A stretch of 64,000 bases of DNA from Candidatus Pacearchaeota archaeon (GCA_023139205.1 JAGLOA010000001.1:906-64905); one strand, 5' to 3'; shown: positions 1 through 64,000, counted from the first letter of the stretch. Notes: generated by a model from the letters alone, not told the origin. Made by a program: numbers and translations.

Positions 1-635
1 GAAATAAAAATTCTGCTTTTTTTATAACAACTTTTTCATCACATATTGCAAGATTAAAAAGCATAGTGGACTTTGGTCAAAAAACAGGAAGAGAAATAAT
101 TTTTATGGGAAGAAGCATGAATAAATATCTAAATGCTGCTAAAAAAGCAGGACAATGTCCTTTTTTTAATAAAATAATCTTATTAAAATACCGAAGACAA
201 ATTGATTCATTCTTAAAGAGAGTGGACAAAAATAGAGGAAGATATTTAATTGTTTGTACAGGACATCAGGGAGAGCCAGGTTCAATTTTAGATAGAATTG
301 CTGACGGAGCAACTCCTTTTAAATTTCATAAAGGAGATAATCTTGTTTTCTCTTCTTCAATAATCCCTGTTACAGCAAATATTAATGCAAGAGATAAATT
401 AGATAAAAAATTAAGAAAACAAGGAGTAAGATTGCAAACAGATATTCATGTTTCAGGTCATGCTGGAAGAGAAGACTTAAGAGACTTAATAGAAATGTTA
501 AAACCAAAACAAATTTTTCCTTCTCATGGAAATTTAGAAGATGTTGTTGCAATGGTTGATCTAGCCAAAGAAATGGGGTATAAATTCCATGAAAATGTTC
601 ACTTGTCTTCAAATGGAAAATTGATTAAAGTATAA
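1..635 (+). CDS. beta-CASP / metallo-beta-lactamase RNA-processing nuclease (RNase J or aCPSF2-like), C-terminal part; N-terminus upstream of window
   Basis: Reading frame of ORF 66..635 is open back to position 1 (no stop), so the gene is truncated by the window edge. Contains beta-CASP motif C-like HVSGHAGREDL. Confidence 0.6.
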   Translation, partial: NKNSAFFITTFSSHIARLKSIVDFGQKTGREIIFMGRSMNKYLNAAKKAGQCPFFNKIILLKYRRQIDSFLKRVDKNRGRYLIVCTGHQGEPGSILDRIADGATPFKFHKGDNLVFSSSIIPVTANINARDKLDKKLRKQGVRLQTDIHVSGHAGREDLRDLIEMLKPKQIFPSHGNLEDVVAMVDLAKEMGYKFHENVHLSSNGKLIKV

Positions 636-682
636 AAATATTCTTTTAGAAAACTTTTTAAGTATGTACTCTCCACAAAGTT

Positions 683-1240
683 ATGGCTTGGAAAAGAAAA
701 AACAAAGAATTTCTTTTTGATTTTAAAGAAAGCATTTTTGTAAATGAAAGAATTTTAGAGAAATATTTACTAAAAGGTAAATTAAAAGATTATAACGAAT
801 CTTTTCTTGTTGTATGTGATAAAGATAAAGAAGGAAATAAATTATCCTATAATTTTTCTTTGGATAAGATAGGCAAAATAATTCAAAGTCAACAAATTGG
901 AGGTAAAAGAAAAGGGTTAGATTTTTATTTATTTGAAAATCCTTTTGAGGAATTACTTTTGAAAAGCCAGTGGTTTGCAAGATTTAATTATTATGATCCT
1001 ATTTCAATTGTTTCAAAAGATAAAATAAGATATCTTTTAAGAATGCCTCACCAAAAAAGCACTTTTGGAAAAGATGGGTTTATTGTTCATAATTCTTATC
1101 TTAAAGAAATTTTTCGGGGAGGTCCTTTCCAAACAGATAAATTGTCTCAAGACAAGGTTCTAATTTCAGAGGTTAGTTCTAAAAAATTAGATGAAATAAT
1201 TAGAAATGTTTACAAGGAAAGGATTATCGAACAATCCTAA
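683..1240 (+). CDS. hypothetical protein
   Basis: 185-aa ORF, AT-rich third positions, no recognisable motif. Confidence 0.4.
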   Translation: MAWKRKNKEFLFDFKESIFVNERILEKYLLKGKLKDYNESFLVVCDKDKEGNKLSYNFSLDKIGKIIQSQQIGGKRKGLDFYLFENPFEELLLKSQWFARFNYYDPISIVSKDKIRYLLRMPHQKSTFGKDGFIVHNSYLKEIFRGGPFQTDKLSQDKVLISEVSSKKLDEIIRNVYKERIIEQS

Positions 1241-1409
1241 AAAAAAACCATATACCCTCAAATAAAATATTTATTAATATGAGGGATAAAATAGATACTA
1301 TGTTATTTAACTTCTTTGTAATTTGCTTTCCTCTCCTATAAAGATTAATCCGAAGATTAGAATAATGTAAGACAATAAACTTTATATTCTCTTTAAATTC
1401 TTTTTTGAC

Positions 1410-1751
1410 ATGGAATATGAAACCCCTAATAATTTTGATTCATTAATTATAGAAGAATTACAAAAAGAAAAATATGTTGGCGAAGAGACAATCTATGGAA
1501 ATCTTGCTAAGACATTAAGAGAGGAATGCACTCCTAGTTTTATTGAGCCTATTAAAAAAGATTTAGATTTTCTAACAGAACAAGGAACAATTGCTAGATA
1601 TAGTTTAGATCATTCAAGGAATTCTAATGCAGCTTTTATTGATTTTTTGTGTGATGAATTAATATACCATTTGCCTAAAAAGATAGCTAAATTAACTAAA
1701 GAGAACGCATATGCTAGGGAGACACCCCATTCATTATTAAGAACAGCTTAG
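1410..1751 (+). CDS. hypothetical protein
   Basis: 113-aa ORF preceded by AT-rich promoter-like spacer; no motif recognised. Confidence 0.35.
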   Translation: MEYETPNNFDSLIIEELQKEKYVGEETIYGNLAKTLREECTPSFIEPIKKDLDFLTEQGTIARYSLDHSRNSNAAFIDFLCDELIYHLPKKIAKLTKENAYARETPHSLLRTA

Positions 1752-1830
1752 ACACTTAATAACAATTCTTAATATTAGATTACTTTTTCTAAACCCCATA
1801 ATTTTTAAATAAAATATTCCTTAATATTAA

Positions 1831-2295
1831 ATGGTGAATCAAGAAATTCTTGGAGGATTGGAACTGGCGATTGCTAAAGGAGAATCTTTAAAACAGGCTA
1901 TGATGAGTTTTTTTAATGCAGGTTATAAAAGAGGAGAAATAGAAGAAGCTGCAAGAGCCTTTCAAATAAAGCAAAGAGAATTAAGAGAAGTTCTTGATGA
2001 AAAAAATAAAAAGTCAAAAAAGAAAATAAAAAAGTCCAAAAAAATTAAACCAGTGAAGAAAAAAAATGTTAGGTATGTCCAAAAAGTTTCAAATTACGAA
2101 GCCCCAAAACCAATGAAAAAACCCTTGGAGAAAAAAGGAAAACAAAAAATTTCTAATTATGGAGAAAAACCAAAATTAGTAGGAAAAATTTTGACTTTTA
2201 TATTCATCTTTCTTTTATTCATCTTGCTGGGAGTTTTAGCAAGTGTTTTTTTCTTTAAACAAGAATTAATTGATTTTTTTAATAAATTTGTTTAA
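1831..2295 (+). CDS. hypothetical lysine-rich protein with C-terminal transmembrane helix
   Basis: 154 aa; K-rich centre (KKSKKKIKKSKKIKPVKKK), hydrophobic C-terminus ILTFIFIFLLFILLGVLASVFFF. Confidence 0.4.
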   Translation: MVNQEILGGLELAIAKGESLKQAMMSFFNAGYKRGEIEEAARAFQIKQRELREVLDEKNKKSKKKIKKSKKIKPVKKKNVRYVQKVSNYEAPKPMKKPLEKKGKQKISNYGEKPKLVGKILTFIFIFLLFILLGVLASVFFFKQELIDFFNKFV

Positions 2296-2998
2296 AATGC
2301 TGGAAATCTACAATCCAGAACAAGATTCTTTTCTTTTATCAAAAGTTCTTTTAAAACAAATCCCAAAACTTTTGAAGAAAAATAAAAATTTAACTTTTTT
2401 GGAAATAGGATGTGGAAGTGGAATTCAGCTTCAAACAGCTTTAGAATTAGGAATAAAAAAACAAAATATTTTTTCCTGTGATATAAATCCAAAAGCAGTA
2501 AAACATTGCAAGAAACTTAGATTTCATTGTGTAAAGTCAGATTTATTTGAAAAAATTGGTGATAGGGGGTATCAGTCGGAGGCAATGAAAAGATACCTCC
2601 CTTCCACGCTTCGAGGAAGGAGCGAGGTTATCGAGTTGCGAGAAAAATCGCGAAATCGACAACGTCAACTCGGTGGCCGAGTTGGGAGGAAAATCAAGGG
2701 GTTTCCTCGCAAATATAATTTAATTATTTTTAATCCTCCTTATTTGCCTGAAGATAAAAGAGAGCCAAAAAATTCTTGTTTAGCAACAACAGGAGGAAAA
2801 AAAGGAAATGAAATTATCTTAAGATTTTTAAAACAAGCAAAAAAATATCTTGAAGAAGATGGGAAAATTTTTCTTATAACTTCTTCTCTTTCAGAAAAAA
2901 TTGATTTTGAAAAGTTGGGATACAAGGAAAAAGAAATTGGATGCGAGAAATTATTTTTTGAAAGGTTGTGTGTTTGGGAGATAAAATTATTTAAATGA
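2270..2998 (+). CDS. HemK/Mtq2-family protein N5-glutamine methyltransferase carrying an in-frame 150-nt GC-rich insertion
   Basis: Motif I LEIGCGSGIQ and catalytic NPPY (LIIFNPPYLP). Canonical spacing SDLFEKIG..KYNLIIFNPPY is interrupted by a 50-aa hydrophilic insert (DRGYQSEAMKRYLPSTLRGRSEVIELREKSRNRQRQLGGRVGRKIKGFPR) encoded by the GC-rich element at 2561-2710. Confidence 0.7.
   Translation: MIFLINLFKMLEIYNPEQDSFLLSKVLLKQIPKLLKKNKNLTFLEIGCGSGIQLQTALELGIKKQNIFSCDINPKAVKHCKKLRFHCVKSDLFEKIGDRGYQSEAMKRYLPSTLRGRSEVIELREKSRNRQRQLGGRVGRKIKGFPRKYNLIIFNPPYLPEDKREPKNSCLATTGGKKGNEIILRFLKQAKKYLEEDGKIFLITSSLSEKIDFEKLGYKEKEIGCEKLFFERLCVWEIKLFK
2561..2710 (+). repeat. GC-rich hairpin element, copy A (family with 8398-8480 and 17656-17759), inserted in frame in the methyltransferase CDS
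   Basis: Stem GGGGGUAUC/GAUACCUCC enclosing loop with invariant UCGGAGGCAAU; also shares GAGGAAAATCAAGGGGTT with copy C; exactly 150 nt (3n), no stop. Confidence 0.6.
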
Positions 2999-3016
2999 AT
3001 TTGTTTCTTTACTTAA

Positions 3017-3850
3017 ATGAACAAGAAAAACAATCTCCCCTATTCATTAAATTGGTTAGATTTGAATTGGGAAAAGAAAAAATACAAAAATATTTGGGTG
3101 TTAACTTTGTCAAACCAGACTGAAGATTATTATGATCTGGTTACAAATTATGGGAATTTATTTTCAGAAATCTTTTTAGAAATTAAAAAATTAAATCTCT
3201 TCGCTTCAACACCTCGCATTAATGTAGCTTTATTTCCTAGTGAGATCTTTGCAGAAAAAACCAAAATACCTTTTTCTTGGGGAATCGGGTGTGTGCGTTC
3301 AACAAATGGAAAATTCTCGGATACTTTATGTTATAAATATATTCCAAGTAGAAAAATCCCTACTTTTAATAGATCAACCCTCGAAGGAAAACGTGGAAAT
3401 ATCCATGAAGTAGTTCACCTTTTCTTTGCCAAACAAATTCCATTTAGTACTAGGGCAATAAATGAGGGTTTTGCTGAATTTGTTCCAAGAATTCTTTTTA
3501 ATCTTCAGAAAGGTTTAACTGAATCAACTAATTATTTTAATTCATTAACAGAAAAAGATATTGTAACTTTTGGAGAAATTGACACTAAAGGATTAGCATA
3601 TTTCTCATCAGAATTGATTGGTAAAAATAAAGCATATGCCTCAGCGTTCCTAGGGATTTTATGGCTAGTAGATGCTTTTTGTGGGAAAAATAAAAATTAT
3701 TTTACTGGAGCAAAGAAACTAATTAAGATTTTATCAGACTGCAAAAATGCAGAAGAATGTTATGAAAGCATTTACAAAAAAACAAAAGTGGATTTAAGAA
3801 ATTCAAAAGCTCCAATCTTAGAAGGTATAAACTTGCTAAAAACCAAATAA
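3017..3850 (+). CDS. HExxH zinc-metallopeptidase-like protein (paralogue of 31547..32287 and 34470..35165)
   Basis: HEVVH followed by NEGFAEF (HExxH...NEGxAx[FY] signature shared by three ORFs in this window). Confidence 0.5.
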   Translation: MNKKNNLPYSLNWLDLNWEKKKYKNIWVLTLSNQTEDYYDLVTNYGNLFSEIFLEIKKLNLFASTPRINVALFPSEIFAEKTKIPFSWGIGCVRSTNGKFSDTLCYKYIPSRKIPTFNRSTLEGKRGNIHEVVHLFFAKQIPFSTRAINEGFAEFVPRILFNLQKGLTESTNYFNSLTEKDIVTFGEIDTKGLAYFSSELIGKNKAYASAFLGILWLVDAFCGKNKNYFTGAKKLIKILSDCKNAEECYESIYKKTKVDLRNSKAPILEGINLLKTK

Positions 3851-3922
3851 AATTTTTGGGCTACAAAAAGAAATTATTTTTTGAAAAATTATATGTTTGG
3901 GAGATAAAACTTAAATAGGATT

Positions 3923-4210
3923 TTATTGCCTAATCAATAATCCAGTTAAATCATTAATATGGTATCTACTCTTAACCTTTTCATTTTTTTTGTTTAACCA
4001 TTCTACCCAATATAGCTCATAATTGCTATCTTTTAATAAACCTTTTTTATAAACATCTCCACAATGGTCATCTTGAAAGAGAATCACTCTCTTTTGAAAA
4101 GAATGAACTATCTTTGCCTTTTTCTTTTCATTAGAAGGCAATTTTACTTGGACATAACTTTCAGACGGAACTCCATCCAAATTAGATAGTAGTGTATCTG
4201 TAACAGACAT
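3923..4210 (-). CDS. hypothetical protein
   Basis: 95-aa ORF, no motif recognised. Confidence 0.3.
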   Translation of the reverse strand: MSVTDTLLSNLDGVPSESYVQVKLPSNEKKKAKIVHSFQKRVILFQDDHCGDVYKKGLLKDSNYELYWVEWLNKKNEKVKSRYHINDLTGLLIRQ

Positions 4211-4261
4211 AAATATTCACAATCTTTTTTGTTTATAAGTTTAATTATTCAAATTAATCTA

Positions 4262-5269
4262 TTATCTCCTAATATCTTTCCAACTTTTCTTTTTGTTTTT
4301 GAGATTTTCTAATTGTTCAAATTGTTCTTCAAAAACAGGTTTTTGTGTTTGATAAAAAATTCCTAAAGGAATTTTCTTGCCCCTGTGTTCAGTGTTTTGG
4401 GGTACACCGAGCAGTGCAATTCCGTTATAATCAAATTCCTGAGCTCTTTTCCATGCCTGCTCAAAATTTGTTTTATCATGATTGACTTTATCTAAAGAAT
4501 ATACTTTTTTTCTATAAGAAGCATCTTGATGAAAAATTAAACAAGGTTGCAGAACTTCGATAAATGCAAAACCTTTATGCTTGAATGCTTCATTTAAAAC
4601 ATATTCAATTTGTTTTACATCTGCAAAAACCCTCGCAACAAAACTTGCACCAGAAGCAAGCATTAATTTTATTGGATTTAATGGATGAACTTTAACTCCT
4701 TGAGGTGTTGTCTTGTCTTTAAATCCTATTTCAGTTACAGGTGTTGGTTGCCCCACTGTTAAAGCAAAAACCTGATTATTATGAACAAGATATTTGAAAT
4801 CAGAATTATATCTTGCAGCATGAATTAAATGCTCCATACCTTCTGCATAAGCATCTCCATCCCCAGAAAATCCTAAAACACTTAAATTAGGATTCCCAAT
4901 TTTCAAACCCAAACACGTCGGCAAAACTCTACCATGTAAGCTATTAATCCCGTTTAAATTTATATAATCAAAAAGTTTAGCATGACAACCTATTCCAGTA
5001 ACAATTGCAAAATCATCTTTATTTTTCCCTTTTTTTATTTGATCTTCAATTACTTTTTTCACACCAGCAAGTATTTGAAAATTATAACATCCAGGACACC
5101 AGGTATTTTTTGTTTTTGTTGATATGTTTGTCATTTTAATGTCTATTATAACCTCCTTTCTTTTCATATTCTTTGTGAGATTCATAAACTTCCAGAACAA
5201 TTTGTAATATTTCATATTCATTATTAGCAGTATTTGTATATAATGCTCGTGCTTCTTTTGATATATCAA
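4262..5269 (-). CDS. 2-oxoacid:ferredoxin oxidoreductase beta subunit (TPP-binding, PorB/KorB-like); true start probably near 5134-5167
   Basis: N-terminal TKNTWCPGCYNF (WCPGCG motif of PorB/KorB), TPP-binding GDGD-like region. The track start at 5269 overlaps the next ORF by 134 nt, so the real start is probably an internal Met (MKRKEV.. or MTNISTK..). Confidence 0.7.
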   Translation of the reverse strand: MIYQKKHEHYIQILLIMNMKYYKLFWKFMNLTKNMKRKEVIIDIKMTNISTKTKNTWCPGCYNFQILAGVKKVIEDQIKKGKNKDDFAIVTGIGCHAKLFDYINLNGINSLHGRVLPTCLGLKIGNPNLSVLGFSGDGDAYAEGMEHLIHAARYNSDFKYLVHNNQVFALTVGQPTPVTEIGFKDKTTPQGVKVHPLNPIKLMLASGASFVARVFADVKQIEYVLNEAFKHKGFAFIEVLQPCLIFHQDASYRKKVYSLDKVNHDKTNFEQAWKRAQEFDYNGIALLGVPQNTEHRGKKIPLGIFYQTQKPVFEEQFEQLENLKNKKKSWKDIRR

Positions 5270-5492
5270 TAAGAAATAAATTTGTTATCCCATATTTCTT
5301 TTCAAAATATTTGTAAATTGGAAGTTTTTTTGAAATTGGAGCCCCACTTCTTTTTTGCTTCAAAAAATCAGTTGCTTTGTTTATTAACTGATATAAATTT
5401 TCATTTGTTTTATTCTCTTGAGAAAATTCTTTTTCAATTTTAAGTTTTAATTCAAATAACTCTTTACTTAATTTAGGAACAAAAATTTTCAT
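5136..5492 (-). CDS. RelE/ParE-superfamily toxin-like protein (candidate)
   Basis: C-terminal region GITNLFLIDISKEARALYTNTANNEYEILQIVLEVYESHKEY resembles the RelE/YoeB/HigB core; 4-nt overlap with the upstream small ORF suggests coupling. Confidence 0.3.
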   Translation of the reverse strand: MKIFVPKLSKELFELKLKIEKEFSQENKTNENLYQLINKATDFLKQKRSGAPISKKLPIYKYFEKKYGITNLFLIDISKEARALYTNTANNEYEILQIVLEVYESHKEYEKKGGYNRH

Positions 5493-5764
5493 ACTGCTAC
5501 TGCTCCTTGAATTAATTCATTTAGTTTTTTATTATTCGCAAAAATCCAAATTATTTTATCTCCTTCGAACATAATTTTATTTGATCTTTCAAGATAATCT
5601 AAAATTAATTTAAAAGTTTGATATTGTATTTGTTTTGGCAGACTTTTCCACAACTCCATTCTTGTAGGATAATCATCACAATTTTGAATTGCATTTTCTA
5701 CCCTTAAAATAGAATCCAATTTTGGAAAATGCAAAATATTCATTTTTTTGATTGTTTTTACCAT
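5489..5764 (-). CDS. small protein, possible antitoxin partner of 5136..5492
   Basis: 91 aa, overlaps downstream ORF start by 4 nt (ATGA-type coupling). Confidence 0.25.
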   Translation of the reverse strand: MVKTIKKMNILHFPKLDSILRVENAIQNCDDYPTRMELWKSLPKQIQYQTFKLILDYLERSNKIMFEGDKIIWIFANNKKLNELIQGAVAV

Positions 5765-5813
5765 TGTATAAGTTTATACAACTGATTATTTAAATGTTTT
5801 GTTGATATGTTTG

Positions 5814-6368
5814 TCATTTTATAAATTCTAAAATTTCAGGAATTTCTTTTACATCATTGAAATGTCCTTGCTTTTTTTTAATTAATGTTTTTGTTCCAAG
5901 TTGATTTTTAAAAATATCTAATTCAGATAAAGGAACCAGTTCATCATTGTCAGAAAAAATTGCCAGTATTTTATGGCTATGTCTTTGTATTCTGTCAAAA
6001 TTTATTTTGGAATTAATCCAGGGATGTGCAATTTCCATTTCTTTTTCATTAAGATTTATTAAATTAAGCCAACCAGCAACAAACACACATCCTCCAATTT
6101 CTTTATGCTTTGGCAATTTTTCTAAAAACCTCATAATTGTCTGGCATCCAATACTATGCCCCACAAAATAAGTTTCTTCATCTACATCCTCAAAAGGAAT
6201 TTTTTCTTCAAGGTATTTTACCCAAGCCTCAATTTTTGGATTTTCTGTATCTGGCATATCAAATGCATAAACTTCTGTTTCTTTTTTCTTTAATTCTTCT
6301 TTTAACCAATCAAACCAACCACCTTCAGAGCTTCCTCCCCATCCATGAATTAAATAAACTTTTTTCAT
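5814..6368 (-). CDS. alpha/beta-hydrolase fold serine hydrolase (YdeN/RBBP9-like esterase)
   Basis: LIHGWGGS oxyanion region and nucleophile elbow GHSIGC; 184 aa. Confidence 0.55.
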   Translation of the reverse strand: MKKVYLIHGWGGSSEGGWFDWLKEELKKKETEVYAFDMPDTENPKIEAWVKYLEEKIPFEDVDEETYFVGHSIGCQTIMRFLEKLPKHKEIGGCVFVAGWLNLINLNEKEMEIAHPWINSKINFDRIQRHSHKILAIFSDNDELVPLSELDIFKNQLGTKTLIKKKQGHFNDVKEIPEILEFIK

Positions 6369-7918
6369 TTCAACCTCCCCTCAATTTCCTTTTTCAACTC
6401 ATCAGCTAAAAATGGTCTACCATCATATCTTAAAATTTTATTCTCAATAAAAATCCCTGTTTTTTCTGTAATTAAACTTCCTAATTGTCCTGTTGAATTA
6501 TTTTCAACTAAAATCAAATTCTTGTTTTCCAATTCTTTTTTAATTTTTTCTGGAAATGGTTCAATATATTTAATTTGAATAAACTTGCAACCTGCTTGCA
6601 GGTCTTGTCCCTCCTTGGGATTCTCGCTTGTGCCTCTTTGGGTATGCCCTCCATGGGTATCTAAATCTTTAATTGCATCTATTATTGCCCCTTTTGTAGA
6701 ACCCCACGAAACAACAACATTTTTTGAATTCTCATCCCCATAAATTTCATACTGCTCAAACTTCTCAGCTTCTTTTTTAATTTCAAAACCTTTTTTCAAT
6801 CTTTTTTCAATATTCTTTTCAATTATCTCAGGGTCTTCTGTTGCACTTCCTTCAGAATCTGTTTCATAAGAATTATATCTCCCAAATAAAGTAGATTTTA
6901 GAACAGAAATTAATTTTGATTTTTTATTTATTGTATAAAAACTTTCACCTAAATGTTTGTCTGAGATAATAATTGAGGGAATTTTGTATTTTTGTGAAAA
7001 ATAAAAAGCTTGATTAGTTAATTCTTCTGCTTCTTTTGGATCTCCTGGTGCAAGTACAACTCTGGGAAATTCTCCATGTCCAGAATGCCTCGCAATATTC
7101 AAATCTCCTTGCCCAGTATAAGTTGCCACACCAGTTCCAGGTCCAGGTCTTTGCGATAAAAAAATCACTAAAGGAACTTCTGCAATCCCAGTTAAACTTA
7201 AACCCTCTGTCATTAAATCAAATCCTCCCCCTGAAGTCCCAATCATTGTTTTAGCCCCTGTAATAGCACTCCCAACAGCTGCATTAATCACAGCAATTTC
7301 ATTTTCTAATTCAAAAACAAAAAAATTGTTTTCAATTTGCTTTTCAGCTAATTCCATTAACACAGAAGTGGCAGGAGTCATAGGATAAGCAAGATAAACA
7401 TCTAATCCAGATTTAATTGCCCCGTCTGAAATTCCCTGATTCCCATTTAAGAAAAATTTGTTTTGTCTTAACTTTAAAACTTTACAAACATTTCTTGTTT
7501 CTTCTTTATATCCTTGTTTAGCATATTTTATATTTTCCTCAAATCTATCACTAATTTCAAATAATTGTTTTTCTAACAACAAAAAATCCAAGCCAAGCAA
7601 CTTAAAAATTCCTCCGGCATAATACATATTTTCTTTATGGCCTTTCAAAATAACTCCTTTTTTGTTTAATTTATTTTCATGCAATTTTTCAGTATTTTCA
7701 TCTAAACAAACTAAAATATCTATTTTAGAATCATTACTATAAACAGGTTTATCTGAAAAAGTAAGAACATTAAAATTATGCCCCCCTCTAATCAAAGATT
7801 GATAATCTCTGGAATAAAAAACATAATTTCCCTGCCCAACTAATGCCTTCCCCAATATATTTGTCAAAATATTTGGACCACTTCCTGCAGGGCCTCCAAA
7901 AAGAATATTTAATCTCAT
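6365..7918 (-). CDS. 2-oxoacid:ferredoxin oxidoreductase fused gamma-alpha subunit (KorA/PorA-like)
   Basis: N-terminal gamma-like ILFGGPAGSGPNILTNILGKALVGQG; central YPMTPATS (alpha-subunit YPITP motif), GIAEVPLVIF; adjacent to the beta subunit. GC-rich patch 6589-6670 encodes a hydrophilic insert (DTHGGHTQRGTSENPKEGQDLQAGC). Confidence 0.65.
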   Translation of the reverse strand: MRLNILFGGPAGSGPNILTNILGKALVGQGNYVFYSRDYQSLIRGGHNFNVLTFSDKPVYSNDSKIDILVCLDENTEKLHENKLNKKGVILKGHKENMYYAGGIFKLLGLDFLLLEKQLFEISDRFEENIKYAKQGYKEETRNVCKVLKLRQNKFFLNGNQGISDGAIKSGLDVYLAYPMTPATSVLMELAEKQIENNFFVFELENEIAVINAAVGSAITGAKTMIGTSGGGFDLMTEGLSLTGIAEVPLVIFLSQRPGPGTGVATYTGQGDLNIARHSGHGEFPRVVLAPGDPKEAEELTNQAFYFSQKYKIPSIIISDKHLGESFYTINKKSKLISVLKSTLFGRYNSYETDSEGSATEDPEIIEKNIEKRLKKGFEIKKEAEKFEQYEIYGDENSKNVVVSWGSTKGAIIDAIKDLDTHGGHTQRGTSENPKEGQDLQAGCKFIQIKYIEPFPEKIKKELENKNLILVENNSTGQLGSLITEKTGIFIENKILRYDGRPFLADELKKEIEGRLK

Positions 7919-7919
7919 T

Positions 7920-8276
7920 TTATAAAAAGTTAAAAGGAATTTTTAAAATTAATGGAACTAAAACCAAGATATGAAGTATTTGATCTTGCACCATTATTAA
8001 CCATTGAATTTTATTTTTCTCTCCCTTAATTTTTTTATTCCACCAATTAACGAATTTATAGTCATCTATAAAAAAATGAGTAACAAAAATCCAGATAAGC
8101 CAGAATAAATTTATCTTTATTAAATATAAAACTGGAATAAACAAAATTGTATATTGCAGGGAATGAAAAAACCTAGGTTTGGCATTTGTTATTTTACTAA
8201 CTGCCCATTTTGCTGGCTGAAAAAACCAGTCACTAACAAAATGCGTTATTATCAAAATAAGTAATTCTTCACCCAT
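7920..8276 (-). CDS. small integral membrane protein
   Basis: 118 aa, 3-4 hydrophobic helices. Confidence 0.35.
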   Translation of the reverse strand: MGEELLILIITHFVSDWFFQPAKWAVSKITNAKPRFFHSLQYTILFIPVLYLIKINLFWLIWIFVTHFFIDDYKFVNWWNKKIKGEKNKIQWLIMVQDQILHILVLVPLILKIPFNFL

Positions 8277-8397
8277 ATTTATACTAAATCACAATCAATT
8301 TTATATATTCTCCTATTTTTTCAGGGTTATAAACTTTTTTAAAAAAATGATAAAATTTACCCCCTTAAATAATTTAGAATATAATCAAAAATTTTTG

Positions 8398-8480
8398 TGC
8401 GATTTTCATCGGAGGCAATTTAAAAAATCGCCCATCCGCAAAGAAAGGGAAAATCGAAAAAAACCGCGAGGTTGTTTTCA
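8398..8480 (+). promoter_or_regulatory. GC-rich hairpin element, copy B, ending exactly at the mre11 ATG
   Basis: GCGAUUUU/AAAAUCGC 8-bp stem around loop CAUCGGAGGCAAUUUAA; then AAAATCGAAAAAAACCGCGAGGTTGTTTTCA immediately before ATG 8481; near-identical to copy C. Confidence 0.55.
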
Positions 8481-9641
8481 ATGGTAAGATTTGCACACAT
8501 TTCAGATGTTCATTTAGGAGGATGGAAGCAACAGCCAATGCAGGATTTAAACTTTGAATCCTTTAAAAAAGCAGTAGATATTTGCATAAACCAAAGACTG
8601 GATTTCATCCTCATAGCAGGAGATTTGTTTGATTCAGCTTACCCTCCAATAGAAATTTTAAAAGAGACCTTTGCTCAATTTAAAAAAATAAAAGAAGCGA
8701 AAATACCTTGTTTTATAATTGCAGGCTCTCATGATTATTCTGTTTCAGGAAAGACTTTTCTTGATGTTTTAGAAAAAGCTGGATTTTGCAAAAATGTAGA
8801 AAACTTTGAAGAAGAAGGAGAAAACTTGATTTTAAACCCAGTAATTCATGAAGGTATAGCAATTTATGGTTATCCTGGAAAAAAATCTGGGTTGGAAATT
8901 CAGGATTTAAGAAAAATAAAATTAAATGATGCTCCTGGAATGTTTAAGATTTTCATGTTGCATACAACAATTGACAAAGCAAAAGGAACACTTCCAATAG
9001 ACGCCATAGAAACAGATTTACTTCCAAAAGTAGATTATTATGCTTTAGGTCATTTGCATATAGATTTTCAATATGAAAATTTTGTTTACCCTGGTCCAGT
9101 ATTCCCAAACAATTTCCAGGAACTTGAAGATTTACAACATGGGAGTTTTTACATTGTGGATACAGAATCAACAAATTCCCTGCAAAAAATAGAATTAAAA
9201 ATAAAGGAAGTTGTGCCAATTACAATTCATGTAAAAAATGCATTAACTGCAACAGAGCAGATAATTTCTGAAATAGAAAAAAAAGAAATAGAAGATAAAA
9301 TAGTTCTCTTGAGAATAAAAGGAGAATTAGAAAACGGGAAAAATTCAGATATAAAGTTTTCCAGAATTGAAGAATATGTTAAACAAAAAAAAGCTTATTT
9401 TCTTTTGAAAAATACTCATAATTTAAAGACAAAAGAAGTTGAACTTGAGATTGAAGTAAAAGACGTAGAAAACATTGAAGAAGAAACAATAAAAATTTAT
9501 TCAGAGAAAAATCCGTCTGATTTTAATGAATTAATCCCCCAATTAATTGATTCTCTTTCAATTGAAAAACAAGAAGGCGAAAAAACAGAAAGTTTCACAA
9601 ACAGACTTATTACAGAAGCTAAAAAAATATTGAAGTTTTAA
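8472..9641 (+). CDS. mre11: DNA double-strand-break repair nuclease Mre11 (probable true start ATG 8481)
   Basis: Calcineurin-like phosphoesterase motifs RFAHISDVHLG, IAGDLFD, AGSHD, GHLH; followed by rad50 with a 1-nt gap. Confidence 0.85.
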   Translation: MFSMVRFAHISDVHLGGWKQQPMQDLNFESFKKAVDICINQRLDFILIAGDLFDSAYPPIEILKETFAQFKKIKEAKIPCFIIAGSHDYSVSGKTFLDVLEKAGFCKNVENFEEEGENLILNPVIHEGIAIYGYPGKKSGLEIQDLRKIKLNDAPGMFKIFMLHTTIDKAKGTLPIDAIETDLLPKVDYYALGHLHIDFQYENFVYPGPVFPNNFQELEDLQHGSFYIVDTESTNSLQKIELKIKEVVPITIHVKNALTATEQIISEIEKKEIEDKIVLLRIKGELENGKNSDIKFSRIEEYVKQKKAYFLLKNTHNLKTKEVELEIEVKDVENIEEETIKIYSEKNPSDFNELIPQLIDSLSIEKQEGEKTESFTNRLITEAKKILKF

Positions 9642-9642
9642 A

Positions 9643-11688
9643 ATGCTACTTAAAAAAATAATAATCGAAAATATAAGAAGTTATGAAAATGAAGAAATAG
9701 ATTTCTTAGAAGGTTCTACTCTTTTGTCAGGAGATATTGGTTCTGGAAAAACTTCGATTCTTTTAGGAATAGAATTTGCTTTATTTGGATTGCAACCAGG
9801 GCAAAGAGGTTCTTCATTATTAAGAAACGGAAAAGATAATGGAGGAGCTACAATTGAATTTGAAGTTGATGGAAAAGAAGTTATTGTTAAAAGAACTTTG
9901 AAAAGAGGAAAGACAATTTCCCAGGATTTTTGTTCAATCCAAATTAATGGAGAAACAAAAGAGCTTTCTGTGACTGAATTAAAAAACAAAGTTTTAGAAC
10001 TTTTAAACTACCCAAAAGAATTCTCAAAAAAACAAAATATTCTCTATAAATTTACAGTTTATACTCCTCAGGAAGAAATGAAACAAATAATTTTGCAGGA
10101 TGCTGAAACAAGGTTAAATACCTTAAGACATGTTTTTGGGATTGACAAATACAAAAAGATTTTGGAAAACATTTCAGTAATTAACACAAAAATAAGAGAA
10201 GAAAAAAGAATAAAAGAAGCCATGACTTCTAATCTTGAGGAAGATAAGGCAGACATAATTCTTAAGGAAACAGATCTTGAAGCAAAACATTCAAACCTCT
10301 CTTCAATTGAGAAAGAACTTTTCTTAAAAACAGAAGAAAGAAAAAAATTTCAAGAAGAAAAACAAGAAATTTTTACAAAAATTCAGGAAAAAAGCAAATT
10401 CCAGCAGGAAGTAGAAAAATCAAAGATAATGATTTCAAATAAAAAAGAAACAATTTTGAGCAATTCAAAAACAATGTCACAAATTAAAATTCAACTCGAA
10501 GAATTCCAGAAATTAATTTTTGATGAGTCTAAAATATTTCAGCTTGAGCAGGAAGTAGAAACAAAAACAAAGGAAAAACAAGACATTAACGAAAAAAATT
10601 TACAAATTACTTCTGAAATAAGTTCATTAAACTTAAAGAACCAGGAAAACGATAATCTAAAAAGCAAAATAAGTCATCTGGATATTTGCCCAACTTGTTT
10701 GCAGGATGTTGATTCTGTTTACAAAAGTAATGTAGTCAATAAATCAGATTTAGAGATATCAAGGAATGTTCAAAGAATAAAGGAGTTAACTTTACAAAAA
10801 CAAGAGGTTTTTCAGGAAATGAGTAATGTTGACCAGGAGATTTCTTCTAAACAAAAACAAATCCAGGAATTGAAAATAATAAAAGTCAGATTACAAGGGA
10901 TTCAGGAAAAACAAATCCGCCTCGAAGAACTTGAAAAATCAAACATTTCATTGGAAAAAGATATGGATCTTTTGAATCAGCACATTGAAACTCTAAAACA
11001 ATCTCTTTTTGAATTAAATAAATTTGATAATCTCTTTGAAACAAAACAAAAAGAACTTGATAATGCTTTGGTCCAGGAGAGACAGGCAGAGATTAAAGTA
11101 GCAGAATTAAAAAAAGAAATAGAATTTTTAGATATCCAAATTCAGGAATTAAAACAAAAAATAACAAAAACCCAAGAGATAAGGGAACAACTAAATTACC
11201 TGACAGAATTAGAAAATTGGCTTTCTAAAAAATTCATACCTGTTATTTCTTTTGTAGAAAAAAATGTCATGACAAAACTTAAATCAGAATTTTCTCAGTT
11301 GTTTGCAAAGTGGTTTTACATGCTTGTTTCAGATTCATTTAATGTTAGACTTAGCGATGATTTTACTCCGATAATTGAACAGCAGGATTATGAAATAGAT
11401 TACGCATATCTTTCAGGAGGAGAAAGAACAGCAATTGCTTTAGCTTACAGACTCTCATTAAACCAAGTTATAAATTCTCTTTTAAGTAAAATAAAAACAA
11501 GAGATGTTGTTATTTTAGACGAACCAACAGATGGTTTTTCTGATCAGCAGTTAGATAAAATGAGGAGTGTTCTGGAAGAATTAAATGTCAAACAACTTAT
11601 AATTGTAAGTCATGAACAAAAAATAGAAGGCTTTGTGGAAAATGTAGTTAGATTTAAGAAAGAAAATGGGATTTCAAAGAAAGAGTAA
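9643..11688 (+). CDS. rad50: DNA repair ATPase Rad50
   Basis: Walker A GDIGSGKTS, long coiled coil with zinc-hook CPTC (ICPTCLQDV), signature LSGGERTAIALAYRL, Walker B VVILDEPT. Confidence 0.85.
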   Translation: MLLKKIIIENIRSYENEEIDFLEGSTLLSGDIGSGKTSILLGIEFALFGLQPGQRGSSLLRNGKDNGGATIEFEVDGKEVIVKRTLKRGKTISQDFCSIQINGETKELSVTELKNKVLELLNYPKEFSKKQNILYKFTVYTPQEEMKQIILQDAETRLNTLRHVFGIDKYKKILENISVINTKIREEKRIKEAMTSNLEEDKADIILKETDLEAKHSNLSSIEKELFLKTEERKKFQEEKQEIFTKIQEKSKFQQEVEKSKIMISNKKETILSNSKTMSQIKIQLEEFQKLIFDESKIFQLEQEVETKTKEKQDINEKNLQITSEISSLNLKNQENDNLKSKISHLDICPTCLQDVDSVYKSNVVNKSDLEISRNVQRIKELTLQKQEVFQEMSNVDQEISSKQKQIQELKIIKVRLQGIQEKQIRLEELEKSNISLEKDMDLLNQHIETLKQSLFELNKFDNLFETKQKELDNALVQERQAEIKVAELKKEIEFLDIQIQELKQKITKTQEIREQLNYLTELENWLSKKFIPVISFVEKNVMTKLKSEFSQLFAKWFYMLVSDSFNVRLSDDFTPIIEQQDYEIDYAYLSGGERTAIALAYRLSLNQVINSLLSKIKTRDVVILDEPTDGFSDQQLDKMRSVLEELNVKQLIIVSHEQKIEGFVENVVRFKKENGISKKE

Positions 11689-11762
11689 ATATTTCCCATA
11701 AACTAATACCAAAAGATTAAAACTACTTTCGGAGTAGGTACAAAACAATCAGAAATGAACTT

Positions 11763-12278
11763 TTATTTTTGAACAAGCACAATAATTAAATTATGCCCAT
11801 GTTTTTCTAAGTTGTCATGTTCTTCATAATCTGTGAATCCTTGATTAACTTTTACAATTTTCCAATCAGAATAAATTTTTTTTATTAAATCTAAATCAGG
11901 ATAAAAATTTTTAAATCTGTCTTTTGAACAATCATCTTTATTGGACATACAAATTAAAAAATTATATCCTTTATCATTTGTATTTGATTGAATTTTTTTA
12001 ATTAGTTCAATAGCTTTTTCTTTGTTAAAAAAATGAAGAACTAATGAGGTAATGATTAAATCATACTTCTTCTCAAATTCAAATTTAGAGATATCTTCTT
12101 GTTTAAATTCAAAACATTTTTGTTTTATCTCAAAATCTTTTTTATCAATTCCAATAACTTGGATACCTTTTTTAGCAAATCTTAATGATTTAAATCCTTT
12201 CCCACATCCCAAGTCTAAAACAGAATCAACTTTAAGATCTCCTAAATATTTTTTTGTTAGTTCTTTTACCTTTACCAT
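11763..12278 (-). CDS. class I SAM-dependent methyltransferase
   Basis: Motif I VLDLGCGKG, 171 aa. Confidence 0.6.
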   Translation of the reverse strand: MVKVKELTKKYLGDLKVDSVLDLGCGKGFKSLRFAKKGIQVIGIDKKDFEIKQKCFEFKQEDISKFEFEKKYDLIITSLVLHFFNKEKAIELIKKIQSNTNDKGYNFLICMSNKDDCSKDRFKNFYPDLDLIKKIYSDWKIVKVNQGFTDYEEHDNLEKHGHNLIIVLVQK

Positions 12279-12314
12279 CTTTTAATTACTCTTAGTTCTA
12301 TTCCAAAGAAAGAA

Positions 12315-12692
12315 TCATAATTTTTTCTTTAATAAATTTGGCAAATCTTCTTTATCTTTTTTCCTTCTTTCTTTTTCTGCTTTTTCATTACAACTTGCCC
12401 AATATTCATTTTTTTCTAAATTTGCTTTAAAATGACTTTCTCCATTTACTCTAAGTTTCCAGTAAATTATCTGACCTTTAACAGTATCTATTCTTCGTGC
12501 AACTTTTTTCAACGCTCTTTTAGCTGCTCCTTTTTTTTGAGGCGACGCATCACAATCTTCAAGTTTTGCTTCCTCTTCTTTTTTCCATTCTAAAACTTCT
12601 TGCAGTTCTTCTTTAATATCTTTATATTTCTCTTTACTTTCATCTTCAGTTAAAGGGGGATTTTTTGATTTAGAGTAATATTGCTGTGCCAT
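12315..12692 (-). CDS. hypothetical charged (K/E-rich) protein
   Basis: 125-aa ORF, no motif. Confidence 0.3.
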   Translation of the reverse strand: MAQQYYSKSKNPPLTEDESKEKYKDIKEELQEVLEWKKEEEAKLEDCDASPQKKGAAKRALKKVARRIDTVKGQIIYWKLRVNGESHFKANLEKNEYWASCNEKAEKERRKKDKEDLPNLLKKKL

Positions 12693-12700
12693 TTTTATTT

Positions 12701-14299
12701 TTAATCACAAAATTCTTCAATAAAATATTTAGTTGTTAATTCTTCGCCTGTTGTTTTTTTAATTAATTCCTCCCACCTATATTTCTTTCCATATTCAAAT
12801 AAATTCTTTCTTAAAAATTCTCCAACTTCTTTTTTGTTATAATCTGGATTTTTTACATCATTTTGCTTCAAAATATTTTTTACAATATAACTTTGCAATT
12901 GCGAAGCAAGAAGTTCCCCGAGCATATAATTGTGGTAATAAACAGGTGCTCCTACAATATGGATTTTTGAAGCCCAATCTGGTTTGTCTCTTGAAAAATC
13001 AATTCTTTGATATTTTTTAACTAAATTCCACCAAAGTTTATTCAAGTCCTGTTCAGGATTTTTATAAAGCCCTTTTTCAAAATAATACATGACTTGGCAC
13101 CATCGTGAAAAAACAATTTCTCTTATTTTAAGTTGCTTTTTTCCAAGTTCAGAAACTTTTTCAGCTTTCTCTTCGTCAACATCACAAAATCTTTTTATAA
13201 AATTTGAATTTTTGGAATTTCTCCCAAAAAGCAAAGCAATAGATTCTGTAACAAAAGTGTGCGCGTGGCTTCTCAATAAAAATGGCAAAGTTGAATCAAC
13301 ATTTTTATCATAAATACCATGACCTAATTCATGTAATGTAGTATCCATCCATTTTTCATTATTTTTTGTGTTTTGAACAATTCTAACATCTCCACTATTG
13401 TCAATATTAATACAACACGCATGCTGATATTTTCCAGGTTTTTCATATAAATCACTTTGATCTAAAATATCCTCCACATCAAAACCAAGACCCTCATAAA
13501 ATTTAATTGCTTTCTCAATCACGTCCTCTTTGTAAAATTCATCAAGATCAATTTCATAAATCTCAGGTGCTTCCTGAAAAAATAAATCATGGTAATGCCA
13601 GGGTTTTAATTCTGAAATTTTAATTTTATATCTTTTGGATAACACTTCGCCTATCTCTTTTTTTATTTCTTCAAATGGTTTATTTGTTTTTTCTTCTAAA
13701 TCCAAAAATATTTTATCAATTTCTTCTTCTTTTTGTTCATTTAATTCTAAAGACATATTAAAATAATTTTCATATCCAAGACTTTGTGCCAACTCATTTC
13801 TTAATTTTATAATTTCAAGAACTTCTTTTGCAACAAATTCCCCTTGTTTTTTGCTTGCTTCCCATGTCTGCTTTAATTTTTCTGAATTTTGTTCTTCTTT
13901 TAAAATATCTTTTATTTGATTGTCTGTTAATTTTTCTCCATTTATCTCTGCCCTGAAAAAATTAAAACTTTTTTCAACTTTTGTTGATTTTTCAAGAATT
14001 TTCTTTAATAAAACAATATCTCCTTGAGAACCCAAATAAGATTCATACAATAAATTAAGTTGCCTTTTAATAATTGAATCTTCAATACTTTTTTTTAAGA
14101 ATCCCTTAATTTTTTCAAAGTTTTCTTTGTTATGAAAAAAATCCTCCATTTCCATAGCACTCTTTTCATACTCCCTATAAAATTCCTCTTTTCCAGTTGT
14201 AATAGCATCAAAATAAAATTTATACTCTTTTTCCTGGATTTTTTTTATTTCTCTGTTTTGTTTATTAAGAAATTCTTTTATATTCATCTCATTTTCCAT
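12701..14299 (-). CDS. M3-family zinc metallopeptidase (oligoendopeptidase F-like)
   Basis: HELGHGIYD (HExxH with Gly typical of M3), 532 aa. Confidence 0.55.
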   Translation of the reverse strand: MENEMNIKEFLNKQNREIKKIQEKEYKFYFDAITTGKEEFYREYEKSAMEMEDFFHNKENFEKIKGFLKKSIEDSIIKRQLNLLYESYLGSQGDIVLLKKILEKSTKVEKSFNFFRAEINGEKLTDNQIKDILKEEQNSEKLKQTWEASKKQGEFVAKEVLEIIKLRNELAQSLGYENYFNMSLELNEQKEEEIDKIFLDLEEKTNKPFEEIKKEIGEVLSKRYKIKISELKPWHYHDLFFQEAPEIYEIDLDEFYKEDVIEKAIKFYEGLGFDVEDILDQSDLYEKPGKYQHACCINIDNSGDVRIVQNTKNNEKWMDTTLHELGHGIYDKNVDSTLPFLLRSHAHTFVTESIALLFGRNSKNSNFIKRFCDVDEEKAEKVSELGKKQLKIREIVFSRWCQVMYYFEKGLYKNPEQDLNKLWWNLVKKYQRIDFSRDKPDWASKIHIVGAPVYYHNYMLGELLASQLQSYIVKNILKQNDVKNPDYNKKEVGEFLRKNLFEYGKKYRWEELIKKTTGEELTTKYFIEEFCD

Positions 14300-14380
14300 T
14301 CCAAATCCAAATCCGAAAACTTTATAAAATCTTATATTTTACAGATGTTATAAATTCTAAAAGGATTATCTTATATTAAA

Positions 14381-15040
14381 ATGGATGAAGATATTAAAAA
14401 GAATATATTGAAGACAGGAACTACTATTCTGGGAATTGTTTGTAAAGACGGAGTTGTAATGGCTTCTGACAGACAAACTACTGCAGGAAATGTTGTAATG
14501 AATAAAGATAAACAAAAAACAATCCAAATAAATGATTATCTTTTATTTTCTGGGTGCGGACTTGCAGCAGCTTCAGATAGAATAAAAAAAATTCTTCCTG
14601 CAGAATTAAAATTAAAAGAATTACGCTCAAAATCAAGACCAAGTGTAAAGCAAGCAGCAAATTTGCTTGCATCAATAATTTATTCAACAATTAGGCAACC
14701 TTCAATGATTCCTGATGAACTTGGGGCATTAATTGCAGGATTTAATGAAGATGGAACTACGGAATTATATTCAATTGACCCCGCAGGAAGTATTAAGGAG
14801 ATAACAGATTATGACGCAAACTTTGGTTCAGGTATGCCTTATGTTTTAGGATTATTAGAAAGACAATATAAAAAAGATCTTTCTGTTAAAGAAGGGATTG
14901 AATTAGCAAAAGAATCTTTAAAATCTTCAACACAAAGAGATGTTGGTTCTGGTTATGGGCTTGATATTTTCACAATCACAAAAGAGGGGATAAAAAAAGT
15001 TGTGGAACAAACAATTGAACCAAATTTTCGAGATAACTAA
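14381..15040 (+). CDS. psmB: proteasome beta subunit
   Basis: Propeptide then GTTILGIV catalytic N-terminal Thr context, Ntn-hydrolase fold motifs; conserved archaeal neighbourhood with aCPSF1. Confidence 0.85.
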   Translation: MDEDIKKNILKTGTTILGIVCKDGVVMASDRQTTAGNVVMNKDKQKTIQINDYLLFSGCGLAAASDRIKKILPAELKLKELRSKSRPSVKQAANLLASIIYSTIRQPSMIPDELGALIAGFNEDGTTELYSIDPAGSIKEITDYDANFGSGMPYVLGLLERQYKKDLSVKEGIELAKESLKSSTQRDVGSGYGLDIFTITKEGIKKVVEQTIEPNFRDN

Positions 15041-15077
15041 TGAAGATACTTAAAAAAATAAATTTACTTTTAGAATA

Positions 15078-16961
15078 ATGGACATTTTAAAAAACATTAC
15101 AGAACAATTGCACGGTGATATAACTGAAGCTAGTTTTGAAGGAGCAAATATAGTTCTTTATACAAATAATGCAAAGTTTTTCAGAGAAGGGGAAGGGAAG
15201 ATAAAAGAGATAGTAGGACAAATAAAAAAAAGAATTGAACTTAGAGCAGATCAAAAAATTCTTCCAAGTCAGGAGGAAACAGAGAAAAAAATAAGAGAAA
15301 TTGTTCCTGAAGAAGCTGAGATAACAAAAGTAATTTTTGATTTTCATAGAAGTATAGTTTTAATTGAAGCAAAAAAACCAGGGATGGTTATTGGTAAACA
15401 AGGTTCTATTTTAGAAGAAATAAGAAAAACAACTTTGTGGATACCTCAAATTCAAAGATCTCCTGCAATAAACAGTAAAATAACTGAAAACATCAGAGAA
15501 GTTCTTTATGCAAATAATAATTACAGAAGAAAATTTCTTGATTCAATTGGTAAAAAAATATACAAAGAGTGGAATCCTGAAAAAGTAGATGAATGGGTTA
15601 GAATAACTTTTTTAGGGGGTGGAAGACAAGTTGGAAGAAGTTCACTTCTTTTGCAAACTCCTAATTCAAAAGTACTTCTTGATTGCGGAGTAGATGTTGC
15701 TTCACAAGGTCAAAATAAATTCCCCTTTTTTAATGTCCCTGAATTTGATATTGCTCAATTAGATGCAGTAATCATAAGCCATGCACACTTAGACCATGTA
15801 GGACTGCTTCCTTATTTATATAAAATGGGTTACAAAGGACCAGTATACATGACCCCTCCAACAAGAGATATAGCAGCTTTGCTTTCTTTAGATTTTATTG
15901 GTGTTGCTTATAAACAGGCAGCAAGACCACTTTTTAGTTCAGTGGATATTAAAGAAATGGTTAAACATAGTATTTGTTTAAATTATAATGAAGTTACTGA
16001 TGTTACTCCAGATATAAGACTTACTTTTTATAATTCAGGACATGTACTTGGAGGAGCAATGATTCATCTTAACATAGGAAATGGGTTGCACAATTTACTT
16101 TATACAGGAGACTTTAAATACGCAAGGTCAAGACTTTTGGATCCTGCAGTTACAAATTTTCCAAGAATTGAATCAGTTATAACAGAATCAACTTATGGAG
16201 CAAGAGGAGATATTTTCCCTCCGAAAAAAGAGTCAGAAGAAAATTTCTTAAAGTTAATTAGTGAAACAATTAAAAAAAACGGGAAAGTTTTAATTCCAGA
16301 GTTAGGTTTAGGAAGAGCACAGGAAACAATGTTAATTCTTGAAGATGCTATGAGAACTGGAAAATTAGAAAAAATTCCAATTTATATTGACGGAATGATT
16401 TGGGATATTAATGCTATTCATACTGCTTATCCGGATTTTTTAAGCAGCAAAGTTAAATCAGAAATTTTCCAGGACCAAAATCCTTTTACTTCAGAATTTT
16501 TCTCAAGAGTTGGTTCTCCTCAGGAAAGAAAAAAAGTTATTGAAGGCGAGCCATGCATTGTTTTAGCTACATCTGGTATGCTTGTTGGAGGTGCTTCAGT
16601 AGAATATTTTAAAGAATTTGCCGGAAATGAAAATAATACAATACTCTTTGTTTGTTATCAGGGTGTTGGTTCTTTAGGAAGACAAGTTCAGGACGGAATT
16701 ACTGAAACAAAAATGATGGTAGATGGAAGAGAAGAAAAAGTAGCAGTAAATTTACAAGTTCACACAATTGAAGGATTTAGTGCTCATGCAGGCAGAAATG
16801 AATTAATGTCTTTTTTCAATAATCTGAACCCAAGAGCTAAAAGAATAATAATCAATCACGGAGAAGTTTCAAAATCATTAGATTTAGCTTCAGGACTTTA
16901 CAAACTCAATCATGTAGAAACAACTGTTCCAAGAACCTTAGAAACAGTAAGATTAAGATAA
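15078..16961 (+). CDS. archaeal CPSF1 / FttA-type KH + beta-CASP ribonuclease (transcription termination factor)
   Basis: N-terminal KH-like region, metallo-beta-lactamase HAHLDHVG, beta-CASP motifs, C-terminal SAHAG; 627 aa typical of aCPSF1. Confidence 0.85.
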   Translation: MDILKNITEQLHGDITEASFEGANIVLYTNNAKFFREGEGKIKEIVGQIKKRIELRADQKILPSQEETEKKIREIVPEEAEITKVIFDFHRSIVLIEAKKPGMVIGKQGSILEEIRKTTLWIPQIQRSPAINSKITENIREVLYANNNYRRKFLDSIGKKIYKEWNPEKVDEWVRITFLGGGRQVGRSSLLLQTPNSKVLLDCGVDVASQGQNKFPFFNVPEFDIAQLDAVIISHAHLDHVGLLPYLYKMGYKGPVYMTPPTRDIAALLSLDFIGVAYKQAARPLFSSVDIKEMVKHSICLNYNEVTDVTPDIRLTFYNSGHVLGGAMIHLNIGNGLHNLLYTGDFKYARSRLLDPAVTNFPRIESVITESTYGARGDIFPPKKESEENFLKLISETIKKNGKVLIPELGLGRAQETMLILEDAMRTGKLEKIPIYIDGMIWDINAIHTAYPDFLSSKVKSEIFQDQNPFTSEFFSRVGSPQERKKVIEGEPCIVLATSGMLVGGASVEYFKEFAGNENNTILFVCYQGVGSLGRQVQDGITETKMMVDGREEKVAVNLQVHTIEGFSAHAGRNELMSFFNNLNPRAKRIIINHGEVSKSLDLASGLYKLNHVETTVPRTLETVRLR

Positions 16962-16998
16962 ATTTAAAAAGAAGAATCCCCTAATCTATATAATTAAG

Positions 16999-17553
16999 AT
17001 GGTGAAGAAAATTAAAATAGGAAAAGTTCAGATAAATTTTTCTAATAAATGGTTTTATACTTTTATTGCAATTGGGATTTTAGTGATAATTGGTGTTGGA
17101 GTTTATGCTACTGTAGATAAGACAAAAGCATGGCATTCTTTAGATGAAATTGAACTACCTGATTGTGCTGATGGACAGGTTTTGCAAATGAGTGGAGGAA
17201 GTTGGGGTTGTGTCGATTTACCAAATGTGGATACTGGTCTAAAAACAAAAGTTGTGGAAATAGGTGGTTGGGACATGACTGCAAATATAACTGTTAAGAT
17301 TGCACATGGATTAAGCGATTTTAGGAAAATAAGAACAGTAAATGCTCTTATTAGAAATGATGGTGATAGTTGGTATTATATGTTAAACCGTTTTGGTAAT
17401 CAACCTGATCCCATACTATTGCAAGGAGGGATACATTTTATAGATGATACTACCATTCATCTTAGAAGAAGAACAGGAGGACAATTCGATGGTTCAGAAC
17501 ATGATAGCGTAAGTTATAACAGAGGATGGATTTACATAGTTTACGAAGCATAA
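16999..17553 (+). CDS. membrane-anchored secreted protein (N-terminal module paralogous to 49800..51560)
   Basis: N-terminal TM followed by VDKTKAWH (49800 protein has VDKDKAWH at the same position). Confidence 0.4.
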   Translation: MVKKIKIGKVQINFSNKWFYTFIAIGILVIIGVGVYATVDKTKAWHSLDEIELPDCADGQVLQMSGGSWGCVDLPNVDTGLKTKVVEIGGWDMTANITVKIAHGLSDFRKIRTVNALIRNDGDSWYYMLNRFGNQPDPILLQGGIHFIDDTTIHLRRRTGGQFDGSEHDSVSYNRGWIYIVYEA

Positions 17554-17655
17554 ATTTTTTAAAACCTTTAAAAACTCTTTTTACTTTTCTTAATTATGTT
17601 AAATAAAGAGGTTTCTCATGTGGTATCCTTCAAAAATTCGAGGAATGACCAAGTA

Positions 17656-17759
17656 GAGGAAAATCAAGGGGTTGTCTTATGCGATTTCGTCGGAGGCAAT
17701 TGGAAATCGCCGTTCCACAATTTGAGGAAAATCGAAAAAAACCCGCGGGTTGTTTTCAA
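17656..17759 (+). promoter_or_regulatory. GC-rich hairpin element, copy C, ending at the ATG (17760) of the presenilin-like gene
   Basis: GAGGAAAATCAAGGGGTT module, then GCGAUUUC/GAAAUCGC stem with loop GUCGGAGGCAAUUG, then AAAATCGAAAAAAACCCGCGGGTTGTTTTCAA ATG; the stem differs from copy B by a compensatory C-G to U-A change. Confidence 0.55.
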
Positions 17760-18749
17760 ATGAAACACAATGTAAAAATAATAATAATTCTTTTATCCAT
17801 GTTTGTTATAACCCAGTTTATTGGGTTGGCTGTTTTGCAGGCAGATATTTTTCATATTGAAAAAGAAATCAACGGAACAATGCAAGAAGTTGCAAATCCT
17901 TATTTGTCTTGGATTCAACCCCCGGAAATGCAAACAAATACAGAATTTTTTACACTCTTTCCTAGTTTAATAATTGCGTTTGTTTTTGCAATTTTTTTGG
18001 TTTTTATCCTTAGTAAATTTAAACTGGAATTTTTCTTAAAATTATGGTTTTTTGTTGTAGTTTGTATTGCTTTATTTTTAGCACTTTATTCATTTGAAAA
18101 ATTAGCATTTTTTAATGTCGAATCTCTTTGGATATTAGCAATACCAATAATAATTGCTCTTCCTTTAGCTTTTATTAAAATTTATAAAAGAAATTTTTTA
18201 ATTCATAATCTTACAGAGTTATTTATCTATCCTGGAATTTCAACGGTTTTTATCCCTATTTTGAATTTTTGGACAATAATTGCTCTTTTGATTATAATCT
18301 CAATTTATGATATGTGGGCTGTTTGGCATTCTGGTTTTATGCAAAAAATGGCTAAATACCAAATAAACAAATTAAAAATCTTTTCTGGATTTTTTGTTCC
18401 TTATTTATCAAAAAAAGTTAAACAAGAATTAAAGAAAAATAAAAAATCAAAAAAGAAAAGTGTTAAAGCAAATGTAGCTATTTTAGGAGGAGGGGACGTA
18501 ATTTTCCCGATTATTACTGCAGGAGTTATATTTTTTACTAAAGTAGTACCTCTTCCTTTTGGATTGAAACCTTTTGTAGGAGGGCTTTTTCCGGCCTTAT
18601 TTGTAATTGGAGGGGCAACATTAGGTTTAGGTTATTTGTTTTTCTTCTCTGAAAAAAAGAAGTTTTACCCTGCAATGCCTTTTATTACAGCTGGAATCTT
18701 TTTAGGGATTTTAGTAAGTTATGTTTTAAGATATTTTAGTGTTCTTTAA
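17760..18749 (+). CDS. presenilin / signal-peptide-peptidase family (A22) intramembrane aspartyl protease homologue
   Basis: Multi-TM protein with YD (ISIYDMWAV), GxGD (AILGGGDVIF) and PAL (LFPALFV) motifs in the correct order. The track start at 17679 lies inside repeat element C and is probably artefactual. Confidence 0.6.
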   Translation: MKHNVKIIIILLSMFVITQFIGLAVLQADIFHIEKEINGTMQEVANPYLSWIQPPEMQTNTEFFTLFPSLIIAFVFAIFLVFILSKFKLEFFLKLWFFVVVCIALFLALYSFEKLAFFNVESLWILAIPIIIALPLAFIKIYKRNFLIHNLTELFIYPGISTVFIPILNFWTIIALLIIISIYDMWAVWHSGFMQKMAKYQINKLKIFSGFFVPYLSKKVKQELKKNKKSKKKSVKANVAILGGGDVIFPIITAGVIFFTKVVPLPFGLKPFVGGLFPALFVIGGATLGLGYLFFFSEKKKFYPAMPFITAGIFLGILVSYVLRYFSVL

Positions 18750-18814
18750 TTGTTCCCACTCTTTGAAAGTAACAAAAACAAAAGGTTTATAAAAACAATT
18801 TTACATCTTTTTCT

Positions 18815-19096
18815 ATGGAAATTAATTTTTACAACCCAGAAAATAATAAAGTAAAAAATGAAATAGGATGTTATCTCATAATTAAAAAGTATTATGAAGA
18901 AAATCCTTTGATGGTATCTGAGGATTATTCTTTTTTGTCTTTGATTAGAAAAGAAGGGGTTAAAAAACTTGAGAAAAAATGTTCTGAAATTAAACTTCAT
19001 CCAAATTTGGCTTCCTCGGTTTTAGAGGTTGGGGACTTTTTTAAAAAAATTAAAAAATTAAAACAAAATGTTAGTAAAAGAAGAATTAATAAGTAG
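18815..19096 (+). CDS. hypothetical protein (weak)
   Basis: 93-aa ORF overlapping the next gene start; may be spurious. Confidence 0.2.
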   Translation: MEINFYNPENNKVKNEIGCYLIIKKYYEENPLMVSEDYSFLSLIRKEGVKKLEKKCSEIKLHPNLASSVLEVGDFFKKIKKLKQNVSKRRINK

Positions 19097-19841
19097 AATC
19101 AAAGATTATTTTGATTTGAATGTTTATGAAACAAAGGTTTGGTTAGCTTTGCTGGGAAAAGGTATTGCTTCTGCAGGAGAAGTTGCTGAAATTTCAAGAG
19201 TTCCAAGAAGCAGAGCTTATGATGTTTTAGAAAATCTGGAAAAAAAAGGTTTTGCAATTGTGAAATTAGGTAAACCTGTTAAGTATATTGGGATTAAACC
19301 AAATGTGATACTTGAAAAATTAAAAAACAATGTTAAAAAAGATGCAGAAGAAAAATTAAACTCTCTTTTGAAAATAAAAGATACAGAAGAATTTGGGAAA
19401 TTAGAAGAATTATATAAAGGAGGAATAGATCCAATAAGAAGAGAAGATATTTCCGCAGCATTAGAAGGAAAATCAAATATTTCAAATTATTTAAGGGAAA
19501 TTTTGCAAAACGCAAAAAAAGAAGTTATGATTTGTACAAATGCAGAAGAAATAAAATCAAAAACAAAACTTTTCCAGCAAACTTTTGAGATACTTAAAAA
19601 ATCAAACATAAAAATAAAGTTTGCTTTATTTGGGGATGATGAGTTAATCAAACAAATAGAGGAAAAATTTGAAATGAAGATAAAGAAAATAAATATTAAT
19701 GCTAAGTTCTTTATTATAGACAGAAAAGAAATTTTATTTTATTTATCAAAAAACATTGAAAAAGAGAACATCGCAATTTGGATTAATTCAGAATTTTTTG
19801 CAGAAGCTTTTGCAGCATTATTTGAAAAAGCTTTAGCTTAA
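19068..19841 (+). CDS. TrmB-family winged-helix transcriptional regulator
   Basis: N-terminal HTH YETKVWLALLGKGIASAGEVAEISRVPRSRAYDVLENLEKKGF typical of TrmB. Confidence 0.6.
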   Translation: MLVKEELISRIKDYFDLNVYETKVWLALLGKGIASAGEVAEISRVPRSRAYDVLENLEKKGFAIVKLGKPVKYIGIKPNVILEKLKNNVKKDAEEKLNSLLKIKDTEEFGKLEELYKGGIDPIRREDISAALEGKSNISNYLREILQNAKKEVMICTNAEEIKSKTKLFQQTFEILKKSNIKIKFALFGDDELIKQIEEKFEMKIKKININAKFFIIDRKEILFYLSKNIEKENIAIWINSEFFAEAFAALFEKALA

Positions 19842-19866
19842 GAAAAATAAGGGGAGGACTAATCCT

Positions 19867-21681
19867 ATGTCAATAAAAAAAACTTTGGTAGCAGGAATGA
19901 TTTCAGCTTTTTTATTGGGTGGTTCAGTTGGAGCAGAAGAAATAAAATCTCCTGGGAATAAATTTCTTAAAAAATCTTCTTTAGGCAACTTTGCAAAAAC
20001 AGAATATTCAGCAAAGTTGGATTCTGAAAAAACAAAATTTAGTGTTTTCAGGAGAGAACAACAGAAAAAATCAGATTCTTTAAAGTTCTCTTTAGAAAAA
20101 CGAATTTCAGAGCCAAAAATAAAGATAATCTTTAATGATAAAACAGAAAGTAAACAAGATAAAATAGATTATCTTACATCACAAACAGCATTTTTTAGAG
20201 AGGATGAACTTTTGGAGAGAACCTCTAATACCCCAAAACTAAATTCTGCTGAACAAATTGAAGTAGAGAATATGCTGATTGATACTAAAAATAAAAAAAT
20301 TAATTCTTATAAAGAGTTTGCTAAAAAATCAAAAAATCTTTCAGAAAACCAAAAACTTGTTTTATTAAGTGCAATTGGAATGTTGTTAAAAAATTACAAT
20401 GGTGATCTTAATTTAAAAGAAAATAAGATTTTCCCCCAGGATGACTTTTTTTATAAGATGCAAGACTCTTTAGAATCTGGAGATAAAAATGGTCTTGGTG
20501 TGTGTAAGCATCTTTCAACCCATCTAGAGCAATTAGCAAATGATTTTGGAATAAAAGCAGCGACAGTTTCAGGAATTAGTAAAAATGGGAGGGGTCATGC
20601 ATATAATATTTTGAAATTACAAGATGGAACAGCCATAATTGACTATGGAAATATTTTGACAACAAACACAAAAAATATTGAAAAAACTCTTCAAACTTAT
20701 CAAAAAAATAATGGAACATCTGTTTTTCAGCATTTATTTTTTGAAGATTCTAAATTTAAATATGAATTTCTTACAAAAGACGGAAAACATTTTCTTGATC
20801 TTGTAGAATATGATAAATCTTCAGAGCCATTAAAAGTAGAATTACTTTCTGATTTTAAATCAGAATCTGATTTAACAATAGCCCTAAATCATGGAACTTT
20901 TTCAAAGTCAATAGATCTGAATTATTTTGGTTTTTTTGTGAAAATCGGAAAAATAATTGGAGGTTTGTCTTCCCCTCTACATAAAATGTCTTTATTTCAA
21001 GCAGGTTTTAAGAGAAAATTTTCCATACCTAAAATAATAAAGATAGAGCCAGATATAAGTTTAATTTATGGCAATCTTTTGCAAGATAAAGAACTTAAAG
21101 ATAAGAGGGTTTTTGGAATAAATAATAGTTTTAGTATAGCAACAAATAATAAAAAAGGACTTAATCTTAGTTCTAGAGTTAATTGGAATTTATTTTCAAC
21201 TGGAGATTATCCTCTTTTTTATGATATTAAATTTGGAGGCGGAGTATCTTACAAAATTCCAATTAAAAGGGTAGATATAGAACCTTATTTTATTATGCAA
21301 TTTGGCATTTTCCCAAAAGATCTTGGAACTTGTACACATGAACCAAAACTTTCAGAACTTACAATAGGAACTATGTTTAATATTAAGGCATTTAAGGACA
21401 TAAATCTTTCATTTGACTTATATTATTTAAAGAAAATTTGGGAACAAGAATTTGGTGGAAATGCAAAATTTGAAAGCAAAAAATTTGAAATAAATGCAGG
21501 AGCATATGCAACCAAATCCAATTATGAATTCTGTCCAGATAAATATGGCGTGAAAGTAGGTTTAAATTTGATGTTAGAAAATTTAACAATTGGAGCTAAT
21601 TACAAATTAGAAGGAACAAATTATGATGGAGAAATAGAAAATCAATCTTCATTAGAAGTTAGAACAAGTGTTAGATTTTAA
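19867..21681 (+). CDS. secreted transglutaminase-like (Cys-His-Asp) domain protein
   Basis: Signal peptide; GVCKHLSTHL ... GHAYNILKL ... IIDYGN matches the transglutaminase-like cysteine protease core; SD-like GGGGAGGA 8 nt upstream. Confidence 0.5.
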   Translation: MSIKKTLVAGMISAFLLGGSVGAEEIKSPGNKFLKKSSLGNFAKTEYSAKLDSEKTKFSVFRREQQKKSDSLKFSLEKRISEPKIKIIFNDKTESKQDKIDYLTSQTAFFREDELLERTSNTPKLNSAEQIEVENMLIDTKNKKINSYKEFAKKSKNLSENQKLVLLSAIGMLLKNYNGDLNLKENKIFPQDDFFYKMQDSLESGDKNGLGVCKHLSTHLEQLANDFGIKAATVSGISKNGRGHAYNILKLQDGTAIIDYGNILTTNTKNIEKTLQTYQKNNGTSVFQHLFFEDSKFKYEFLTKDGKHFLDLVEYDKSSEPLKVELLSDFKSESDLTIALNHGTFSKSIDLNYFGFFVKIGKIIGGLSSPLHKMSLFQAGFKRKFSIPKIIKIEPDISLIYGNLLQDKELKDKRVFGINNSFSIATNNKKGLNLSSRVNWNLFSTGDYPLFYDIKFGGGVSYKIPIKRVDIEPYFIMQFGIFPKDLGTCTHEPKLSELTIGTMFNIKAFKDINLSFDLYYLKKIWEQEFGGNAKFESKKFEINAGAYATKSNYEFCPDKYGVKVGLNLMLENLTIGANYKLEGTNYDGEIENQSSLEVRTSVRF

Positions 21682-22998
21682 TTAATTTCTAATAATTCTT
21701 AACTCTGTGATATTCATCTCTTTTACTTTTCTCTTATTTTTGGAATCCCAGTCAACAATAAATTTCTCTATGGTAAAATTAATCTTTTCTTTAGCATAAA
21801 TTCTTTTCTTTTTTTCAAAAGTGTTTTTATGTTTTTTCTTAAACATCATAATATTTTTTTTATCATTTAAATTTGGTCCTTCAAGAATAATTTCTTTTTT
21901 ATTTTTCACTACAAAAAAATATCTTGCTGATTTTTTTCTATTGTAATTAAATCCTTTTTTCTTTATATCAAAAAATCTTTCTATTTCCTTTGCTAAATGT
22001 TTGTGAAATTTCAATAATTTGCTTCCTGCAATATCTCCTTCTTGCTTCTGTGTCTTTGCTTCTAGTAAAATAAATTCATATTTTCTTTGCCCCTTCATTC
22101 CGCAATTTGGGGTACACTGAGCAGTGCACATTCTTTTTATTTTTTCTAAATCTGTTTTTTCTATTTCAAAAGATTTTATAGAAGGATTTTTCAAGAATTT
22201 CTTACATTGTTTTTGGAATCTTTCAAATGTTTCTTTTGAAAGTGCAGCCAAAGCATTTCTTTGCTTGTATGTTGGGTCAATTAAAATAATCGGAGAATTT
22301 AATTTAGAGCTGTTTAAATCCATTAAAACTCTTTGTTTATTTTTATGGTGTTTTTCAATATCTATAACTGCCTTTTCTTTTATTTTTACCATTTCTTTAA
22401 CAAATTTCAGAAAACTTTTGTAATGGCAAATTAACAATTCCAAAGAATATCCTGAAAAACCATTTATATAAGATTCAGCGCCATAGCATCTGTGAGCATG
22501 GCAAAATAATTTTGCAATTCTAATTTCATTTAAAAGTTCTTTTGATTTTATTTTTTTATTTATGTATTTAACATGAGAATAAGACAAATCAGTGATATTT
22601 TCAAATTCTTTTATGTTTTTTATTTTTATTACAGGGATTATTTCTAAATCTAATTTTGGGGTTACTTTTATTTTAAAATAATCTCTTGATCCATGAATTA
22701 CAGAAATATTGCTAAATCCTTTTAAGATCTTCCAGGCTAATTTAGAGATTCCTTGATTTTTGTATTGTTTATCAAATCTCATAAAAATATCAATATCATA
22801 TTCATCTTTTTGAATCATTGTTTTTTTAGCAAAACTTCCTCCAACAAAAACCTCCACATTTATTTTTAATTTTTTAATTTTTTTATTGAGTTTTTCTAAA
22901 AATTCTTTAAGTGACTTCTCAATAATTTCCCAGTCTTTTTTTGGAGGTTCTATTTTTTCCAAAACTTCTGTCAGAATAGAATTTATTTTCTTTGTCAT
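21682..22998 (-). CDS. cca: archaeal class-I CCA-adding tRNA nucleotidyltransferase
   Basis: VEVFVGGSFAKKTMIQKDEYDIDIF (GS...DxD polymerase-beta motif of archaeal CCA enzymes), 438 aa. Confidence 0.75.
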   Translation of the reverse strand: MTKKINSILTEVLEKIEPPKKDWEIIEKSLKEFLEKLNKKIKKLKINVEVFVGGSFAKKTMIQKDEYDIDIFMRFDKQYKNQGISKLAWKILKGFSNISVIHGSRDYFKIKVTPKLDLEIIPVIKIKNIKEFENITDLSYSHVKYINKKIKSKELLNEIRIAKLFCHAHRCYGAESYINGFSGYSLELLICHYKSFLKFVKEMVKIKEKAVIDIEKHHKNKQRVLMDLNSSKLNSPIILIDPTYKQRNALAALSKETFERFQKQCKKFLKNPSIKSFEIEKTDLEKIKRMCTAQCTPNCGMKGQRKYEFILLEAKTQKQEGDIAGSKLLKFHKHLAKEIERFFDIKKKGFNYNRKKSARYFFVVKNKKEIILEGPNLNDKKNIMMFKKKHKNTFEKKKRIYAKEKINFTIEKFIVDWDSKNKRKVKEMNITELRIIRN

Positions 22999-23165
22999 AT
23001 TATAATATTTGAAGAAGACTTTATATAAGTATTTCTAACTCCTTAGGACACATTAAAGAAATTTGGAAAAACTCTCTTCGTAAACTCCTCGCCCTTCGGG
23101 ATTTTAATAAAGATTTAACAGTTCGCTTATTCTTCGCTCACCCAAATTTCCTACAGCAACTTCTC

Positions 23166-23834
23166 TTAATTGTGATGTTCTGCACAATAATCTTTTGGGC
23201 TATCAATATGTTTTGCAATATCCCTTAAGTTTTCAATAATAATTTTAGAACCAGCATTTTTCAATTCATCATATGTATGTAAACCAGATACTACAGCTAC
23301 AGAAATAACTCCTGCTTCTTTTGCAGCAATTACATCCCCTTCACTATCTCCAACATACATAACTTTATTTTTATTAAAATCATATTTCTCAACAATTAAT
23401 TGAATTATTTCTGACTTAGAATGATAATTTTTAAAATCTTCATTTCCAAAAATATCTCCAAATTTTAATTTATCATTGCCATTTTTATTTAAAACTTCAT
23501 TAATTACTTCTTTAGAATTATTTGATACAATGCCAAAATAAATGCCTTTTTCTTTTATTTCAATTAATTCATCCAAATCATTAATATTGCATTCTTTATA
23601 ATAATGGTGCATTGAATTTTTATTCCATTCACTTATTTCTTCCCAGGAATATTTATTTTGATTCATTTCTGCAACATTTTTCATCAATGGAATGTGTGGG
23701 GTTCCCCATATCTCTTTTTCAGTCATACCAATAAATAAGCCATGTTTATTTCTCAAATCTTCAATAGCTTTATTTCCAACATCTAAAAAATTAACTAGAG
23801 TCATATCAAAATCAAAAATAATTGCTTCAATCAT
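23166..23834 (-). CDS. HAD-superfamily phosphatase
   Basis: DxDxT motif IIFDFDMTL, later GDSEGD. Confidence 0.65.
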   Translation of the reverse strand: MIEAIIFDFDMTLVNFLDVGNKAIEDLRNKHGLFIGMTEKEIWGTPHIPLMKNVAEMNQNKYSWEEISEWNKNSMHHYYKECNINDLDELIEIKEKGIYFGIVSNNSKEVINEVLNKNGNDKLKFGDIFGNEDFKNYHSKSEIIQLIVEKYDFNKNKVMYVGDSEGDVIAAKEAGVISVAVVSGLHTYDELKNAGSKIIIENLRDIAKHIDSPKDYCAEHHN

Positions 23835-23969
23835 CTATAAAGAGCTTGCAAAGGATTATATAAAGTTTAGCCCAAAAGACGACTTTGCTAACATGATCCA
23901 ATCTTCATCCAGGAAACTCCCCAAATTACTAATTTATCCGCAATCCAAAACCTTAAAGAAACAGGAATT

Positions 23970-24365
23970 TTATTCTTTATCAGGATTTTTAATCTCTTTC
24001 AAATCCTTTGTATGTTGATTTAATGTTGAAGCTAAATCAATTATATATTTTCCCTCTTCAAGTTTATAAATTAAAGGCCTATTTTTATTAAAAAGATTTA
24101 CAATATCAATCTCAAATTTCCCTGAACCAGTAACTCTCACAGATTCTAAATCTAAAATAACAGGAGTATCTTCTTCTGTTATCCCTGCAATTTCCCTTAT
24201 ATCTTTTTCAATTGATACTTTTTCTTCTTCAGGAATTTCAATTGGATTTTCTTTTATTTTCTCTAATTGTTCTTCCCTTATATAAAAGAAAAAATGCCCT
24301 TTACAATTTTCACATCCTTCAATTAATTCCTTGCTACCAAGAGGAATTATCCTTGAGCACTTCAC
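23970..24365 (-). CDS. hypothetical zinc-ribbon protein
   Basis: CSRIIPLG...CENCKGHFFF suggests a Cys4 ribbon; 131 aa. Confidence 0.35.
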   Translation of the reverse strand: MKCSRIIPLGSKELIEGCENCKGHFFFYIREEQLEKIKENPIEIPEEEKVSIEKDIREIAGITEEDTPVILDLESVRVTGSGKFEIDIVNLFNKNRPLIYKLEEGKYIIDLASTLNQHTKDLKEIKNPDKE

Positions 24366-24368
24366 GCA

Positions 24369-25075
24369 CTGATGAGGGATTTTATGTTACCTCCAATTTT
24401 ACTTTCAACCATGTTCTTTTCAAGATAAGAGCCTTTTAATATTTTTCCTCCTTTACTTCTGTTTTCCTCCATACTTAACCATTGTAAATTGTCAGGGCTA
24501 AATGCTTTTTGAATCTCTTCAATTTTGTTCAAATCAAAAGATCTAAGGGTTTTATGTAATCAATTTCAAATTCTTTTATATTCTCTGGGAATGGTTTAAG
24601 ACCTTCAATCACTTTCTCCCAAGGGATGCCATATTTTTTAGAGCTCATTATTTTTCCAGTTTTAGAATATTTTGTCAGTGCATGATTCAAAGAGCGTCTA
24701 AGTCTATCGGCAATTGCATATTCTTTATTTATTTTTCTTTTTACTTTTTCTCTTTGGCGTATTATTGATTTAACCTGTGATCTCTGAAAATATTTTTTCC
24801 AATATTTTTTCCTCCTCTTTTTGTACCTAGTGGTTGCGAGAATCCTTCTTTTAGCTTTAATTTCTGGTTTTTGATTATATCTTCTTCTCCAATTCTTTAA
24901 TCTTTTTTTATTTTCAGGATTTTCTAGATATTTTTTTTGGTAAGTTTTCCTTTTTTTCTAGTTTTTCAGGAATAGTTCTATAATATTTTTCTCTACAATT
25001 TCGATTGCAAAACATTCTCCCATATTTAGAATTTATCCTGTTTTTACAACATTTACATTTTTTTAGAACCATTTT
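24369..25075 (-). pseudogene. degraded HNH-endonuclease-like gene (multiple frame disruptions)
   Basis: Minus-strand translation gives MVLKKCKCCKNRINSKYGRMFCNRNCREKYY (Zn ribbon), a K/R-rich linker, and ...EIDYIKPL / ...DNLQWLSMEENRSKGG resembling the HNH H-N-H core with the His replaced. No frame stays open for 60 aa over about 700 bp. Confidence 0.45.
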
Positions 25076-25134
25076 ATAGAATAATTCTCTTAAAATATAA
25101 ATAATTTTTTATTCACTTTCAAATAATTCTTATT

Positions 25135-25548
25135 CTATTTGTTTAAAAGAAGTTCTATTTTCTTAGGATTACGTTTAATTTCTTTAACAATTGTCGCAGG
25201 ACCAATTATTGTTATTGCCCCCAAATCTCCTCCAGCAAGAATATTAGCAATCCCTTTTTTCATTTTATCAAAGATGCTTTCATTCTCATCACCAGAAATA
25301 ACTGCTAATTCTATTCCTTTAAAATCTTTTAAATGTTCAATCATAACCATTGTGTCCCCAATTAATCGAGTTTCTTCTTCTGGTTTTAATTTTCCCTGTA
25401 AAATAAGTATATTGTTGCCTAATACAATTCTTAATATTTTTTTCAATCTCTCGTCGCTGTCTAAATGTCTAATCTCTGCATAAGGAATAAATTGTATAGA
25501 GAATCCTTTTATTTGTCCTAAGTCCTTTTTTTTCACACCCTTCTTCAT
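25135..25548 (-). CDS. hypothetical protein, possibly Roadblock/LC7 (MglB-like) partner of the adjacent GTPase
   Basis: 137 aa, directly downstream of the P-loop GTPase on the same strand. Confidence 0.3.
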   Translation of the reverse strand: MKKGVKKKDLGQIKGFSIQFIPYAEIRHLDSDERLKKILRIVLGNNILILQGKLKPEEETRLIGDTMVMIEHLKDFKGIELAVISGDENESIFDKMKKGIANILAGGDLGAITIIGPATIVKEIKRNPKKIELLLNK

Positions 25549-25583
25549 TTTTTTAATAAGTTTTTTTGCTTTTTAATATTTAC

Positions 25584-26225
25584 TTAAATCTTTTTTGACA
25601 GCTTAAAAATTGATTCATAAAATTCTTCTAAATTTTTCCCATATTTAGCACTTATTCCCACAACCTCATATTCTGGGAATGCAGCTTCGATTTTTTTGAT
25701 ATCTGCTTTTCTTAAATCAATTTTATTCGCAACAATTAAAACTGGAATTTTTCTTGCAACTAAATTTCCTATGATTGTGATATTAACTTGGTTGTAAGGA
25801 TTCTCTGTAGCGTCTAAAACAATAACTACAATATCCATATCATCCAACCATTTTATACTTTCAATAACCCCTTGTGTAGCTTCTTTTGCTCTTTCTTTGG
25901 CAACTTTCTTTTTTAATTTGTATTTTAAAAATTCCTCATAATCAATTTTTGTTGCAATCCCCGGAGTATCTATCATTTTGAAAACCATTTTTTTCCCTTT
26001 GTAATCTATTTCTACTTTTTCTTTAAATTGAACACTTCTTGTTTCATGGGGAACTTTACTGACACTTCCAATTTCTTCACCAGTAAAATCCTTGCAGATT
26101 CTATTAGCCAAGCTGGTTTTTCCTGCATTTGGAGGACCATAAAAACCAAGTTTTATATCTTTTTTATTTCTGAAAATACTGGAAAAAACCCTCTTAAAAA
26201 AATTTTTAATAATTTTTATAGCCAT
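25584..26225 (-). CDS. small P-loop GTPase
   Basis: G1 GPPNAGKTS, G3 DTPG, G4 ANKID. Confidence 0.65.
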   Translation of the reverse strand: MAIKIIKNFFKRVFSSIFRNKKDIKLGFYGPPNAGKTSLANRICKDFTGEEIGSVSKVPHETRSVQFKEKVEIDYKGKKMVFKMIDTPGIATKIDYEEFLKYKLKKKVAKERAKEATQGVIESIKWLDDMDIVVIVLDATENPYNQVNITIIGNLVARKIPVLIVANKIDLRKADIKKIEAAFPEYEVVGISAKYGKNLEEFYESIFKLSKKI

Positions 26226-26277
26226 AGTATAAATTTATTTTATTACTTTATAAATATTTCAGTGATAATTAAGATAT

Positions 26278-28974
26278 TTAGTAAAATCTTTTTTTAGGGA
26301 TGAATTTTTGTCCTGGTTTTTTAGAATGAAAATTTTTATTTTCTTTTTTATTGAATTTATTTAAAATCTTTCCAACAGGAAGTTCAACCATGCCAGTTCT
26401 TTTTCCCGAATATTTTTTCATAACATATGTTACTTGTTCAGAGGTCCAGCCAGTTTTCTTTAGTTGAGATACAATTTTTTTTTCATCAGCCCCCCCTTTT
26501 TTAGCTGTTTGAATATATGAAATTAAGTTATACAAATCATTTCTATTCTTGAACAAATAAGCTTCATATTTTTTCTTATACCATTCTTGCAAAATAATAT
26601 ACAAAACAAATCCGATAATTGCTAAAAGAGCAATTATCAAAACAAAAAGTGTGGCTTTTGATATCTTTTGTTTTTCTCCAGAAGTTTCTTCTACAATTGC
26701 TAGTTTGCTTATTGCAGGAGAAATAAACATAGGCAGGTTAGTGAAATCAATATTCTCTGTTGTAGAAAAAGTAATAGAAGTTTTCTCATCTTTTAAATAA
26801 ACATAATGGTATCCTTCAATATCTCTCTCTGAATAATCTTTCTTAAAATTTAAATTCTCTATTTTCTTCAAAATTAAATATGAATTTTGTGATTGGTTTT
26901 TCTTTTCTGCAGTTATTTGAAAGACTCTTAAAACAGGTTCAGTTAAATCTTCATATTTTGCAGAAATCTCTTCAAAAGTTATTTTTGTATCCATATTCTT
27001 TTGATTCCATGCAAAAACAGCGTCAATATACTCGCTTTCTTTATCATCTTTGTAGTCTCCTCCGCCAATATCTTTTAAAACAGAGATGTCCACATCTTCT
27101 TCCCCAGGATAAAATAAAAGCGAGTTTGTACTCGAACTTACTGAAACAGATTCAGGAATTTTTAATGCTAAAACTCTTGTTAAAATTGAATTATATCCTT
27201 CTTCATTAGCAGTTGCATAATCTTTTTTAATATTTGTAAAATCTTTTTCTGAAGAATCAATATTTAAAACAGAATTTAGCTCATCTCCATAAAATAAATC
27301 AAATGCATTAATTTGTGCTTTTACATTTTCTAAATCTGTCTGCATTTTACTCAAAAAAGATTCTATTAATTCTTTGGGTGATTTGACTGTTATTATAAAT
27401 GTTTGAGAAGTTTCTTTTCCTAAAGAATCTGTAATTGTTATTACTAAATTATATGTTCCTATAACATTATAGGTGTGGGTAACTTCATTTATTGTGGTTG
27501 TTTTAGTCTTATTGTCCCCAAAATCCCAAACATATTTTGTTATCCCAGTATTATTTGCATCATCTACTTTAAAGATAGTGGGATATGCAGATGCAGTAGA
27601 AGTAGGGGTAATCCCATTAATTATAGCTATTTTCTTAACAGAAATCTCTTCTGAAAAAACATACTCTTTATTTAATTCTAAAGTATAATTGTAATCCTTC
27701 AAAGTTTTTGAAACAGAAAAGTTTCCTTTATCTAAATAAAGTTTTTGAAAATCAGCATTAATTGTTGCAGAGGTTTCAGACAAATCAGAAAAATTATACT
27801 TTGTTGTAGATCCAGCGTCTAAACGATATTCTATTTCTAAATCTTCTAAAATTACTTCTTGTCCTATTGCTGTTTTTGAAGTGAATCTTACTGGAATTAC
27901 ACAACCATTTGAACAATCTCCACTACCATAAATTCCTGTTAAATAACTCCACAAATCAATTGGCTTTCCATCACTTATTTTTATTTTTAATGGGTTAGCA
28001 TTCATTGTTCTGAATGCTTTACCTTCAACAAAAATCTGATATGCTCCAGGAGTTCCTTGTGTTGGGGGGGGATTGCTATTAAACCCACAAGTTTCCGAGG
28101 AACTAGAATGCCCTTTTAATTCATAGTCCCCAGTCCCATCTTCATAATAAATACAAACATAATATTCTTTTCGCTTTAAAACTTGGTAATCAATTTCACA
28201 ATAAACTTCATCTCCTCCAAGGGTAATTTCTTCATAGTTTAATTCACAGTTTCCACCTAAAATAGAATCTCCGTTTAAATTATGAAGTTCCATTGTAAGA
28301 TTTTCTCCTCCTGCTTGTCCTCCTGGTTTTTGTCTTACCCAGGCACCAATTTTAAATCCAGGTGATTGACTTAAAGTTATTTTTTGACAAAAAGGAATGT
28401 CAGAGATATCATAATATGTTGGAGATGTTAGTTCTTCAAAACATCCATGAGTTTTTAAGTCAAAACAAACAGGATTATCTGCTGAAAGATTATTTCCAAA
28501 ATCAATCTCCCCATTATCAAAAAAATCAATCTCTAATTGACTTCTACAATCTGAACTAGCGTTACTATTAATTGTGAATTCCAAAGAACTTATCCCTTGC
28601 AAATTTCCAACAAAATTAAATCCAACAACCTTGGAATCTCCGTTGCCTAAACTAAATACTTTTGTTAGCTGAGAATTAATTGCACTATAACCTGTATCGC
28701 AACCAAGAGGATTACATTCATAATTGTAATCTGTTCTTGTTTTTAATAAGTCAATTAAACTAATAGAGTTATCAAAAGAATCTTCAAAAGTTAAATTTAA
28801 AGGAGCGTCTATTAAACTTATATTTATCCACCCTGAAATATAATCTGAAGCTCCATAAGAAGTTTCAATTGTGTGAGATAAATTTCCTATTTCAAATTTA
28901 TTAGAACTTGCAGAAATAATCCATGCACTTAATATTAGTGCAAAAATTAATGCAAATACAAATCCTCTTTTCAT
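26278..28974 (-). CDS. large surface protein with PKD-like domain and C-terminal membrane anchor
   Basis: Signal peptide, KYVWDFGDN...ITDSLGKE (PKD-type), TM helix near C-terminus followed by a K-rich tail; 898 aa. Confidence 0.5.
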   Translation of the reverse strand: MKRGFVFALIFALILSAWIISASSNKFEIGNLSHTIETSYGASDYISGWINISLIDAPLNLTFEDSFDNSISLIDLLKTRTDYNYECNPLGCDTGYSAINSQLTKVFSLGNGDSKVVGFNFVGNLQGISSLEFTINSNASSDCRSQLEIDFFDNGEIDFGNNLSADNPVCFDLKTHGCFEELTSPTYYDISDIPFCQKITLSQSPGFKIGAWVRQKPGGQAGGENLTMELHNLNGDSILGGNCELNYEEITLGGDEVYCEIDYQVLKRKEYYVCIYYEDGTGDYELKGHSSSSETCGFNSNPPPTQGTPGAYQIFVEGKAFRTMNANPLKIKISDGKPIDLWSYLTGIYGSGDCSNGCVIPVRFTSKTAIGQEVILEDLEIEYRLDAGSTTKYNFSDLSETSATINADFQKLYLDKGNFSVSKTLKDYNYTLELNKEYVFSEEISVKKIAIINGITPTSTASAYPTIFKVDDANNTGITKYVWDFGDNKTKTTTINEVTHTYNVIGTYNLVITITDSLGKETSQTFIITVKSPKELIESFLSKMQTDLENVKAQINAFDLFYGDELNSVLNIDSSEKDFTNIKKDYATANEEGYNSILTRVLALKIPESVSVSSSTNSLLFYPGEEDVDISVLKDIGGGDYKDDKESEYIDAVFAWNQKNMDTKITFEEISAKYEDLTEPVLRVFQITAEKKNQSQNSYLILKKIENLNFKKDYSERDIEGYHYVYLKDEKTSITFSTTENIDFTNLPMFISPAISKLAIVEETSGEKQKISKATLFVLIIALLAIIGFVLYIILQEWYKKKYEAYLFKNRNDLYNLISYIQTAKKGGADEKKIVSQLKKTGWTSEQVTYVMKKYSGKRTGMVELPVGKILNKFNKKENKNFHSKKPGQKFIPKKRFY

Positions 28975-28993
28975 ATTTTATAGAGAAAAAGAG

Positions 28994-29067
28994 AACTTAT
29001 AAATATTTTCTATTTCTTCTTTTTCTTCCCCAATAATTTCTTAAATTTCCCTTTCTTTTTTTAAAAT
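28994..29067 (+). repeat. direct repeat R1 (orphan copy of the 3' end of gene 32329..33750)
   Basis: 63/64 nt near-identical to 32324-32385; its first 28 nt are also identical to 29847-29874. Confidence 0.7.
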
Positions 29068-29171
29068 TAATAGAATATAAAATTGAGTATGATAAAATTT
29101 AAATAGATTGAACAATTCTTCTTTATGAAAAGATCTTCCAGCATTTAGTTCATCTTATTGGAAGAAAAAAG

Positions 29172-29825
29172 ATGAAAACATTAAATAAACACATTAAATG
29201 GAGAAAAGAAAAAGAAATACTTATTTGCGATTGCAAGAGAAATATCAACTTAAAAGTTCCTTTAAAATACGAAAAAGAATTAATTAAACTAGAAAAAGGA
29301 GAAAAAATAAATGAAAAATTAGAATTAGACTTTAAAAAATTAGGATTTTTAGTTGATTTAGAAATAAAACAAATAAACGATCTAAATGAATTATTTAAAT
29401 TATTAGACAAATTCCTAAAAAGAGCAAGAACAAATAGTTTTCTAACAAAAAGATACAAAGAAAATCCAAAGTTATTTATTGGAATTTATTTAGATAAAGA
29501 ATTAATTGGAGCAATAGGTGGTTTTTATAGAGAAGATTATTCTTTAATAAGTGAATTAGCTATTGATTCAAAATTTAGAAGAAGGGGCTTTGCAACTTTA
29601 TTAGTAAAAGAATTTGAGAAAAAAGCAGGAAAAATACAAGTTGGTGCTTTAGATGAAGCTATTGGTTTTTATGAATCACTTGGGTATGAATCTTATTTAT
29701 TTGTTCAAAAAGACAAAGAAAATTTCTATATAAAACATACCTCTGATTTAAAAAGAATTATAGAATTAAGAAAAAAATGCCCAAGTTTATGTTTCCAATA
29801 CATATTCAGGAAATATTGGGAGTGA
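29172..29825 (+). CDS. GNAT-family N-acetyltransferase with N-terminal extension
   Basis: C-terminal GNAT motif A FRRRGFATLLV; upstream 23-nt promoter-like sequence identical to that upstream of 39495. Confidence 0.5.
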   Translation: MKTLNKHIKWRKEKEILICDCKRNINLKVPLKYEKELIKLEKGEKINEKLELDFKKLGFLVDLEIKQINDLNELFKLLDKFLKRARTNSFLTKRYKENPKLFIGIYLDKELIGAIGGFYREDYSLISELAIDSKFRRRGFATLLVKEFEKKAGKIQVGALDEAIGFYESLGYESYLFVQKDKENFYIKHTSDLKRIIELRKKCPSLCFQYIFRKYWE

Positions 29826-29846
29826 AAGTTCCTAAAAAATAAAAAA

Positions 29847-29874
29847 AACTTATAAATATTTTCTATTTCTTCTT
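29847..29874 (+). repeat. direct repeat R2 (28-nt partial copy, TATA-like AACTTATAAATATTTTC) upstream of the precursor-rSAM operon
   Basis: 28/28 identical to 28994-29021. Confidence 0.6.
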
Positions 29875-29953
29875 ACTCAAAATCTTTTTCTTTTCACCTG
29901 CCAGAAAATTGAAGTATAGAAATCTATTTAAACTTTGAAGTGTGTAGAAAATT

Positions 29954-30118
29954 ATGGAAAAACTTGAAGCAAAAGCTGAAGAATTTGTTGGAAAAATGGA
30001 ACTTCGTTGCAAAGGTTGGTGCCATGACAAATATGAAATGAGATGTAAAGGATGGTGTCATGATGGAACTCCAAAAATGTATGACACAGATTTTCCAAAT
30101 GTTGAATACTTTAATTAA
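29954..30118 (+). CDS. candidate RiPP precursor peptide (54 aa) with tandem RCKGWCHD core repeats
   Basis: MEKLEAKAEEFVGKMELRCKGWCHDKYEMRCKGWCHDGTPKMYDTDFPNVEYFN; ends 36 nt upstream of the rSAM/SPASM gene; below the 60-aa ORF-track cutoff. Coordinates anchored on the antisense ORF 29924..30226 frame. Confidence 0.5.
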   Translation: MEKLEAKAEEFVGKMELRCKGWCHDKYEMRCKGWCHDGTPKMYDTDFPNVEYFN

Positions 30119-30154
30119 ATGCAAAAAGAAAAACTTTTCTTGAATCTTTTTTAG

Positions 30155-31564
30155 ATGAGACTTTCTAAATTTACCCATGTTTATGAATGTATTTATGAAG
30201 AAAACTGCTATTACCTTATTAGACATTCAATAACAAATAAATCTTTCTTTTTTACTGAAAAGGATTTTAACAAATTAGTTGAGGATTTAAAAAGCAAGAA
30301 AGAAACAGATGAAATAAACATCTTAAAGCAGAATCATCTTTTAGTCCAGGATTCTTATTCTGAAACTAAATTTGTTAATTACTTAAAAGAATCTAATAAT
30401 CTAAATAAATTTGATTTAGAATTAATCTATTTAATTTTTAATACTAGTTGTAATCTTAGATGTAAATATTGTTATGTAGAAGGAAGTGCCAAACTAGGGT
30501 TTAAGAATGATTCTATGAATGAAAAAACTTTTAATAAATTGATGGATTATCTTAATAAATTAATCCAACATCAAAAAAGGAAGAATCCTCTCAAAAATAA
30601 ATTAACTTTTATTTATTATGGGTCTGAACCCCTGATGTCAAAAAATTTTTTTATAAAAAGCTTAAAAATAATTCAAAAAATTTGTAATGAGAATAAAATC
30701 ACCCCAGATTTTCAAATAACTACTAATGGAACTCTTTTTGATGATGCGATTATAAAAGCAATGAAAGAATTTAAGGTTGGTGTTTCAATTTCTTTGGATG
30801 GAGAAAAAAAGATTAATGATTCTATGAGGATAACACAAAGTGGGAGGGGAAGTTATGATAAAATAATTATTGCAATAAATCTTTTAAAAAAATCAAAGAT
30901 TCCTTTTGGTATCTCTTGCACCATTAGTCAACACAATATAAATCATCTCAAAGAAAATGTAGATCATTTTATCAAATTAGGGGCTAGTAGTGTAGGATTT
31001 AATATACTTTTAAATGCAAGATATTCAAATATCCCTTTGATCCCCTTAACAACCTTAAATAATAATCTTTTGGAGGCTTCAAAAAAAGTTAATGATTTAG
31101 GCTTTTATGAAGATAGAATTCAAAGAAAAGTTCGGGCTTTTAATGGTATTCCCAGATTTAAGGATTGTGGAGGTGTCGGAAATCAATTAGTATTTTTTCC
31201 TAATGGAGACATAGGACCTTGTGAGGCTTATCTTTGCAATAGAAAATTTAATGCAGGAAATATAAAAACACTTAAAATTGAAGAGATTGAAAAAAGCCCT
31301 GTTCTAAAATATTGGACAAAAAGGTATCCTCTGAATATGGAAGAATGTTTATATTGCCCAGCATTGGGGATTTGTGGAGGAGGATGCCCATTTAATGCAG
31401 AAACAATTTCCAAGAAAAATATTTATCAAAGAGATAAACCTTTCTGCGTTCATACAGAGATGGTATTAAATTATTTGCTAAAAAAAAGCATTGAAGATAA
31501 AACAGGAAAAAAAGATCCATATATTAGAGATATAACTTTTATGTATTCAGATAATCTTTTTTAA
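30155..31564 (+). CDS. radical SAM / SPASM-domain peptide-modifying enzyme (N-terminal RRE-like region)
   Basis: CNLRCKYCY (CxxxCxxC), GSEPLM, ISLDG, C-terminal SPASM cysteines CGGVGN..CEAYLC..CLYCPALGICGGGCPFN; about 95-aa N-terminal extension before the rSAM core. Confidence 0.8.
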   Translation: MRLSKFTHVYECIYEENCYYLIRHSITNKSFFFTEKDFNKLVEDLKSKKETDEINILKQNHLLVQDSYSETKFVNYLKESNNLNKFDLELIYLIFNTSCNLRCKYCYVEGSAKLGFKNDSMNEKTFNKLMDYLNKLIQHQKRKNPLKNKLTFIYYGSEPLMSKNFFIKSLKIIQKICNENKITPDFQITTNGTLFDDAIIKAMKEFKVGVSISLDGEKKINDSMRITQSGRGSYDKIIIAINLLKKSKIPFGISCTISQHNINHLKENVDHFIKLGASSVGFNILLNARYSNIPLIPLTTLNNNLLEASKKVNDLGFYEDRIQRKVRAFNGIPRFKDCGGVGNQLVFFPNGDIGPCEAYLCNRKFNAGNIKTLKIEEIEKSPVLKYWTKRYPLNMEECLYCPALGICGGGCPFNAETISKKNIYQRDKPFCVHTEMVLNYLLKKSIEDKTGKKDPYIRDITFMYSDNLF

Positions 31565-32287
31565 TTCATCCAGTGCAAAATCTAAAATTTTCTTATTGTC
31601 TGAATTTTCTTTAAATTTTTTCTCAAAAATTTTAAATCCAAGATTCCTGTTTGAAATTAGTAGATTCTCAAAAATTTTATCAAATTTTTCTATGTCAAAA
31701 TTATTTAGCATTTTTTTATATGGTGGCTTCTCTTGATTTTTTTTGGATATTTTCATTTTTTTAATAGTTGAAATAGTTGAGATATCAACTTCCTCTAAAA
31801 TTTTCTTAGTCATAAACTCTGCATAACCTTCATCAAATTGGATAATTTTCTTATTCCCAATAAATTTATTTTTGTTAAATTTAAATTTTAAATAATTAAT
31901 ATCTTTTTTAATTTTTTTAGACAAATGTAAATGCAATGATTCATGAATTATTAATTCTAAAAAATCAATTGAAAAATATTCCCCTCTGTTAAATGGATTA
32001 AAATTCATTTCAATTATAGAATTTTTTTTAAAATCTATTGTTCCATAAGTCCCATTATTTAATGCACATTTTATTATCTCCTTTGAAATCCTGCTATTAA
32101 AACCATAACTTTCTACTTCTAATAGAACTTTTTCTATAAATCTCTTAAATGAATTATAAAAATAAATTTTTTTTGGAATAGAAATCTCATTTTTTCTGAG
32201 TAATTTTTCTGCAAAAATAATAATTTTTTTAAGATAGTCTTTTTCAAATTTATTAAATGAATTATTTGGACTAATAATTAATTCCAT
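31547..32287 (-). CDS. HExxH metallopeptidase-like protein convergent with the rSAM gene (candidate leader peptidase)
   Basis: LIIHESLHLHL (HExxH) and downstream DEGYAEF; paralogue of 3017..3850 and 34470..35165. Confidence 0.45.
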   Translation of the reverse strand: MELIISPNNSFNKFEKDYLKKIIIFAEKLLRKNEISIPKKIYFYNSFKRFIEKVLLEVESYGFNSRISKEIIKCALNNGTYGTIDFKKNSIIEMNFNPFNRGEYFSIDFLELIIHESLHLHLSKKIKKDINYLKFKFNKNKFIGNKKIIQFDEGYAEFMTKKILEEVDISTISTIKKMKISKKNQEKPPYKKMLNNFDIEKFDKIFENLLISNRNLGFKIFEKKFKENSDNKKILDFALDELKKII

Positions 32288-32323
32288 AATCCATAGAAGA
32301 TTTAATTATTTAAATTACTTGGC

Positions 32324-32385
32324 ATTTTCTATTTCTTCTTTTTCTTCCCCAACAATTTCTTAAATTTTCCTTTCTTTTTTAAAAT
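32324..32385 (+). repeat. direct repeat R3 (native copy, C-terminal coding region of 32329..33750)
   Basis: Encodes ILKKKGKFKKLLGKKKKK* on the minus strand; matches R1. Confidence 0.7.
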
Positions 32386-33750
32386 AAAAAATACATAAAT
32401 AAATGCAACAACTATAATTGTAACTACAATTCCATAATAATCAAAAAATGGCATTTGAATTTGTGCAGGACAAGGAACTGTTTTACTTCCCCCAACACAT
32501 TTTTTAGATGCTTCATCTGGATCATAATAACATTTCCCATCTTTATATAAAACATAATTCACTTTACATGGATCATCTGTAGTACCTTCATTTCCTTCAT
32601 CCCATTCCCATTCAGCTGTCCAAGTATAAGACATAAGTCCATCTTCACAAGTATCATCTGTACTCTTAGAAGAAACACACTTCCCAATTGTTGAAGGATA
32701 ATCTACAAGAGGAGCACAACCAGTTGTATCAAAAGTACATTCATTTTCTGTTCCAGTGGCATAACAAGCTAATCCAGTTCCTTCATTTAAATTAAAATCA
32801 GCACAAGTTTTGCTATTTAATAAAGTTCCATCACAAGTTTCCCCTAAATTTATTTCAGCACCATCACATAATCCTGCTGGATTACATCCAGTACATGATT
32901 CAATATTTAATGTACATTCATTTTCATGCCCCGGAGCATAACAAGATAAAGTTCCTGCAGTACAATCATCTATATTTCCACTACTACAATCTGTAAAAGG
33001 CATATCTGTTCCATCACATTTTTCTCCAGAACCTATTTCATTATTTCCACAATAATCAGAAAAAATTTCTCTCCAACCAGAAATACACCCATCTACCTCG
33101 CTCCACTCACAATAACAAGCCTTAGAATTTGAACTACAATCTATATCATATGTTTCTTTAGCATCATCACTTGCTACACCACAAGGATCAAAACCACATT
33201 CATTTTCATTATAATCTCCACAAGAAGCAACTTCTCCTATTCTACATGAAATAATATTGCAACAAATATTTCTTGAATAATCTTGATATGCTCCAATATG
33301 TGCATTAGTTGTTCCAGATAAAGAAAGAATCCCAACAGAATAATCTTCTTCTGCACAATTTCCTTCAGTATCAACACAAGTTAATCCATTATAACAAACA
33401 TCTTCATCATAAGTTATATCTTGAACTCTTTGAGCATGAGCATTTGTTTTAGAAGACAAACCAATTAATTTATTTGAAGAAATTCCTGCCCCATATATTG
33501 CGTGGTCTGTTAAAGAGCATTCATTTAGTTGAACCCCATTTCCAAAATCACAACACAAAGCATAATTATAATTTCCTTCATCATGAAGTTCTCCATGAGC
33601 ATTTGTAGAAGCAGACAACCCTAAAACAACATGGTCTCCATTGTTAAGGCAATTCTCTTTTGTGTCAACATAGCAAGTTTCAGCAGAAGCAATTCCTAAA
33701 AAAAGAATTAAAACTAAAATCATAAACAAACCTAACACTCTTTTTTTCAT
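32329..33750 (-). CDS. secreted cysteine-rich repeat protein with C-terminal TM anchor and lysine tail
   Basis: Signal peptide, about 60 Cys, repeated S(A/K/G)(S/T)TNAH(G/A/I) units, C-terminal VVTIIVVAFIYVFFILKKKGKFKKLLGKKKKK. Confidence 0.45.
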   Translation of the reverse strand: MKKRVLGLFMILVLILFLGIASAETCYVDTKENCLNNGDHVVLGLSASTNAHGELHDEGNYNYALCCDFGNGVQLNECSLTDHAIYGAGISSNKLIGLSSKTNAHAQRVQDITYDEDVCYNGLTCVDTEGNCAEEDYSVGILSLSGTTNAHIGAYQDYSRNICCNIISCRIGEVASCGDYNENECGFDPCGVASDDAKETYDIDCSSNSKACYCEWSEVDGCISGWREIFSDYCGNNEIGSGEKCDGTDMPFTDCSSGNIDDCTAGTLSCYAPGHENECTLNIESCTGCNPAGLCDGAEINLGETCDGTLLNSKTCADFNLNEGTGLACYATGTENECTFDTTGCAPLVDYPSTIGKCVSSKSTDDTCEDGLMSYTWTAEWEWDEGNEGTTDDPCKVNYVLYKDGKCYYDPDEASKKCVGGSKTVPCPAQIQMPFFDYYGIVVTIIVVAFIYVFFILKKKGKFKKLLGKKKKK

Positions 33751-33793
33751 ATTATATTTAGTAAATTATGTTTTATAAATATTGTTATCTGTT

Positions 33794-34081
33794 TTAAAAA
33801 TAAGAAAATGTTATAATCTTCCAAAGAGAAACATTTAAAGGAGATAAAAATATTACATTTCTATGGGAATAATTGATTTCATTAAATGATTTAGAATCTG
33901 TAATCCATTCTGCAAAGCCATCTTCACAAATTACAGGATAACCTTTTAATTTTTCATTTACAATCTCCTTAAATTTTGGAGAAATTGAAATAAGGGGATT
34001 ATCATGTACCAATCCATACACAAAATAAGAAACTTCTTCTAAATAAATCCTTTTTCCAAATAATAGAGAACATTCTTTCAT
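33794..34081 (-). CDS. hypothetical protein
   Basis: 95-aa ORF between the Cys-rich protein and the precursor-like ORFs. Confidence 0.3.
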   Translation of the reverse strand: MKECSLLFGKRIYLEEVSYFVYGLVHDNPLISISPKFKEIVNEKLKGYPVICEDGFAEWITDSKSFNEINYSHRNVIFLSPLNVSLWKIITFSYF

Positions 34082-34208
34082 TTTTAAAAAATTTAAATTT
34101 TATAATGCAGCACCCAGAGCATATGCGGCCATTCCAGCAGCTACACCCGCGGGAGATAGCACAATTGTCCAAGCACTTTTGAAGCATCCACAACTCATAC
34201 AAGAACAA
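34002..34208 (-). CDS. small cysteine-rich protein; GC-rich island 34105-34200 is open in two overlapping minus frames
   Basis: Track frame: ..KCLDNCAISRGCSCWNGRICSGCCII.. The +1 frame (ATG about 34198 to stop about 34100) gives MSCGCFKSAWTIVLSPAGVAAGMAAYALGAAL and has AT-rich third positions, unlike the track frame. Confidence 0.3.
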   Translation of the reverse strand: MFLYELWMLQKCLDNCAISRGCSCWNGRICSGCCIIKFKFFKNERMFSIIWKKDLFRRSFLFCVWIGT

Positions 34209-34282
34209 GCATTCACATTATACTCTAACTTACTTGCTTCGTCTATATTTGTGTCGTTAAATTCAAGTTTCTCTAGTAAAAT

Positions 34283-34477
34283 TTATGGACGAGGTAAACT
34301 ATTGCAAGAGACATCGCAAACATCACAACGATCGCAGGCAATACAATAATCATCCTTGTTTTTTGGAGAAGGTGATAAAATTTCTGCTTTTGCAAGACTT
34401 TCCAATAAATTAGAATCTTCTGCATCTACTTTTTCTTTTGTATATTTTTCTGATACTTGATTATATTTCTTATTCAT
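34283..34477 (-). CDS. candidate RiPP precursor peptide (64 aa), Cys/Asp-rich C-terminal core
   Basis: Helical leader (DSNLLESLAKAEIL) then DDYCIACDRCDVCDVSCNSLPRP; start overlaps the stop of the HExxH peptidase by 8 nt, in an operon with the rSAM/SPASM gene. Confidence 0.5.
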   Translation of the reverse strand: MNKKYNQVSEKYTKEKVDAEDSNLLESLAKAEILSPSPKNKDDYCIACDRCDVCDVSCNSLPRP

Positions 34478-35165
34478 TTGTATGAATCCTCCCTTTCATC
34501 TCTATAAATTCTTTTGGGGTGACCCCAAAGACCATATTAAATTTTTTATTAACCAAATCATCATTATCTCCTGATTGTATTTGATTTAAAAATTCAAATA
34601 ATTTTTTTCTTCCTTTTTCTTGACTAAGAATTTTATCTATAATAAAATATCCTGCAAAATAATCTTTTTTGTAATCTTTCATCCCCTTTAACAAACATTC
34701 TTCATCCCCTATTTTAAAATCTTTTATATTGAAATTTGGCGAAACAAATTGATACTTAAAATATGTAGCGATTCCTTCATTAATTAATCTTAGATTGGGA
34801 TGTTTCAAACCCCCATAAAATAAATGCGAAATTTCATGTGCAATTATTCCTCTAATTTCTTCTTTTTTATGAATTGTGCATTCTTCAACTACTGAAGGTG
34901 AAAACACAATTATTTTATTAGGATAAGTCACTTGCCCAACTATCCACTTTTCAAATTTATCTCTTCCAGAAAAAAAGATAAATTCTTCAGGAGAATAAAC
35001 TAAACACAACCTAATAGGATTTATGTCTTCTTCAGAATTAAAAAAAGTCTTAATTTCTTGATACATTTTATCTAATTCTAAAGAGTCAATAAAATCTTTA
35101 TCTTTTTCTTCAAATCTTATTAAAAAATTATCTTTTTTCTTTATCATTTTAAGTGTTATAAACAA
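34470..35165 (-). CDS. HExxH metallopeptidase-like protein (candidate leader peptidase)
   Basis: IIAHEISHLFYGG and NEGIATYF; immediately downstream of rSAM 35170..36471. Confidence 0.5.
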   Translation of the reverse strand: MFITLKMIKKKDNFLIRFEEKDKDFIDSLELDKMYQEIKTFFNSEEDINPIRLCLVYSPEEFIFFSGRDKFEKWIVGQVTYPNKIIVFSPSVVEECTIHKKEEIRGIIAHEISHLFYGGLKHPNLRLINEGIATYFKYQFVSPNFNIKDFKIGDEECLLKGMKDYKKDYFAGYFIIDKILSQEKGRKKLFEFLNQIQSGDNDDLVNKKFNMVFGVTPKEFIEMKGRIHTNE

Positions 35166-35169
35166 TTTA

Positions 35170-36471
35170 TTATTTTTCAGGTGTTAAAAATTCCTTTGAC
35201 AAAAGAACTTCTCCTAAATCTTTTGCTTTTGTTTGCATATTCTCAGGAAACTCAGACAAGTTAAAATCTCCTTGTTTTTGAAGATTAATTAAAAAATCTT
35301 TTAATCCCTTATTTGCATAAAGGGTTTGTCCATTAAATAAAGTATACTGGTCTTTAAATTCTTTTCTCCAAACAAAATCTCTGACTAAATATTTTTCATT
35401 TAATTCAACTTTTGGTTTTCCATCTCTTTTTATTTGTTGTTTTAAAGGGGAACTCATTCTTGAATCTTTTCTGTCTAGCTTTTCTCCTTCTTTATAACTT
35501 TCGAATCTACACCCTCCTTGACAGAATTTTACTTCAGCACAATCTTCACATTCATTGGGGATATATTCCTTTTTTCTAAATGGTTCTAATTTCTTCCATA
35601 TATCTTCAAAATTTTCTTCAAGAATATTTCCTTCTTTAAATGGAGAATGTCCGCAGGCTCTGACATCCCCTTTAGGAGAAATAATAAAACTTGTTGATCC
35701 TGCAGAGCAGGTCTTATTAAAAATTCTTTCTTCGCGTAAATGCTTAGGCAAAGCACAAAGAGGAATAACTTCTAAACTGGAAATATTTATCCCAAAGTCC
35801 CCCCTTAATTTTATCAAGTCTTCCAGTGGCTTAATCAAATCTTCTTTTGAAAGAGTGTGGGGTATCTCTTTTTTAGGAGGGTTTACTAAAGGAGTTGCAG
35901 CGAAATTCTTTATGCCATAATTTTCATACAAATATTTTCCTGTTTCATAAACTTCACTTTTGTTTAATTGATGAAATACCATATTTGGAACCACATGAAC
36001 TCCTTTGCGGAGAGCATTTTCTAAATTTTCATAAAATCTGGAGAGATTATTTTTTCCTGTTATTTGCTTATATAATTCCTTTTTATGACTGGGAATAGAA
36101 GTTAAAATTTGCAAATTAGGTTTTAAGAATAAGATTTTATCCAATCTTTCTTTAGTTAATAAAGTTAAATTAGAATTTAAATTATTAAATATTTTAGCTT
36201 CTTCAAATCTTTTCATTAAATATAATGTTACATTAAAATTCGTGAGGGGTTCTCCCCCTGTCAAAACAATGTGAAAAGGTCTTATATCGTTTATTATTTT
36301 ATCTGATAGAATTTTTGCATCTTCTTTTGTCATTTTGTTAGAAGCATTATTTTTTCTCCAATGATTATAACAATAAAAGCATTTATGGTTGCAATCTTCT
36401 GTAACTTCAATTTGCACATTAAGAGGAGATTTTAATCCAACACTTTTTTCCATTTTCCTTATATTTTTCAA
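35170..36471 (-). CDS. radical SAM / SPASM-domain enzyme
   Basis: CNHKCFYCY (CxxxCxxC) near the N-terminus, VLTGGEP, C-terminal Cys cluster CEDCAEVKFCQGGCRFESY (SPASM/twitch-like). Confidence 0.75.
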   Translation of the reverse strand: MKNIRKMEKSVGLKSPLNVQIEVTEDCNHKCFYCYNHWRKNNASNKMTKEDAKILSDKIINDIRPFHIVLTGGEPLTNFNVTLYLMKRFEEAKIFNNLNSNLTLLTKERLDKILFLKPNLQILTSIPSHKKELYKQITGKNNLSRFYENLENALRKGVHVVPNMVFHQLNKSEVYETGKYLYENYGIKNFAATPLVNPPKKEIPHTLSKEDLIKPLEDLIKLRGDFGINISSLEVIPLCALPKHLREERIFNKTCSAGSTSFIISPKGDVRACGHSPFKEGNILEENFEDIWKKLEPFRKKEYIPNECEDCAEVKFCQGGCRFESYKEGEKLDRKDSRMSSPLKQQIKRDGKPKVELNEKYLVRDFVWRKEFKDQYTLFNGQTLYANKGLKDFLINLQKQGDFNLSEFPENMQTKAKDLGEVLLSKEFLTPEK

Positions 36472-36535
36472 GAATTAGGCATCTTGAGACCAACACCTCT
36501 TGTTAATAAAAAAGAATTGGAATTTATATAATCTT

Positions 36536-38407
36536 CTACTGAACATCCACCAAAATACTTCCCTCATTATTATCTTCATTAGATTCAAGAATTAAATTAT
36601 CAAAATCAACAATAACATTTGGATTATAAGTTCCTGAAGAAGCATATGTCCACCTCATGTAGACTCTTTCAAAATCTCCTACATCAAGATTAATAGCTTC
36701 TATTCTTTCAGGATTATCATCCCCAGAATCAGTATCAACCATCCAAAAAATATTTTCTGCAATAAAATTCCCAATATTTTTTATAGTAAATGCAAGCACA
36801 ACTATTTGATTTTCATTCTTTTGAATAACTAAATCTTCAATAATTAAATCAGGATAAACACATTCTGCATTATTACAACTATATTCACAATTTTCAACTA
36901 ATTGTCTTTCAGTAGTCTCAAAACAAGAACCAGAAGAACATCCCCTGTCTGTAAAATCTTTGTAAATATCACCTTCATAACAATAATTTTCACTATATTC
37001 TTCTTCCCCACATTCAGAAACTTTTTCCTCTTCTCTCATCATCACAACATCAATTAAATTTATGCAAGTTTTATTATGATAAACATCATTTTCTTTACAA
37101 TAGTTATTTCCCCAATTTTCATCACACTCAAGAACTTTAAAATTTTCATCCCCTGTAAATCTTACACAATTAGCACTTACACAAAAAGGATAATCTGCCT
37201 GAGCTTGGTCAAAAGCATCTTTAACATTATAACCTTGATTCATATAATTAAAAAGAACATTTTCCCAGGAAGGAGAGTACACAAAACAATCCCAGCATTC
37301 TGGAGTATCTAGACCACAATAGCCCATCGCAGTTGTATCTTCATTGGAGCCTTTCATTAATTCATATGAAAGAGTATTATCCCCTAACTCACACATGCTA
37401 TTACAACTACTTAAAAAATTAAATGGAATTTTATTAGATTCTGTCATCCATGTTTCAATTTCACTTGCATATGTGGTTTCATAAAAACCTCCAACACATC
37501 CACCTCCAAACGAAAGAGAAGTCCCATGAGCAATTTCATAAAACATTTTTAATTCATTTGATTGTATATGACTTTGTATTTTTGCCTTTGTTGGCCATTC
37601 AACAGCTTCTGTATTATATCCCATTTCATTAAACCAAGATTCAGCATTTAGGTATTGATTTTCCCAGGAAAAACCACAGGGATTATGAACCATTGGACCA
37701 GACAAAGAAAAACCACTATATCTTGGGGGAACACCTTCTCCTAAAATCTCTCCATCAACAGAATCAATTATTGTAATTGTTATAGAACCATTTTTAGAAG
37801 TTGAAACAATCCAGCAAGGATTCTTTGGAGTTGGTTTAATTAAGAAAATTTCTGAATCAGGAGAAATAATATATAACTTAGAAAATTCAATTTCTCCTTC
37901 AACAAGTACTTCTGCTTCTTCTGAGCTAATTATATTTTCTGGAAAAACATAGTCATCTAAATCATCTCTCAAATGAATTTCTTTTTTCAAAAAATTACCT
38001 TCTTGGTCAAATTGATATGATTTAAAATCTTTTTCAACAATTGCGTCGCCAATCATTCTTTGGTAAAAATAAACTATTTTATCATCAACTTCAACTAACT
38101 TAAACTCCTCATAATTTTCTTCATAATCTTCTAAAGGATGTTTTTCTTCTTCAGAATTTTTTTTTGAAGATTTTTTTGAAGAACTTCCTCCACCCCCTCC
38201 ATTAGAATAAGGGTTTTCAGGAATTTTCAAATTACTAACAGAAGATCCAAGAACAGGAAAACCAAGTAAAATCTCCTGATTTTGAGAGTCCCCAATTTTA
38301 TCATTCTTTTTGTAAACTTCATTAACAGTAAAAACAAAACCTGAAAAAACAATTAACATAGAAAAAACTAAAAGAATCACCAAGATCCTTTTTTGTTTGT
38401 TTATCAT
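36536..38407 (-). CDS. large secreted protein (G/S-rich linker, Cys-rich C-terminal half, CARDB/NNEG-like tail)
   Basis: Signal anchor, GGGGGSSSKKSSKKNSEE linker, many Cys pairs. Its C-terminal 40 codons are duplicated as a fragment at 41575-41690. Confidence 0.45.
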   Translation of the reverse strand: MINKQKRILVILLVFSMLIVFSGFVFTVNEVYKKNDKIGDSQNQEILLGFPVLGSSVSNLKIPENPYSNGGGGGSSSKKSSKKNSEEEKHPLEDYEENYEEFKLVEVDDKIVYFYQRMIGDAIVEKDFKSYQFDQEGNFLKKEIHLRDDLDDYVFPENIISSEEAEVLVEGEIEFSKLYIISPDSEIFLIKPTPKNPCWIVSTSKNGSITITIIDSVDGEILGEGVPPRYSGFSLSGPMVHNPCGFSWENQYLNAESWFNEMGYNTEAVEWPTKAKIQSHIQSNELKMFYEIAHGTSLSFGGGCVGGFYETTYASEIETWMTESNKIPFNFLSSCNSMCELGDNTLSYELMKGSNEDTTAMGYCGLDTPECWDCFVYSPSWENVLFNYMNQGYNVKDAFDQAQADYPFCVSANCVRFTGDENFKVLECDENWGNNYCKENDVYHNKTCINLIDVVMMREEEKVSECGEEEYSENYCYEGDIYKDFTDRGCSSGSCFETTERQLVENCEYSCNNAECVYPDLIIEDLVIQKNENQIVVLAFTIKNIGNFIAENIFWMVDTDSGDDNPERIEAINLDVGDFERVYMRWTYASSGTYNPNVIVDFDNLILESNEDNNEGSILVDVQ

Positions 38408-38412
38408 TTTAA

Positions 38413-39111
38413 TTAAGAACCTCCATTCACAAAATTTTCAAGTCCTGATTTTCCAACATATTCAGGAGTTCTTATCCAAGAATAATTTGGAATGCCGTAG
38501 AAATTTAATAACGCCCTATTCTCTCTATCTTTTGTTAAATCATCCATAGAACTCACATAATTAATTACATGATCTTTTCCCAAATAACAAAGAAAATCAG
38601 CATGAGCATTATCTGAAGCTCCAAGAGAAAGGTCTTCACTCTCATCATAAGTTATGTTAGCATTTTCAAGATAATTTCTAATAATAGTTCTTGCTTCTTC
38701 TTCTGATGGAGAATAAACAGCATCTGTTGCAGGAGTGCTATCTTCTGTGCCCCCTGAAGTAACTGCACTTGCTGAAAAATAATTCCAGCCCTGATTTAGT
38801 GAAGTAGTTATTTCATAATTATTGGGGTAGTTTTGTGATTCTTCTTCATCTATTTTTGTTTTAATATACTCTATAGGCTCCTCTGAATCTTCCCCTTTAA
38901 CAGTATATTGCACATGTCCTTCATTATCAAATTTTGTTGTTACATATGTTTCAGGAGCTATAACTTTAATTCTGATTATGGCTTTTGCAGGAGCAATAGC
39001 AGGTTCTCGACAAGAAGCAAAGGCGATGGTAGGGACTATTAAGGTTAGCCCAATTAATGTTTTGAACCCCCTCTTGACATTTCCAACAAGTCTTTGAAGT
39101 GATTTTTTCAT
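38413..39111 (-). CDS. secreted protein / putative lipoprotein
   Basis: N-terminal hydrophobic segment ending AFASC. Confidence 0.4.
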   Translation of the reverse strand: MKKSLQRLVGNVKRGFKTLIGLTLIVPTIAFASCREPAIAPAKAIIRIKVIAPETYVTTKFDNEGHVQYTVKGEDSEEPIEYIKTKIDEEESQNYPNNYEITTSLNQGWNYFSASAVTSGGTEDSTPATDAVYSPSEEEARTIIRNYLENANITYDESEDLSLGASDNAHADFLCYLGKDHVINYVSSMDDLTKDRENRALLNFYGIPNYSWIRTPEYVGKSGLENFVNGGS

Positions 39112-39319
39112 CTTGTTTCGCCACTATTAAGTGATGTTTAAACTTTATAAACTTATCTGTGTAAAAACATAACCTTTTTTTGCAATAAAATGTCTTATCA
39201 AATAATCTTTTTTTCAATTTCACCAGAAAAATATTTTGATATTGTTTTTTGCTTTAATTTTTTGAGGAATTTTGTTTTGGTTAACAGGTGATTTTATTCT
39301 TGTTCAGTTTTTTCATAAG

Positions 39320-39352
39320 AACCTGCTTTACAGCAGGTCTTATCTTTTTTTT
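39320..39352 (+). other. GC-rich hairpin followed by T8 (AACCTGCTttacaAGCAGGTCTTATC TTTTTTTT); member of a repeated hairpin family (see 6589-6610)
   Basis: 7-bp perfect stem plus oligo-T; lies in the 5' region of minus-strand gene 38413..39111, so not an obvious terminator for an upstream gene. Confidence 0.4.
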
Positions 39353-39494
39353 CGAGGTAACCTTATTTCTGGATAAGACAAGAACCTTAATTACAATAAA
39401 ATTTAAATAGATTGAACAATTATTTTATAAAAAGAAAATGAGATTGTGGAGAAAAATAAATTAAACTCAAAATTAAATCATAGGAGGTATAAAA

Positions 39495-39866
39495 ATGTTA
39501 AAACTTGAAAATTTAATAGGAGTTAGTCCAGTATTTCAGGCAATGAAGCCAATGTATTTTTTTGGTGATTTCAGTCCTGCAGAAAAAGTAGCATATGGAA
39601 TAGTTAAAACACCTTATCAACTGAACAACGAGAAGCTTCAACTTGAAAGCAGTGATACTTGCATAAAATTGAAATCTTCAGATGGGCAACCATTAGTCAG
39701 ACTTGACTACAAACAACATGGAAGCAATCCGCCAATGCATCTTCAGTATGGAGGAGAAGAGAATGGATTTAACCCATATAGGAGTGGAAACGAAGCAGCT
39801 GAAATAGTGGTTAAGATACTTCAACTAAGTAAATTAGTTCCAGTGATGTTTGAGAAAACAAAATGA
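39495..39866 (+). CDS. hypothetical protein
   Basis: Strong SD-like AGGAGGT 8 nt upstream; 123 aa. Confidence 0.4.
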   Translation: MLKLENLIGVSPVFQAMKPMYFFGDFSPAEKVAYGIVKTPYQLNNEKLQLESSDTCIKLKSSDGQPLVRLDYKQHGSNPPMHLQYGGEENGFNPYRSGNEAAEIVVKILQLSKLVPVMFEKTK

Positions 39867-40093
39867 GAGTAGAAGTAAGTAAACACGAAAAGGGAGAAGA
39901 GAAAGTCTTCAAAGGAGAGTATAGTTATATGGAAAGCTGGAAAGAAGATCATAAATTTGTTTCCCTTATGTCAATTGTAAATAATGAAACAGAAGGAAAC
40001 TTTGATATACAATTTACTTTAACTGAAGAAGAATTAACCAAATTAATAGAACAATTGAATATCCTGAAGTATCAAGGGGGAAATAGTGGTTAA
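39863..40093 (+). CDS. small hypothetical protein (EGEYSY family, paralogue of 40136..40339)
   Basis: Shares (F/L)(K/E)GEYSY(M/V)E...N(N/D)(E/K)TEG(N/D)FDI(Q/K)F with the next ORF. Confidence 0.35.
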   Translation: MRVEVSKHEKGEEKVFKGEYSYMESWKEDHKFVSLMSIVNNETEGNFDIQFTLTEEELTKLIEQLNILKYQGGNSG

Positions 40094-40135
40094 GATACTT
40101 GAATTAAATAAAAAGATAACTTATGAATTTGAAGA

Positions 40136-40339
40136 ATGAAAATAAAAGTAACTTTTTTTAGGAAAGCAGAAGAGCAGGTTCTCGAAGGAGAATACAGCTA
40201 TGTGGAAACTGGCGATGAAGGAGAAGAAGCAGCAGTTACTGTTTCAGTTACTAATGATAAAACCGAAGGAGATTTTGATATAAAATTTAATGGAAGCAAA
40301 AAAGAAATGAAAGATTTTATAGATGAATTTAGTTACTAA
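40136..40339 (+). CDS. small hypothetical protein (EGEYSY family)
   Basis: Tandem paralogue of 39863..40093. Confidence 0.35.
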   Translation: MKIKVTFFRKAEEQVLEGEYSYVETGDEGEEAAVTVSVTNDKTEGDFDIKFNGSKKEMKDFIDEFSY

Positions 40340-40538
40340 GATAGTCACCAAAGAGTAATAGAAATGGCAGATGTTAGTGAACAGGAATTAAAAAAAGAAC
40401 TTTTAGAAATTTATGAAGGATTTTTAAGTAATCCTCATATCAAATAATTAAAAGTCTGACAGTGAGTCTTCACGGAAAGTATTTGAGTCTGACTAATCTC
40501 AGCTTGATGGATAAAAATTTGATTTAACAATACCCTCT

Positions 40539-41390
40539 TCATATATCCTCCATAACTGGTTTTCCAGAAATAAATTCTGATTCCAAACCAAGTTTCCTAA
40601 AGTATTCACACATTTTTTGGCAGGCAAATTTCTCAGTAGAATAATGAGTTCCACCAAGAATGTTTATTTTATGCTCTTTAGCAAAATCATGTGCTTTTTG
40701 TGAATAAGGATTTAATGCAGTTATTCCAGTTACAAATGTATTTACTCCTTCTTTTGCAATTTCTTGCAACATTTCAATATCATTTCCCCCGCCAGCTATA
40801 ACTGCTGCAAATCCTTCTTTAATGTTTAAACTTCCATATTGATATAAACTGATTTTATGACCTACTGACTCTTCAAACTTTCTTGATAAATCTGCAGTTG
40901 TTCTTAATTTTGTTTTTCCAAATATCCCGCATAAAGCTCCGAAATATTTTGCAAATGCTTTTTCAGGTTTTATTCCAACAGCTTCGGCTAAAGTATAACT
41001 TGTAGAATATTTTCCATAATTATCTAATGGAACATGCAAAACATAAATTGAAATATTTCTTTTCCTTAATTCTTCCAAATACTCTTTTTTAGGAGGCTGA
41101 AATACGGAAGGTGTTTTTCTAATATCCCAGATTAAAGGATGATGCAAAAATAACATAGCATTTTCAACACCATCATCTAAAATCTTTTGCATTACTTTAT
41201 CTTCAGGAAAAACAGCAGTATAAACTTTAGTTATTTCCTGAGTATTATCGCAAACTAATCCCATTGCTCTTTTTTTAAAGTTTTCACTAAGAAATTCACC
41301 ATAACCCTCTTCCATCCCAAACCATTCATCTGAAAGTCCTGATTTTATAAAATCTTTTTCAAGCCCTGCATAAAGTTTCTTAGCTTCCAT
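40539..41390 (-). CDS. Nif3-family dinuclear-metal-centre protein (YqfO/YbgI-like)
   Basis: LFLHHPLIW, HVPLDNYG, GGTHYSTEK are conserved Nif3 His/Asp/Glu ligand motifs; 283 aa. Confidence 0.65.
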   Translation of the reverse strand: MEAKKLYAGLEKDFIKSGLSDEWFGMEEGYGEFLSENFKKRAMGLVCDNTQEITKVYTAVFPEDKVMQKILDDGVENAMLFLHHPLIWDIRKTPSVFQPPKKEYLEELRKRNISIYVLHVPLDNYGKYSTSYTLAEAVGIKPEKAFAKYFGALCGIFGKTKLRTTADLSRKFEESVGHKISLYQYGSLNIKEGFAAVIAGGGNDIEMLQEIAKEGVNTFVTGITALNPYSQKAHDFAKEHKINILGGTHYSTEKFACQKMCEYFRKLGLESEFISGKPVMEDI

Positions 41391-41574
41391 AGAAATATTT
41401 AATACTTTGACTTTTTAGAGTTTACTTCTCACCCCTCTTTATTCAGAAATACAAAATCAACAATATATCCTTTTATAGTTTCAATTAAGAAATTTAGAAT
41501 TATCCACAAACTTTTAAATAACACTCTTTATTTCTTCTCTTTTGTAATCTCCTAAACAATAACTTCAACACGTT

Positions 41575-41690
41575 CCTCATTATTACCTTCATTAAACTCA
41601 GTAATTAAATAACCAAAATCAATAATAACACTTGGATTATAAGTTCCTGAAGAAGAATCTACAACCTGGTAAAGTTTGAAAAGAATTAAA
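41575..41690 (-). pseudogene. C-terminal gene fragment duplicating the 3' end of 36536..38407
   Basis: About 85-90% nt identity to 36555-36660; translates to ..VDSSSGTYNPSVIIDFGYLITEFNEGNNEERVEVIV* versus the native ..YASSGTYNPNVIVDFDNLILESNEDNNEGSILVDVQ*. Confidence 0.45.
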
Positions 41691-41774
41691 AAATTAGTTT
41701 TTGTTGTATAATCTAACAAGATATATCATATAACCAAAAGACTTAAATATCCTTCTTTTGTTATATAAAACAAC

Positions 41775-42113
41775 ATGGATAATATAGCTTTAGAACTAAA
41801 AGAAAATATCCGAGAATTTTACAGTTCAGCATTAAAAGCAGAACAAGAACGTAAATATAATGTTGCAGTCACATTATTTTTCAAGGCTCTGGCACTTCTT
41901 TCTGACTTATATATCTTTGAAAAAGAAAACAAAATCCCAAACAGCCATTCAGATAGATTCAGAATCCTTGACTCAAAATATCCTGAAATTTACAAAATAC
42001 TTGATAAAAATTTTTCTTTTTATCAGGATAGCTACAGAATAAAATTAAATAAAGAAATTTGCGAGGTATTTAGAAATGATGCAGAACAACTCATTAAATT
42101 ACTTAAAATCTGA
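41775..42113 (+). CDS. hypothetical alpha-helical protein (possible HEPN-like partner of the nucleotidyltransferase)
   Basis: 112 aa, helical; overlaps the start of the MNT-like ORF by 38 nt. Confidence 0.25.
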   Translation: MDNIALELKENIREFYSSALKAEQERKYNVAVTLFFKALALLSDLYIFEKENKIPNSHSDRFRILDSKYPEIYKILDKNFSFYQDSYRIKLNKEICEVFRNDAEQLIKLLKI

Positions 42114-42645
42114 AAGCAAAAAATTCTCTGACAAAGAAATCTTTGATATTGTTCTTTATGGTTCTTCTGTTTCAAAAGAAAACCCAAGAGACACAGACAT
42201 TGCAATAATCTTTTTCAACAAAAACCTTAATGAAAGATTAAAATTATCTCAGGAATTCAAAGATAAAATAAAAAATAAAATTCATAATCCAGATGTAAAA
42301 ACAATAAATCTCTCAGAACTTTTTGACAAATCATTTCTTGCAAGACAAGGAATTATAACCGAAGGATACAGCCTTCTTACAAATTCATGGTTCTCTGAAA
42401 AAATCGGATTTAATGGATATATGCTGTTTACTTATTCATTAACAAATCTTAATCACAATGAAAAAACAAAATTCACTTATTCTTTAATTGGAAGAACAAA
42501 TAAAGGAATGATAGAAATTTCAAAGGCAAAACACCTGGGCAAAGGAGCATTAATTGTGCCAATAGAAAACAGCTTTTTATTTGAAGAGTTTTTAAAAAAA
42601 TGGAAAATAAATTTTAAATCTAAAAAAATTCTTGTTTCACAATGA
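42076..42645 (+). CDS. minimal nucleotidyltransferase (Pol-beta superfamily, MNT-like)
   Basis: DIVLYGSSVSKENPRDTDIAIIF (GS...DxD motif). Confidence 0.5.
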   Translation: MMQNNSLNYLKSESKKFSDKEIFDIVLYGSSVSKENPRDTDIAIIFFNKNLNERLKLSQEFKDKIKNKIHNPDVKTINLSELFDKSFLARQGIITEGYSLLTNSWFSEKIGFNGYMLFTYSLTNLNHNEKTKFTYSLIGRTNKGMIEISKAKHLGKGALIVPIENSFLFEEFLKKWKINFKSKKILVSQ

Positions 42646-42824
42646 TATCAAAAAAAGAAATTAAAGACCTTGCAAAAAAACATTCTAAAAAGTTAAGTAA
42701 AGAAAGTTTCAATGTACTTGAAGAAAAGGTTGCAACGTATATCTCAGAACTCATAAAAAGCTCTTCAAGAAAAGCAGATTTTTCAGGAAGAATTTTAATT
42801 AAACCAGAAGATTTTATTATTTAA
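42642..42824 (+). CDS. small hypothetical protein
   Basis: 60 aa, start overlaps the preceding stop by 4 nt. Confidence 0.2.
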   Translation: MISKKEIKDLAKKHSKKLSKESFNVLEEKVATYISELIKSSSRKADFSGRILIKPEDFII

Positions 42825-42855
42825 ATTTCTTGATAATTTTATTAAATTCAACCCT

Positions 42856-43155
42856 TCATCCTCCAATTAAATGATGGTATTCTTTTTTTTCAGAAATTTT
42901 TATTAGTTTATTTAAGAGACCATTTAATATTTTTTTTCTTTGCTCATCTTTTGCATCACCTAGTAATGTAACCCATGAAGTTTTGAATGTTTTAGTTAAT
43001 GGTGCAAGACCATATACTAATAAAGTATTTATGATTAAAGTATTATTTGTATTTGTTAATTCTGCAAGTTCTTTTACTAAATTTAATGTTGTTTTATCTA
43101 TGTTTAAAGAAATTTTTTTCTGAGGATTTAATGGGCTTTCTATTAGTTTTTTCAT
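42856..43155 (-). CDS. hypothetical protein
   Basis: 99-aa ORF. Confidence 0.3.
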   Translation of the reverse strand: MKKLIESPLNPQKKISLNIDKTTLNLVKELAELTNTNNTLIINTLLVYGLAPLTKTFKTSWVTLLGDAKDEQRKKILNGLLNKLIKISEKKEYHHLIGG

Positions 43156-43252
43156 AATATAACTATAATACTAAAGTATATATAAATTTTTCTTTTAGAT
43201 AAATATTCTTTATGATTTCCCTAGTCTACATTTCTTGATAATTTTATTAAAT

Positions 43253-44665
43253 TCAACCCTTCACAACACACAAAGGTTTTAACCTAACAACTTTTTTGCT
43301 AATTCCAAGTTCATCCACAACCCTTACAACTTCGTCAATATCTTTGTAAGCATCAGGTGCTTCCTGAACAAGTCCTTTCCAGCTCCCAGATTTAACCTCA
43401 ATACCTTTTTCATAAAGTTCTTTTTTCACATCTTCACCTTTTCTATCTCTTGAAGCTTCTGCCCTGCTTTTTACTCTCCCTGCTCCATGAACAGTGCTCC
43501 CAAAAGTTAATTCCTCTGCTTTTTTTGTTCCAACTAAAACATAACTTGAAGTTCCCATACTCCCTGGAATCAAGACCGGCTGTCCAATCTTTCTATAAGC
43601 AATAGGAATTTCTTTTCTACCTGGACCAAAACTTCTGGTCGCACCTTTTCTATGAACAAGAACAATTTTCTTTTTGCCTTTAACAATATGCTTTTCAAAC
43701 TTTGCAATATTGTGGCAGATATCATAAACAACATCAATTTTAATTTTTGGAAAAAGATATTTCATTTCTTCTCTAACCCAATGAGTAATTATCTGTTTAT
43801 TTACAAAAGCAAAATTTGCAGCACAAGCCATAGCAGAAAGATAATCTTCCCCTAATTTACTTTTTATTGGAGCATTAACCAATTCCCTGTCAAAGTCGGG
43901 GTAGCCATATTTCTCCCCCATTTTTTTAATATAATCAGAAGCAACTTGATGGCCCAATCCTCGGGAACCGCAATGAATCATAATTGTAACCTGATTTTTT
44001 TTCAATCCAAAAACTTTAGCAATTTTTTCATCAAAAATTTCATCAACATACTGCACCTCTAAAAAATGATTTCCTGCTCCCAAAGTTCCCAACTGCCCAA
44101 GACCTCTTTTTATTGCTCTTTCTGAAACCTTGCTTACATCTGCTCCTTTCATACATCCTTCTTCCTCCATATGCAGATAATCTTCTTTCACCCCATAACC
44201 TTTCTCCACAATATATTTCGCTCCACCCTTTAAAACTTTTTCAAGTTCTTTTTTAGTAATCTGAAATTTGCTCCCTTTTCCAAGACCAGAAGGAATTTTT
44301 CTATAAAGTGCCTCAACAACTTTTTTTTGATTTTCTACAATATCTTTTTTTGTTAAATTAGTTTTCAAAAGTCTTACACTACAATTAATATCATATCCCA
44401 CCCCTCCAGGAGAAATAATCCCCCTATCTAAATCAAAAGCTGCAACACCCCCAATAGAAAAACCATATCCTTGATGAGCATCTGTTAAAGCAATTGATGC
44501 CTTTAAAATTCCAGGCAAACACGCAATGTTTTTAACTTGCTCCAAAGTTTTATCTTTTTTAATTGCTTCAAGAATTTTTTCAGAAGCATAAATCATTCCA
44601 GGAACATTCATTTTCCCTTCTTTAGGAATTTCATAAATATTGTTTCCTATTTTTTTAAGTTCCAT
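43253..44665 (-). CDS. rtcB: RtcB-family RNA 3'-phosphate ligase (tRNA-splicing ligase)
   Basis: LGAGNHFLEVQ, HGAGR, PGSMG and other RtcB metal/GMP-binding motifs; 470 aa. Confidence 0.85.
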   Translation of the reverse strand: MELKKIGNNIYEIPKEGKMNVPGMIYASEKILEAIKKDKTLEQVKNIACLPGILKASIALTDAHQGYGFSIGGVAAFDLDRGIISPGGVGYDINCSVRLLKTNLTKKDIVENQKKVVEALYRKIPSGLGKGSKFQITKKELEKVLKGGAKYIVEKGYGVKEDYLHMEEEGCMKGADVSKVSERAIKRGLGQLGTLGAGNHFLEVQYVDEIFDEKIAKVFGLKKNQVTIMIHCGSRGLGHQVASDYIKKMGEKYGYPDFDRELVNAPIKSKLGEDYLSAMACAANFAFVNKQIITHWVREEMKYLFPKIKIDVVYDICHNIAKFEKHIVKGKKKIVLVHRKGATRSFGPGRKEIPIAYRKIGQPVLIPGSMGTSSYVLVGTKKAEELTFGSTVHGAGRVKSRAEASRDRKGEDVKKELYEKGIEVKSGSWKGLVQEAPDAYKDIDEVVRVVDELGISKKVVRLKPLCVVKG

Positions 44666-44760
44666 TTGATAATCAAGAAGAAAGAGTTTTTATAATTTTA
44701 ATTTCCTTTTAGAATTAAACAATATATTTCTCTGGACTCTTGATAATTAAATAGAGAAAA

Positions 44761-45039
44761 CTAATAAAAATATTTTGAGAATGCAGTATTAAAGCTTGCA
44801 TGTGACCGGAGGTAATCTTCTTGATTTTGATGCCCTTGATTTTTATTTATCAAATTTTGTACTGGTTTTGGAAAAAAATTATCTCTTTTCATTACATTAT
44901 TAAAAAAAATTTTTTTACCTTCTATGCTTGGAGCAAAAGTTTCATTAACCATAAAAACTTGAAAATAATCAATTATCTTATTTAAAGTTCTTTCTTGTAA
45001 ATATTTTAAAGTTCTTTCTTGTAAATATTTTTGTTTCAT
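44761..45039 (-). CDS. small hypothetical protein containing a 24-bp tandem duplication
   Basis: LKYLQERTLKYLQERTL arises from tandem duplication of a 24-mer at about 44985-45035; may be non-coding. Confidence 0.2.
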   Translation of the reverse strand: MKQKYLQERTLKYLQERTLNKIIDYFQVFMVNETFAPSIEGKKIFFNNVMKRDNFFPKPVQNLINKNQGHQNQEDYLRSHASFNTAFSKYFY

Positions 45040-45158
45040 TTTAACTTGGAGGATAAACTCTTTTTAAACTTTACTAATCCCCTTTTATGGCTTAGAATAA
45101 GCTTCAAATATAAAATCTCTTCTAAAGATTCCATAACAACCTTTCAAAACCTTTTCAC

Positions 45159-45626
45159 TTATTTAGTCCAGCAAAACAACTTCAATTGCCTATAATCTAG
45201 TTTTGTCATATTAGCAGTGATTGTGACTGATTCAGAATAAACATCTGCTTCAATTATTTCTCCTAATTCACAAGTTATATTCATCCAGCAAATACTTGCC
45301 TTGCAATCAAGATAATTCGGGGTTCTGTAGATTATTCTATTTTTAATCATTAAAGGAAACTCTGCGTCATCCCAGGTAACAACCGGGGAAACAACCCCCA
45401 CCATATCTCCTCTTAAAGAATTATTTAATTGAATTTCTCTTAAAATTGAAAGTTCAGCATCATGTATCTGCTGAGAAATATCTTTTTTCCCTATCCCTGT
45501 TTTATCCACAACAATTAACAAAACCGCCGCAATTAATAATATCGCAACAAAAGCTTCAACAATTTTTATCCACCCTCTTTTATTCATAATTATCCCCACA
45601 CTTGTATATTTATAAAACCTGTCCAA
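45159..45626 (-). CDS. archaeal type IV prepilin-like protein
   Basis: MNKRGWIKIVEAFVAILLIAAVLLIV class III signal peptide-like N-terminus. Confidence 0.45.
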   Translation of the reverse strand: MDRFYKYTSVGIIMNKRGWIKIVEAFVAILLIAAVLLIVVDKTGIGKKDISQQIHDAELSILREIQLNNSLRGDMVGVVSPVVTWDDAEFPLMIKNRIIYRTPNYLDCKASICWMNITCELGEIIEADVYSESVTITANMTKLDYRQLKLFCWTK

Positions 45627-46417
45627 ATATTTGCATTTTCATCAACATATTGAATTGGAATTTCTCTTGCATAAACATTGCCTGTAATTTCTTTTTCTTC
45701 TGTTCTTACAATTGTTTCATTATAAGTAAAACTAAAACCAAATTCAGTTCCAGGAGAAAGTTTTAATTCCTCCTTTAATTCATCATATCTGGAATTATAA
45801 TCTTCCAAAAATTCCCCAATTTTACTTAAGAATATTTTTTCACTTTTTTTAACTAACCCTATAAAATATATCCCCACAATATAACCTTCTTCTTCATTTT
45901 CTAAAGATTGACATTTTTCATCATCATCACAATCAGAAATTCCTGCACATCCTCCAACAAGTTCTTCTCCCAAGGAATTAAATTCTTCAGAGTTATATAG
46001 TTTGTATAAGATGATGGAATTTTCCCCTTTATCAACATATAAATGATCTTCAGAAGCAGAAGCAATAACTGGGTTTTCATTTTCATCTTTGATAATTGTT
46101 CTAGAATCAATCTCTAAATCTGTTAATAAATCCTTTAATTCAATACAAGTTACCCCTGCCTCAATAACTGTATCATTTCTAATTATAATACTCGTGAAAT
46201 TTTCAGAAATCGCTTCAACTAATTCAATTTCTAAATAATCTAAAGTTGATTCTCTGTCTTGATCTATTTTTAATGAAGGTTCTAAGGCTGAATATAAAAA
46301 AATCAAAAAAGTTATGAAAATTGTAAAAGACAAAACAATTCCTACATGCGAGCCTTTTTTGTTTAAATGACTATGTTGATTTGAATAAGTTAAAAATTTT
46401 TTATTTTTTATTTTCAT
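45590..46417 (-). CDS. prepilin-like / pilus-associated protein
   Basis: KKGSHVGIVLSFTIFITFLIFLY hydrophobic N-terminal segment after KKG. Confidence 0.35.
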   Translation of the reverse strand: MKIKNKKFLTYSNQHSHLNKKGSHVGIVLSFTIFITFLIFLYSALEPSLKIDQDRESTLDYLEIELVEAISENFTSIIIRNDTVIEAGVTCIELKDLLTDLEIDSRTIIKDENENPVIASASEDHLYVDKGENSIILYKLYNSEEFNSLGEELVGGCAGISDCDDDEKCQSLENEEEGYIVGIYFIGLVKKSEKIFLSKIGEFLEDYNSRYDELKEELKLSPGTEFGFSFTYNETIVRTEEKEITGNVYAREIPIQYVDENANIWTGFINIQVWG

Positions 46418-47253
46418 CCCCCCCCAAAAATTATATTTGCCAATGTAGAGACCATAAAAGACATCAATACTAAAGCAAAAGAATGTTTTATTCCTGCTTT
46501 AACATTTCCTTCTGCAAGCTTCCCAATTGTTAAACCACTAAAAAAACCCTGAATTAAAAGTAAATATAAAAAAGAAATTGAAATTTCTTCTTGTCCAGTT
46601 TCAGCCCCCATCCCTCCAACAATCCCTCCTATTGAACCAATATCTCCAATCCCTGAAATCATTGGCAAAATTTGAAATTGCATAACTAAAATAATTATTA
46701 CAAAAACAAAAAAGATAATATAACCCTGAACAACTAATGTTGAAATTGCAGCTTTTCTCTCTTTTTTTAATTTGTCTGTCATACGAACAGCACCAGTAAC
46801 TGCATCAAGTATCTCCCCGATTTCTCCTCCTGCTCTTTCTGCCTGACCAATTAATGTCAAGGCTCTGGAAATATTTTTGTGATTAACATCTCTGGAAAAA
46901 ACTTTAAGAGCAAGATTCAAAGGAATCCCCAAAGAAATTTGATTTGCTAATTTTTCTACATTTTTGCTCAAAACCCCATAAGATTTGTCCTTGATATTGA
47001 TAATGCTCCTGCTTATGGGAGTCCCTGTTTTTACACTTTCAACTAAGTTCCTGGAAAACTCCAAAAACATCATTTCTTTTTCACTGGAAATAGCCGCTTC
47101 TTTGATTGTTGCAAATACAAATGGAGATGCTCCAACTAAAACAGCTGACCCAATTATAAAAAAGAAAAAATTAGTGTCAATAAAAAGAATCGAAGAAAGC
47201 AGAATTCCCATTGAGATAATTATTCCAACCCAATATGATTTTTTTATTTCCAT
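46414..47253 (-). CDS. TadC/FlaJ/PilC-like pilus platform membrane protein
   Basis: T2SSF-like helical cytoplasmic domain plus TM segments; coupled to the upstream paralogue. Confidence 0.5.
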   Translation of the reverse strand: MEIKKSYWVGIIISMGILLSSILFIDTNFFFFIIGSAVLVGASPFVFATIKEAAISSEKEMMFLEFSRNLVESVKTGTPISRSIINIKDKSYGVLSKNVEKLANQISLGIPLNLALKVFSRDVNHKNISRALTLIGQAERAGGEIGEILDAVTGAVRMTDKLKKERKAAISTLVVQGYIIFFVFVIIILVMQFQILPMISGIGDIGSIGGIVGGMGAETGQEEISISFLYLLLIQGFFSGLTIGKLAEGNVKAGIKHSFALVLMSFMVSTLANIIFGGG

Positions 47254-47261
47254 TTTATTTT

Positions 47262-48587
47262 TTATTCATTAGGATTTTTTAAATATAAAAATGTCAAAAA
47301 GACTATGTTCATAACAGAAACCCCTAAAATCATTAACAAAGTAATCATCCCGCTGCTTAATGAAATCCCCAATCCACTTATTTTCATCATCATCAATAAA
47401 AGCATTAAAATCATTGGAGCAGCAATAACAACACTAATGTAAATATCCATAAAAGTTTCTGCGGTTTTAGTGTATTTTTCTTTTTCAAGTCTATACTCAA
47501 ATAATAACGTCTCAGCCCTTTTACTAAAAAAACCTGGGAGATTCCCCCCTGAAATAATTGTTGTAGCTAAACTATTTAACAAATCTGTAAGTTTTTTACT
47601 GGGATTATTAGTTGCTACACTTCTTAACGCAGTAACTAAATCATATCCATAAATATTTATCTCATTAATTATCTTTGTAAACTCTCTTTCTAAATAAGGA
47701 TATTCTTTTGTGGAGATTATTATGTCAAAAATTTTGCTTGGTTCTAACATTGAATTAGAAATAGCTGACATCTGAATTACTGCAAAAGGCAATTCTTGAT
47801 CAATTTTGTTTTCAGCAGATTTTTTTTCCAAAGAAGGATAAAAATACATAATGAAAAAAGTTCCTAATGGTATTGCAAACAAAATCCAGAAAACCTTTAA
47901 AATTCTGGAACTAATACTTTCAACGACTCTTGTAATTATTGGGAGGTCTGCACCAATATTGAAAAATAAAAAAAATCCAAAAAGAAAAATTCCTGCAAAT
48001 ATAGATAAAATAGTAGTAAAAATAATTGTAGAGAGATAATTAGAAGGAGTAAATTGCAAATTTGTTTTTATTAAATCTTTTTCTAATTTTATAAAAAACT
48101 CTTTTTTAAGAAGAGACTTTGAAAATTCTCCAAAAATTTTATTTGATAATTCAACATATTTGCTTGGCTTAGGAATTTTCTTTTTCTTTAAAACTTCTTC
48201 GCCTCTCTTTAGTCTTTTCAAAGTTTCTTTTTCAAGTTCTGAAAGACCCATTTTAGAAATACCTTTTAATCCTAAAAAAGGATTTTTTTTGAGTTTTTCA
48301 ATCTTCTCTTTTTTGACTTTGTGTTTAGGAAGTTCTTTTTTAATTTCTTTTCTTTCCCTAAGAATTAATGGTTTTGAAAAACCAATCGACTTTAAAATTT
48401 TTGAAATATCTTCGCTGGTTTTTTTCAAAGAATTTTTCAAATCTTTTATTTGACGAGAGATAAGCCTTTTTTCTTTTTCATCATCTGTGTTTCTGAGATA
48501 ATTAAACATATAGTTTAATTCATGAATCGTTCTTTTTTCTTTTAAGATCCCTGCCTTTAATTTTTCCCAGGAATTTTCAATCACCAT
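47262..48587 (-). CDS. TadB/FlaJ/PilC-like pilus platform membrane protein
   Basis: T2SSF-like domain (..LVTALRSVATNNPSKKLTDLLNSLATTIISGGNL..) with flanking TM helices. Confidence 0.5.
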   Translation of the reverse strand: MVIENSWEKLKAGILKEKRTIHELNYMFNYLRNTDDEKEKRLISRQIKDLKNSLKKTSEDISKILKSIGFSKPLILRERKEIKKELPKHKVKKEKIEKLKKNPFLGLKGISKMGLSELEKETLKRLKRGEEVLKKKKIPKPSKYVELSNKIFGEFSKSLLKKEFFIKLEKDLIKTNLQFTPSNYLSTIIFTTILSIFAGIFLFGFFLFFNIGADLPIITRVVESISSRILKVFWILFAIPLGTFFIMYFYPSLEKKSAENKIDQELPFAVIQMSAISNSMLEPSKIFDIIISTKEYPYLEREFTKIINEINIYGYDLVTALRSVATNNPSKKLTDLLNSLATTIISGGNLPGFFSKRAETLLFEYRLEKEKYTKTAETFMDIYISVVIAAPMILMLLLMMMKISGLGISLSSGMITLLMILGVSVMNIVFLTFLYLKNPNE

Positions 48588-48681
48588 AAAATATTTAGGA
48601 TAATTGGCTTTTTATATTTTTTATAGTTCTTTTTTAGCACCCATCAAAAGATTATTAAACTAAAATAATACCTTTTGTTTT

Positions 48682-49287
48682 ATGAAACATATATTTGAAA
48701 AAGTTTGGGAATTAGCCCTTCCTTATCAGGATAAGCGGGATGATAGAGGACACGCTGAAGTAACTTTTAATTATGCAAAGAGATTAGCAAAATTAGAAGA
48801 GGGTAATAAAGAGATTATCCTTCCCGCAATAATTTTACACGATATTGGCTGGAGCCAGTTGCCAAAAGAAAAAAGATTTGTAATTTTCAATGAAAATGCA
48901 ACTAAAGAGGAAAAATTAGCTGTTAGATATAAACATCAGGATGAAGGAGTTATGATTGCTAAAAAAATTCTAAAGAAGGTGAATTATCCTTTAACATCAA
49001 GTCACGAAATTTTGGAGATAATTTCCCAGCATGATACAAGAAACGGATTTATCTCAAAATCAGAAGGATTAGTTAGAAATGCAGATAAATTATGGAGATT
49101 TTCTAAAACAGGATTTAAAGCAGATGTAATGAGAAATGGTTTTACTTCAGAATTTATTTATGAAGGATTAAAAAAACAAATTAAACTGCCAAATTTTCTT
49201 TATCCTGGAATTGCAAAGCAAATAGCATATCAAGAACTTGAATTAAGAAAAGAAGAATTTAGCAACACAAGAAATTTAAATAAATAA
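48682..49287 (+). CDS. HD-domain phosphohydrolase
   Basis: H...HD motif: GHAEVTF...ILHDIGW. Confidence 0.6.
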   Translation: MKHIFEKVWELALPYQDKRDDRGHAEVTFNYAKRLAKLEEGNKEIILPAIILHDIGWSQLPKEKRFVIFNENATKEEKLAVRYKHQDEGVMIAKKILKKVNYPLTSSHEILEIISQHDTRNGFISKSEGLVRNADKLWRFSKTGFKADVMRNGFTSEFIYEGLKKQIKLPNFLYPGIAKQIAYQELELRKEEFSNTRNLNK

Positions 49288-49299
49288 AAACTTATAGCA

Positions 49300-49551
49300 A
49301 TGAAAATTAAAAATGGTAGTTGTGTTATGGAAGCCTGGAAATTAAAAGAAAAGGATAATGATGAGGGGAGCGTATATTATGTATATAAGATAGACCAGAA
49401 GTCAATTAACCATGCTTATTATCTTCCTTATTCTCTTCAAAATGAAAAAAATTTAGATAAAACAGCACTTAATCAAAAAGAAAATGGTTACCCGCATTAT
49501 CCTCCTCTTACAGTTCGTGAAGTGTTAAAATATGGAAGAAAATTTTTTTAA
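49300..49551 (+). CDS. hypothetical protein
   Basis: 83-aa ORF. Confidence 0.3.
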   Translation: MKIKNGSCVMEAWKLKEKDNDEGSVYYVYKIDQKSINHAYYLPYSLQNEKNLDKTALNQKENGYPHYPPLTVREVLKYGRKFF

Positions 49552-49799
49552 TTAAAAATTATCTTATTGTTTCTGAAATTTGTTTCTGAATCTGCAGCAT
49601 AATTTTTTTTGCCTTGTTGAATTTTTCATTATCTTTCTTTTTATAATATTTTTCTAATTTTGGTTCAGCTTCCTCAAAAGAGTGAATTAATTGATTCAGA
49701 AACAGGAGGTCTTCTTTTTTCATAAATCAAATAAGAAATAGGTGTTATTAAATATTTTGATTAAGATAAATTTAAAAACAATAATCCTTTATTTTAACT

Positions 49800-51560
49800 A
49801 TGAATATGAAAAAGAAAGGGGTTTATTTTATTTTAGGATTTATTTTATTGGTAGTAAGTATTTTTACTATTAATGCAGTTGTAGATAAAGATAAAGCCTG
49901 GCATAATTCTAGTGAAATTTTAGTTACAATCGAAGGTTATACAATGACTTTGGAGGAAGCAATAACTAATAATGTTTTCATTGATGGAGCAATAGAATCA
50001 TATACCTCAGAAATTCCAAATCCAGGTCATAGTGCAGAAGAAGTTTGGATTTCAGTTGATGGCGATGAAAAAACTTTGCAAACTGCTATAGACGAATTAT
50101 CAACCTCAGATAGTCTTTGCAGAGCTGGTGAATTATTATGTAAACCAATTTGTAATTTTGTAGGAACTTTCAAGGAATGTTGGTATGATCCTTGTGCAAA
50201 AGAATGTATCGGGGGTTTGTGTGAGGGTAATAAAGCTATTTGTGAAGAAATAGGATTCCCTGAAGAAGGTTGGTATAGTTCTCGTAAAGGAGAACTTATT
50301 CTTCTTGGAAATTGTGCTTACGAATCTTCAGATCCAAGCAAGGTAGATAAAAGCCAGTTTGCAAATGAAATTGAAGTTTCATCAGGCATAAGTTTACAAG
50401 ATTCTATTGATTCTGGAGATTTTTGTTGTGTACCAGATTGTGTTGATAAACCCTTTCAACCAGATGGTTGTGGAGGAATTTGTGAATGTAATTGGTTAGT
50501 TTCTAAACCATCTACTGTTTTTGAATTTGAGGCTAATCATGGATCATGCAACTCACTCCAAAAAATAGACGCTACCCATTATTTAAACACTTATCTGGGT
50601 GCTGATTATGATGGATATGCTGTTGTTTTAGAAGTAAACCCAACTGACTGGTCAATTTCTAAACCTTCTACTGCTTTTGAATTTGATACTTCTCGTGGAT
50701 CATGGAACTCACTCCAAAAAATAGACGCTACCCATTATTTAAACACTTATCAGGGTGCTGATTATGATGGATATGCTGTTGTTTTAGAAGTAAACCCAAC
50801 TGACTGGTCAATTTCTAAACCTTCTACTGCTTTTGAATTTGATACTTATTATGGGATATGGAACTCACTCCAAAAAATAGACGCTACCCATTATTTAAAC
50901 ACTTATCAGGGCAATGGTGAAGATGGATATGCTGTTGTTTTAGAAGTAAATCCAACTGACTGGTCAATTTCTAAACCTTCTACTGTTTTTGAATTTGATG
51001 TTTATAACGGTCTATACAACTCACTCCAAAAAATAGACGCTACCCATTATTTAAACACTTATCAGGGCAATGGTGAAGATGGATATGCTGTTGTTTTAGA
51101 AGTAAATCCAACTGACTGGTCAATTTCTAAACCATCTACTGTTTTTGAATTTGATACTTCTCAGGGAGCATGGAACGCACTCCAAAAAATAGACGCTACC
51201 CATTATTTAAACACTTATCGGGGTGCTGATTATGGTGGTCATGCTGTTGTTTTAGAAGTAAATCCAACTGACTGGTCAATTTCTAAACCATCTACTGTTT
51301 TTGAATTTGATGCTAATTATGGTGATTACAACGCACTCCAAAAAATAGACGCTACCCATTATTTAAACATTTATTCTCCTTTTGGTGGTCATGCTGTTGT
51401 TTTAGAAGTAAATCCAACTGACTGGTCAATTTCTAAACCATCTACTGTTTTTGAATCGGATGTTATGATTTATAACTCACTCCAACAAATAGACATCACT
51501 CATTATTTAAACACTTATTATGGGGGTAAGGGTTATGCTGTTGTTTTAGAAATAACTTAA
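49800..51560 (+). CDS. pilin-like/secreted repeat protein (class III signal-like N-terminus + 7 tandem 52-aa repeats)
   Basis: MNMKKKGVYFILGFILLVVSIF then VDKDKAWH; C-terminal half is WSISKPSTVFEFD..NSLQKIDATHYLNTYQG..GYAVVLEVNPTD repeated about 7 times. Confidence 0.5.
   Translation: MNMKKKGVYFILGFILLVVSIFTINAVVDKDKAWHNSSEILVTIEGYTMTLEEAITNNVFIDGAIESYTSEIPNPGHSAEEVWISVDGDEKTLQTAIDELSTSDSLCRAGELLCKPICNFVGTFKECWYDPCAKECIGGLCEGNKAICEEIGFPEEGWYSSRKGELILLGNCAYESSDPSKVDKSQFANEIEVSSGISLQDSIDSGDFCCVPDCVDKPFQPDGCGGICECNWLVSKPSTVFEFEANHGSCNSLQKIDATHYLNTYLGADYDGYAVVLEVNPTDWSISKPSTAFEFDTSRGSWNSLQKIDATHYLNTYQGADYDGYAVVLEVNPTDWSISKPSTAFEFDTYYGIWNSLQKIDATHYLNTYQGNGEDGYAVVLEVNPTDWSISKPSTVFEFDVYNGLYNSLQKIDATHYLNTYQGNGEDGYAVVLEVNPTDWSISKPSTVFEFDTSQGAWNALQKIDATHYLNTYRGADYGGHAVVLEVNPTDWSISKPSTVFEFDANYGDYNALQKIDATHYLNIYSPFGGHAVVLEVNPTDWSISKPSTVFESDVMIYNSLQQIDITHYLNTYYGGKGYAVVLEIT
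50492..51556 (+). repeat. tandem coding repeat, 156-bp unit x about 6.8 copies
   Basis: Near-identical 156-nt units (e.g. 50648-50803 vs 50804-50959); last units are 150 nt and partial. Confidence 0.8.
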
Positions 51561-51620
51561 TTTCGCCCACCCCAATTTTCTTTCGGTAAAATTATTGTAT
51601 GTCTTGACGAATAAAAAATT

Positions 51621-53168
51621 TCACTCAACACCAAATTCCTTTAAAACTTTTTTAGGTTGTTTATAATATCTATTAATAACTTCCTGAACTTCTTTAAAAT
51701 GAAAAATTCTTTTCTCATATAAATTATTAATTAATTGAACTCTTCTTTTAAATTCTAAAGTAATTTCTTCCATTGTTATTCCATGTCTTTTTGAAATTTT
51801 TTCAAATATTTTACTCCCTTTTTTAAAATAAAATTGATCATCATTTGGATTCCAGACAAACGGAGTATTGGTTAAAGCAACCCCCTCAGGAGTTACATTA
51901 ATCATCTCTACAATCTCCCTAAGTTTTCTGCTTTTTTGTTTATTTACAATCGCGTGAGTCATAACACAAACACAGTCAAGAACATTTAACAAAGTTGGAG
52001 ATAATTCTATTGGAGGTGTTTCTAATCTTTTTATAACAGTGTCAACAGATTCTGCGTGAAGAGTGCTTATAGAAGAATGACCTGAGGCCATACCCTGAAA
52101 TAATACATATGCTTCTTTGCCTCTAACTTCCCCCACAATTACATAATCAGGATTCTGTCTAAACGAACTTTTTAATAATGTAAACAAATCTATTTCATTT
52201 TCTTCTTTTATTCCTGTTGTTCCTCTTGTTACACTTGGCAGCCAGTTTTCTCTTGGAAGATTTAACTCTCTGGTATCTTCAATACTTACTACTCTTGCCT
52301 CAGGAGCAATAAAAAATGCAATAGCATTCAACAAAGTTGTTTTACCTGAAGCAGTTCCACCAGTAATTAAAATATTCATTTTATATTGAACTAAAAGCCA
52401 TAAATATGCTAACATCTCAGGACTTAAGGTATTAAACGCCAAAAGTTGAAAAGGAGTCCAGGGAGTTTTAGTGAATTTCCTAATTGTAAATGTAGGTCCT
52501 TTACTTGTAATGTCTTTTGTATAAGTAGCATTTACCCTGCTTCCATCAGGTAAACTACCATCTAAAATTGGCTGCGAATAAGAAATATATTTTCCGCATC
52601 TTTGAGCAAGTTTTTCAATAAAACTCTCAAGTTCACTTTCATTATCAAAAATTAAATTTGTTTTAATGTTCCCATACAGCCTATGAACTAAATAAACAGG
52701 ACTCTTTACCCCATTACACTCAATATCTTCTACAAAATAATCCCTTAACAAGGGTTCTGTTTCATTAAATCCAATAAAATCTCTGCAAAGATAATAATAA
52801 ATTTTTTTATAACTTTCATAAGGAATATTCATCCCTAATTCTGTTGCGAGGATCTTAAACCTCTTATCAATATACTTTAATAAATTGTCTTTCCCCTTTC
52901 CAACAATATCCCTAAAATTAATTAAATCTCTCATAGCAGAGATTATTTGTTTTTTTAACTCCTCCTCATTCTTATCTAATTTTGGTTCTTCAATTTCATA
53001 GATAAGTTCATAAATTTTTGGATCCCAGTGAATATGTGCAAAAGCAAACGGAGACACTAAGCAATATCTCACATCAATTTCAGATTTATTTTTTACTTTT
53101 TTTAAAGGAGGAATTTTAGGAGAAAAATCAATTGGAATTATTTCATAATCTTTTAGTGCTTTGACCAT
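51621..53168 (-). CDS. type IV pilus/archaellum-type secretion ATPase (FlaI/PilB/VirB11 family)
   Basis: Walker A ILITGGTASGKTT, Walker B/Asp box, His box; 515 aa. Confidence 0.8.
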   Translation of the reverse strand: MVKALKDYEIIPIDFSPKIPPLKKVKNKSEIDVRYCLVSPFAFAHIHWDPKIYELIYEIEEPKLDKNEEELKKQIISAMRDLINFRDIVGKGKDNLLKYIDKRFKILATELGMNIPYESYKKIYYYLCRDFIGFNETEPLLRDYFVEDIECNGVKSPVYLVHRLYGNIKTNLIFDNESELESFIEKLAQRCGKYISYSQPILDGSLPDGSRVNATYTKDITSKGPTFTIRKFTKTPWTPFQLLAFNTLSPEMLAYLWLLVQYKMNILITGGTASGKTTLLNAIAFFIAPEARVVSIEDTRELNLPRENWLPSVTRGTTGIKEENEIDLFTLLKSSFRQNPDYVIVGEVRGKEAYVLFQGMASGHSSISTLHAESVDTVIKRLETPPIELSPTLLNVLDCVCVMTHAIVNKQKSRKLREIVEMINVTPEGVALTNTPFVWNPNDDQFYFKKGSKIFEKISKRHGITMEEITLEFKRRVQLINNLYEKRIFHFKEVQEVINRYYKQPKKVLKEFGVE

Positions 53169-53681
53169 TTATTTTACCTCCATGTCAATAACATTTATAT
53201 CTCCACCTTTATTAATTATTGTTAGTTTATAAGGATTAGGAGATTCTGTTATTGTTTTTAATTTGTCTTCAAGTTGATAAGTTATATTATATTTTTCACC
53301 ATAATCTCTTGTTATATTTACTAAATTAAAATTTCCTTTAGGTTGAGTATAAATAATTAAATTACCGTCGGAAATGGGAATTCCGGGTTCACTATAAACA
53401 TGTTTACTTTCTATTTCAAAATAAATTAAATCATTTTCTCCATCAATAATTAAATTTCCCTTTTTTATTGTTGGTCCAAGTATTCTTTGATTTCCAGGAC
53501 CACCCATATGTAAAATAGTAGAATCAATATCTTTAATCATACTTATTGATTGTTCAATAATTGCTTTGTCTTGAAACTCTTCTATTTTTGGTTTTGCATA
53601 AGCAAGAACTAACCCAATCATAGCAAATGCAATTAAAGTATAAATCACAGTTTCTACCCAAATTTGCCCCTTTTTATTCAT
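53169..53681 (-). CDS. archaeal prepilin-like protein
   Basis: MNKKGQIWVETVIYTLIAFAMIGLVL. Confidence 0.45.
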   Translation of the reverse strand: MNKKGQIWVETVIYTLIAFAMIGLVLAYAKPKIEEFQDKAIIEQSISMIKDIDSTILHMGGPGNQRILGPTIKKGNLIIDGENDLIYFEIESKHVYSEPGIPISDGNLIIYTQPKGNFNLVNITRDYGEKYNITYQLEDKLKTITESPNPYKLTIINKGGDINVIDMEVK

Positions 53682-53717
53682 CCTCTAAAATACCAAAATT
53701 AGTTTATAATATTTTCT

Positions 53718-54302
53718 CTAAGCCAAAGATAAACAATCATCAATTCCAGATAAAGAATCAGACATTTCACATTGTTTTCTATTGATTATCGGAGCAATCT
53801 CAATTAAGTCTGGCGTTTCTGTAAAAGTATTTTCTAGATAAGTAAGACCTGAATTTTTATCAGGCATTTTTACTGAATCATTATTAAAAACCCCAGAACC
53901 ATAATTAGCTAAATGTGCAAATGTTTTAGCTTCATTAGTTATTGTATAACTTTTTGTAGAACCTGCACTGGAAATTGAAACCAAAATAGAATCAATTTCA
54001 ATATCCTTTACACTTATTGAAAATTGCAAATTACCTGAAGTAGAATTATAACAAGTATACAAACTATTTATTGAAACTTTTCCATAACTTCCCATGCAAG
54101 ATTCAGCATCTTCTAGTCCTTCTTCAACAAGATTATTCACAACAGTCCATACAATTACCACAGTAGCCATTACCAACGCAATCATAAGAACAGCAGTAAT
54201 AACTCCTGAAAGCCCTTTCTTATTTTTTGAAAAAAAACTCTTCTTCAGAGAAAATTCTTTTCTTTTATTATATTTCAATTTTATATCCATATTGTTCTTC
54301 AC
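53718..54302 (-). CDS. archaeal prepilin-like protein
   Basis: KKGLSGVITAVLMIALVMATVVIV. Confidence 0.45.
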   Translation of the reverse strand: MKNNMDIKLKYNKRKEFSLKKSFFSKNKKGLSGVITAVLMIALVMATVVIVWTVVNNLVEEGLEDAESCMGSYGKVSINSLYTCYNSTSGNLQFSISVKDIEIDSILVSISSAGSTKSYTITNEAKTFAHLANYGSGVFNNDSVKMPDKNSGLTYLENTFTETPDLIEIAPIINRKQCEMSDSLSGIDDCLSLA

Positions 54303-54714
54303 ATATATAAGCTTTTTTTTCTTTACTCATTAAAACAGGGATTAAAGTAATTTTGTTTGCACCACTAATCTCTGAATTTATATTTTCTGAAAAAGCTCCT
54401 CCTTGATTTAATCCTAATGCAGGCCAATCTCCTTCAATTTCTTTTGTAGAGTGGCTACCTTCTTTTGAGATTTTCATTTTCATTCTATAAATTGGAGGTC
54501 TTCCTGTATTTACAATACTTAAAATTCCTGTTGAATCAGAATAACTTGCATCAAATTTAACATCTGCACAAACAAGTTTCACATTCTTGCCAAATTTAGT
54601 TCCTTCTTCCTGGACAATTCCCCGAAACCATAAAAAAACAATTAATCCAATTACAATCACCATAGCAATTAACAAAACAGTTGCAATCACCGGCGATATA
54701 CCTCTTTTATTCAT
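54268..54714 (-). CDS. archaeal type IV prepilin (class III signal peptide)
   Basis: MNKRGISPVIATVLLIAMVIVIGLIVF, the canonical archaeal pilin N-terminal domain. Confidence 0.6.
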   Translation of the reverse strand: MNKRGISPVIATVLLIAMVIVIGLIVFLWFRGIVQEEGTKFGKNVKLVCADVKFDASYSDSTGILSIVNTGRPPIYRMKMKISKEGSHSTKEIEGDWPALGLNQGGAFSENINSEISGANKITLIPVLMSKEKKAYICEEQYGYKIEI

Positions 54715-54748
54715 TTTAATATTAGTTTATTCTTATTTTTAAATCTTC

Positions 54749-55270
54749 TTAACTTATTGTTTCACTAACTTTTGCATCCCCGCAACTTACAAATCTAATT
54801 TTGTTTTCTTCTTCTTGAAATCTTGTAGGAATAATTTCAATAGAATAAATTTCTCCAATTCCTGTTGCACTTAAATCAAAAAGATTATTTATTTTTTCAT
54901 TAGGCTTTAGAGAATTATCCATGTGAAGCAAGACATACCCTCCTTTATCTTTACCTTTTGGAGTATATTCTGCTAAACTTATCGTGGCTAAGACCTCTTC
55001 ATCAGAAATATTCCTTGCATAAATAAAATATCCTGCAATATTGAATTTCCCATTATTTATTAAACTTAGGTTTAATATTGATGTAACACTATTAAAATCA
55101 GCTTGTTCTATAAAAATAGAAACTCCTTCAGGGCATTCAATAACATCTTTTGGAATATAAGTTTTCAAACTCCTGTAAACAACAAAACTAATTATAATTG
55201 CAAATACAATTAACAAAACATATCCAATCATGATACTTACACCTTTTTTTGATTTACCCTGTAACAACAT
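54749..55270 (-). CDS. archaeal prepilin-like protein
   Basis: SKKGVSIMIGYVLLIVFAIIISFVVY. Confidence 0.45.
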   Translation of the reverse strand: MLLQGKSKKGVSIMIGYVLLIVFAIIISFVVYRSLKTYIPKDVIECPEGVSIFIEQADFNSVTSILNLSLINNGKFNIAGYFIYARNISDEEVLATISLAEYTPKGKDKGGYVLLHMDNSLKPNEKINNLFDLSATGIGEIYSIEIIPTRFQEEENKIRFVSCGDAKVSETIS

Positions 55271-55793
55271 ATTGTTCTCCTTCTATTTCTTGAGCAAGGA
55301 TGAAATAAAAATTTTCCCCTTTTCTTAATTCAAATTCATAAGCAGATCCCCCCACAATAACAATTACATCTTCCCCGGGGTTTTCATAAGTTTCACTGGT
55401 TGCATTTTCACCACCTATTTGTAATGAATAACTGCCAGTACCTGTTTCTATGTTAATTATTTCTTGTTCAAGTTGTTGATATCCTAAAATAGTTATATTG
55501 TCCTGATTACCAAAAATAAAAACTATTTTTTGAACTTCACCATACTCTGAATATGCTTCAATAAAACCTTCTAATAAGTTTAACATTTGTGCCTCATCAA
55601 ATGCCCAGTATGTTCCATATGCCAAAACATTTTCACTCTCAATTTCTAAATCCTCTTTTAAATCATAAAGTTTTGTTTGTTCATCTTTTTCCAAGTAATT
55701 TGAAACCCCTGCAAAAACAATTATTAACGCAATAATAATAACTGCTGAAATTAAATAAAATTGACCTCTCTTATTCATCCCATGAAACACCAA
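55254..55793 (-). CDS. archaeal prepilin-like protein (probable true start at internal MNKRGQ)
   Basis: MNKRGQFYLISAVIIIALIIVFAG. Confidence 0.45.
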   Translation of the reverse strand: MVFHGMNKRGQFYLISAVIIIALIIVFAGVSNYLEKDEQTKLYDLKEDLEIESENVLAYGTYWAFDEAQMLNLLEGFIEAYSEYGEVQKIVFIFGNQDNITILGYQQLEQEIINIETGTGSYSLQIGGENATSETYENPGEDVIVIVGGSAYEFELRKGENFYFILAQEIEGEQYVVTG

Positions 55794-55828
55794 AATAAGT
55801 TTATTAAACTTTTTATAATAAGATCAGT

Positions 55829-56087
55829 GTAGACTCAGAGGGTTGCTCTTAGATAATTAAAAAGCTACCTTTATTTTTCCTCGGTTCTGCGACCTGTCAA
55901 GCATCTTAACAAATGTTTAGGGCTGCTCCGATCAAGGTCTGACCCAGTTCGCATATGCAAGATCAAAACAGACAAAACGTCAACGTCCAAACAAAGACTT
56001 TTCAACGCACTAATCACGCCCCTCCTTGCAGTCTGCCATAAAGCCCGTTTGCAAAAGGCAGAGGGCTAACCTGCCAACCTAGTCTAC
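55829..56087 (-). ncRNA. candidate signal recognition particle (7S/SRP) RNA
   Basis: About 260-nt GC-enriched ORF-free island. On the minus strand, 5' GUAGACU pairs with 3' AGUCUAC (terminal helix). 5'-domain hairpins GGCAG-GUUAGCCCU-CUGCC and UUGCA-AACGGGCUUUAUGGCAGAC-UGCAA have complementary loops (AGCCC/GGGCU, Alu-domain-like). The apical hairpin GGGUCAGACC-UUGAUC-GGAGCAGCCC resembles the helix-8 SRP54-binding consensus GGUCAG..AGCAGCC. Confidence 0.5.
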
Positions 56088-56121
56088 AAAAAAGATAGAA
56101 ATAAAGAGTTTTTAAGCTTAA

Positions 56122-58380
56122 CTAATTACGCCTTCTTTTCACCAAGATTATCAAAGCAGAAACAATCATTATCCCTCCTAACAGGATAAAAATAAGAACT
56201 ATATGATTTATACAGGGAGGGTATTTGCAAGAAGAATTAAAACCACAAAGAAAATCCTTGATTAAATCTTTTCTTTTTTCATCAAGAACCACCTCTTTAG
56301 GTTTTACCACTATCTCTATTTTTTTATCCTTTTTTAAACCTCCAAGATTTATCATTTCCCCTTTCTCCCCAAGACTTATAATTTCATTATATTGAGTTGC
56401 AGAACCAAAATAATCTTTTTTGGATTTTTTCAAAACTTCAAAATACTCCCTTTTAGAATCTTGACCATCATCAAATATAATAGTTACTTTTATCCCATAT
56501 TCTTTTTCTTCAGCAGATTCAGGAATCTTGATATGAAATGTCTTAGTTTCCTCATTATCTTCACCATATTCTTCAATTTCAAATTCTTCTGTTTTTTCTG
56601 AAATATTTAATTCAGTATTTTCTATTTGAATATAAACATCTTCTTCTTTCATTCCAATATTTTCAATTTCAACATTAATTTCCAAATCTTTCCCCGGAGA
56701 AATTGTTTTCTCAGGAATTTCTATGTTCTTGATAATTACCTCATGTTTTTTTCTTTCAATTTTAATTTCAGCATATTTTGAATTACATCTATTTTCTTCA
56801 TCTTCCACAAAAACATAAATTACAAAATCATTATCCTCAACATTCTTAGGAATATTAATTTCCATTTCAATTGTTTCAGATTTTCCTGATTTAATTTTAA
56901 TTTCTTCTTTTACTTCTTCAATAGATTCATCCTCATCTAAATCATATAAATGAGTTTCAATTTTAAAATCCAGTTTTTCATCAAATTTATTTTTTATTTT
57001 TACTTCAACTTTCATAGTTTCTCCAATCTCAAATTCATCGTCTTTATCTGGTTCTTTTATAGTTATTTCAATTAAATCATCTTTTTCATAACATTCTTCT
57101 GCATCAGAAAATTCAAGAGGCTTTTTTATGCAACTAACAAGACAACAATTATTTGTGTCCTTTACATTTATTGTTTCTTCAGGGCAGATTTGGTCTTCAG
57201 AACAAATATTTCCTCCAACTTCAGAGCAGGTAAATTCAGAACTTGAGCCAACAATTACATTCCATAATTTATTTAAATAAAATTCCCCGTCACTTAAAAT
57301 AGCTTTAACAATATAATTTCCTTGTTCTTTATTAAAAGTATAATCTTCTTTTGAACAAACCCCAACATCATCTACAAACCAATTTATTTCTAAAACACTA
57401 TCAACATCAGATGCTTCTAACATAAAATATTGATTTTTGTTTTCAACAATTGTTAAATTTTCTTGTTCTGGGAAAAAATAATTGATAACAGGTGCATCAT
57501 TCACAGGAGTTATATTTATTTCAAAAATAAAAGTAGTTTCTCCATGATCATCTTCTGCTTTAATCAAACAATTTGCTTCACCATTATGATCTTGAAATGA
57601 TTTATATTTTAATTCATTTTCATTTATTTCACAATTAAGATTATTTTCATTAACAATACTAAAGACAAATTCATCTCCAAAATCACTTAGATTAAATTCA
57701 CAAATTTCTTCATAATCTTCTAAAATTTCTTTGTTGCAATTTCCACCAAATTCAGGGTAATTATATTCCCCATCCATTAACCAGACAATTGAATTTTCAA
57801 ATAATTGTTTGCTGTCTTCTGTCCAGTATTCTGTAAAAGTTATGCCAAAGAAAACTCTTTTAGGATTTTGTTTTATTGCCATCACAAAATTTTCTAAATC
57901 ATTAATTGTTGAAGTAACCCTTTCGGTATCATACTTTCTTCCACTAAGATAATACATCGGAATAGAAATCCCATTAAGTCTAGCTCTCGTATAAACTTGA
58001 AATTCTTCTGGTAAATTTTTTGTGATAGAGATTTCAGTATTAATGTTCTTGGCTCTTAAAGGCTGGCTACTTGCAATACTTCCTCCCCTACTACTCCAAC
58101 CATCATGATAATCTGGACTTACAACTAGAGATTTATGTTCATTAATAGGAACATTTTTTATGTTTTCATCATTTATTAAGATTATTTCATATTTGCTGAA
58201 ATTAGTAGTGCTTATATCAGAATCATCTATCAACTCATAAGTATAACCTAAATCATTTATTGATTCTATAAACTGCTGGTTTTGAGAATTAGAATTTTTT
58301 AAAACATAAGCAATATCAAAAGCAGAAACACTTCCAATTACAAAAATTAACAGACATAACATTAAAAATATTCTTTTCAT
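56122..58380 (-). CDS. large surface protein with C-terminal TM anchor (N-domain paralogous to 60340..61380)
   Basis: Signal peptide; shared N-domain motifs FDIAYVLKN / FFGITFTEYWTEDSKQLF; C-terminal IVLIFILLGGIMIVSALIILVKRRRN. Confidence 0.45.
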   Translation of the reverse strand: MKRIFLMLCLLIFVIGSVSAFDIAYVLKNSNSQNQQFIESINDLGYTYELIDDSDISTTNFSKYEIILINDENIKNVPINEHKSLVVSPDYHDGWSSRGGSIASSQPLRAKNINTEISITKNLPEEFQVYTRARLNGISIPMYYLSGRKYDTERVTSTINDLENFVMAIKQNPKRVFFGITFTEYWTEDSKQLFENSIVWLMDGEYNYPEFGGNCNKEILEDYEEICEFNLSDFGDEFVFSIVNENNLNCEINENELKYKSFQDHNGEANCLIKAEDDHGETTFIFEINITPVNDAPVINYFFPEQENLTIVENKNQYFMLEASDVDSVLEINWFVDDVGVCSKEDYTFNKEQGNYIVKAILSDGEFYLNKLWNVIVGSSSEFTCSEVGGNICSEDQICPEETINVKDTNNCCLVSCIKKPLEFSDAEECYEKDDLIEITIKEPDKDDEFEIGETMKVEVKIKNKFDEKLDFKIETHLYDLDEDESIEEVKEEIKIKSGKSETIEMEINIPKNVEDNDFVIYVFVEDEENRCNSKYAEIKIERKKHEVIIKNIEIPEKTISPGKDLEINVEIENIGMKEEDVYIQIENTELNISEKTEEFEIEEYGEDNEETKTFHIKIPESAEEKEYGIKVTIIFDDGQDSKREYFEVLKKSKKDYFGSATQYNEIISLGEKGEMINLGGLKKDKKIEIVVKPKEVVLDEKRKDLIKDFLCGFNSSCKYPPCINHIVLIFILLGGIMIVSALIILVKRRRN

Positions 58381-59003
58381 TTTTTACCTTTTTTTGATTT
58401 ACTTTTCTTTTCTTTCATTAAAAAAATTAAATATCCTAAGATAGTTAATAAAATAAAACTACTAAAACTTAAAAAAATTAATCCTTTAACTGATTTACCT
58501 TCTTCATTAATTCCGATATTTCCCCCGGTAATTACATTAACTTCCTCATTCTTTTCTTTTTCCTCTTCTTCAATTTCTTCATAGTCTTTTTCTTTTTCTG
58601 CGATTACAATTATTGTAGATGACAAAACAACCCCAGGTTTTTTGCTGTTAATAGGAGAAAAAAACACATTAATTTTTCCTTCATATCTTCCTTGTTTTTT
58701 TACTTTAACTAAAAATTCTGCTTTTTTTTCATCACCTGGCTGCAAAATAAAATTCTTATCAATAACTTCTAAAAATTCCTCCCCTTCTTTGTCTGGAATT
58801 AAGGTAATGTTTATTGGAATATCATTAACGTTTTTTACTAAAATACTTTTTTCAATTGTTTTTGTAAACCACCCATTTACCTCAGGATAAAGAATCATTC
58901 TTGCATTTCCCATTGAACCAGTAATTGCACTAACTAAAACAGAATTAACTAAAATAAGCATTATAAAAAACATAGAACCAATAACCAATCCTTTTTTTGT
59001 CAT
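58377..59003 (-). CDS. secreted protein with C-terminal TM anchor
   Basis: Signal peptide, E-rich linker, C-terminal TM plus KKSKSKKGKK tail; start overlaps the upstream gene by 4 nt. Confidence 0.4.
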   Translation of the reverse strand: MTKKGLVIGSMFFIMLILVNSVLVSAITGSMGNARMILYPEVNGWFTKTIEKSILVKNVNDIPINITLIPDKEGEEFLEVIDKNFILQPGDEKKAEFLVKVKKQGRYEGKINVFFSPINSKKPGVVLSSTIIVIAEKEKDYEEIEEEEKEKNEEVNVITGGNIGINEEGKSVKGLIFLSFSSFILLTILGYLIFLMKEKKSKSKKGKK

Positions 59004-59097
59004 AATTCTTTAGAAGTAACTTGGTATATAAGCATTTTGTCGTCGAAGAATATATTTTTTGTTATTACTTTGTTTTGATGAATGAGAAATTTTCATC

Positions 59098-60282
59098 TTA
59101 ATCCTCTTTACAGTCCAAATCTAAATCAACCCCAATATCCTCTAAATTATTCTTTATCCTCTCCACAATTTCTTCCTTACTCCCCCTCAACTTTTCTCTT
59201 CTCTTTTCCTTTCTGTCTTTTTCATTCTTCAAATTTCCCATCTCCAAAATTATCTTTGTTGTTTCAGAATATAATTCCTGAGTTTTATCTTTTTTAATTT
59301 CTTGTTTGTTTTTTGTTACTTCTTCTTTCTTATTATTAATCTGTTCTATTTTATCAGAAATATTTTTGTTGTTTAACTTGGCTTCGTTTAATAATTTAAT
59401 AATCTCCTCTCCATTATCTTTTTTAAATCTTATATGAAAATCCTCTTTGTAGGCTTTTACAAGATTCATTTGTTCTTTAAAAATATGAAAAAAATTAGTA
59501 AGCGCTTTAAAATCAATAAGCTGCCTTAAACCAAAGATTTCCTTTTTTAATTCTCCTTCAAATAATTTAATTTTTTCCTGTCTTTCTAAATTTTTTATAT
59601 GTTCCTCACTTTTCTTAATTTTTTCAATTTCTTCAAGAATTTTTTTATTTTCTTTTTCTCTCTTACTTATTTTTTCATCTAAAGAACTTATTATTTTATC
59701 AATTTTTTCAAAATTCTCCTCAATATCAGTAATTTGGTCTAATTTTAATTTAATAAATGGAACTATTTTAGATCCTTCAACAACATCTTTATTTTCCTCA
59801 AAAACTTTTATTAAATCTCCTGAAAAAACCTTTAGGCTCTTTTTTATCTCTACCATTTCTTTTCCAATCAAAATCGTGGTTTTTTCATAACTCCTATGCG
59901 AACTTTTATCAAAATCCAAAAAAACTTTATTTACGCCTCCAATAAATTTTTCAAGCCCACATTCCTCCAGATTCTCTAAACTATCCAAAAACCCATTTAC
60001 AGATTCAATATACTTCTCTCTCCCTTCATTTACAATAAACTTAATTCTTTCTTCAACTTTTTTCCCTTCTATATTCACATTCCTAACAGTATTTATTTTT
60101 TCCTTAAGCTCATTAGTAAAAACATTAATTTTCTCCTGAATCAAAATAAGGACATCTTTTTCTTTAGCTTCAATTTCTTTTGTTTTGTTTTTAATCCAAT
60201 CTTCAATCTCAGAAAAAGTAATTTTTTCCTGCTCTGTTTCTGGTTTTTCAATTATCTTTTTAAAAAAATCAAATAATCCCAT
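59098..60282 (-). CDS. coiled-coil protein
   Basis: 394 aa, K/E-rich heptad-like sequence throughout. Confidence 0.4.
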   Translation of the reverse strand: MGLFDFFKKIIEKPETEQEKITFSEIEDWIKNKTKEIEAKEKDVLILIQEKINVFTNELKEKINTVRNVNIEGKKVEERIKFIVNEGREKYIESVNGFLDSLENLEECGLEKFIGGVNKVFLDFDKSSHRSYEKTTILIGKEMVEIKKSLKVFSGDLIKVFEENKDVVEGSKIVPFIKLKLDQITDIEENFEKIDKIISSLDEKISKREKENKKILEEIEKIKKSEEHIKNLERQEKIKLFEGELKKEIFGLRQLIDFKALTNFFHIFKEQMNLVKAYKEDFHIRFKKDNGEEIIKLLNEAKLNNKNISDKIEQINNKKEEVTKNKQEIKKDKTQELYSETTKIILEMGNLKNEKDRKEKRREKLRGSKEEIVERIKNNLEDIGVDLDLDCKED

Positions 60283-60339
60283 AAAATATACAAGAGACTT
60301 AACTTAAAAAACTTTTATCTAAATTTTCTCATTTAGAAT

Positions 60340-61380
60340 TCATTCGCAAACAACTTCTCTGCTTCTAAAATTATTTTCAGGACTAATGTCTTCTTCTATT
60401 CCTGCAAAAATATCAAGACTATAAAATCCAGAATCAAAAGTCATATTAATTGTTTTTGAACCAGTAGTTGTTGTTTTTCCTGGTTCTAAATTTTTCTTTA
60501 AAGAAGTCCAGTTAAAATTAGAAATCATTCCTGTAAAAGTTATATTCTCAGTAAAGTTGCCAATATTTTTTGTTTTAAAACTAATCTTATATTTCTTATT
60601 GCATTCAAGTTGAGCAATTTCATCTAAAATATATTCTCCTGTTTCTAAATCTTTTATCCTTATTCCATTAACACCCTTTGAATAATCTCCAATAATTTCA
60701 ACATCATGATATCCTTCAATAGTTTTGTTTTCTTCATAATTACTTCCTTCTAAAACAAAATTCACACATTCTTTAAACAAATTTTTTGCATCTTCTGTCC
60801 AATATTTTGTTTTTGTAATCCCAAAAAAACATTTATTTGGTTCTTGTGTTGAATAGGAAATTACATCACCCTTCTTTTTACCATGCCCAACAAAAGTTGT
60901 CGCAATTGAGGTCATATAATCTTTTTTATATTTGTAATTTAAATAAGAATAAGGAATTCCAAGCCCCAAAAATTTAAAGATGGCTCTATTATAAACTTGA
61001 ATTATGCTTTCTTGTGTTTTAACTTTTAATGGAGAATTTGATACTAATTTTGATGCTCCTCTTTTATTTGTCAATCCAAATTCTTTTCCATAATAACCAT
61101 TTGCAATCACACTTGGATAATTTTTTACAGGAAAATTTTTCGCATTTCTAAATCTTTCATCTCCAACAAAAATAAATTTATATCCTGAAAAATCAATATT
61201 CTTAACATTCTTGCTTTCAATTAAATCAACCTCTAAGCCCATTTCTTCAAATACATTCATAAAACCAGAGTCAACACGATTTGTATTTTTTGTGATATAA
61301 GCAACATCACTAGCAAGAATAAAATTAGATAAAAATATTACTGAGAATAGCATTAAAAAGATAATCACATGTCTCTTCAT
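60340..61380 (-). CDS. secreted surface protein (paralogue of N-domain of 56122..58380)
   Basis: Signal peptide; SDVAYITKN and FFGITKTKYWTEDAKNLF shared with the 752-aa protein. Confidence 0.45.
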   Translation of the reverse strand: MKRHVIIFLMLFSVIFLSNFILASDVAYITKNTNRVDSGFMNVFEEMGLEVDLIESKNVKNIDFSGYKFIFVGDERFRNAKNFPVKNYPSVIANGYYGKEFGLTNKRGASKLVSNSPLKVKTQESIIQVYNRAIFKFLGLGIPYSYLNYKYKKDYMTSIATTFVGHGKKKGDVISYSTQEPNKCFFGITKTKYWTEDAKNLFKECVNFVLEGSNYEENKTIEGYHDVEIIGDYSKGVNGIRIKDLETGEYILDEIAQLECNKKYKISFKTKNIGNFTENITFTGMISNFNWTSLKKNLEPGKTTTTGSKTINMTFDSGFYSLDIFAGIEEDISPENNFRSREVVCE

Positions 61381-61434
61381 AAACTAAAAAACAAAATAAG
61401 CTTTTTAAATCTTTATGCTTTTTTTTTTGAAAAA

Positions 61435-62811
61435 TCAATAATCAACTTTAAATTCAACAAATTTTTCGTCGCTGTTTCCTACTTTGTCTAAAACTTTTAT
61501 TGTTAAATTATACTCCCCTTTCCTAAAAGTTCTTTTCTTTTCACAAATCCCCTCTTTCAATCTTGAACATAATCTACGATTTTTTAGTCTCCCTTTATTA
61601 TCAATATAAGTATATCGAATTTCATCAAAGTTTTCTTCTGTCACATTAATTTTGAAAGTAACCCTTCTTTTATTAATTTCTAAATCCTTTGTTATATTAT
61701 TGTTAATTATTGGAGGAGTTGTGTCCACTTTAATTTTTGTTTTCTTTGAGCTGACACTTCTTACAAAATCAGAAACATTAAACCAGTATTTAATTTCTTG
61801 TCCATTGAATTCTGTTAAATTTAGTTTAACATAACATTCTGTATATCTCTTTCCTTTGATACATTCAGAAGTATTAATCTGATAGAATTCTGTTTCATTA
61901 ATTATTAATAGGACTTCATTTAAATTATCTTCTTTGAATTTAATATAAAAATTAGAACCATTTGTAAATTTATTTTTTCTTGGAAGAGTTTTTGAAATTC
62001 TTGGTTTTTTGCTGTCAATTGAAAACAAAATATTTTCTTCTTTAGTTTGATCAAAAGAATCTGTTGCTCTAATTGTTATATTGTGTTCCCCTTCTTTAAA
62101 GGACTTTAATTTTTTCTTTGAAAATCCATATTCATTACAATTCCTGCACAATCTTCTCCATCGAGGTTGTCGATCCCCCCAGTTTTTATATTCTATTAAT
62201 TTAACTTCTTTACTTGTTGTTAAATTAAACTTGATTCTTCTTGAGCCGTAAATTTTCTCTATTGGAGAGTAAATTGTCAGATTCCATGGTTTTTCCGCCA
62301 TATTTTCTGGATAAAAAAATCCAACACTAAAATTATATTCTCCAGGCCATAATGCAGGATTTGATTTTATGTTTAAAGTAACTTCATTAATTGAATCCAA
62401 ATCCATTTCTAAAAATTCTTTATTAGTGCAATAAAAAGTTCCGTCTGGGATGTTTTCTATCTCAACAGGACCAAAAGGATAATCTAAAATAAAATCATCT
62501 TCACTACATATAAACTTGTAATTATAAGGTTGCATTGAGCCGTTTAATTCAAAATCATTTTTCCATACAGGATAATTAGAATTATTTGACGAAATGTTTA
62601 TTACAAAAACCAAAAGTGCATTTTCAATCTGGTTAGGATAAATCCCAGAAATATCCGGATAATTAAATGTAAAGATTGTTGATACTGTTTCACCCGCAAT
62701 AAAATCTGGGATTTCTTGATTAAATACAAGGTTTGTGATATTTCCTTGTGCTTGGATTAGAGGTAAAACTAATAAAATTCCGAGCATGATTAAGAATGTT
62801 TTTGTTTTCAT
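61435..62811 (-). CDS. secreted hypothetical protein
   Basis: Signal peptide, N-glycosylation-sequon-rich (NxS/T), 458 aa. Confidence 0.4.
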   Translation of the reverse strand: MKTKTFLIMLGILLVLPLIQAQGNITNLVFNQEIPDFIAGETVSTIFTFNYPDISGIYPNQIENALLVFVINISSNNSNYPVWKNDFELNGSMQPYNYKFICSEDDFILDYPFGPVEIENIPDGTFYCTNKEFLEMDLDSINEVTLNIKSNPALWPGEYNFSVGFFYPENMAEKPWNLTIYSPIEKIYGSRRIKFNLTTSKEVKLIEYKNWGDRQPRWRRLCRNCNEYGFSKKKLKSFKEGEHNITIRATDSFDQTKEENILFSIDSKKPRISKTLPRKNKFTNGSNFYIKFKEDNLNEVLLIINETEFYQINTSECIKGKRYTECYVKLNLTEFNGQEIKYWFNVSDFVRSVSSKKTKIKVDTTPPIINNNITKDLEINKRRVTFKINVTEENFDEIRYTYIDNKGRLKNRRLCSRLKEGICEKKRTFRKGEYNLTIKVLDKVGNSDEKFVEFKVDY

Positions 62812-63344
62812 GTTGCAGATACCTCAATTCGTGAATATCCTGCAGAATATTCATGGCCAACTCTAATTTTTGCCATGCCCGATATTTTAATCCCTAATTT
62901 ATTTTTTGAACTTAAGTTAATTTCTTCATTTGAAGAACAACTAATTATCTGTTTTTGAAAATTAGTGCTTTTTATGATTATTATTCCTGAATCACAAACA
63001 ATTTCTTTATCTATACCATTTGTTTTAATTATTTCTATTTTGAGGTAGCTTGTTTCATTATTTTTTTTAGCCCAAATAAAATTATTAAATTGTGCAGAAT
63101 AAAATTTATTAATTCCTAAATCGTCAGTTATAAATGTGGCATTATTTTCTTTAGTTATATTAAAATCATTTTCGTTTAAGCTGGAGTTATCATTGAGGAT
63201 TAAATCTTCAGGAGCACTAAGATAAAAAACAGGTCCTTCGATAGTAGCAGTTCCTGTGATTTTCCCAAAATAAGGGATAAAACTTGCAGATACAATTACT
63301 ATTGATAAAATTCCAAGTATCCCAATTGTTATTTTCTTTTTCAT
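62808..63344 (-). CDS. secreted/membrane-anchored hypothetical protein
   Basis: N-terminal hydrophobic segment; start overlaps the upstream gene by 4 nt. Confidence 0.35.
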   Translation of the reverse strand: MKKKITIGILGILSIVIVSASFIPYFGKITGTATIEGPVFYLSAPEDLILNDNSSLNENDFNITKENNATFITDDLGINKFYSAQFNNFIWAKKNNETSYLKIEIIKTNGIDKEIVCDSGIIIIKSTNFQKQIISCSSNEEINLSSKNKLGIKISGMAKIRVGHEYSAGYSRIEVSAT

Positions 63345-63414
63345 TTTGAATATGTTGCCCTCCTTAGAGGGACTTTGTTTTCCTTAAAAATAAATTGGAA
63401 AAATAAAAATAAAT

Positions 63415-64000
63415 TTATGTTGGTATGACTTCTGTAGTTCTTGTGTAAGTGTCTGGAACTAAGTTTATTTCAAATTCATTATCTATACAAAAGTCAAATC
63501 CTCCACCATTTGATGGGAGTGTTATCTCATTTACAGTATTCTTTGAGTAAGTTATTAAATCAGTTTCAAATAAATAATTTGCTTGATTCCATGCAGTTAA
63601 TTTCTTATTGGTTTCGTCGTAATCACTTGAAGGAACTAACCAAATCTTTGCTCCCTTACAATGTGAATCAGTAGGATTACATCCGTTAGTGCAATAATCA
63701 CAAGTCTCTTTAGCATTTGCGTCGTTTGGGTGTGGCAAACTCATACCTAAATCTGTGCTTCCACTAATAATTAAATCTCCACTCCCATCTGATGTTCCTG
63801 TCGCTATTAAAGCTCCTGGATTATTTCCTGGCCAATCATCAGCATAATAGATTAAAGAGTATTCTGTACTAATCATTAGACCTTCTGCATTTAAATCATA
63901 TCCAAATTCATCACCAACAATACTATACAAAAGTGTTGCAATTGTACTATCATTTATTCTATCCCACTCAGTAGTTGTACAAAAGTCATTATCGCTATCT
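63415..64000 (-). CDS. secreted hypothetical protein, N-terminus beyond window end
   Basis: Track ORF starts at a TTG at 63930, but the same frame stays open to position 64000, so the gene runs off the window. Confidence 0.4.
   Translation of the reverse strand, partial: DSDNDFCTTTEWDRINDSTIATLLYSIVGDEFGYDLNAEGLMISTEYSLIYYADDWPGNNPGALIATGTSDGSGDLIISGSTDLGMSLPHPNDANAKETCDYCTNGCNPTDSHCKGAKIWLVPSSDYDETNKKLTAWNQANYLFETDLITYSKNTVNEITLPSNGGGFDFCIDNEFEINLVPDTYTRTTEVIPT

What the first reader, a model, noticed from the sequence alone, without database searches (positions are those of the whole stretch)
34002..36471. Candidate RiPP cluster 2: rSAM/SPASM - HExxH peptidase - Cys/Asp-rich precursor - second Cys-rich small ORF in a GC-rich island
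Four co-directional minus-strand genes sit in a tight operon-like array (8-nt overlap between peptidase stop and precursor start). The rSAM has CNHKCFYCY plus a C-terminal Cys cluster. The HExxH/NEGIATYF peptidase is paralogous to the one in cluster 1. The 64-aa peptide has a helical leader and core DDYCIACDRCDVCDVSCNSLPRP; alternating Cys/Asp is the substrate pattern of thioether-forming rSAMs (ranthipeptide/QhpD-like Cys-Asp links). Downstream, a strongly GC-rich 100-nt island is open in two overlapping frames, both Cys-rich. The frame with AT-rich third positions encodes MSCGCFKSAWTIVLSPAGVAAGMAAYALGAAL, a glycine-zipper-like hydrophobic helix. So this may be a second precursor, an immunity peptide, or a bacteriocin-like peptide. 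Two paralogous precursor+rSAM+peptidase modules lie within 7 kb of each other, next to large secreted Cys-rich proteins.
Basis: partly seen in the sequence, partly recalled or inferred. Interest (0 to 1): 0.8.

Follow-up and report, generated by a model that had tools for sequence, protein, structure and literature searches.

The report
Archaeal peptide-modifying cassette plus broken neighbour
A tiny symbiotic-type archaeon carries a conserved three-gene set that most likely makes a cross-linked cysteine-rich peptide, and the odd GC-rich spot beside it is a broken leftover of a second, different peptide-making set.

Summary
The features are at the stated coordinates. The window is a ~28.6% GC Pacearchaeota (DPANN) contig.

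**Type A cassette (supported).** The radical-SAM/SPASM enzyme, HExxH protein and 64-aa Cys/Asp-rich peptide recur as a unit.
- The rSAM and HExxH protein recur together in 17 of 18 DPANN loci.
- A leader-plus-"CD"-rich-core peptide is adjacent in 16 of 17 usable loci.
- No other gene recurs.
- The rSAM meets no curated family cut-off (SCIFF, PapB, QhpD, anSME, MftC, PqqE).
- The HExxH protein models as a minimal M1/M9-like gluzincin.

So this is a real but uncharacterised archaeal rSAM-RiPP-type cassette. Thioether chemistry is inferred, not shown.

**GC island (reinterpreted).** It is neither an RNA nor a free-standing 38-aa gene.
- That family always sits in a different cassette: a CcpM/RumMC-like rSAM, the peptide, then a ~201-aa protein.
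- The window holds only a ~415-bp fragment of such a cassette.
- The peptide gene lacks its first 12 codons, its Shine-Dalgarno site and its ATG, and begins in frame right after the 64-aa gene's stop.
- The 95-aa ORF is the 5' third of the ~201-aa gene.
- No matching rSAM lies nearby.

**Paralogy with cluster 1.** Not supported.

The parts
35170..36471 (-). Type A radical SAM/SPASM enzyme. The ORF is 433 aa from a TTG at 36471. The likely true start is the ATG at 36453, giving 427 aa.
   Evidence: Pfam Radical_SAM 69.6 bits, SPASM 37.8 bits (cut-off 21.5), Fer4_12 40 bits. TIGR04085 SPASM domain 49.2 bits against a cut-off of 27; every equivalog model is far below its cut-off. C27/C31/C34 and seven further Cys are invariant in 32 homologues. 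AF2 model pLDDT 92.8. Foldseek best hits are SuiB, anSME, CteB and SkfB. Gene calls of 427 aa in near-identical contigs.
34470..35165 (-). Type A stand-alone minimal gluzincin-type (HExxH...NEG) metallopeptidase, the putative leader peptidase. The likely start is the ATG at 35147, giving 225 aa.
   Evidence: HEISH, then E in NEGIATYF. H104, E105, H108 and E124 (numbering from the ATG start at 35147) are invariant in 10 homologues. Sub-threshold Pfam hits: Peptidase_M1 23.0 vs 27.7, BSP, DUF2268. Best AF2 model pLDDT 81.5. Foldseek hits are M9 collagenase and M1 aminopeptidase catalytic domains, E 1.7e-4, TM about 0.53. Found next to the rSAM in 17 of 18 loci. Annotated as KAJ87_00205, 225 aa.
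34283..34477 (-). Type A precursor peptide, 64 aa. Leader contains NLLESLAKAEIL. Core is DDYCIACDRCDVCDVSCNSLPRP.
   Evidence: Annotated hypothetical protein MCK5149331.1 / KAJ87_00200. GGGAGG lies upstream of the ATG. Homologous or analogous 56-84-aa peptides lie next to the rSAM/peptidase in 16 of 17 usable loci. Synonymous-codon score 0.26, within the range of real genes. 43 of 98 core Cys in the family are followed by Asp.
34100..34282 (-). 5'-truncated copy of a 'type B' (~72-aa, sactipeptide-like) precursor gene. It reads ILLEKLEFNDTNIDEASKLEYNVNACSCMSCGCFKSAWTIVLSPAGVAAGMAAYALGAAL*. It starts immediately after, and in frame with, the TAA of the 64-aa gene.
   Evidence: 20 homologues of 69-74 aa, E 1e-16 to 4e-12, 72-90% identity. 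DNA is 81-85% identical to intact genes in L065 and L063 from just after the stop codon onward. Codons 1-12, the GGAGG site and the ATG of the intact genes are missing. No gene is called here by NCBI or by metagenome annotators. Changes specific to the window lineage: 9 synonymous, 2 non-synonymous.
33794..34081 (-). 3'-truncated copy of the type B ~201-206-aa gene, the '95-aa ORF'. The homologous part is about 33869-34081, the first ~71 codons. The rest is an unrelated read-through tail.
   Evidence: tblastn with the L062 and L059 201/206-aa proteins: 43-47% identity over residues 1-93, E 1e-18 to 3e-22. 83-88% nt identity to L063/L065 over the first 213 nt. The alignment shows loss of the C-terminal ~130 residues. 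The otherwise invariant first His of HGxVH is Tyr here.

Best explanation
**Two things lie side by side.**

**1. Positions 34283-36453 are an intact three-gene peptide-maturation cassette ('type A') specific to DPANN archaea.**
- The 64-aa product has an N-terminal leader with a conserved NLLESLxxAEIL helix and a C-terminal Cys/Asp-rich core.
- The radical SAM/SPASM enzyme carries one SAM cluster plus seven invariant Cys for auxiliary clusters. It most likely binds the leader, possibly through its extra C-terminal strand-and-helix domain.
- It then most likely uses a 5'-deoxyadenosyl radical to cross-link core cysteines to carbon atoms of neighbouring residues. The best guess is Cys-S to Asp/Asn thioethers, as in ranthipeptides and QhpC.
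- The small gluzincin metallopeptidase then most likely removes the leader.
- No transporter or immunity gene belongs to the unit.
- *Shown:* gene content, conservation, domain identities, and leader/core architecture.
- *Inferred:* leader binding, the chemistry, and leader cleavage.

**2. Positions 33794-34282 are a ~415-bp homologous fragment of a second, unrelated cassette ('type B'), followed by a ~75-bp unrelated read-through tail.**
- The intact type B cassette is: a CcpM/RumMC-like rSAM, then a ~72-aa peptide with a CxCxxCxC motif followed by a hydrophobic Ala/Gly-rich tail, then a ~201-aa protein.
- Both ends of the fragment are cut. The peptide gene lost its first 12 codons and its start signals. 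The ~201-aa gene lost its C-terminal two thirds. The rSAM is gone.
- The GC richness comes from the Ala/Gly/Cys codons of the conserved core.
- The fragment is most likely a recent, non-functional relic. It is probably carried on the 3' end of the type A transcript.
For: **Type A cassette**
- 141 rSAM homologues at E <= 1e-10. All those named by a source are DPANN archaea.
- 15 orthologous genome loci, all from DPANN MAGs.
- The peptidase is adjacent in 17 of 18 loci; the one exception ends inside the rSAM gene.
- A precursor is present in 16 of 17 usable loci, although gene order varies in L009, L010 and L012.
- The leader motif is conserved. The core is variable, with 4-10 Cys, and 43 of 98 Cys are followed by Asp.
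- Tandem cassettes with different cores occur in L047 and L009.
- No other neighbouring gene recurs.
- The rSAM has rSAM + SPASM domains. Its model is confident and closest to peptide-modifying SPASM enzymes.
- The peptidase has a gluzincin motif and fold.
- PapB provides a precedent for Cys-Asp thioethers at CXnD with n = 0-6 (PMC9413430). The window core contains three overlapping CX3D motifs, read directly from the sequence.

**Relic**
- Homologues exist only for frame A.
- The type B context is constant in all 5 independent contigs that extend far enough.
- Breakpoints are visible in the DNA alignment.
- The ~201-aa gene is truncated and has lost a conserved His.
- There is no type B rSAM in the window, nor within 10 kb beyond either end in near-identical contigs.
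- No start codon with a Shine-Dalgarno site is present.
- No gene is called there by any annotator.
- In relative L062 the whole type B cassette lies between RtcB and a 95-aa gene. Those two genes are adjacent in the window, so these cassettes come and go.
Against: - No chemistry is shown.
- The rSAM's nearest curated families are NirJ2/MftC/AhbD/PqqE, not thioether synthases.
- A recognition (RRE) domain could not be demonstrated.
- Four of the five peptidase structure models were poor.
- There is no export or immunity gene.
- For the relic, the core is intact and 9 of 11 lineage-specific changes are synonymous. The truncation is therefore recent, or the peptide is still made from the internal GTG/ATG.
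- The remainder of the genome could not be searched for an intact type B rSAM.
Confidence: 0.7

Rival explanations
1. The island ORF is an expressed, free-standing small hydrophobic peptide (bacteriocin-like, immunity or membrane peptide). It would be translated from the GTG at 34216 or the ATG at 34198.
For: - The core is uninterrupted and 72-90% identical to intact family members.
- Lineage-specific changes are 9 synonymous to 2 non-synonymous.
- The sequence is identical in five near-identical contigs (L053-L057) from several samples.
Against: - No Shine-Dalgarno site precedes either internal start, although this organism's genes and the intact family use GGAGG.
- The leader is lost and no cognate rSAM lies within about 84 kb.
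- The adjacent type B gene is also truncated.
- The synonymous-codon score is 0.03, below the 5th percentile of real genes.
- It is not called by any annotator.
- One contig carries two non-synonymous changes at conserved residues.
Confidence: 0.17
2. The type A cassette makes a peptide-derived small-molecule cofactor, as in the PQQ or mycofactocin pathways, rather than a modified peptide product.
For: - The best curated rSAM matches are NirJ2, MftC, AhbD and PqqE.
- Like those pathways, the unit consists of an rSAM, a peptidase and a short peptide, with no transporter.
- Many homologous precursors end in C-Y-S-L/M.
Against: - All those matches are far below their cut-offs: 59-79 bits against 265-500.
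- The core varies in length, Cys number (4-10) and C-terminus between orthologues. Two different cores occur in tandem in one genome. This is unlike the invariant residues of cofactor precursors, as known for PqqA and MftA.
- No partner dehydrogenase recurs.
Confidence: 0.08
3. The GC island is a structured non-coding RNA gene.
For: GC-rich islands in this AT-rich genome can be RNA genes. The island at 55827-56089 is an SRP RNA.
Against: - No tRNA.
- No Rfam match, even at E <= 10.
- Folding z-scores are -1.45 and +1.04.
- Protein-level homologues exist with mostly synonymous differences.
Confidence: 0.02
4. The rSAM is an anaerobic sulfatase-maturing enzyme or another maturase of large proteins, for example of the neighbouring secreted Cys-rich proteins. 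The 64-aa ORF would then be incidental.
For: - anSME is among the top structural neighbours.
- Cys-rich secreted proteins flank the cassette here. A homologue also lies near the cassette in L007.
Against: - anSME model scores 58 bits against a 349-bit cut-off.
- The Cys-rich protein is near the cassette in only 1 of the other loci, whereas the small peptide is there in 16 of 17.
Confidence: 0.03

Closest known systems
Ranthipeptide systems: PapB/PapA (freyrasin), SCIFF/CteB, NxxC
   Same: - A radical SAM/SPASM enzyme sits next to a short precursor with a leader and a Cys-rich core.
- Cys/Asp pairs occur in the core, and the window peptide has three overlapping CX3D motifs.
- PapB links the Cys sulfur to the Asp beta-carbon and tolerates CXnD with n = 0-6 (PMC9413430).
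- CteB is among the best structural matches.
   Different: - The rSAM scores far below the PapB (58.7 vs 340) and SCIFF (44.1 vs 425) cut-offs.
- There is no N-terminal RRE; instead there is a ~95-residue C-terminal domain.
- The dominant core unit is the adjacent dipeptide C-D.
- A dedicated mini-gluzincin always accompanies it.
- The hosts are DPANN archaea.
- The chemistry is untested.
QhpD/QhpC/QhpE (quinohemoprotein amine dehydrogenase gamma-subunit maturation)
   Same: An rSAM/SPASM enzyme forms Cys-to-Asp/Glu thioethers in a small Cys-rich polypeptide whose leader is then removed by a dedicated peptidase (own knowledge of the family).
   Different: - The QhpD model scores 44.8 against a cut-off of 453.
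- No dehydrogenase subunit genes are present.
- The peptidase is a gluzincin, not a subtilisin-like enzyme.
- The core varies between orthologues.
MftC/PqqE/NirJ-AhbD branch of SPASM enzymes
   Same: These are the highest-scoring curated models for the rSAM. They share an N-terminus that begins directly with the rSAM domain.
   Different: - Scores are 59-79 bits against cut-offs of 265-500.
- No MftB/PqqD-type partner gene is present.
- The precursor lacks the invariant residues of MftA or PqqA.
M1-family RiPP leader peptidases (AplP/EryP type) and other MA-clan gluzincins
   Same: - HExxH plus a downstream Glu in an xNEGxA motif.
- The modelled fold matches M1 and M9 catalytic domains; EryP appears among the hits.
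   Different: - It is only ~225 aa, a catalytic core without the flanking domains of ~850-aa M1 enzymes.
- The Pfam M1 score is 23.0, below the 27.7 cut-off.
- It forms its own family of about 420 representatives.
Sactipeptide clusters (CcpM, RumMC/ruminococcin C, thuricin-type nested hairpins), for the type B fragment only
   Same: - In intact relatives, the adjacent rSAM's best curated matches are CcpM and RumMC.
- The peptide has N-terminal donor-like cysteines (CxCxxCxC) followed by a ~27-residue stretch. This matches the layout of type I nested-hairpin sactipeptides (PMC8172795).
   Different: - Scores are below the equivalog cut-offs: 208-238 against 500.
- The partner ~201-aa protein has no known family.
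- In this window only a truncated fragment survives, without its rSAM.

Membership tests
Radical SAM superfamily | CX3CX2C cluster motif and Radical_SAM domain | tested here: met
   CNHKCFYC is present, and C27/C31/C34 are invariant. PF04055 scores 69.6 bits against a cut-off of 29.5.
SPASM-domain rSAM enzymes | C-terminal Cys-rich domain for auxiliary Fe-S clusters (CX2CX5CX3C etc.) | tested here: met
   PF13186 scores 37.8 against 21.5. TIGR04085 scores 49.2 against 27. C239, C255, C273, C308, C311, C317 and C321 are invariant.
RiPP biosynthetic cluster (generic) | Short precursor gene with a conserved leader and variable core, next to the modifying enzyme and conserved across genomes | tested here: met
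   16 of 17 usable loci have such a peptide. The cores are hypervariable around a C-D unit.
RiPP biosynthetic cluster (generic) | Post-translational modification of the core actually occurs | not testable with these tools
   Needs expression and mass spectrometry.
RiPP biosynthetic cluster (generic) | RiPP recognition element (PqqD-like) in the enzyme or in a partner | tested here: inconclusive
   There is no N-terminal extension. The modelled C-terminal domain (four strands, then two helices, residues ~360-431) has a compatible topology. There is no PqqD hit. A few members weakly hit winged-helix Pfams. The PDB profile search and hhalign against type B N-termini were uninformative.
SCIFF maturase (TIGR03974) / PapB family (NF047865) / QhpD (TIGR03906) | Score at or above the curated equivalog cut-off | tested here: not met
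   44.1 vs 425; 58.7 vs 340; 44.8 vs 453.
Anaerobic sulfatase-maturing enzyme (TIGR03942) | Equivalog score, and a sulfatase-type substrate | tested here: not met
   58.2 vs 349.45. The conserved partner is a small peptide, not a sulfatase.
MftC (TIGR03962) / PqqE (TIGR02109) / NirJ2 / AhbD | Equivalog score | tested here: not met
   75.4 vs 265; 58.8 vs 381; 79.1 vs 500; 73.2 vs 500.
Gluzincin (MA clan) metallopeptidase | HExxH plus a third-ligand Glu on the following helix; thermolysin-like catalytic fold | tested here: met
   H104, E105, H108 and E124 (numbering from the ATG start at 35147) are invariant. Foldseek hits M9 and M1 catalytic domains at E 1.7e-4 to 1e-3, TM about 0.53. This rests on one good model out of five.
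Peptidase family M1 (PF01433) | Pfam gathering score | tested here: not met
   23.0 bits against 27.7.
Clo7bot Cys-rich peptide (TIGR04333) | Curated score for the 64-aa peptide | tested here: not met
   15.1 against 31.
DPANN ~72-aa CxCxxCxC peptide family (type B precursor; unnamed) | Sequence homology of the island ORF to the family | tested here: met
   E 1e-16 to 4e-12, 72-90% identity. Homology runs through all 22 in-frame codons upstream of the GTG.
DPANN ~72-aa CxCxxCxC peptide family (type B precursor; unnamed) | Full-length gene with its SD and ATG, next to its rSAM and the ~201-aa gene | tested here: not met
   Codons 1-12, the SD and the ATG are missing. The rSAM is absent. The ~201-aa gene is cut after about codon 71.
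Sactipeptide maturase CcpM (TIGR04068) / RumMC (NF035951), for type B rSAMs of relatives | Equivalog score | tested here: not met
   208-238 vs 500; 175-188 vs 720. These are the best matches but are sub-threshold.

The most novel reading that the evidence does not exclude
DPANN archaea may maintain a private repertoire of very small, mobile rSAM peptide cassettes. These would be gained, lost, duplicated and broken at the precursor genes.

The type A enzyme lacks an N-terminal RRE, has a C-terminal extra domain, and sits outside all curated families. It may install a cross-link type not yet described on the repeated adjacent Cys-Asp unit. The product could act in the archaeon's interaction with its host cell or with competitors.

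The in-frame junction of a type A precursor with a type B core would then be a snapshot of how new leader/core combinations arise.
Probability: 0.15. Interest if true: 0.75.

Novelty: new member of a known kind. Interest (0 to 1): 0.45.

Why it matters
No radical-SAM-modified peptide from any archaeon has been characterised. A 2025 survey reports only genome-mining predictions of such clusters in archaea, DPANN included, and notes that before that work only two haloarchaeal lanthipeptides had been validated (PMC12144867).

This cassette is compact: three genes, about 2.2 kb. It is well delimited by comparative genomics and comes with at least 16 natural core variants. That makes it a practical target for heterologous expression.

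DPANN archaea have minimal genomes and depend on hosts. A conserved accessory peptide system in them is therefore a plausible handle on how they interact with hosts or competitors.

The resolution of the GC island is also a caution. An attractive 'second precursor' was in fact a truncated relic, and this was recognisable only by searching the translated frame beyond its apparent start.

Tried and rejected
- **Island as an RNA gene.** ARAGORN found nothing. Rfam found nothing at gathering threshold or at E <= 10. Folding of both strands gave no signal.
- **Frame B (the 68-aa ORF).** It has no homologues, a poor synonymous-codon score (-0.37) and GC3 of 60%, so I rejected it. The only point in its favour is that the two C>A differences in the 717-bp contig L058 are synonymous in that frame. 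That is too little, and possibly sequencing error.
- **Codon usage as a test for frame A.** Inconclusive. The score is 0.03, below the 5th percentile of real genes and at the low edge of GC-rich genic windows.
- **Conservation of the island in the closest type A relatives.** Absent in L047 and L049-L052. This first suggested a spurious ORF, until the protein search showed it belongs to another cassette.
- **First protein search with 38 aa.** I repeated it with four upstream in-frame residues added.
- **RRE detection in the rSAM C-terminal domain.** A PDB profile search, a Pfam scan of 21 members and hhalign against type B N-termini were all uninformative.
- **Paralogy of the two clusters.** Rejected.
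- **Conserved transporter or immunity neighbours.** None found.
- **Intact type B cassette near the window.** None found in the window or in 10 kb beyond each end.
- **Literature.** Three full-text searches for a prior description of this family found only class-level genome-mining statements.


Full report
**Observation**

- 35170-36471: 433 aa, containing CNHKCFYCY.
- 34470-35165: 231 aa, containing HEISH...NEGIATYF.
- 34283-34477: 64 aa, ending ...DDYCIACDRCDVCDVSCNSLPRP.
- 34100-34216: 38 aa.

The peptidase and precursor ORFs overlap by 8 nt. The window averages 28.6% GC. Positions 34107-34206 reach 52%, the second-highest 100-nt window in 64 kb. The island is open in two frames.

Exact look-ups place the window in a Candidatus Pacearchaeota MAG:
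- the 473-aa Cys-rich protein is KAJ87_00190;
- the 95-aa ORF is KAJ87_00195;
- the 64-aa peptide is KAJ87_00200;
- the peptidase (225 aa from the ATG at 35147) is KAJ87_00205.

Nothing is annotated between 00195 and 00200. Metagenome gene calls on near-identical contigs also have nothing there. They start the rSAM at the ATG at 36453, giving 427 aa.

**The rSAM-peptidase-peptide trio is a conserved unit ('type A')**

- The rSAM has 141 homologues at E <= 1e-10. Every one that a source names is a DPANN archaeon: Pacearchaeota, Woesearchaeota, Nanobdellota/Nanoarchaeia or Tiddalikarchaeum.
- A scan of species-representative genomes returned 15 orthologous loci with 35-79% identity, all from DPANN MAGs.
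- I clustered all ORFs from 18 loci: the window, L001-L015, L047 and L049. Only two families recur. The rSAM is in 18 of 18 and the HExxH protein in 17 of 18. The exception is a contig that ends inside the rSAM gene.
- A 56-84-aa peptide with a Cys-rich C-terminus lies next to them in 16 of 17 usable loci. It usually follows the peptidase. In L010 it lies upstream of the rSAM, and in L012 it directly follows the rSAM.
- L047 and L009 carry two cassettes in tandem with different cores.
- The peptides share a leader motif, (N/S)xLLE(S/N)Lxx A(E/K)(I/F)L.
- The core is variable, with 4-10 cysteines. 43 of 98 cysteines are followed directly by Asp, 11 by Asn and 10 by His.
- No transporter, immunity or regulator gene recurs.

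**The enzyme**

- Pfam finds Radical_SAM, Fer4_12 and SPASM above threshold.
- NCBIfam finds the generic SPASM domain above threshold, but no equivalog. The best are NirJ2 (79 bits, cut-off 500), MftC (75/265), AhbD (73/500), PqqE (59/381), PapB (59/340), anSME (58/349), QhpD (45/453) and SCIFF (44/425).
- In 32 homologues the CX3CX2C cysteines and seven further cysteines are invariant, including CX2CX5CX3C.
- The AlphaFold model is confident (pLDDT 92.8, pTM 0.90). The rSAM domain begins at about residue 18, so there is no N-terminal recognition domain.
- After the SPASM region there is an extra domain of four strands followed by two long helices, at residues ~360-431.
- Foldseek places the core nearest to SuiB, anSME, CteB, SkfB and TigE.
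- I tested whether the extra domain is a leader-recognition element with a PDB profile search, a Pfam scan of 21 members and hhalign. I found only a few weak winged-helix hits. This remains an inference.

**The HExxH protein**

- H104, E105, H108 (HExxH) and E124 (xNEGxA), numbered from the ATG start at 35147, are invariant in ten homologues.
- Pfam gives only sub-threshold hits to Peptidase_M1, BSP and DUF2268.
- One of five AlphaFold models was good (pLDDT 81.5).
- That model matches the catalytic domains of M9 collagenases and M1 aminopeptidases (E 1.7e-4 to 1e-3, TM about 0.53). The lanthipeptide leader peptidase EryP appears further down the list.
- A profile search of 1.84 billion representatives finds 421 relatives at E <= 1e-3 and 126 at <= 1e-10, nearly all about 200-250 aa.
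- It is therefore a stand-alone minimal gluzincin. A leader-peptidase role is inferred from its constant position.

**The GC island**

I first tested the obvious alternative, a structured RNA.
- There is no tRNA.
- There is no Rfam match at gathering threshold or at E <= 10.
- Neither strand shows a folding signal (z = -1.45 and +1.04).

The closest type A relatives (89% and 78% rSAM identity) have no counterpart of the island. Five near-identical contigs (L053-L057) carry it unchanged, and L058 differs at two positions. Codon usage favours the 38-aa frame over the 68-aa frame (0.03 against -0.37). It still lies below the 5th percentile of real genes.

The decisive result came from a protein search with the 38-aa frame extended by four upstream in-frame residues. 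It found 20 proteins of 69-74 aa, E 1e-16 to 4e-12, 72-90% identical. An example is MNQRIDEYNNQKNLLEKLESDSTNIDEASKLEYNVDACSCMSCGCFKSAWTVVLAPAGIAAGTAAYGADMAL.

The window reads ...SLPRP* ILLEKLEFNDTNIDEASKLEYNVNACSCMSCGCFKSAWTIVLSPAGVAAGMAAYALGAAL*. So the homology runs through all 22 sense codons between the TAA of the 64-aa gene and the GTG. The two reading frames are the same (34285 - 34216 = 69).

**What that family is**

- In every contig long enough to show context (L059/L060, L062, L063/L064, L065), the ~72-aa gene follows an rSAM of 448-464 aa and precedes a 201-206-aa protein.
- That rSAM's best curated matches are the Cys-rich-peptide maturase CcpM (208-238 bits, cut-off 500), the sactipeptide maturase RumMC, and PapB.
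- The peptide and the ~201-aa protein match no Pfam or NCBIfam family.
- The peptide has four clustered cysteines (CxCxxCxC) followed by about 27 mostly small or hydrophobic residues. This is the layout of nested-hairpin sactipeptides (PMC8172795). It is a resemblance, not a test.

**The window holds only a fragment of such a 'type B' cassette**

- DNA alignment with three intact cassettes shows 81-88% identity to L063 and L065 (68-72% to L062). It runs from just after the 64-aa gene's stop to about 33869.
- Upstream, the fragment lacks codons 1-12, the GGAGG site and the ATG of the intact genes.
- Downstream, the 95-aa ORF equals the first ~71 codons of the ~201-aa gene. It then runs into unrelated sequence until a chance stop. 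The otherwise invariant first His of HGxVH is Tyr.
- No type B rSAM is in the window, nor in 10 kb beyond either end on near-identical contigs.
- In L062 the complete type B cassette lies between RtcB and a 95-aa gene. The window has RtcB (43253-44665) directly next to the homologous 99-aa ORF (42856-43155). These cassettes are therefore insertion/deletion variable between relatives.
- The island's GC content follows from the Ala/Gly/Cys codons of the conserved core.
- Along the window's lineage, the precursor remnant has 9 synonymous and 2 conservative non-synonymous changes. This confirms that frame A was the selected frame. It also means the truncation is recent or the peptide is still used.
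- Neither internal start has a Shine-Dalgarno site, although the 64-aa gene and the intact type B genes do.
- One short contig has two non-synonymous changes at conserved residues.
- I judge a non-functional relic the most likely reading (about 0.65-0.7 given the fragment). Expression from an internal start is the main rival.

**Claims that fail**

- The cluster-1 HExxH protein (31547-32287) is not detectably related to the cluster-2 peptidase (BLASTP E = 2; family profile gives no hit).
- That profile weakly hits a third HExxH protein at 3017-3850 instead.
- The cluster-1 rSAM (30155-31564) is a different subfamily. It scores FibroRumin 200 bits, PapB 159 and anSME 138, and has an N-terminal extension. 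It shares only a SPASM stretch with the cluster-2 enzyme.
- Its likely precursor is an unrelated 54-aa peptide with a duplicated RCKGWCHD (29954-30118).
- The region is better described as three different rSAM-peptide cassettes, one of them broken, rather than two paralogous modules.

**Mechanism**

*Shown:*
- a conserved leader/core peptide;
- an rSAM with a full set of auxiliary-cluster cysteines;
- a gluzincin.

*Inferred:*
- The rSAM binds the leader.
- It abstracts a hydrogen from an acceptor residue of the core and joins it to a cysteine sulfur. The auxiliary cluster may hold the substrate cysteine, as described for CteB (own knowledge).
- The gluzincin then removes the leader.

The preferred acceptor is Asp or Asn, for two reasons. 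C-D is the recurrent unit. PapB provides a precedent for Cys-to-Asp beta-carbon links at CXnD with n = 0-6 (PMC9413430). The window core has three overlapping CX3D motifs. I put thioether formation at about 0.45. Peptide modification of some kind I put at about 0.8.

**Comparison and novelty**

The cassette works like a ranthipeptide/sactipeptide-type RiPP cluster. It fails the membership cut-offs of every curated family tested.

A 2025 survey of archaeal genomes reports antiSMASH-predicted rSAM RiPP clusters across archaea, including DPANN. It notes that before that work only two haloarchaeal lanthipeptides had been validated experimentally (PMC12144867). My other full-text searches found no description of this family.

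I therefore file it as a new, uncharacterised family within a known kind. The 'second precursor' is a truncated relic.

Noticed in passing
window 55827-56089 (-): A third GC-rich intergenic island is an archaeal SRP RNA. Rfam RF01857 scores 75.4 bits, E 2.9e-17. That is below the family's gathering score of 96.5, so the default scan missed it.
   Followed up: partly
window 2561-2700, inside ORF 2270-2998 (+): This is the most GC-rich 100-nt stretch of the window (54%). It lies inside an NPPY-type methyltransferase-like ORF and reads like an insertion (…GDRGYQSEAMKRYLPSTLRGRSEVIELREKSRNRQRQLGGRVGRKIKGF…). There is no Rfam match. Unexplained.
   Followed up: partly
window 29954-30118 (+), with 30155-31564 (+) and 31547-32287 (-): Cluster 1 has its own, unrelated candidate precursor directly upstream of its rSAM: MEKLEAKAEEFVGKMELRCKGWCHDKYEMRCKGWCHDGTPKMYDTDFPNVEYFN, with a duplicated RCKGWCHD. 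That rSAM is FibroRumin/PapB/anSME-like, with sub-threshold scores.
   Followed up: partly
window 42856-43253 versus L062 380-2673: In a relative, the complete type B cassette (rSAM, 72-aa peptide, 201-aa protein) lies exactly between RtcB and a 95-aa gene. Those two genes are direct neighbours in the window. The cassette is therefore an insertion/deletion polymorphism between related genomes.
   Followed up: partly
L047 345-2509 and 4919-7055; L009 3224-6299: Some relatives carry two type A cassettes in tandem, with clearly different precursor cores. The two rSAMs in L047 are only about 48% identical.
   Followed up: partly
window 34100-34282 (-): Seven of the nine synonymous changes specific to the window's copy of the type B remnant go from A/T to G/C at third positions. 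This runs against the genome's strong AT bias and partly explains its poor codon-usage score.
   Followed up: no
window 32329-33750 (-) and L007 8627-9928: The secreted Cys-rich 473-aa protein has repeated (L/I)xLSxxTNAH motifs. A homologue (37% identity over ~190 aa) lies about 0.5 kb downstream of the type A cassette in L007, and in none of the other loci.
   Followed up: no
window 3017-3850 (+): A third small HExxH...NEGFAEF protein (277 aa) is weakly related to the cluster-2 peptidase family (E 8e-5 against the window's ORFs). It is not next to any rSAM.
   Followed up: no
window 1-64000: ARAGORN finds no tRNA gene in the whole 64 kb.
   Followed up: no
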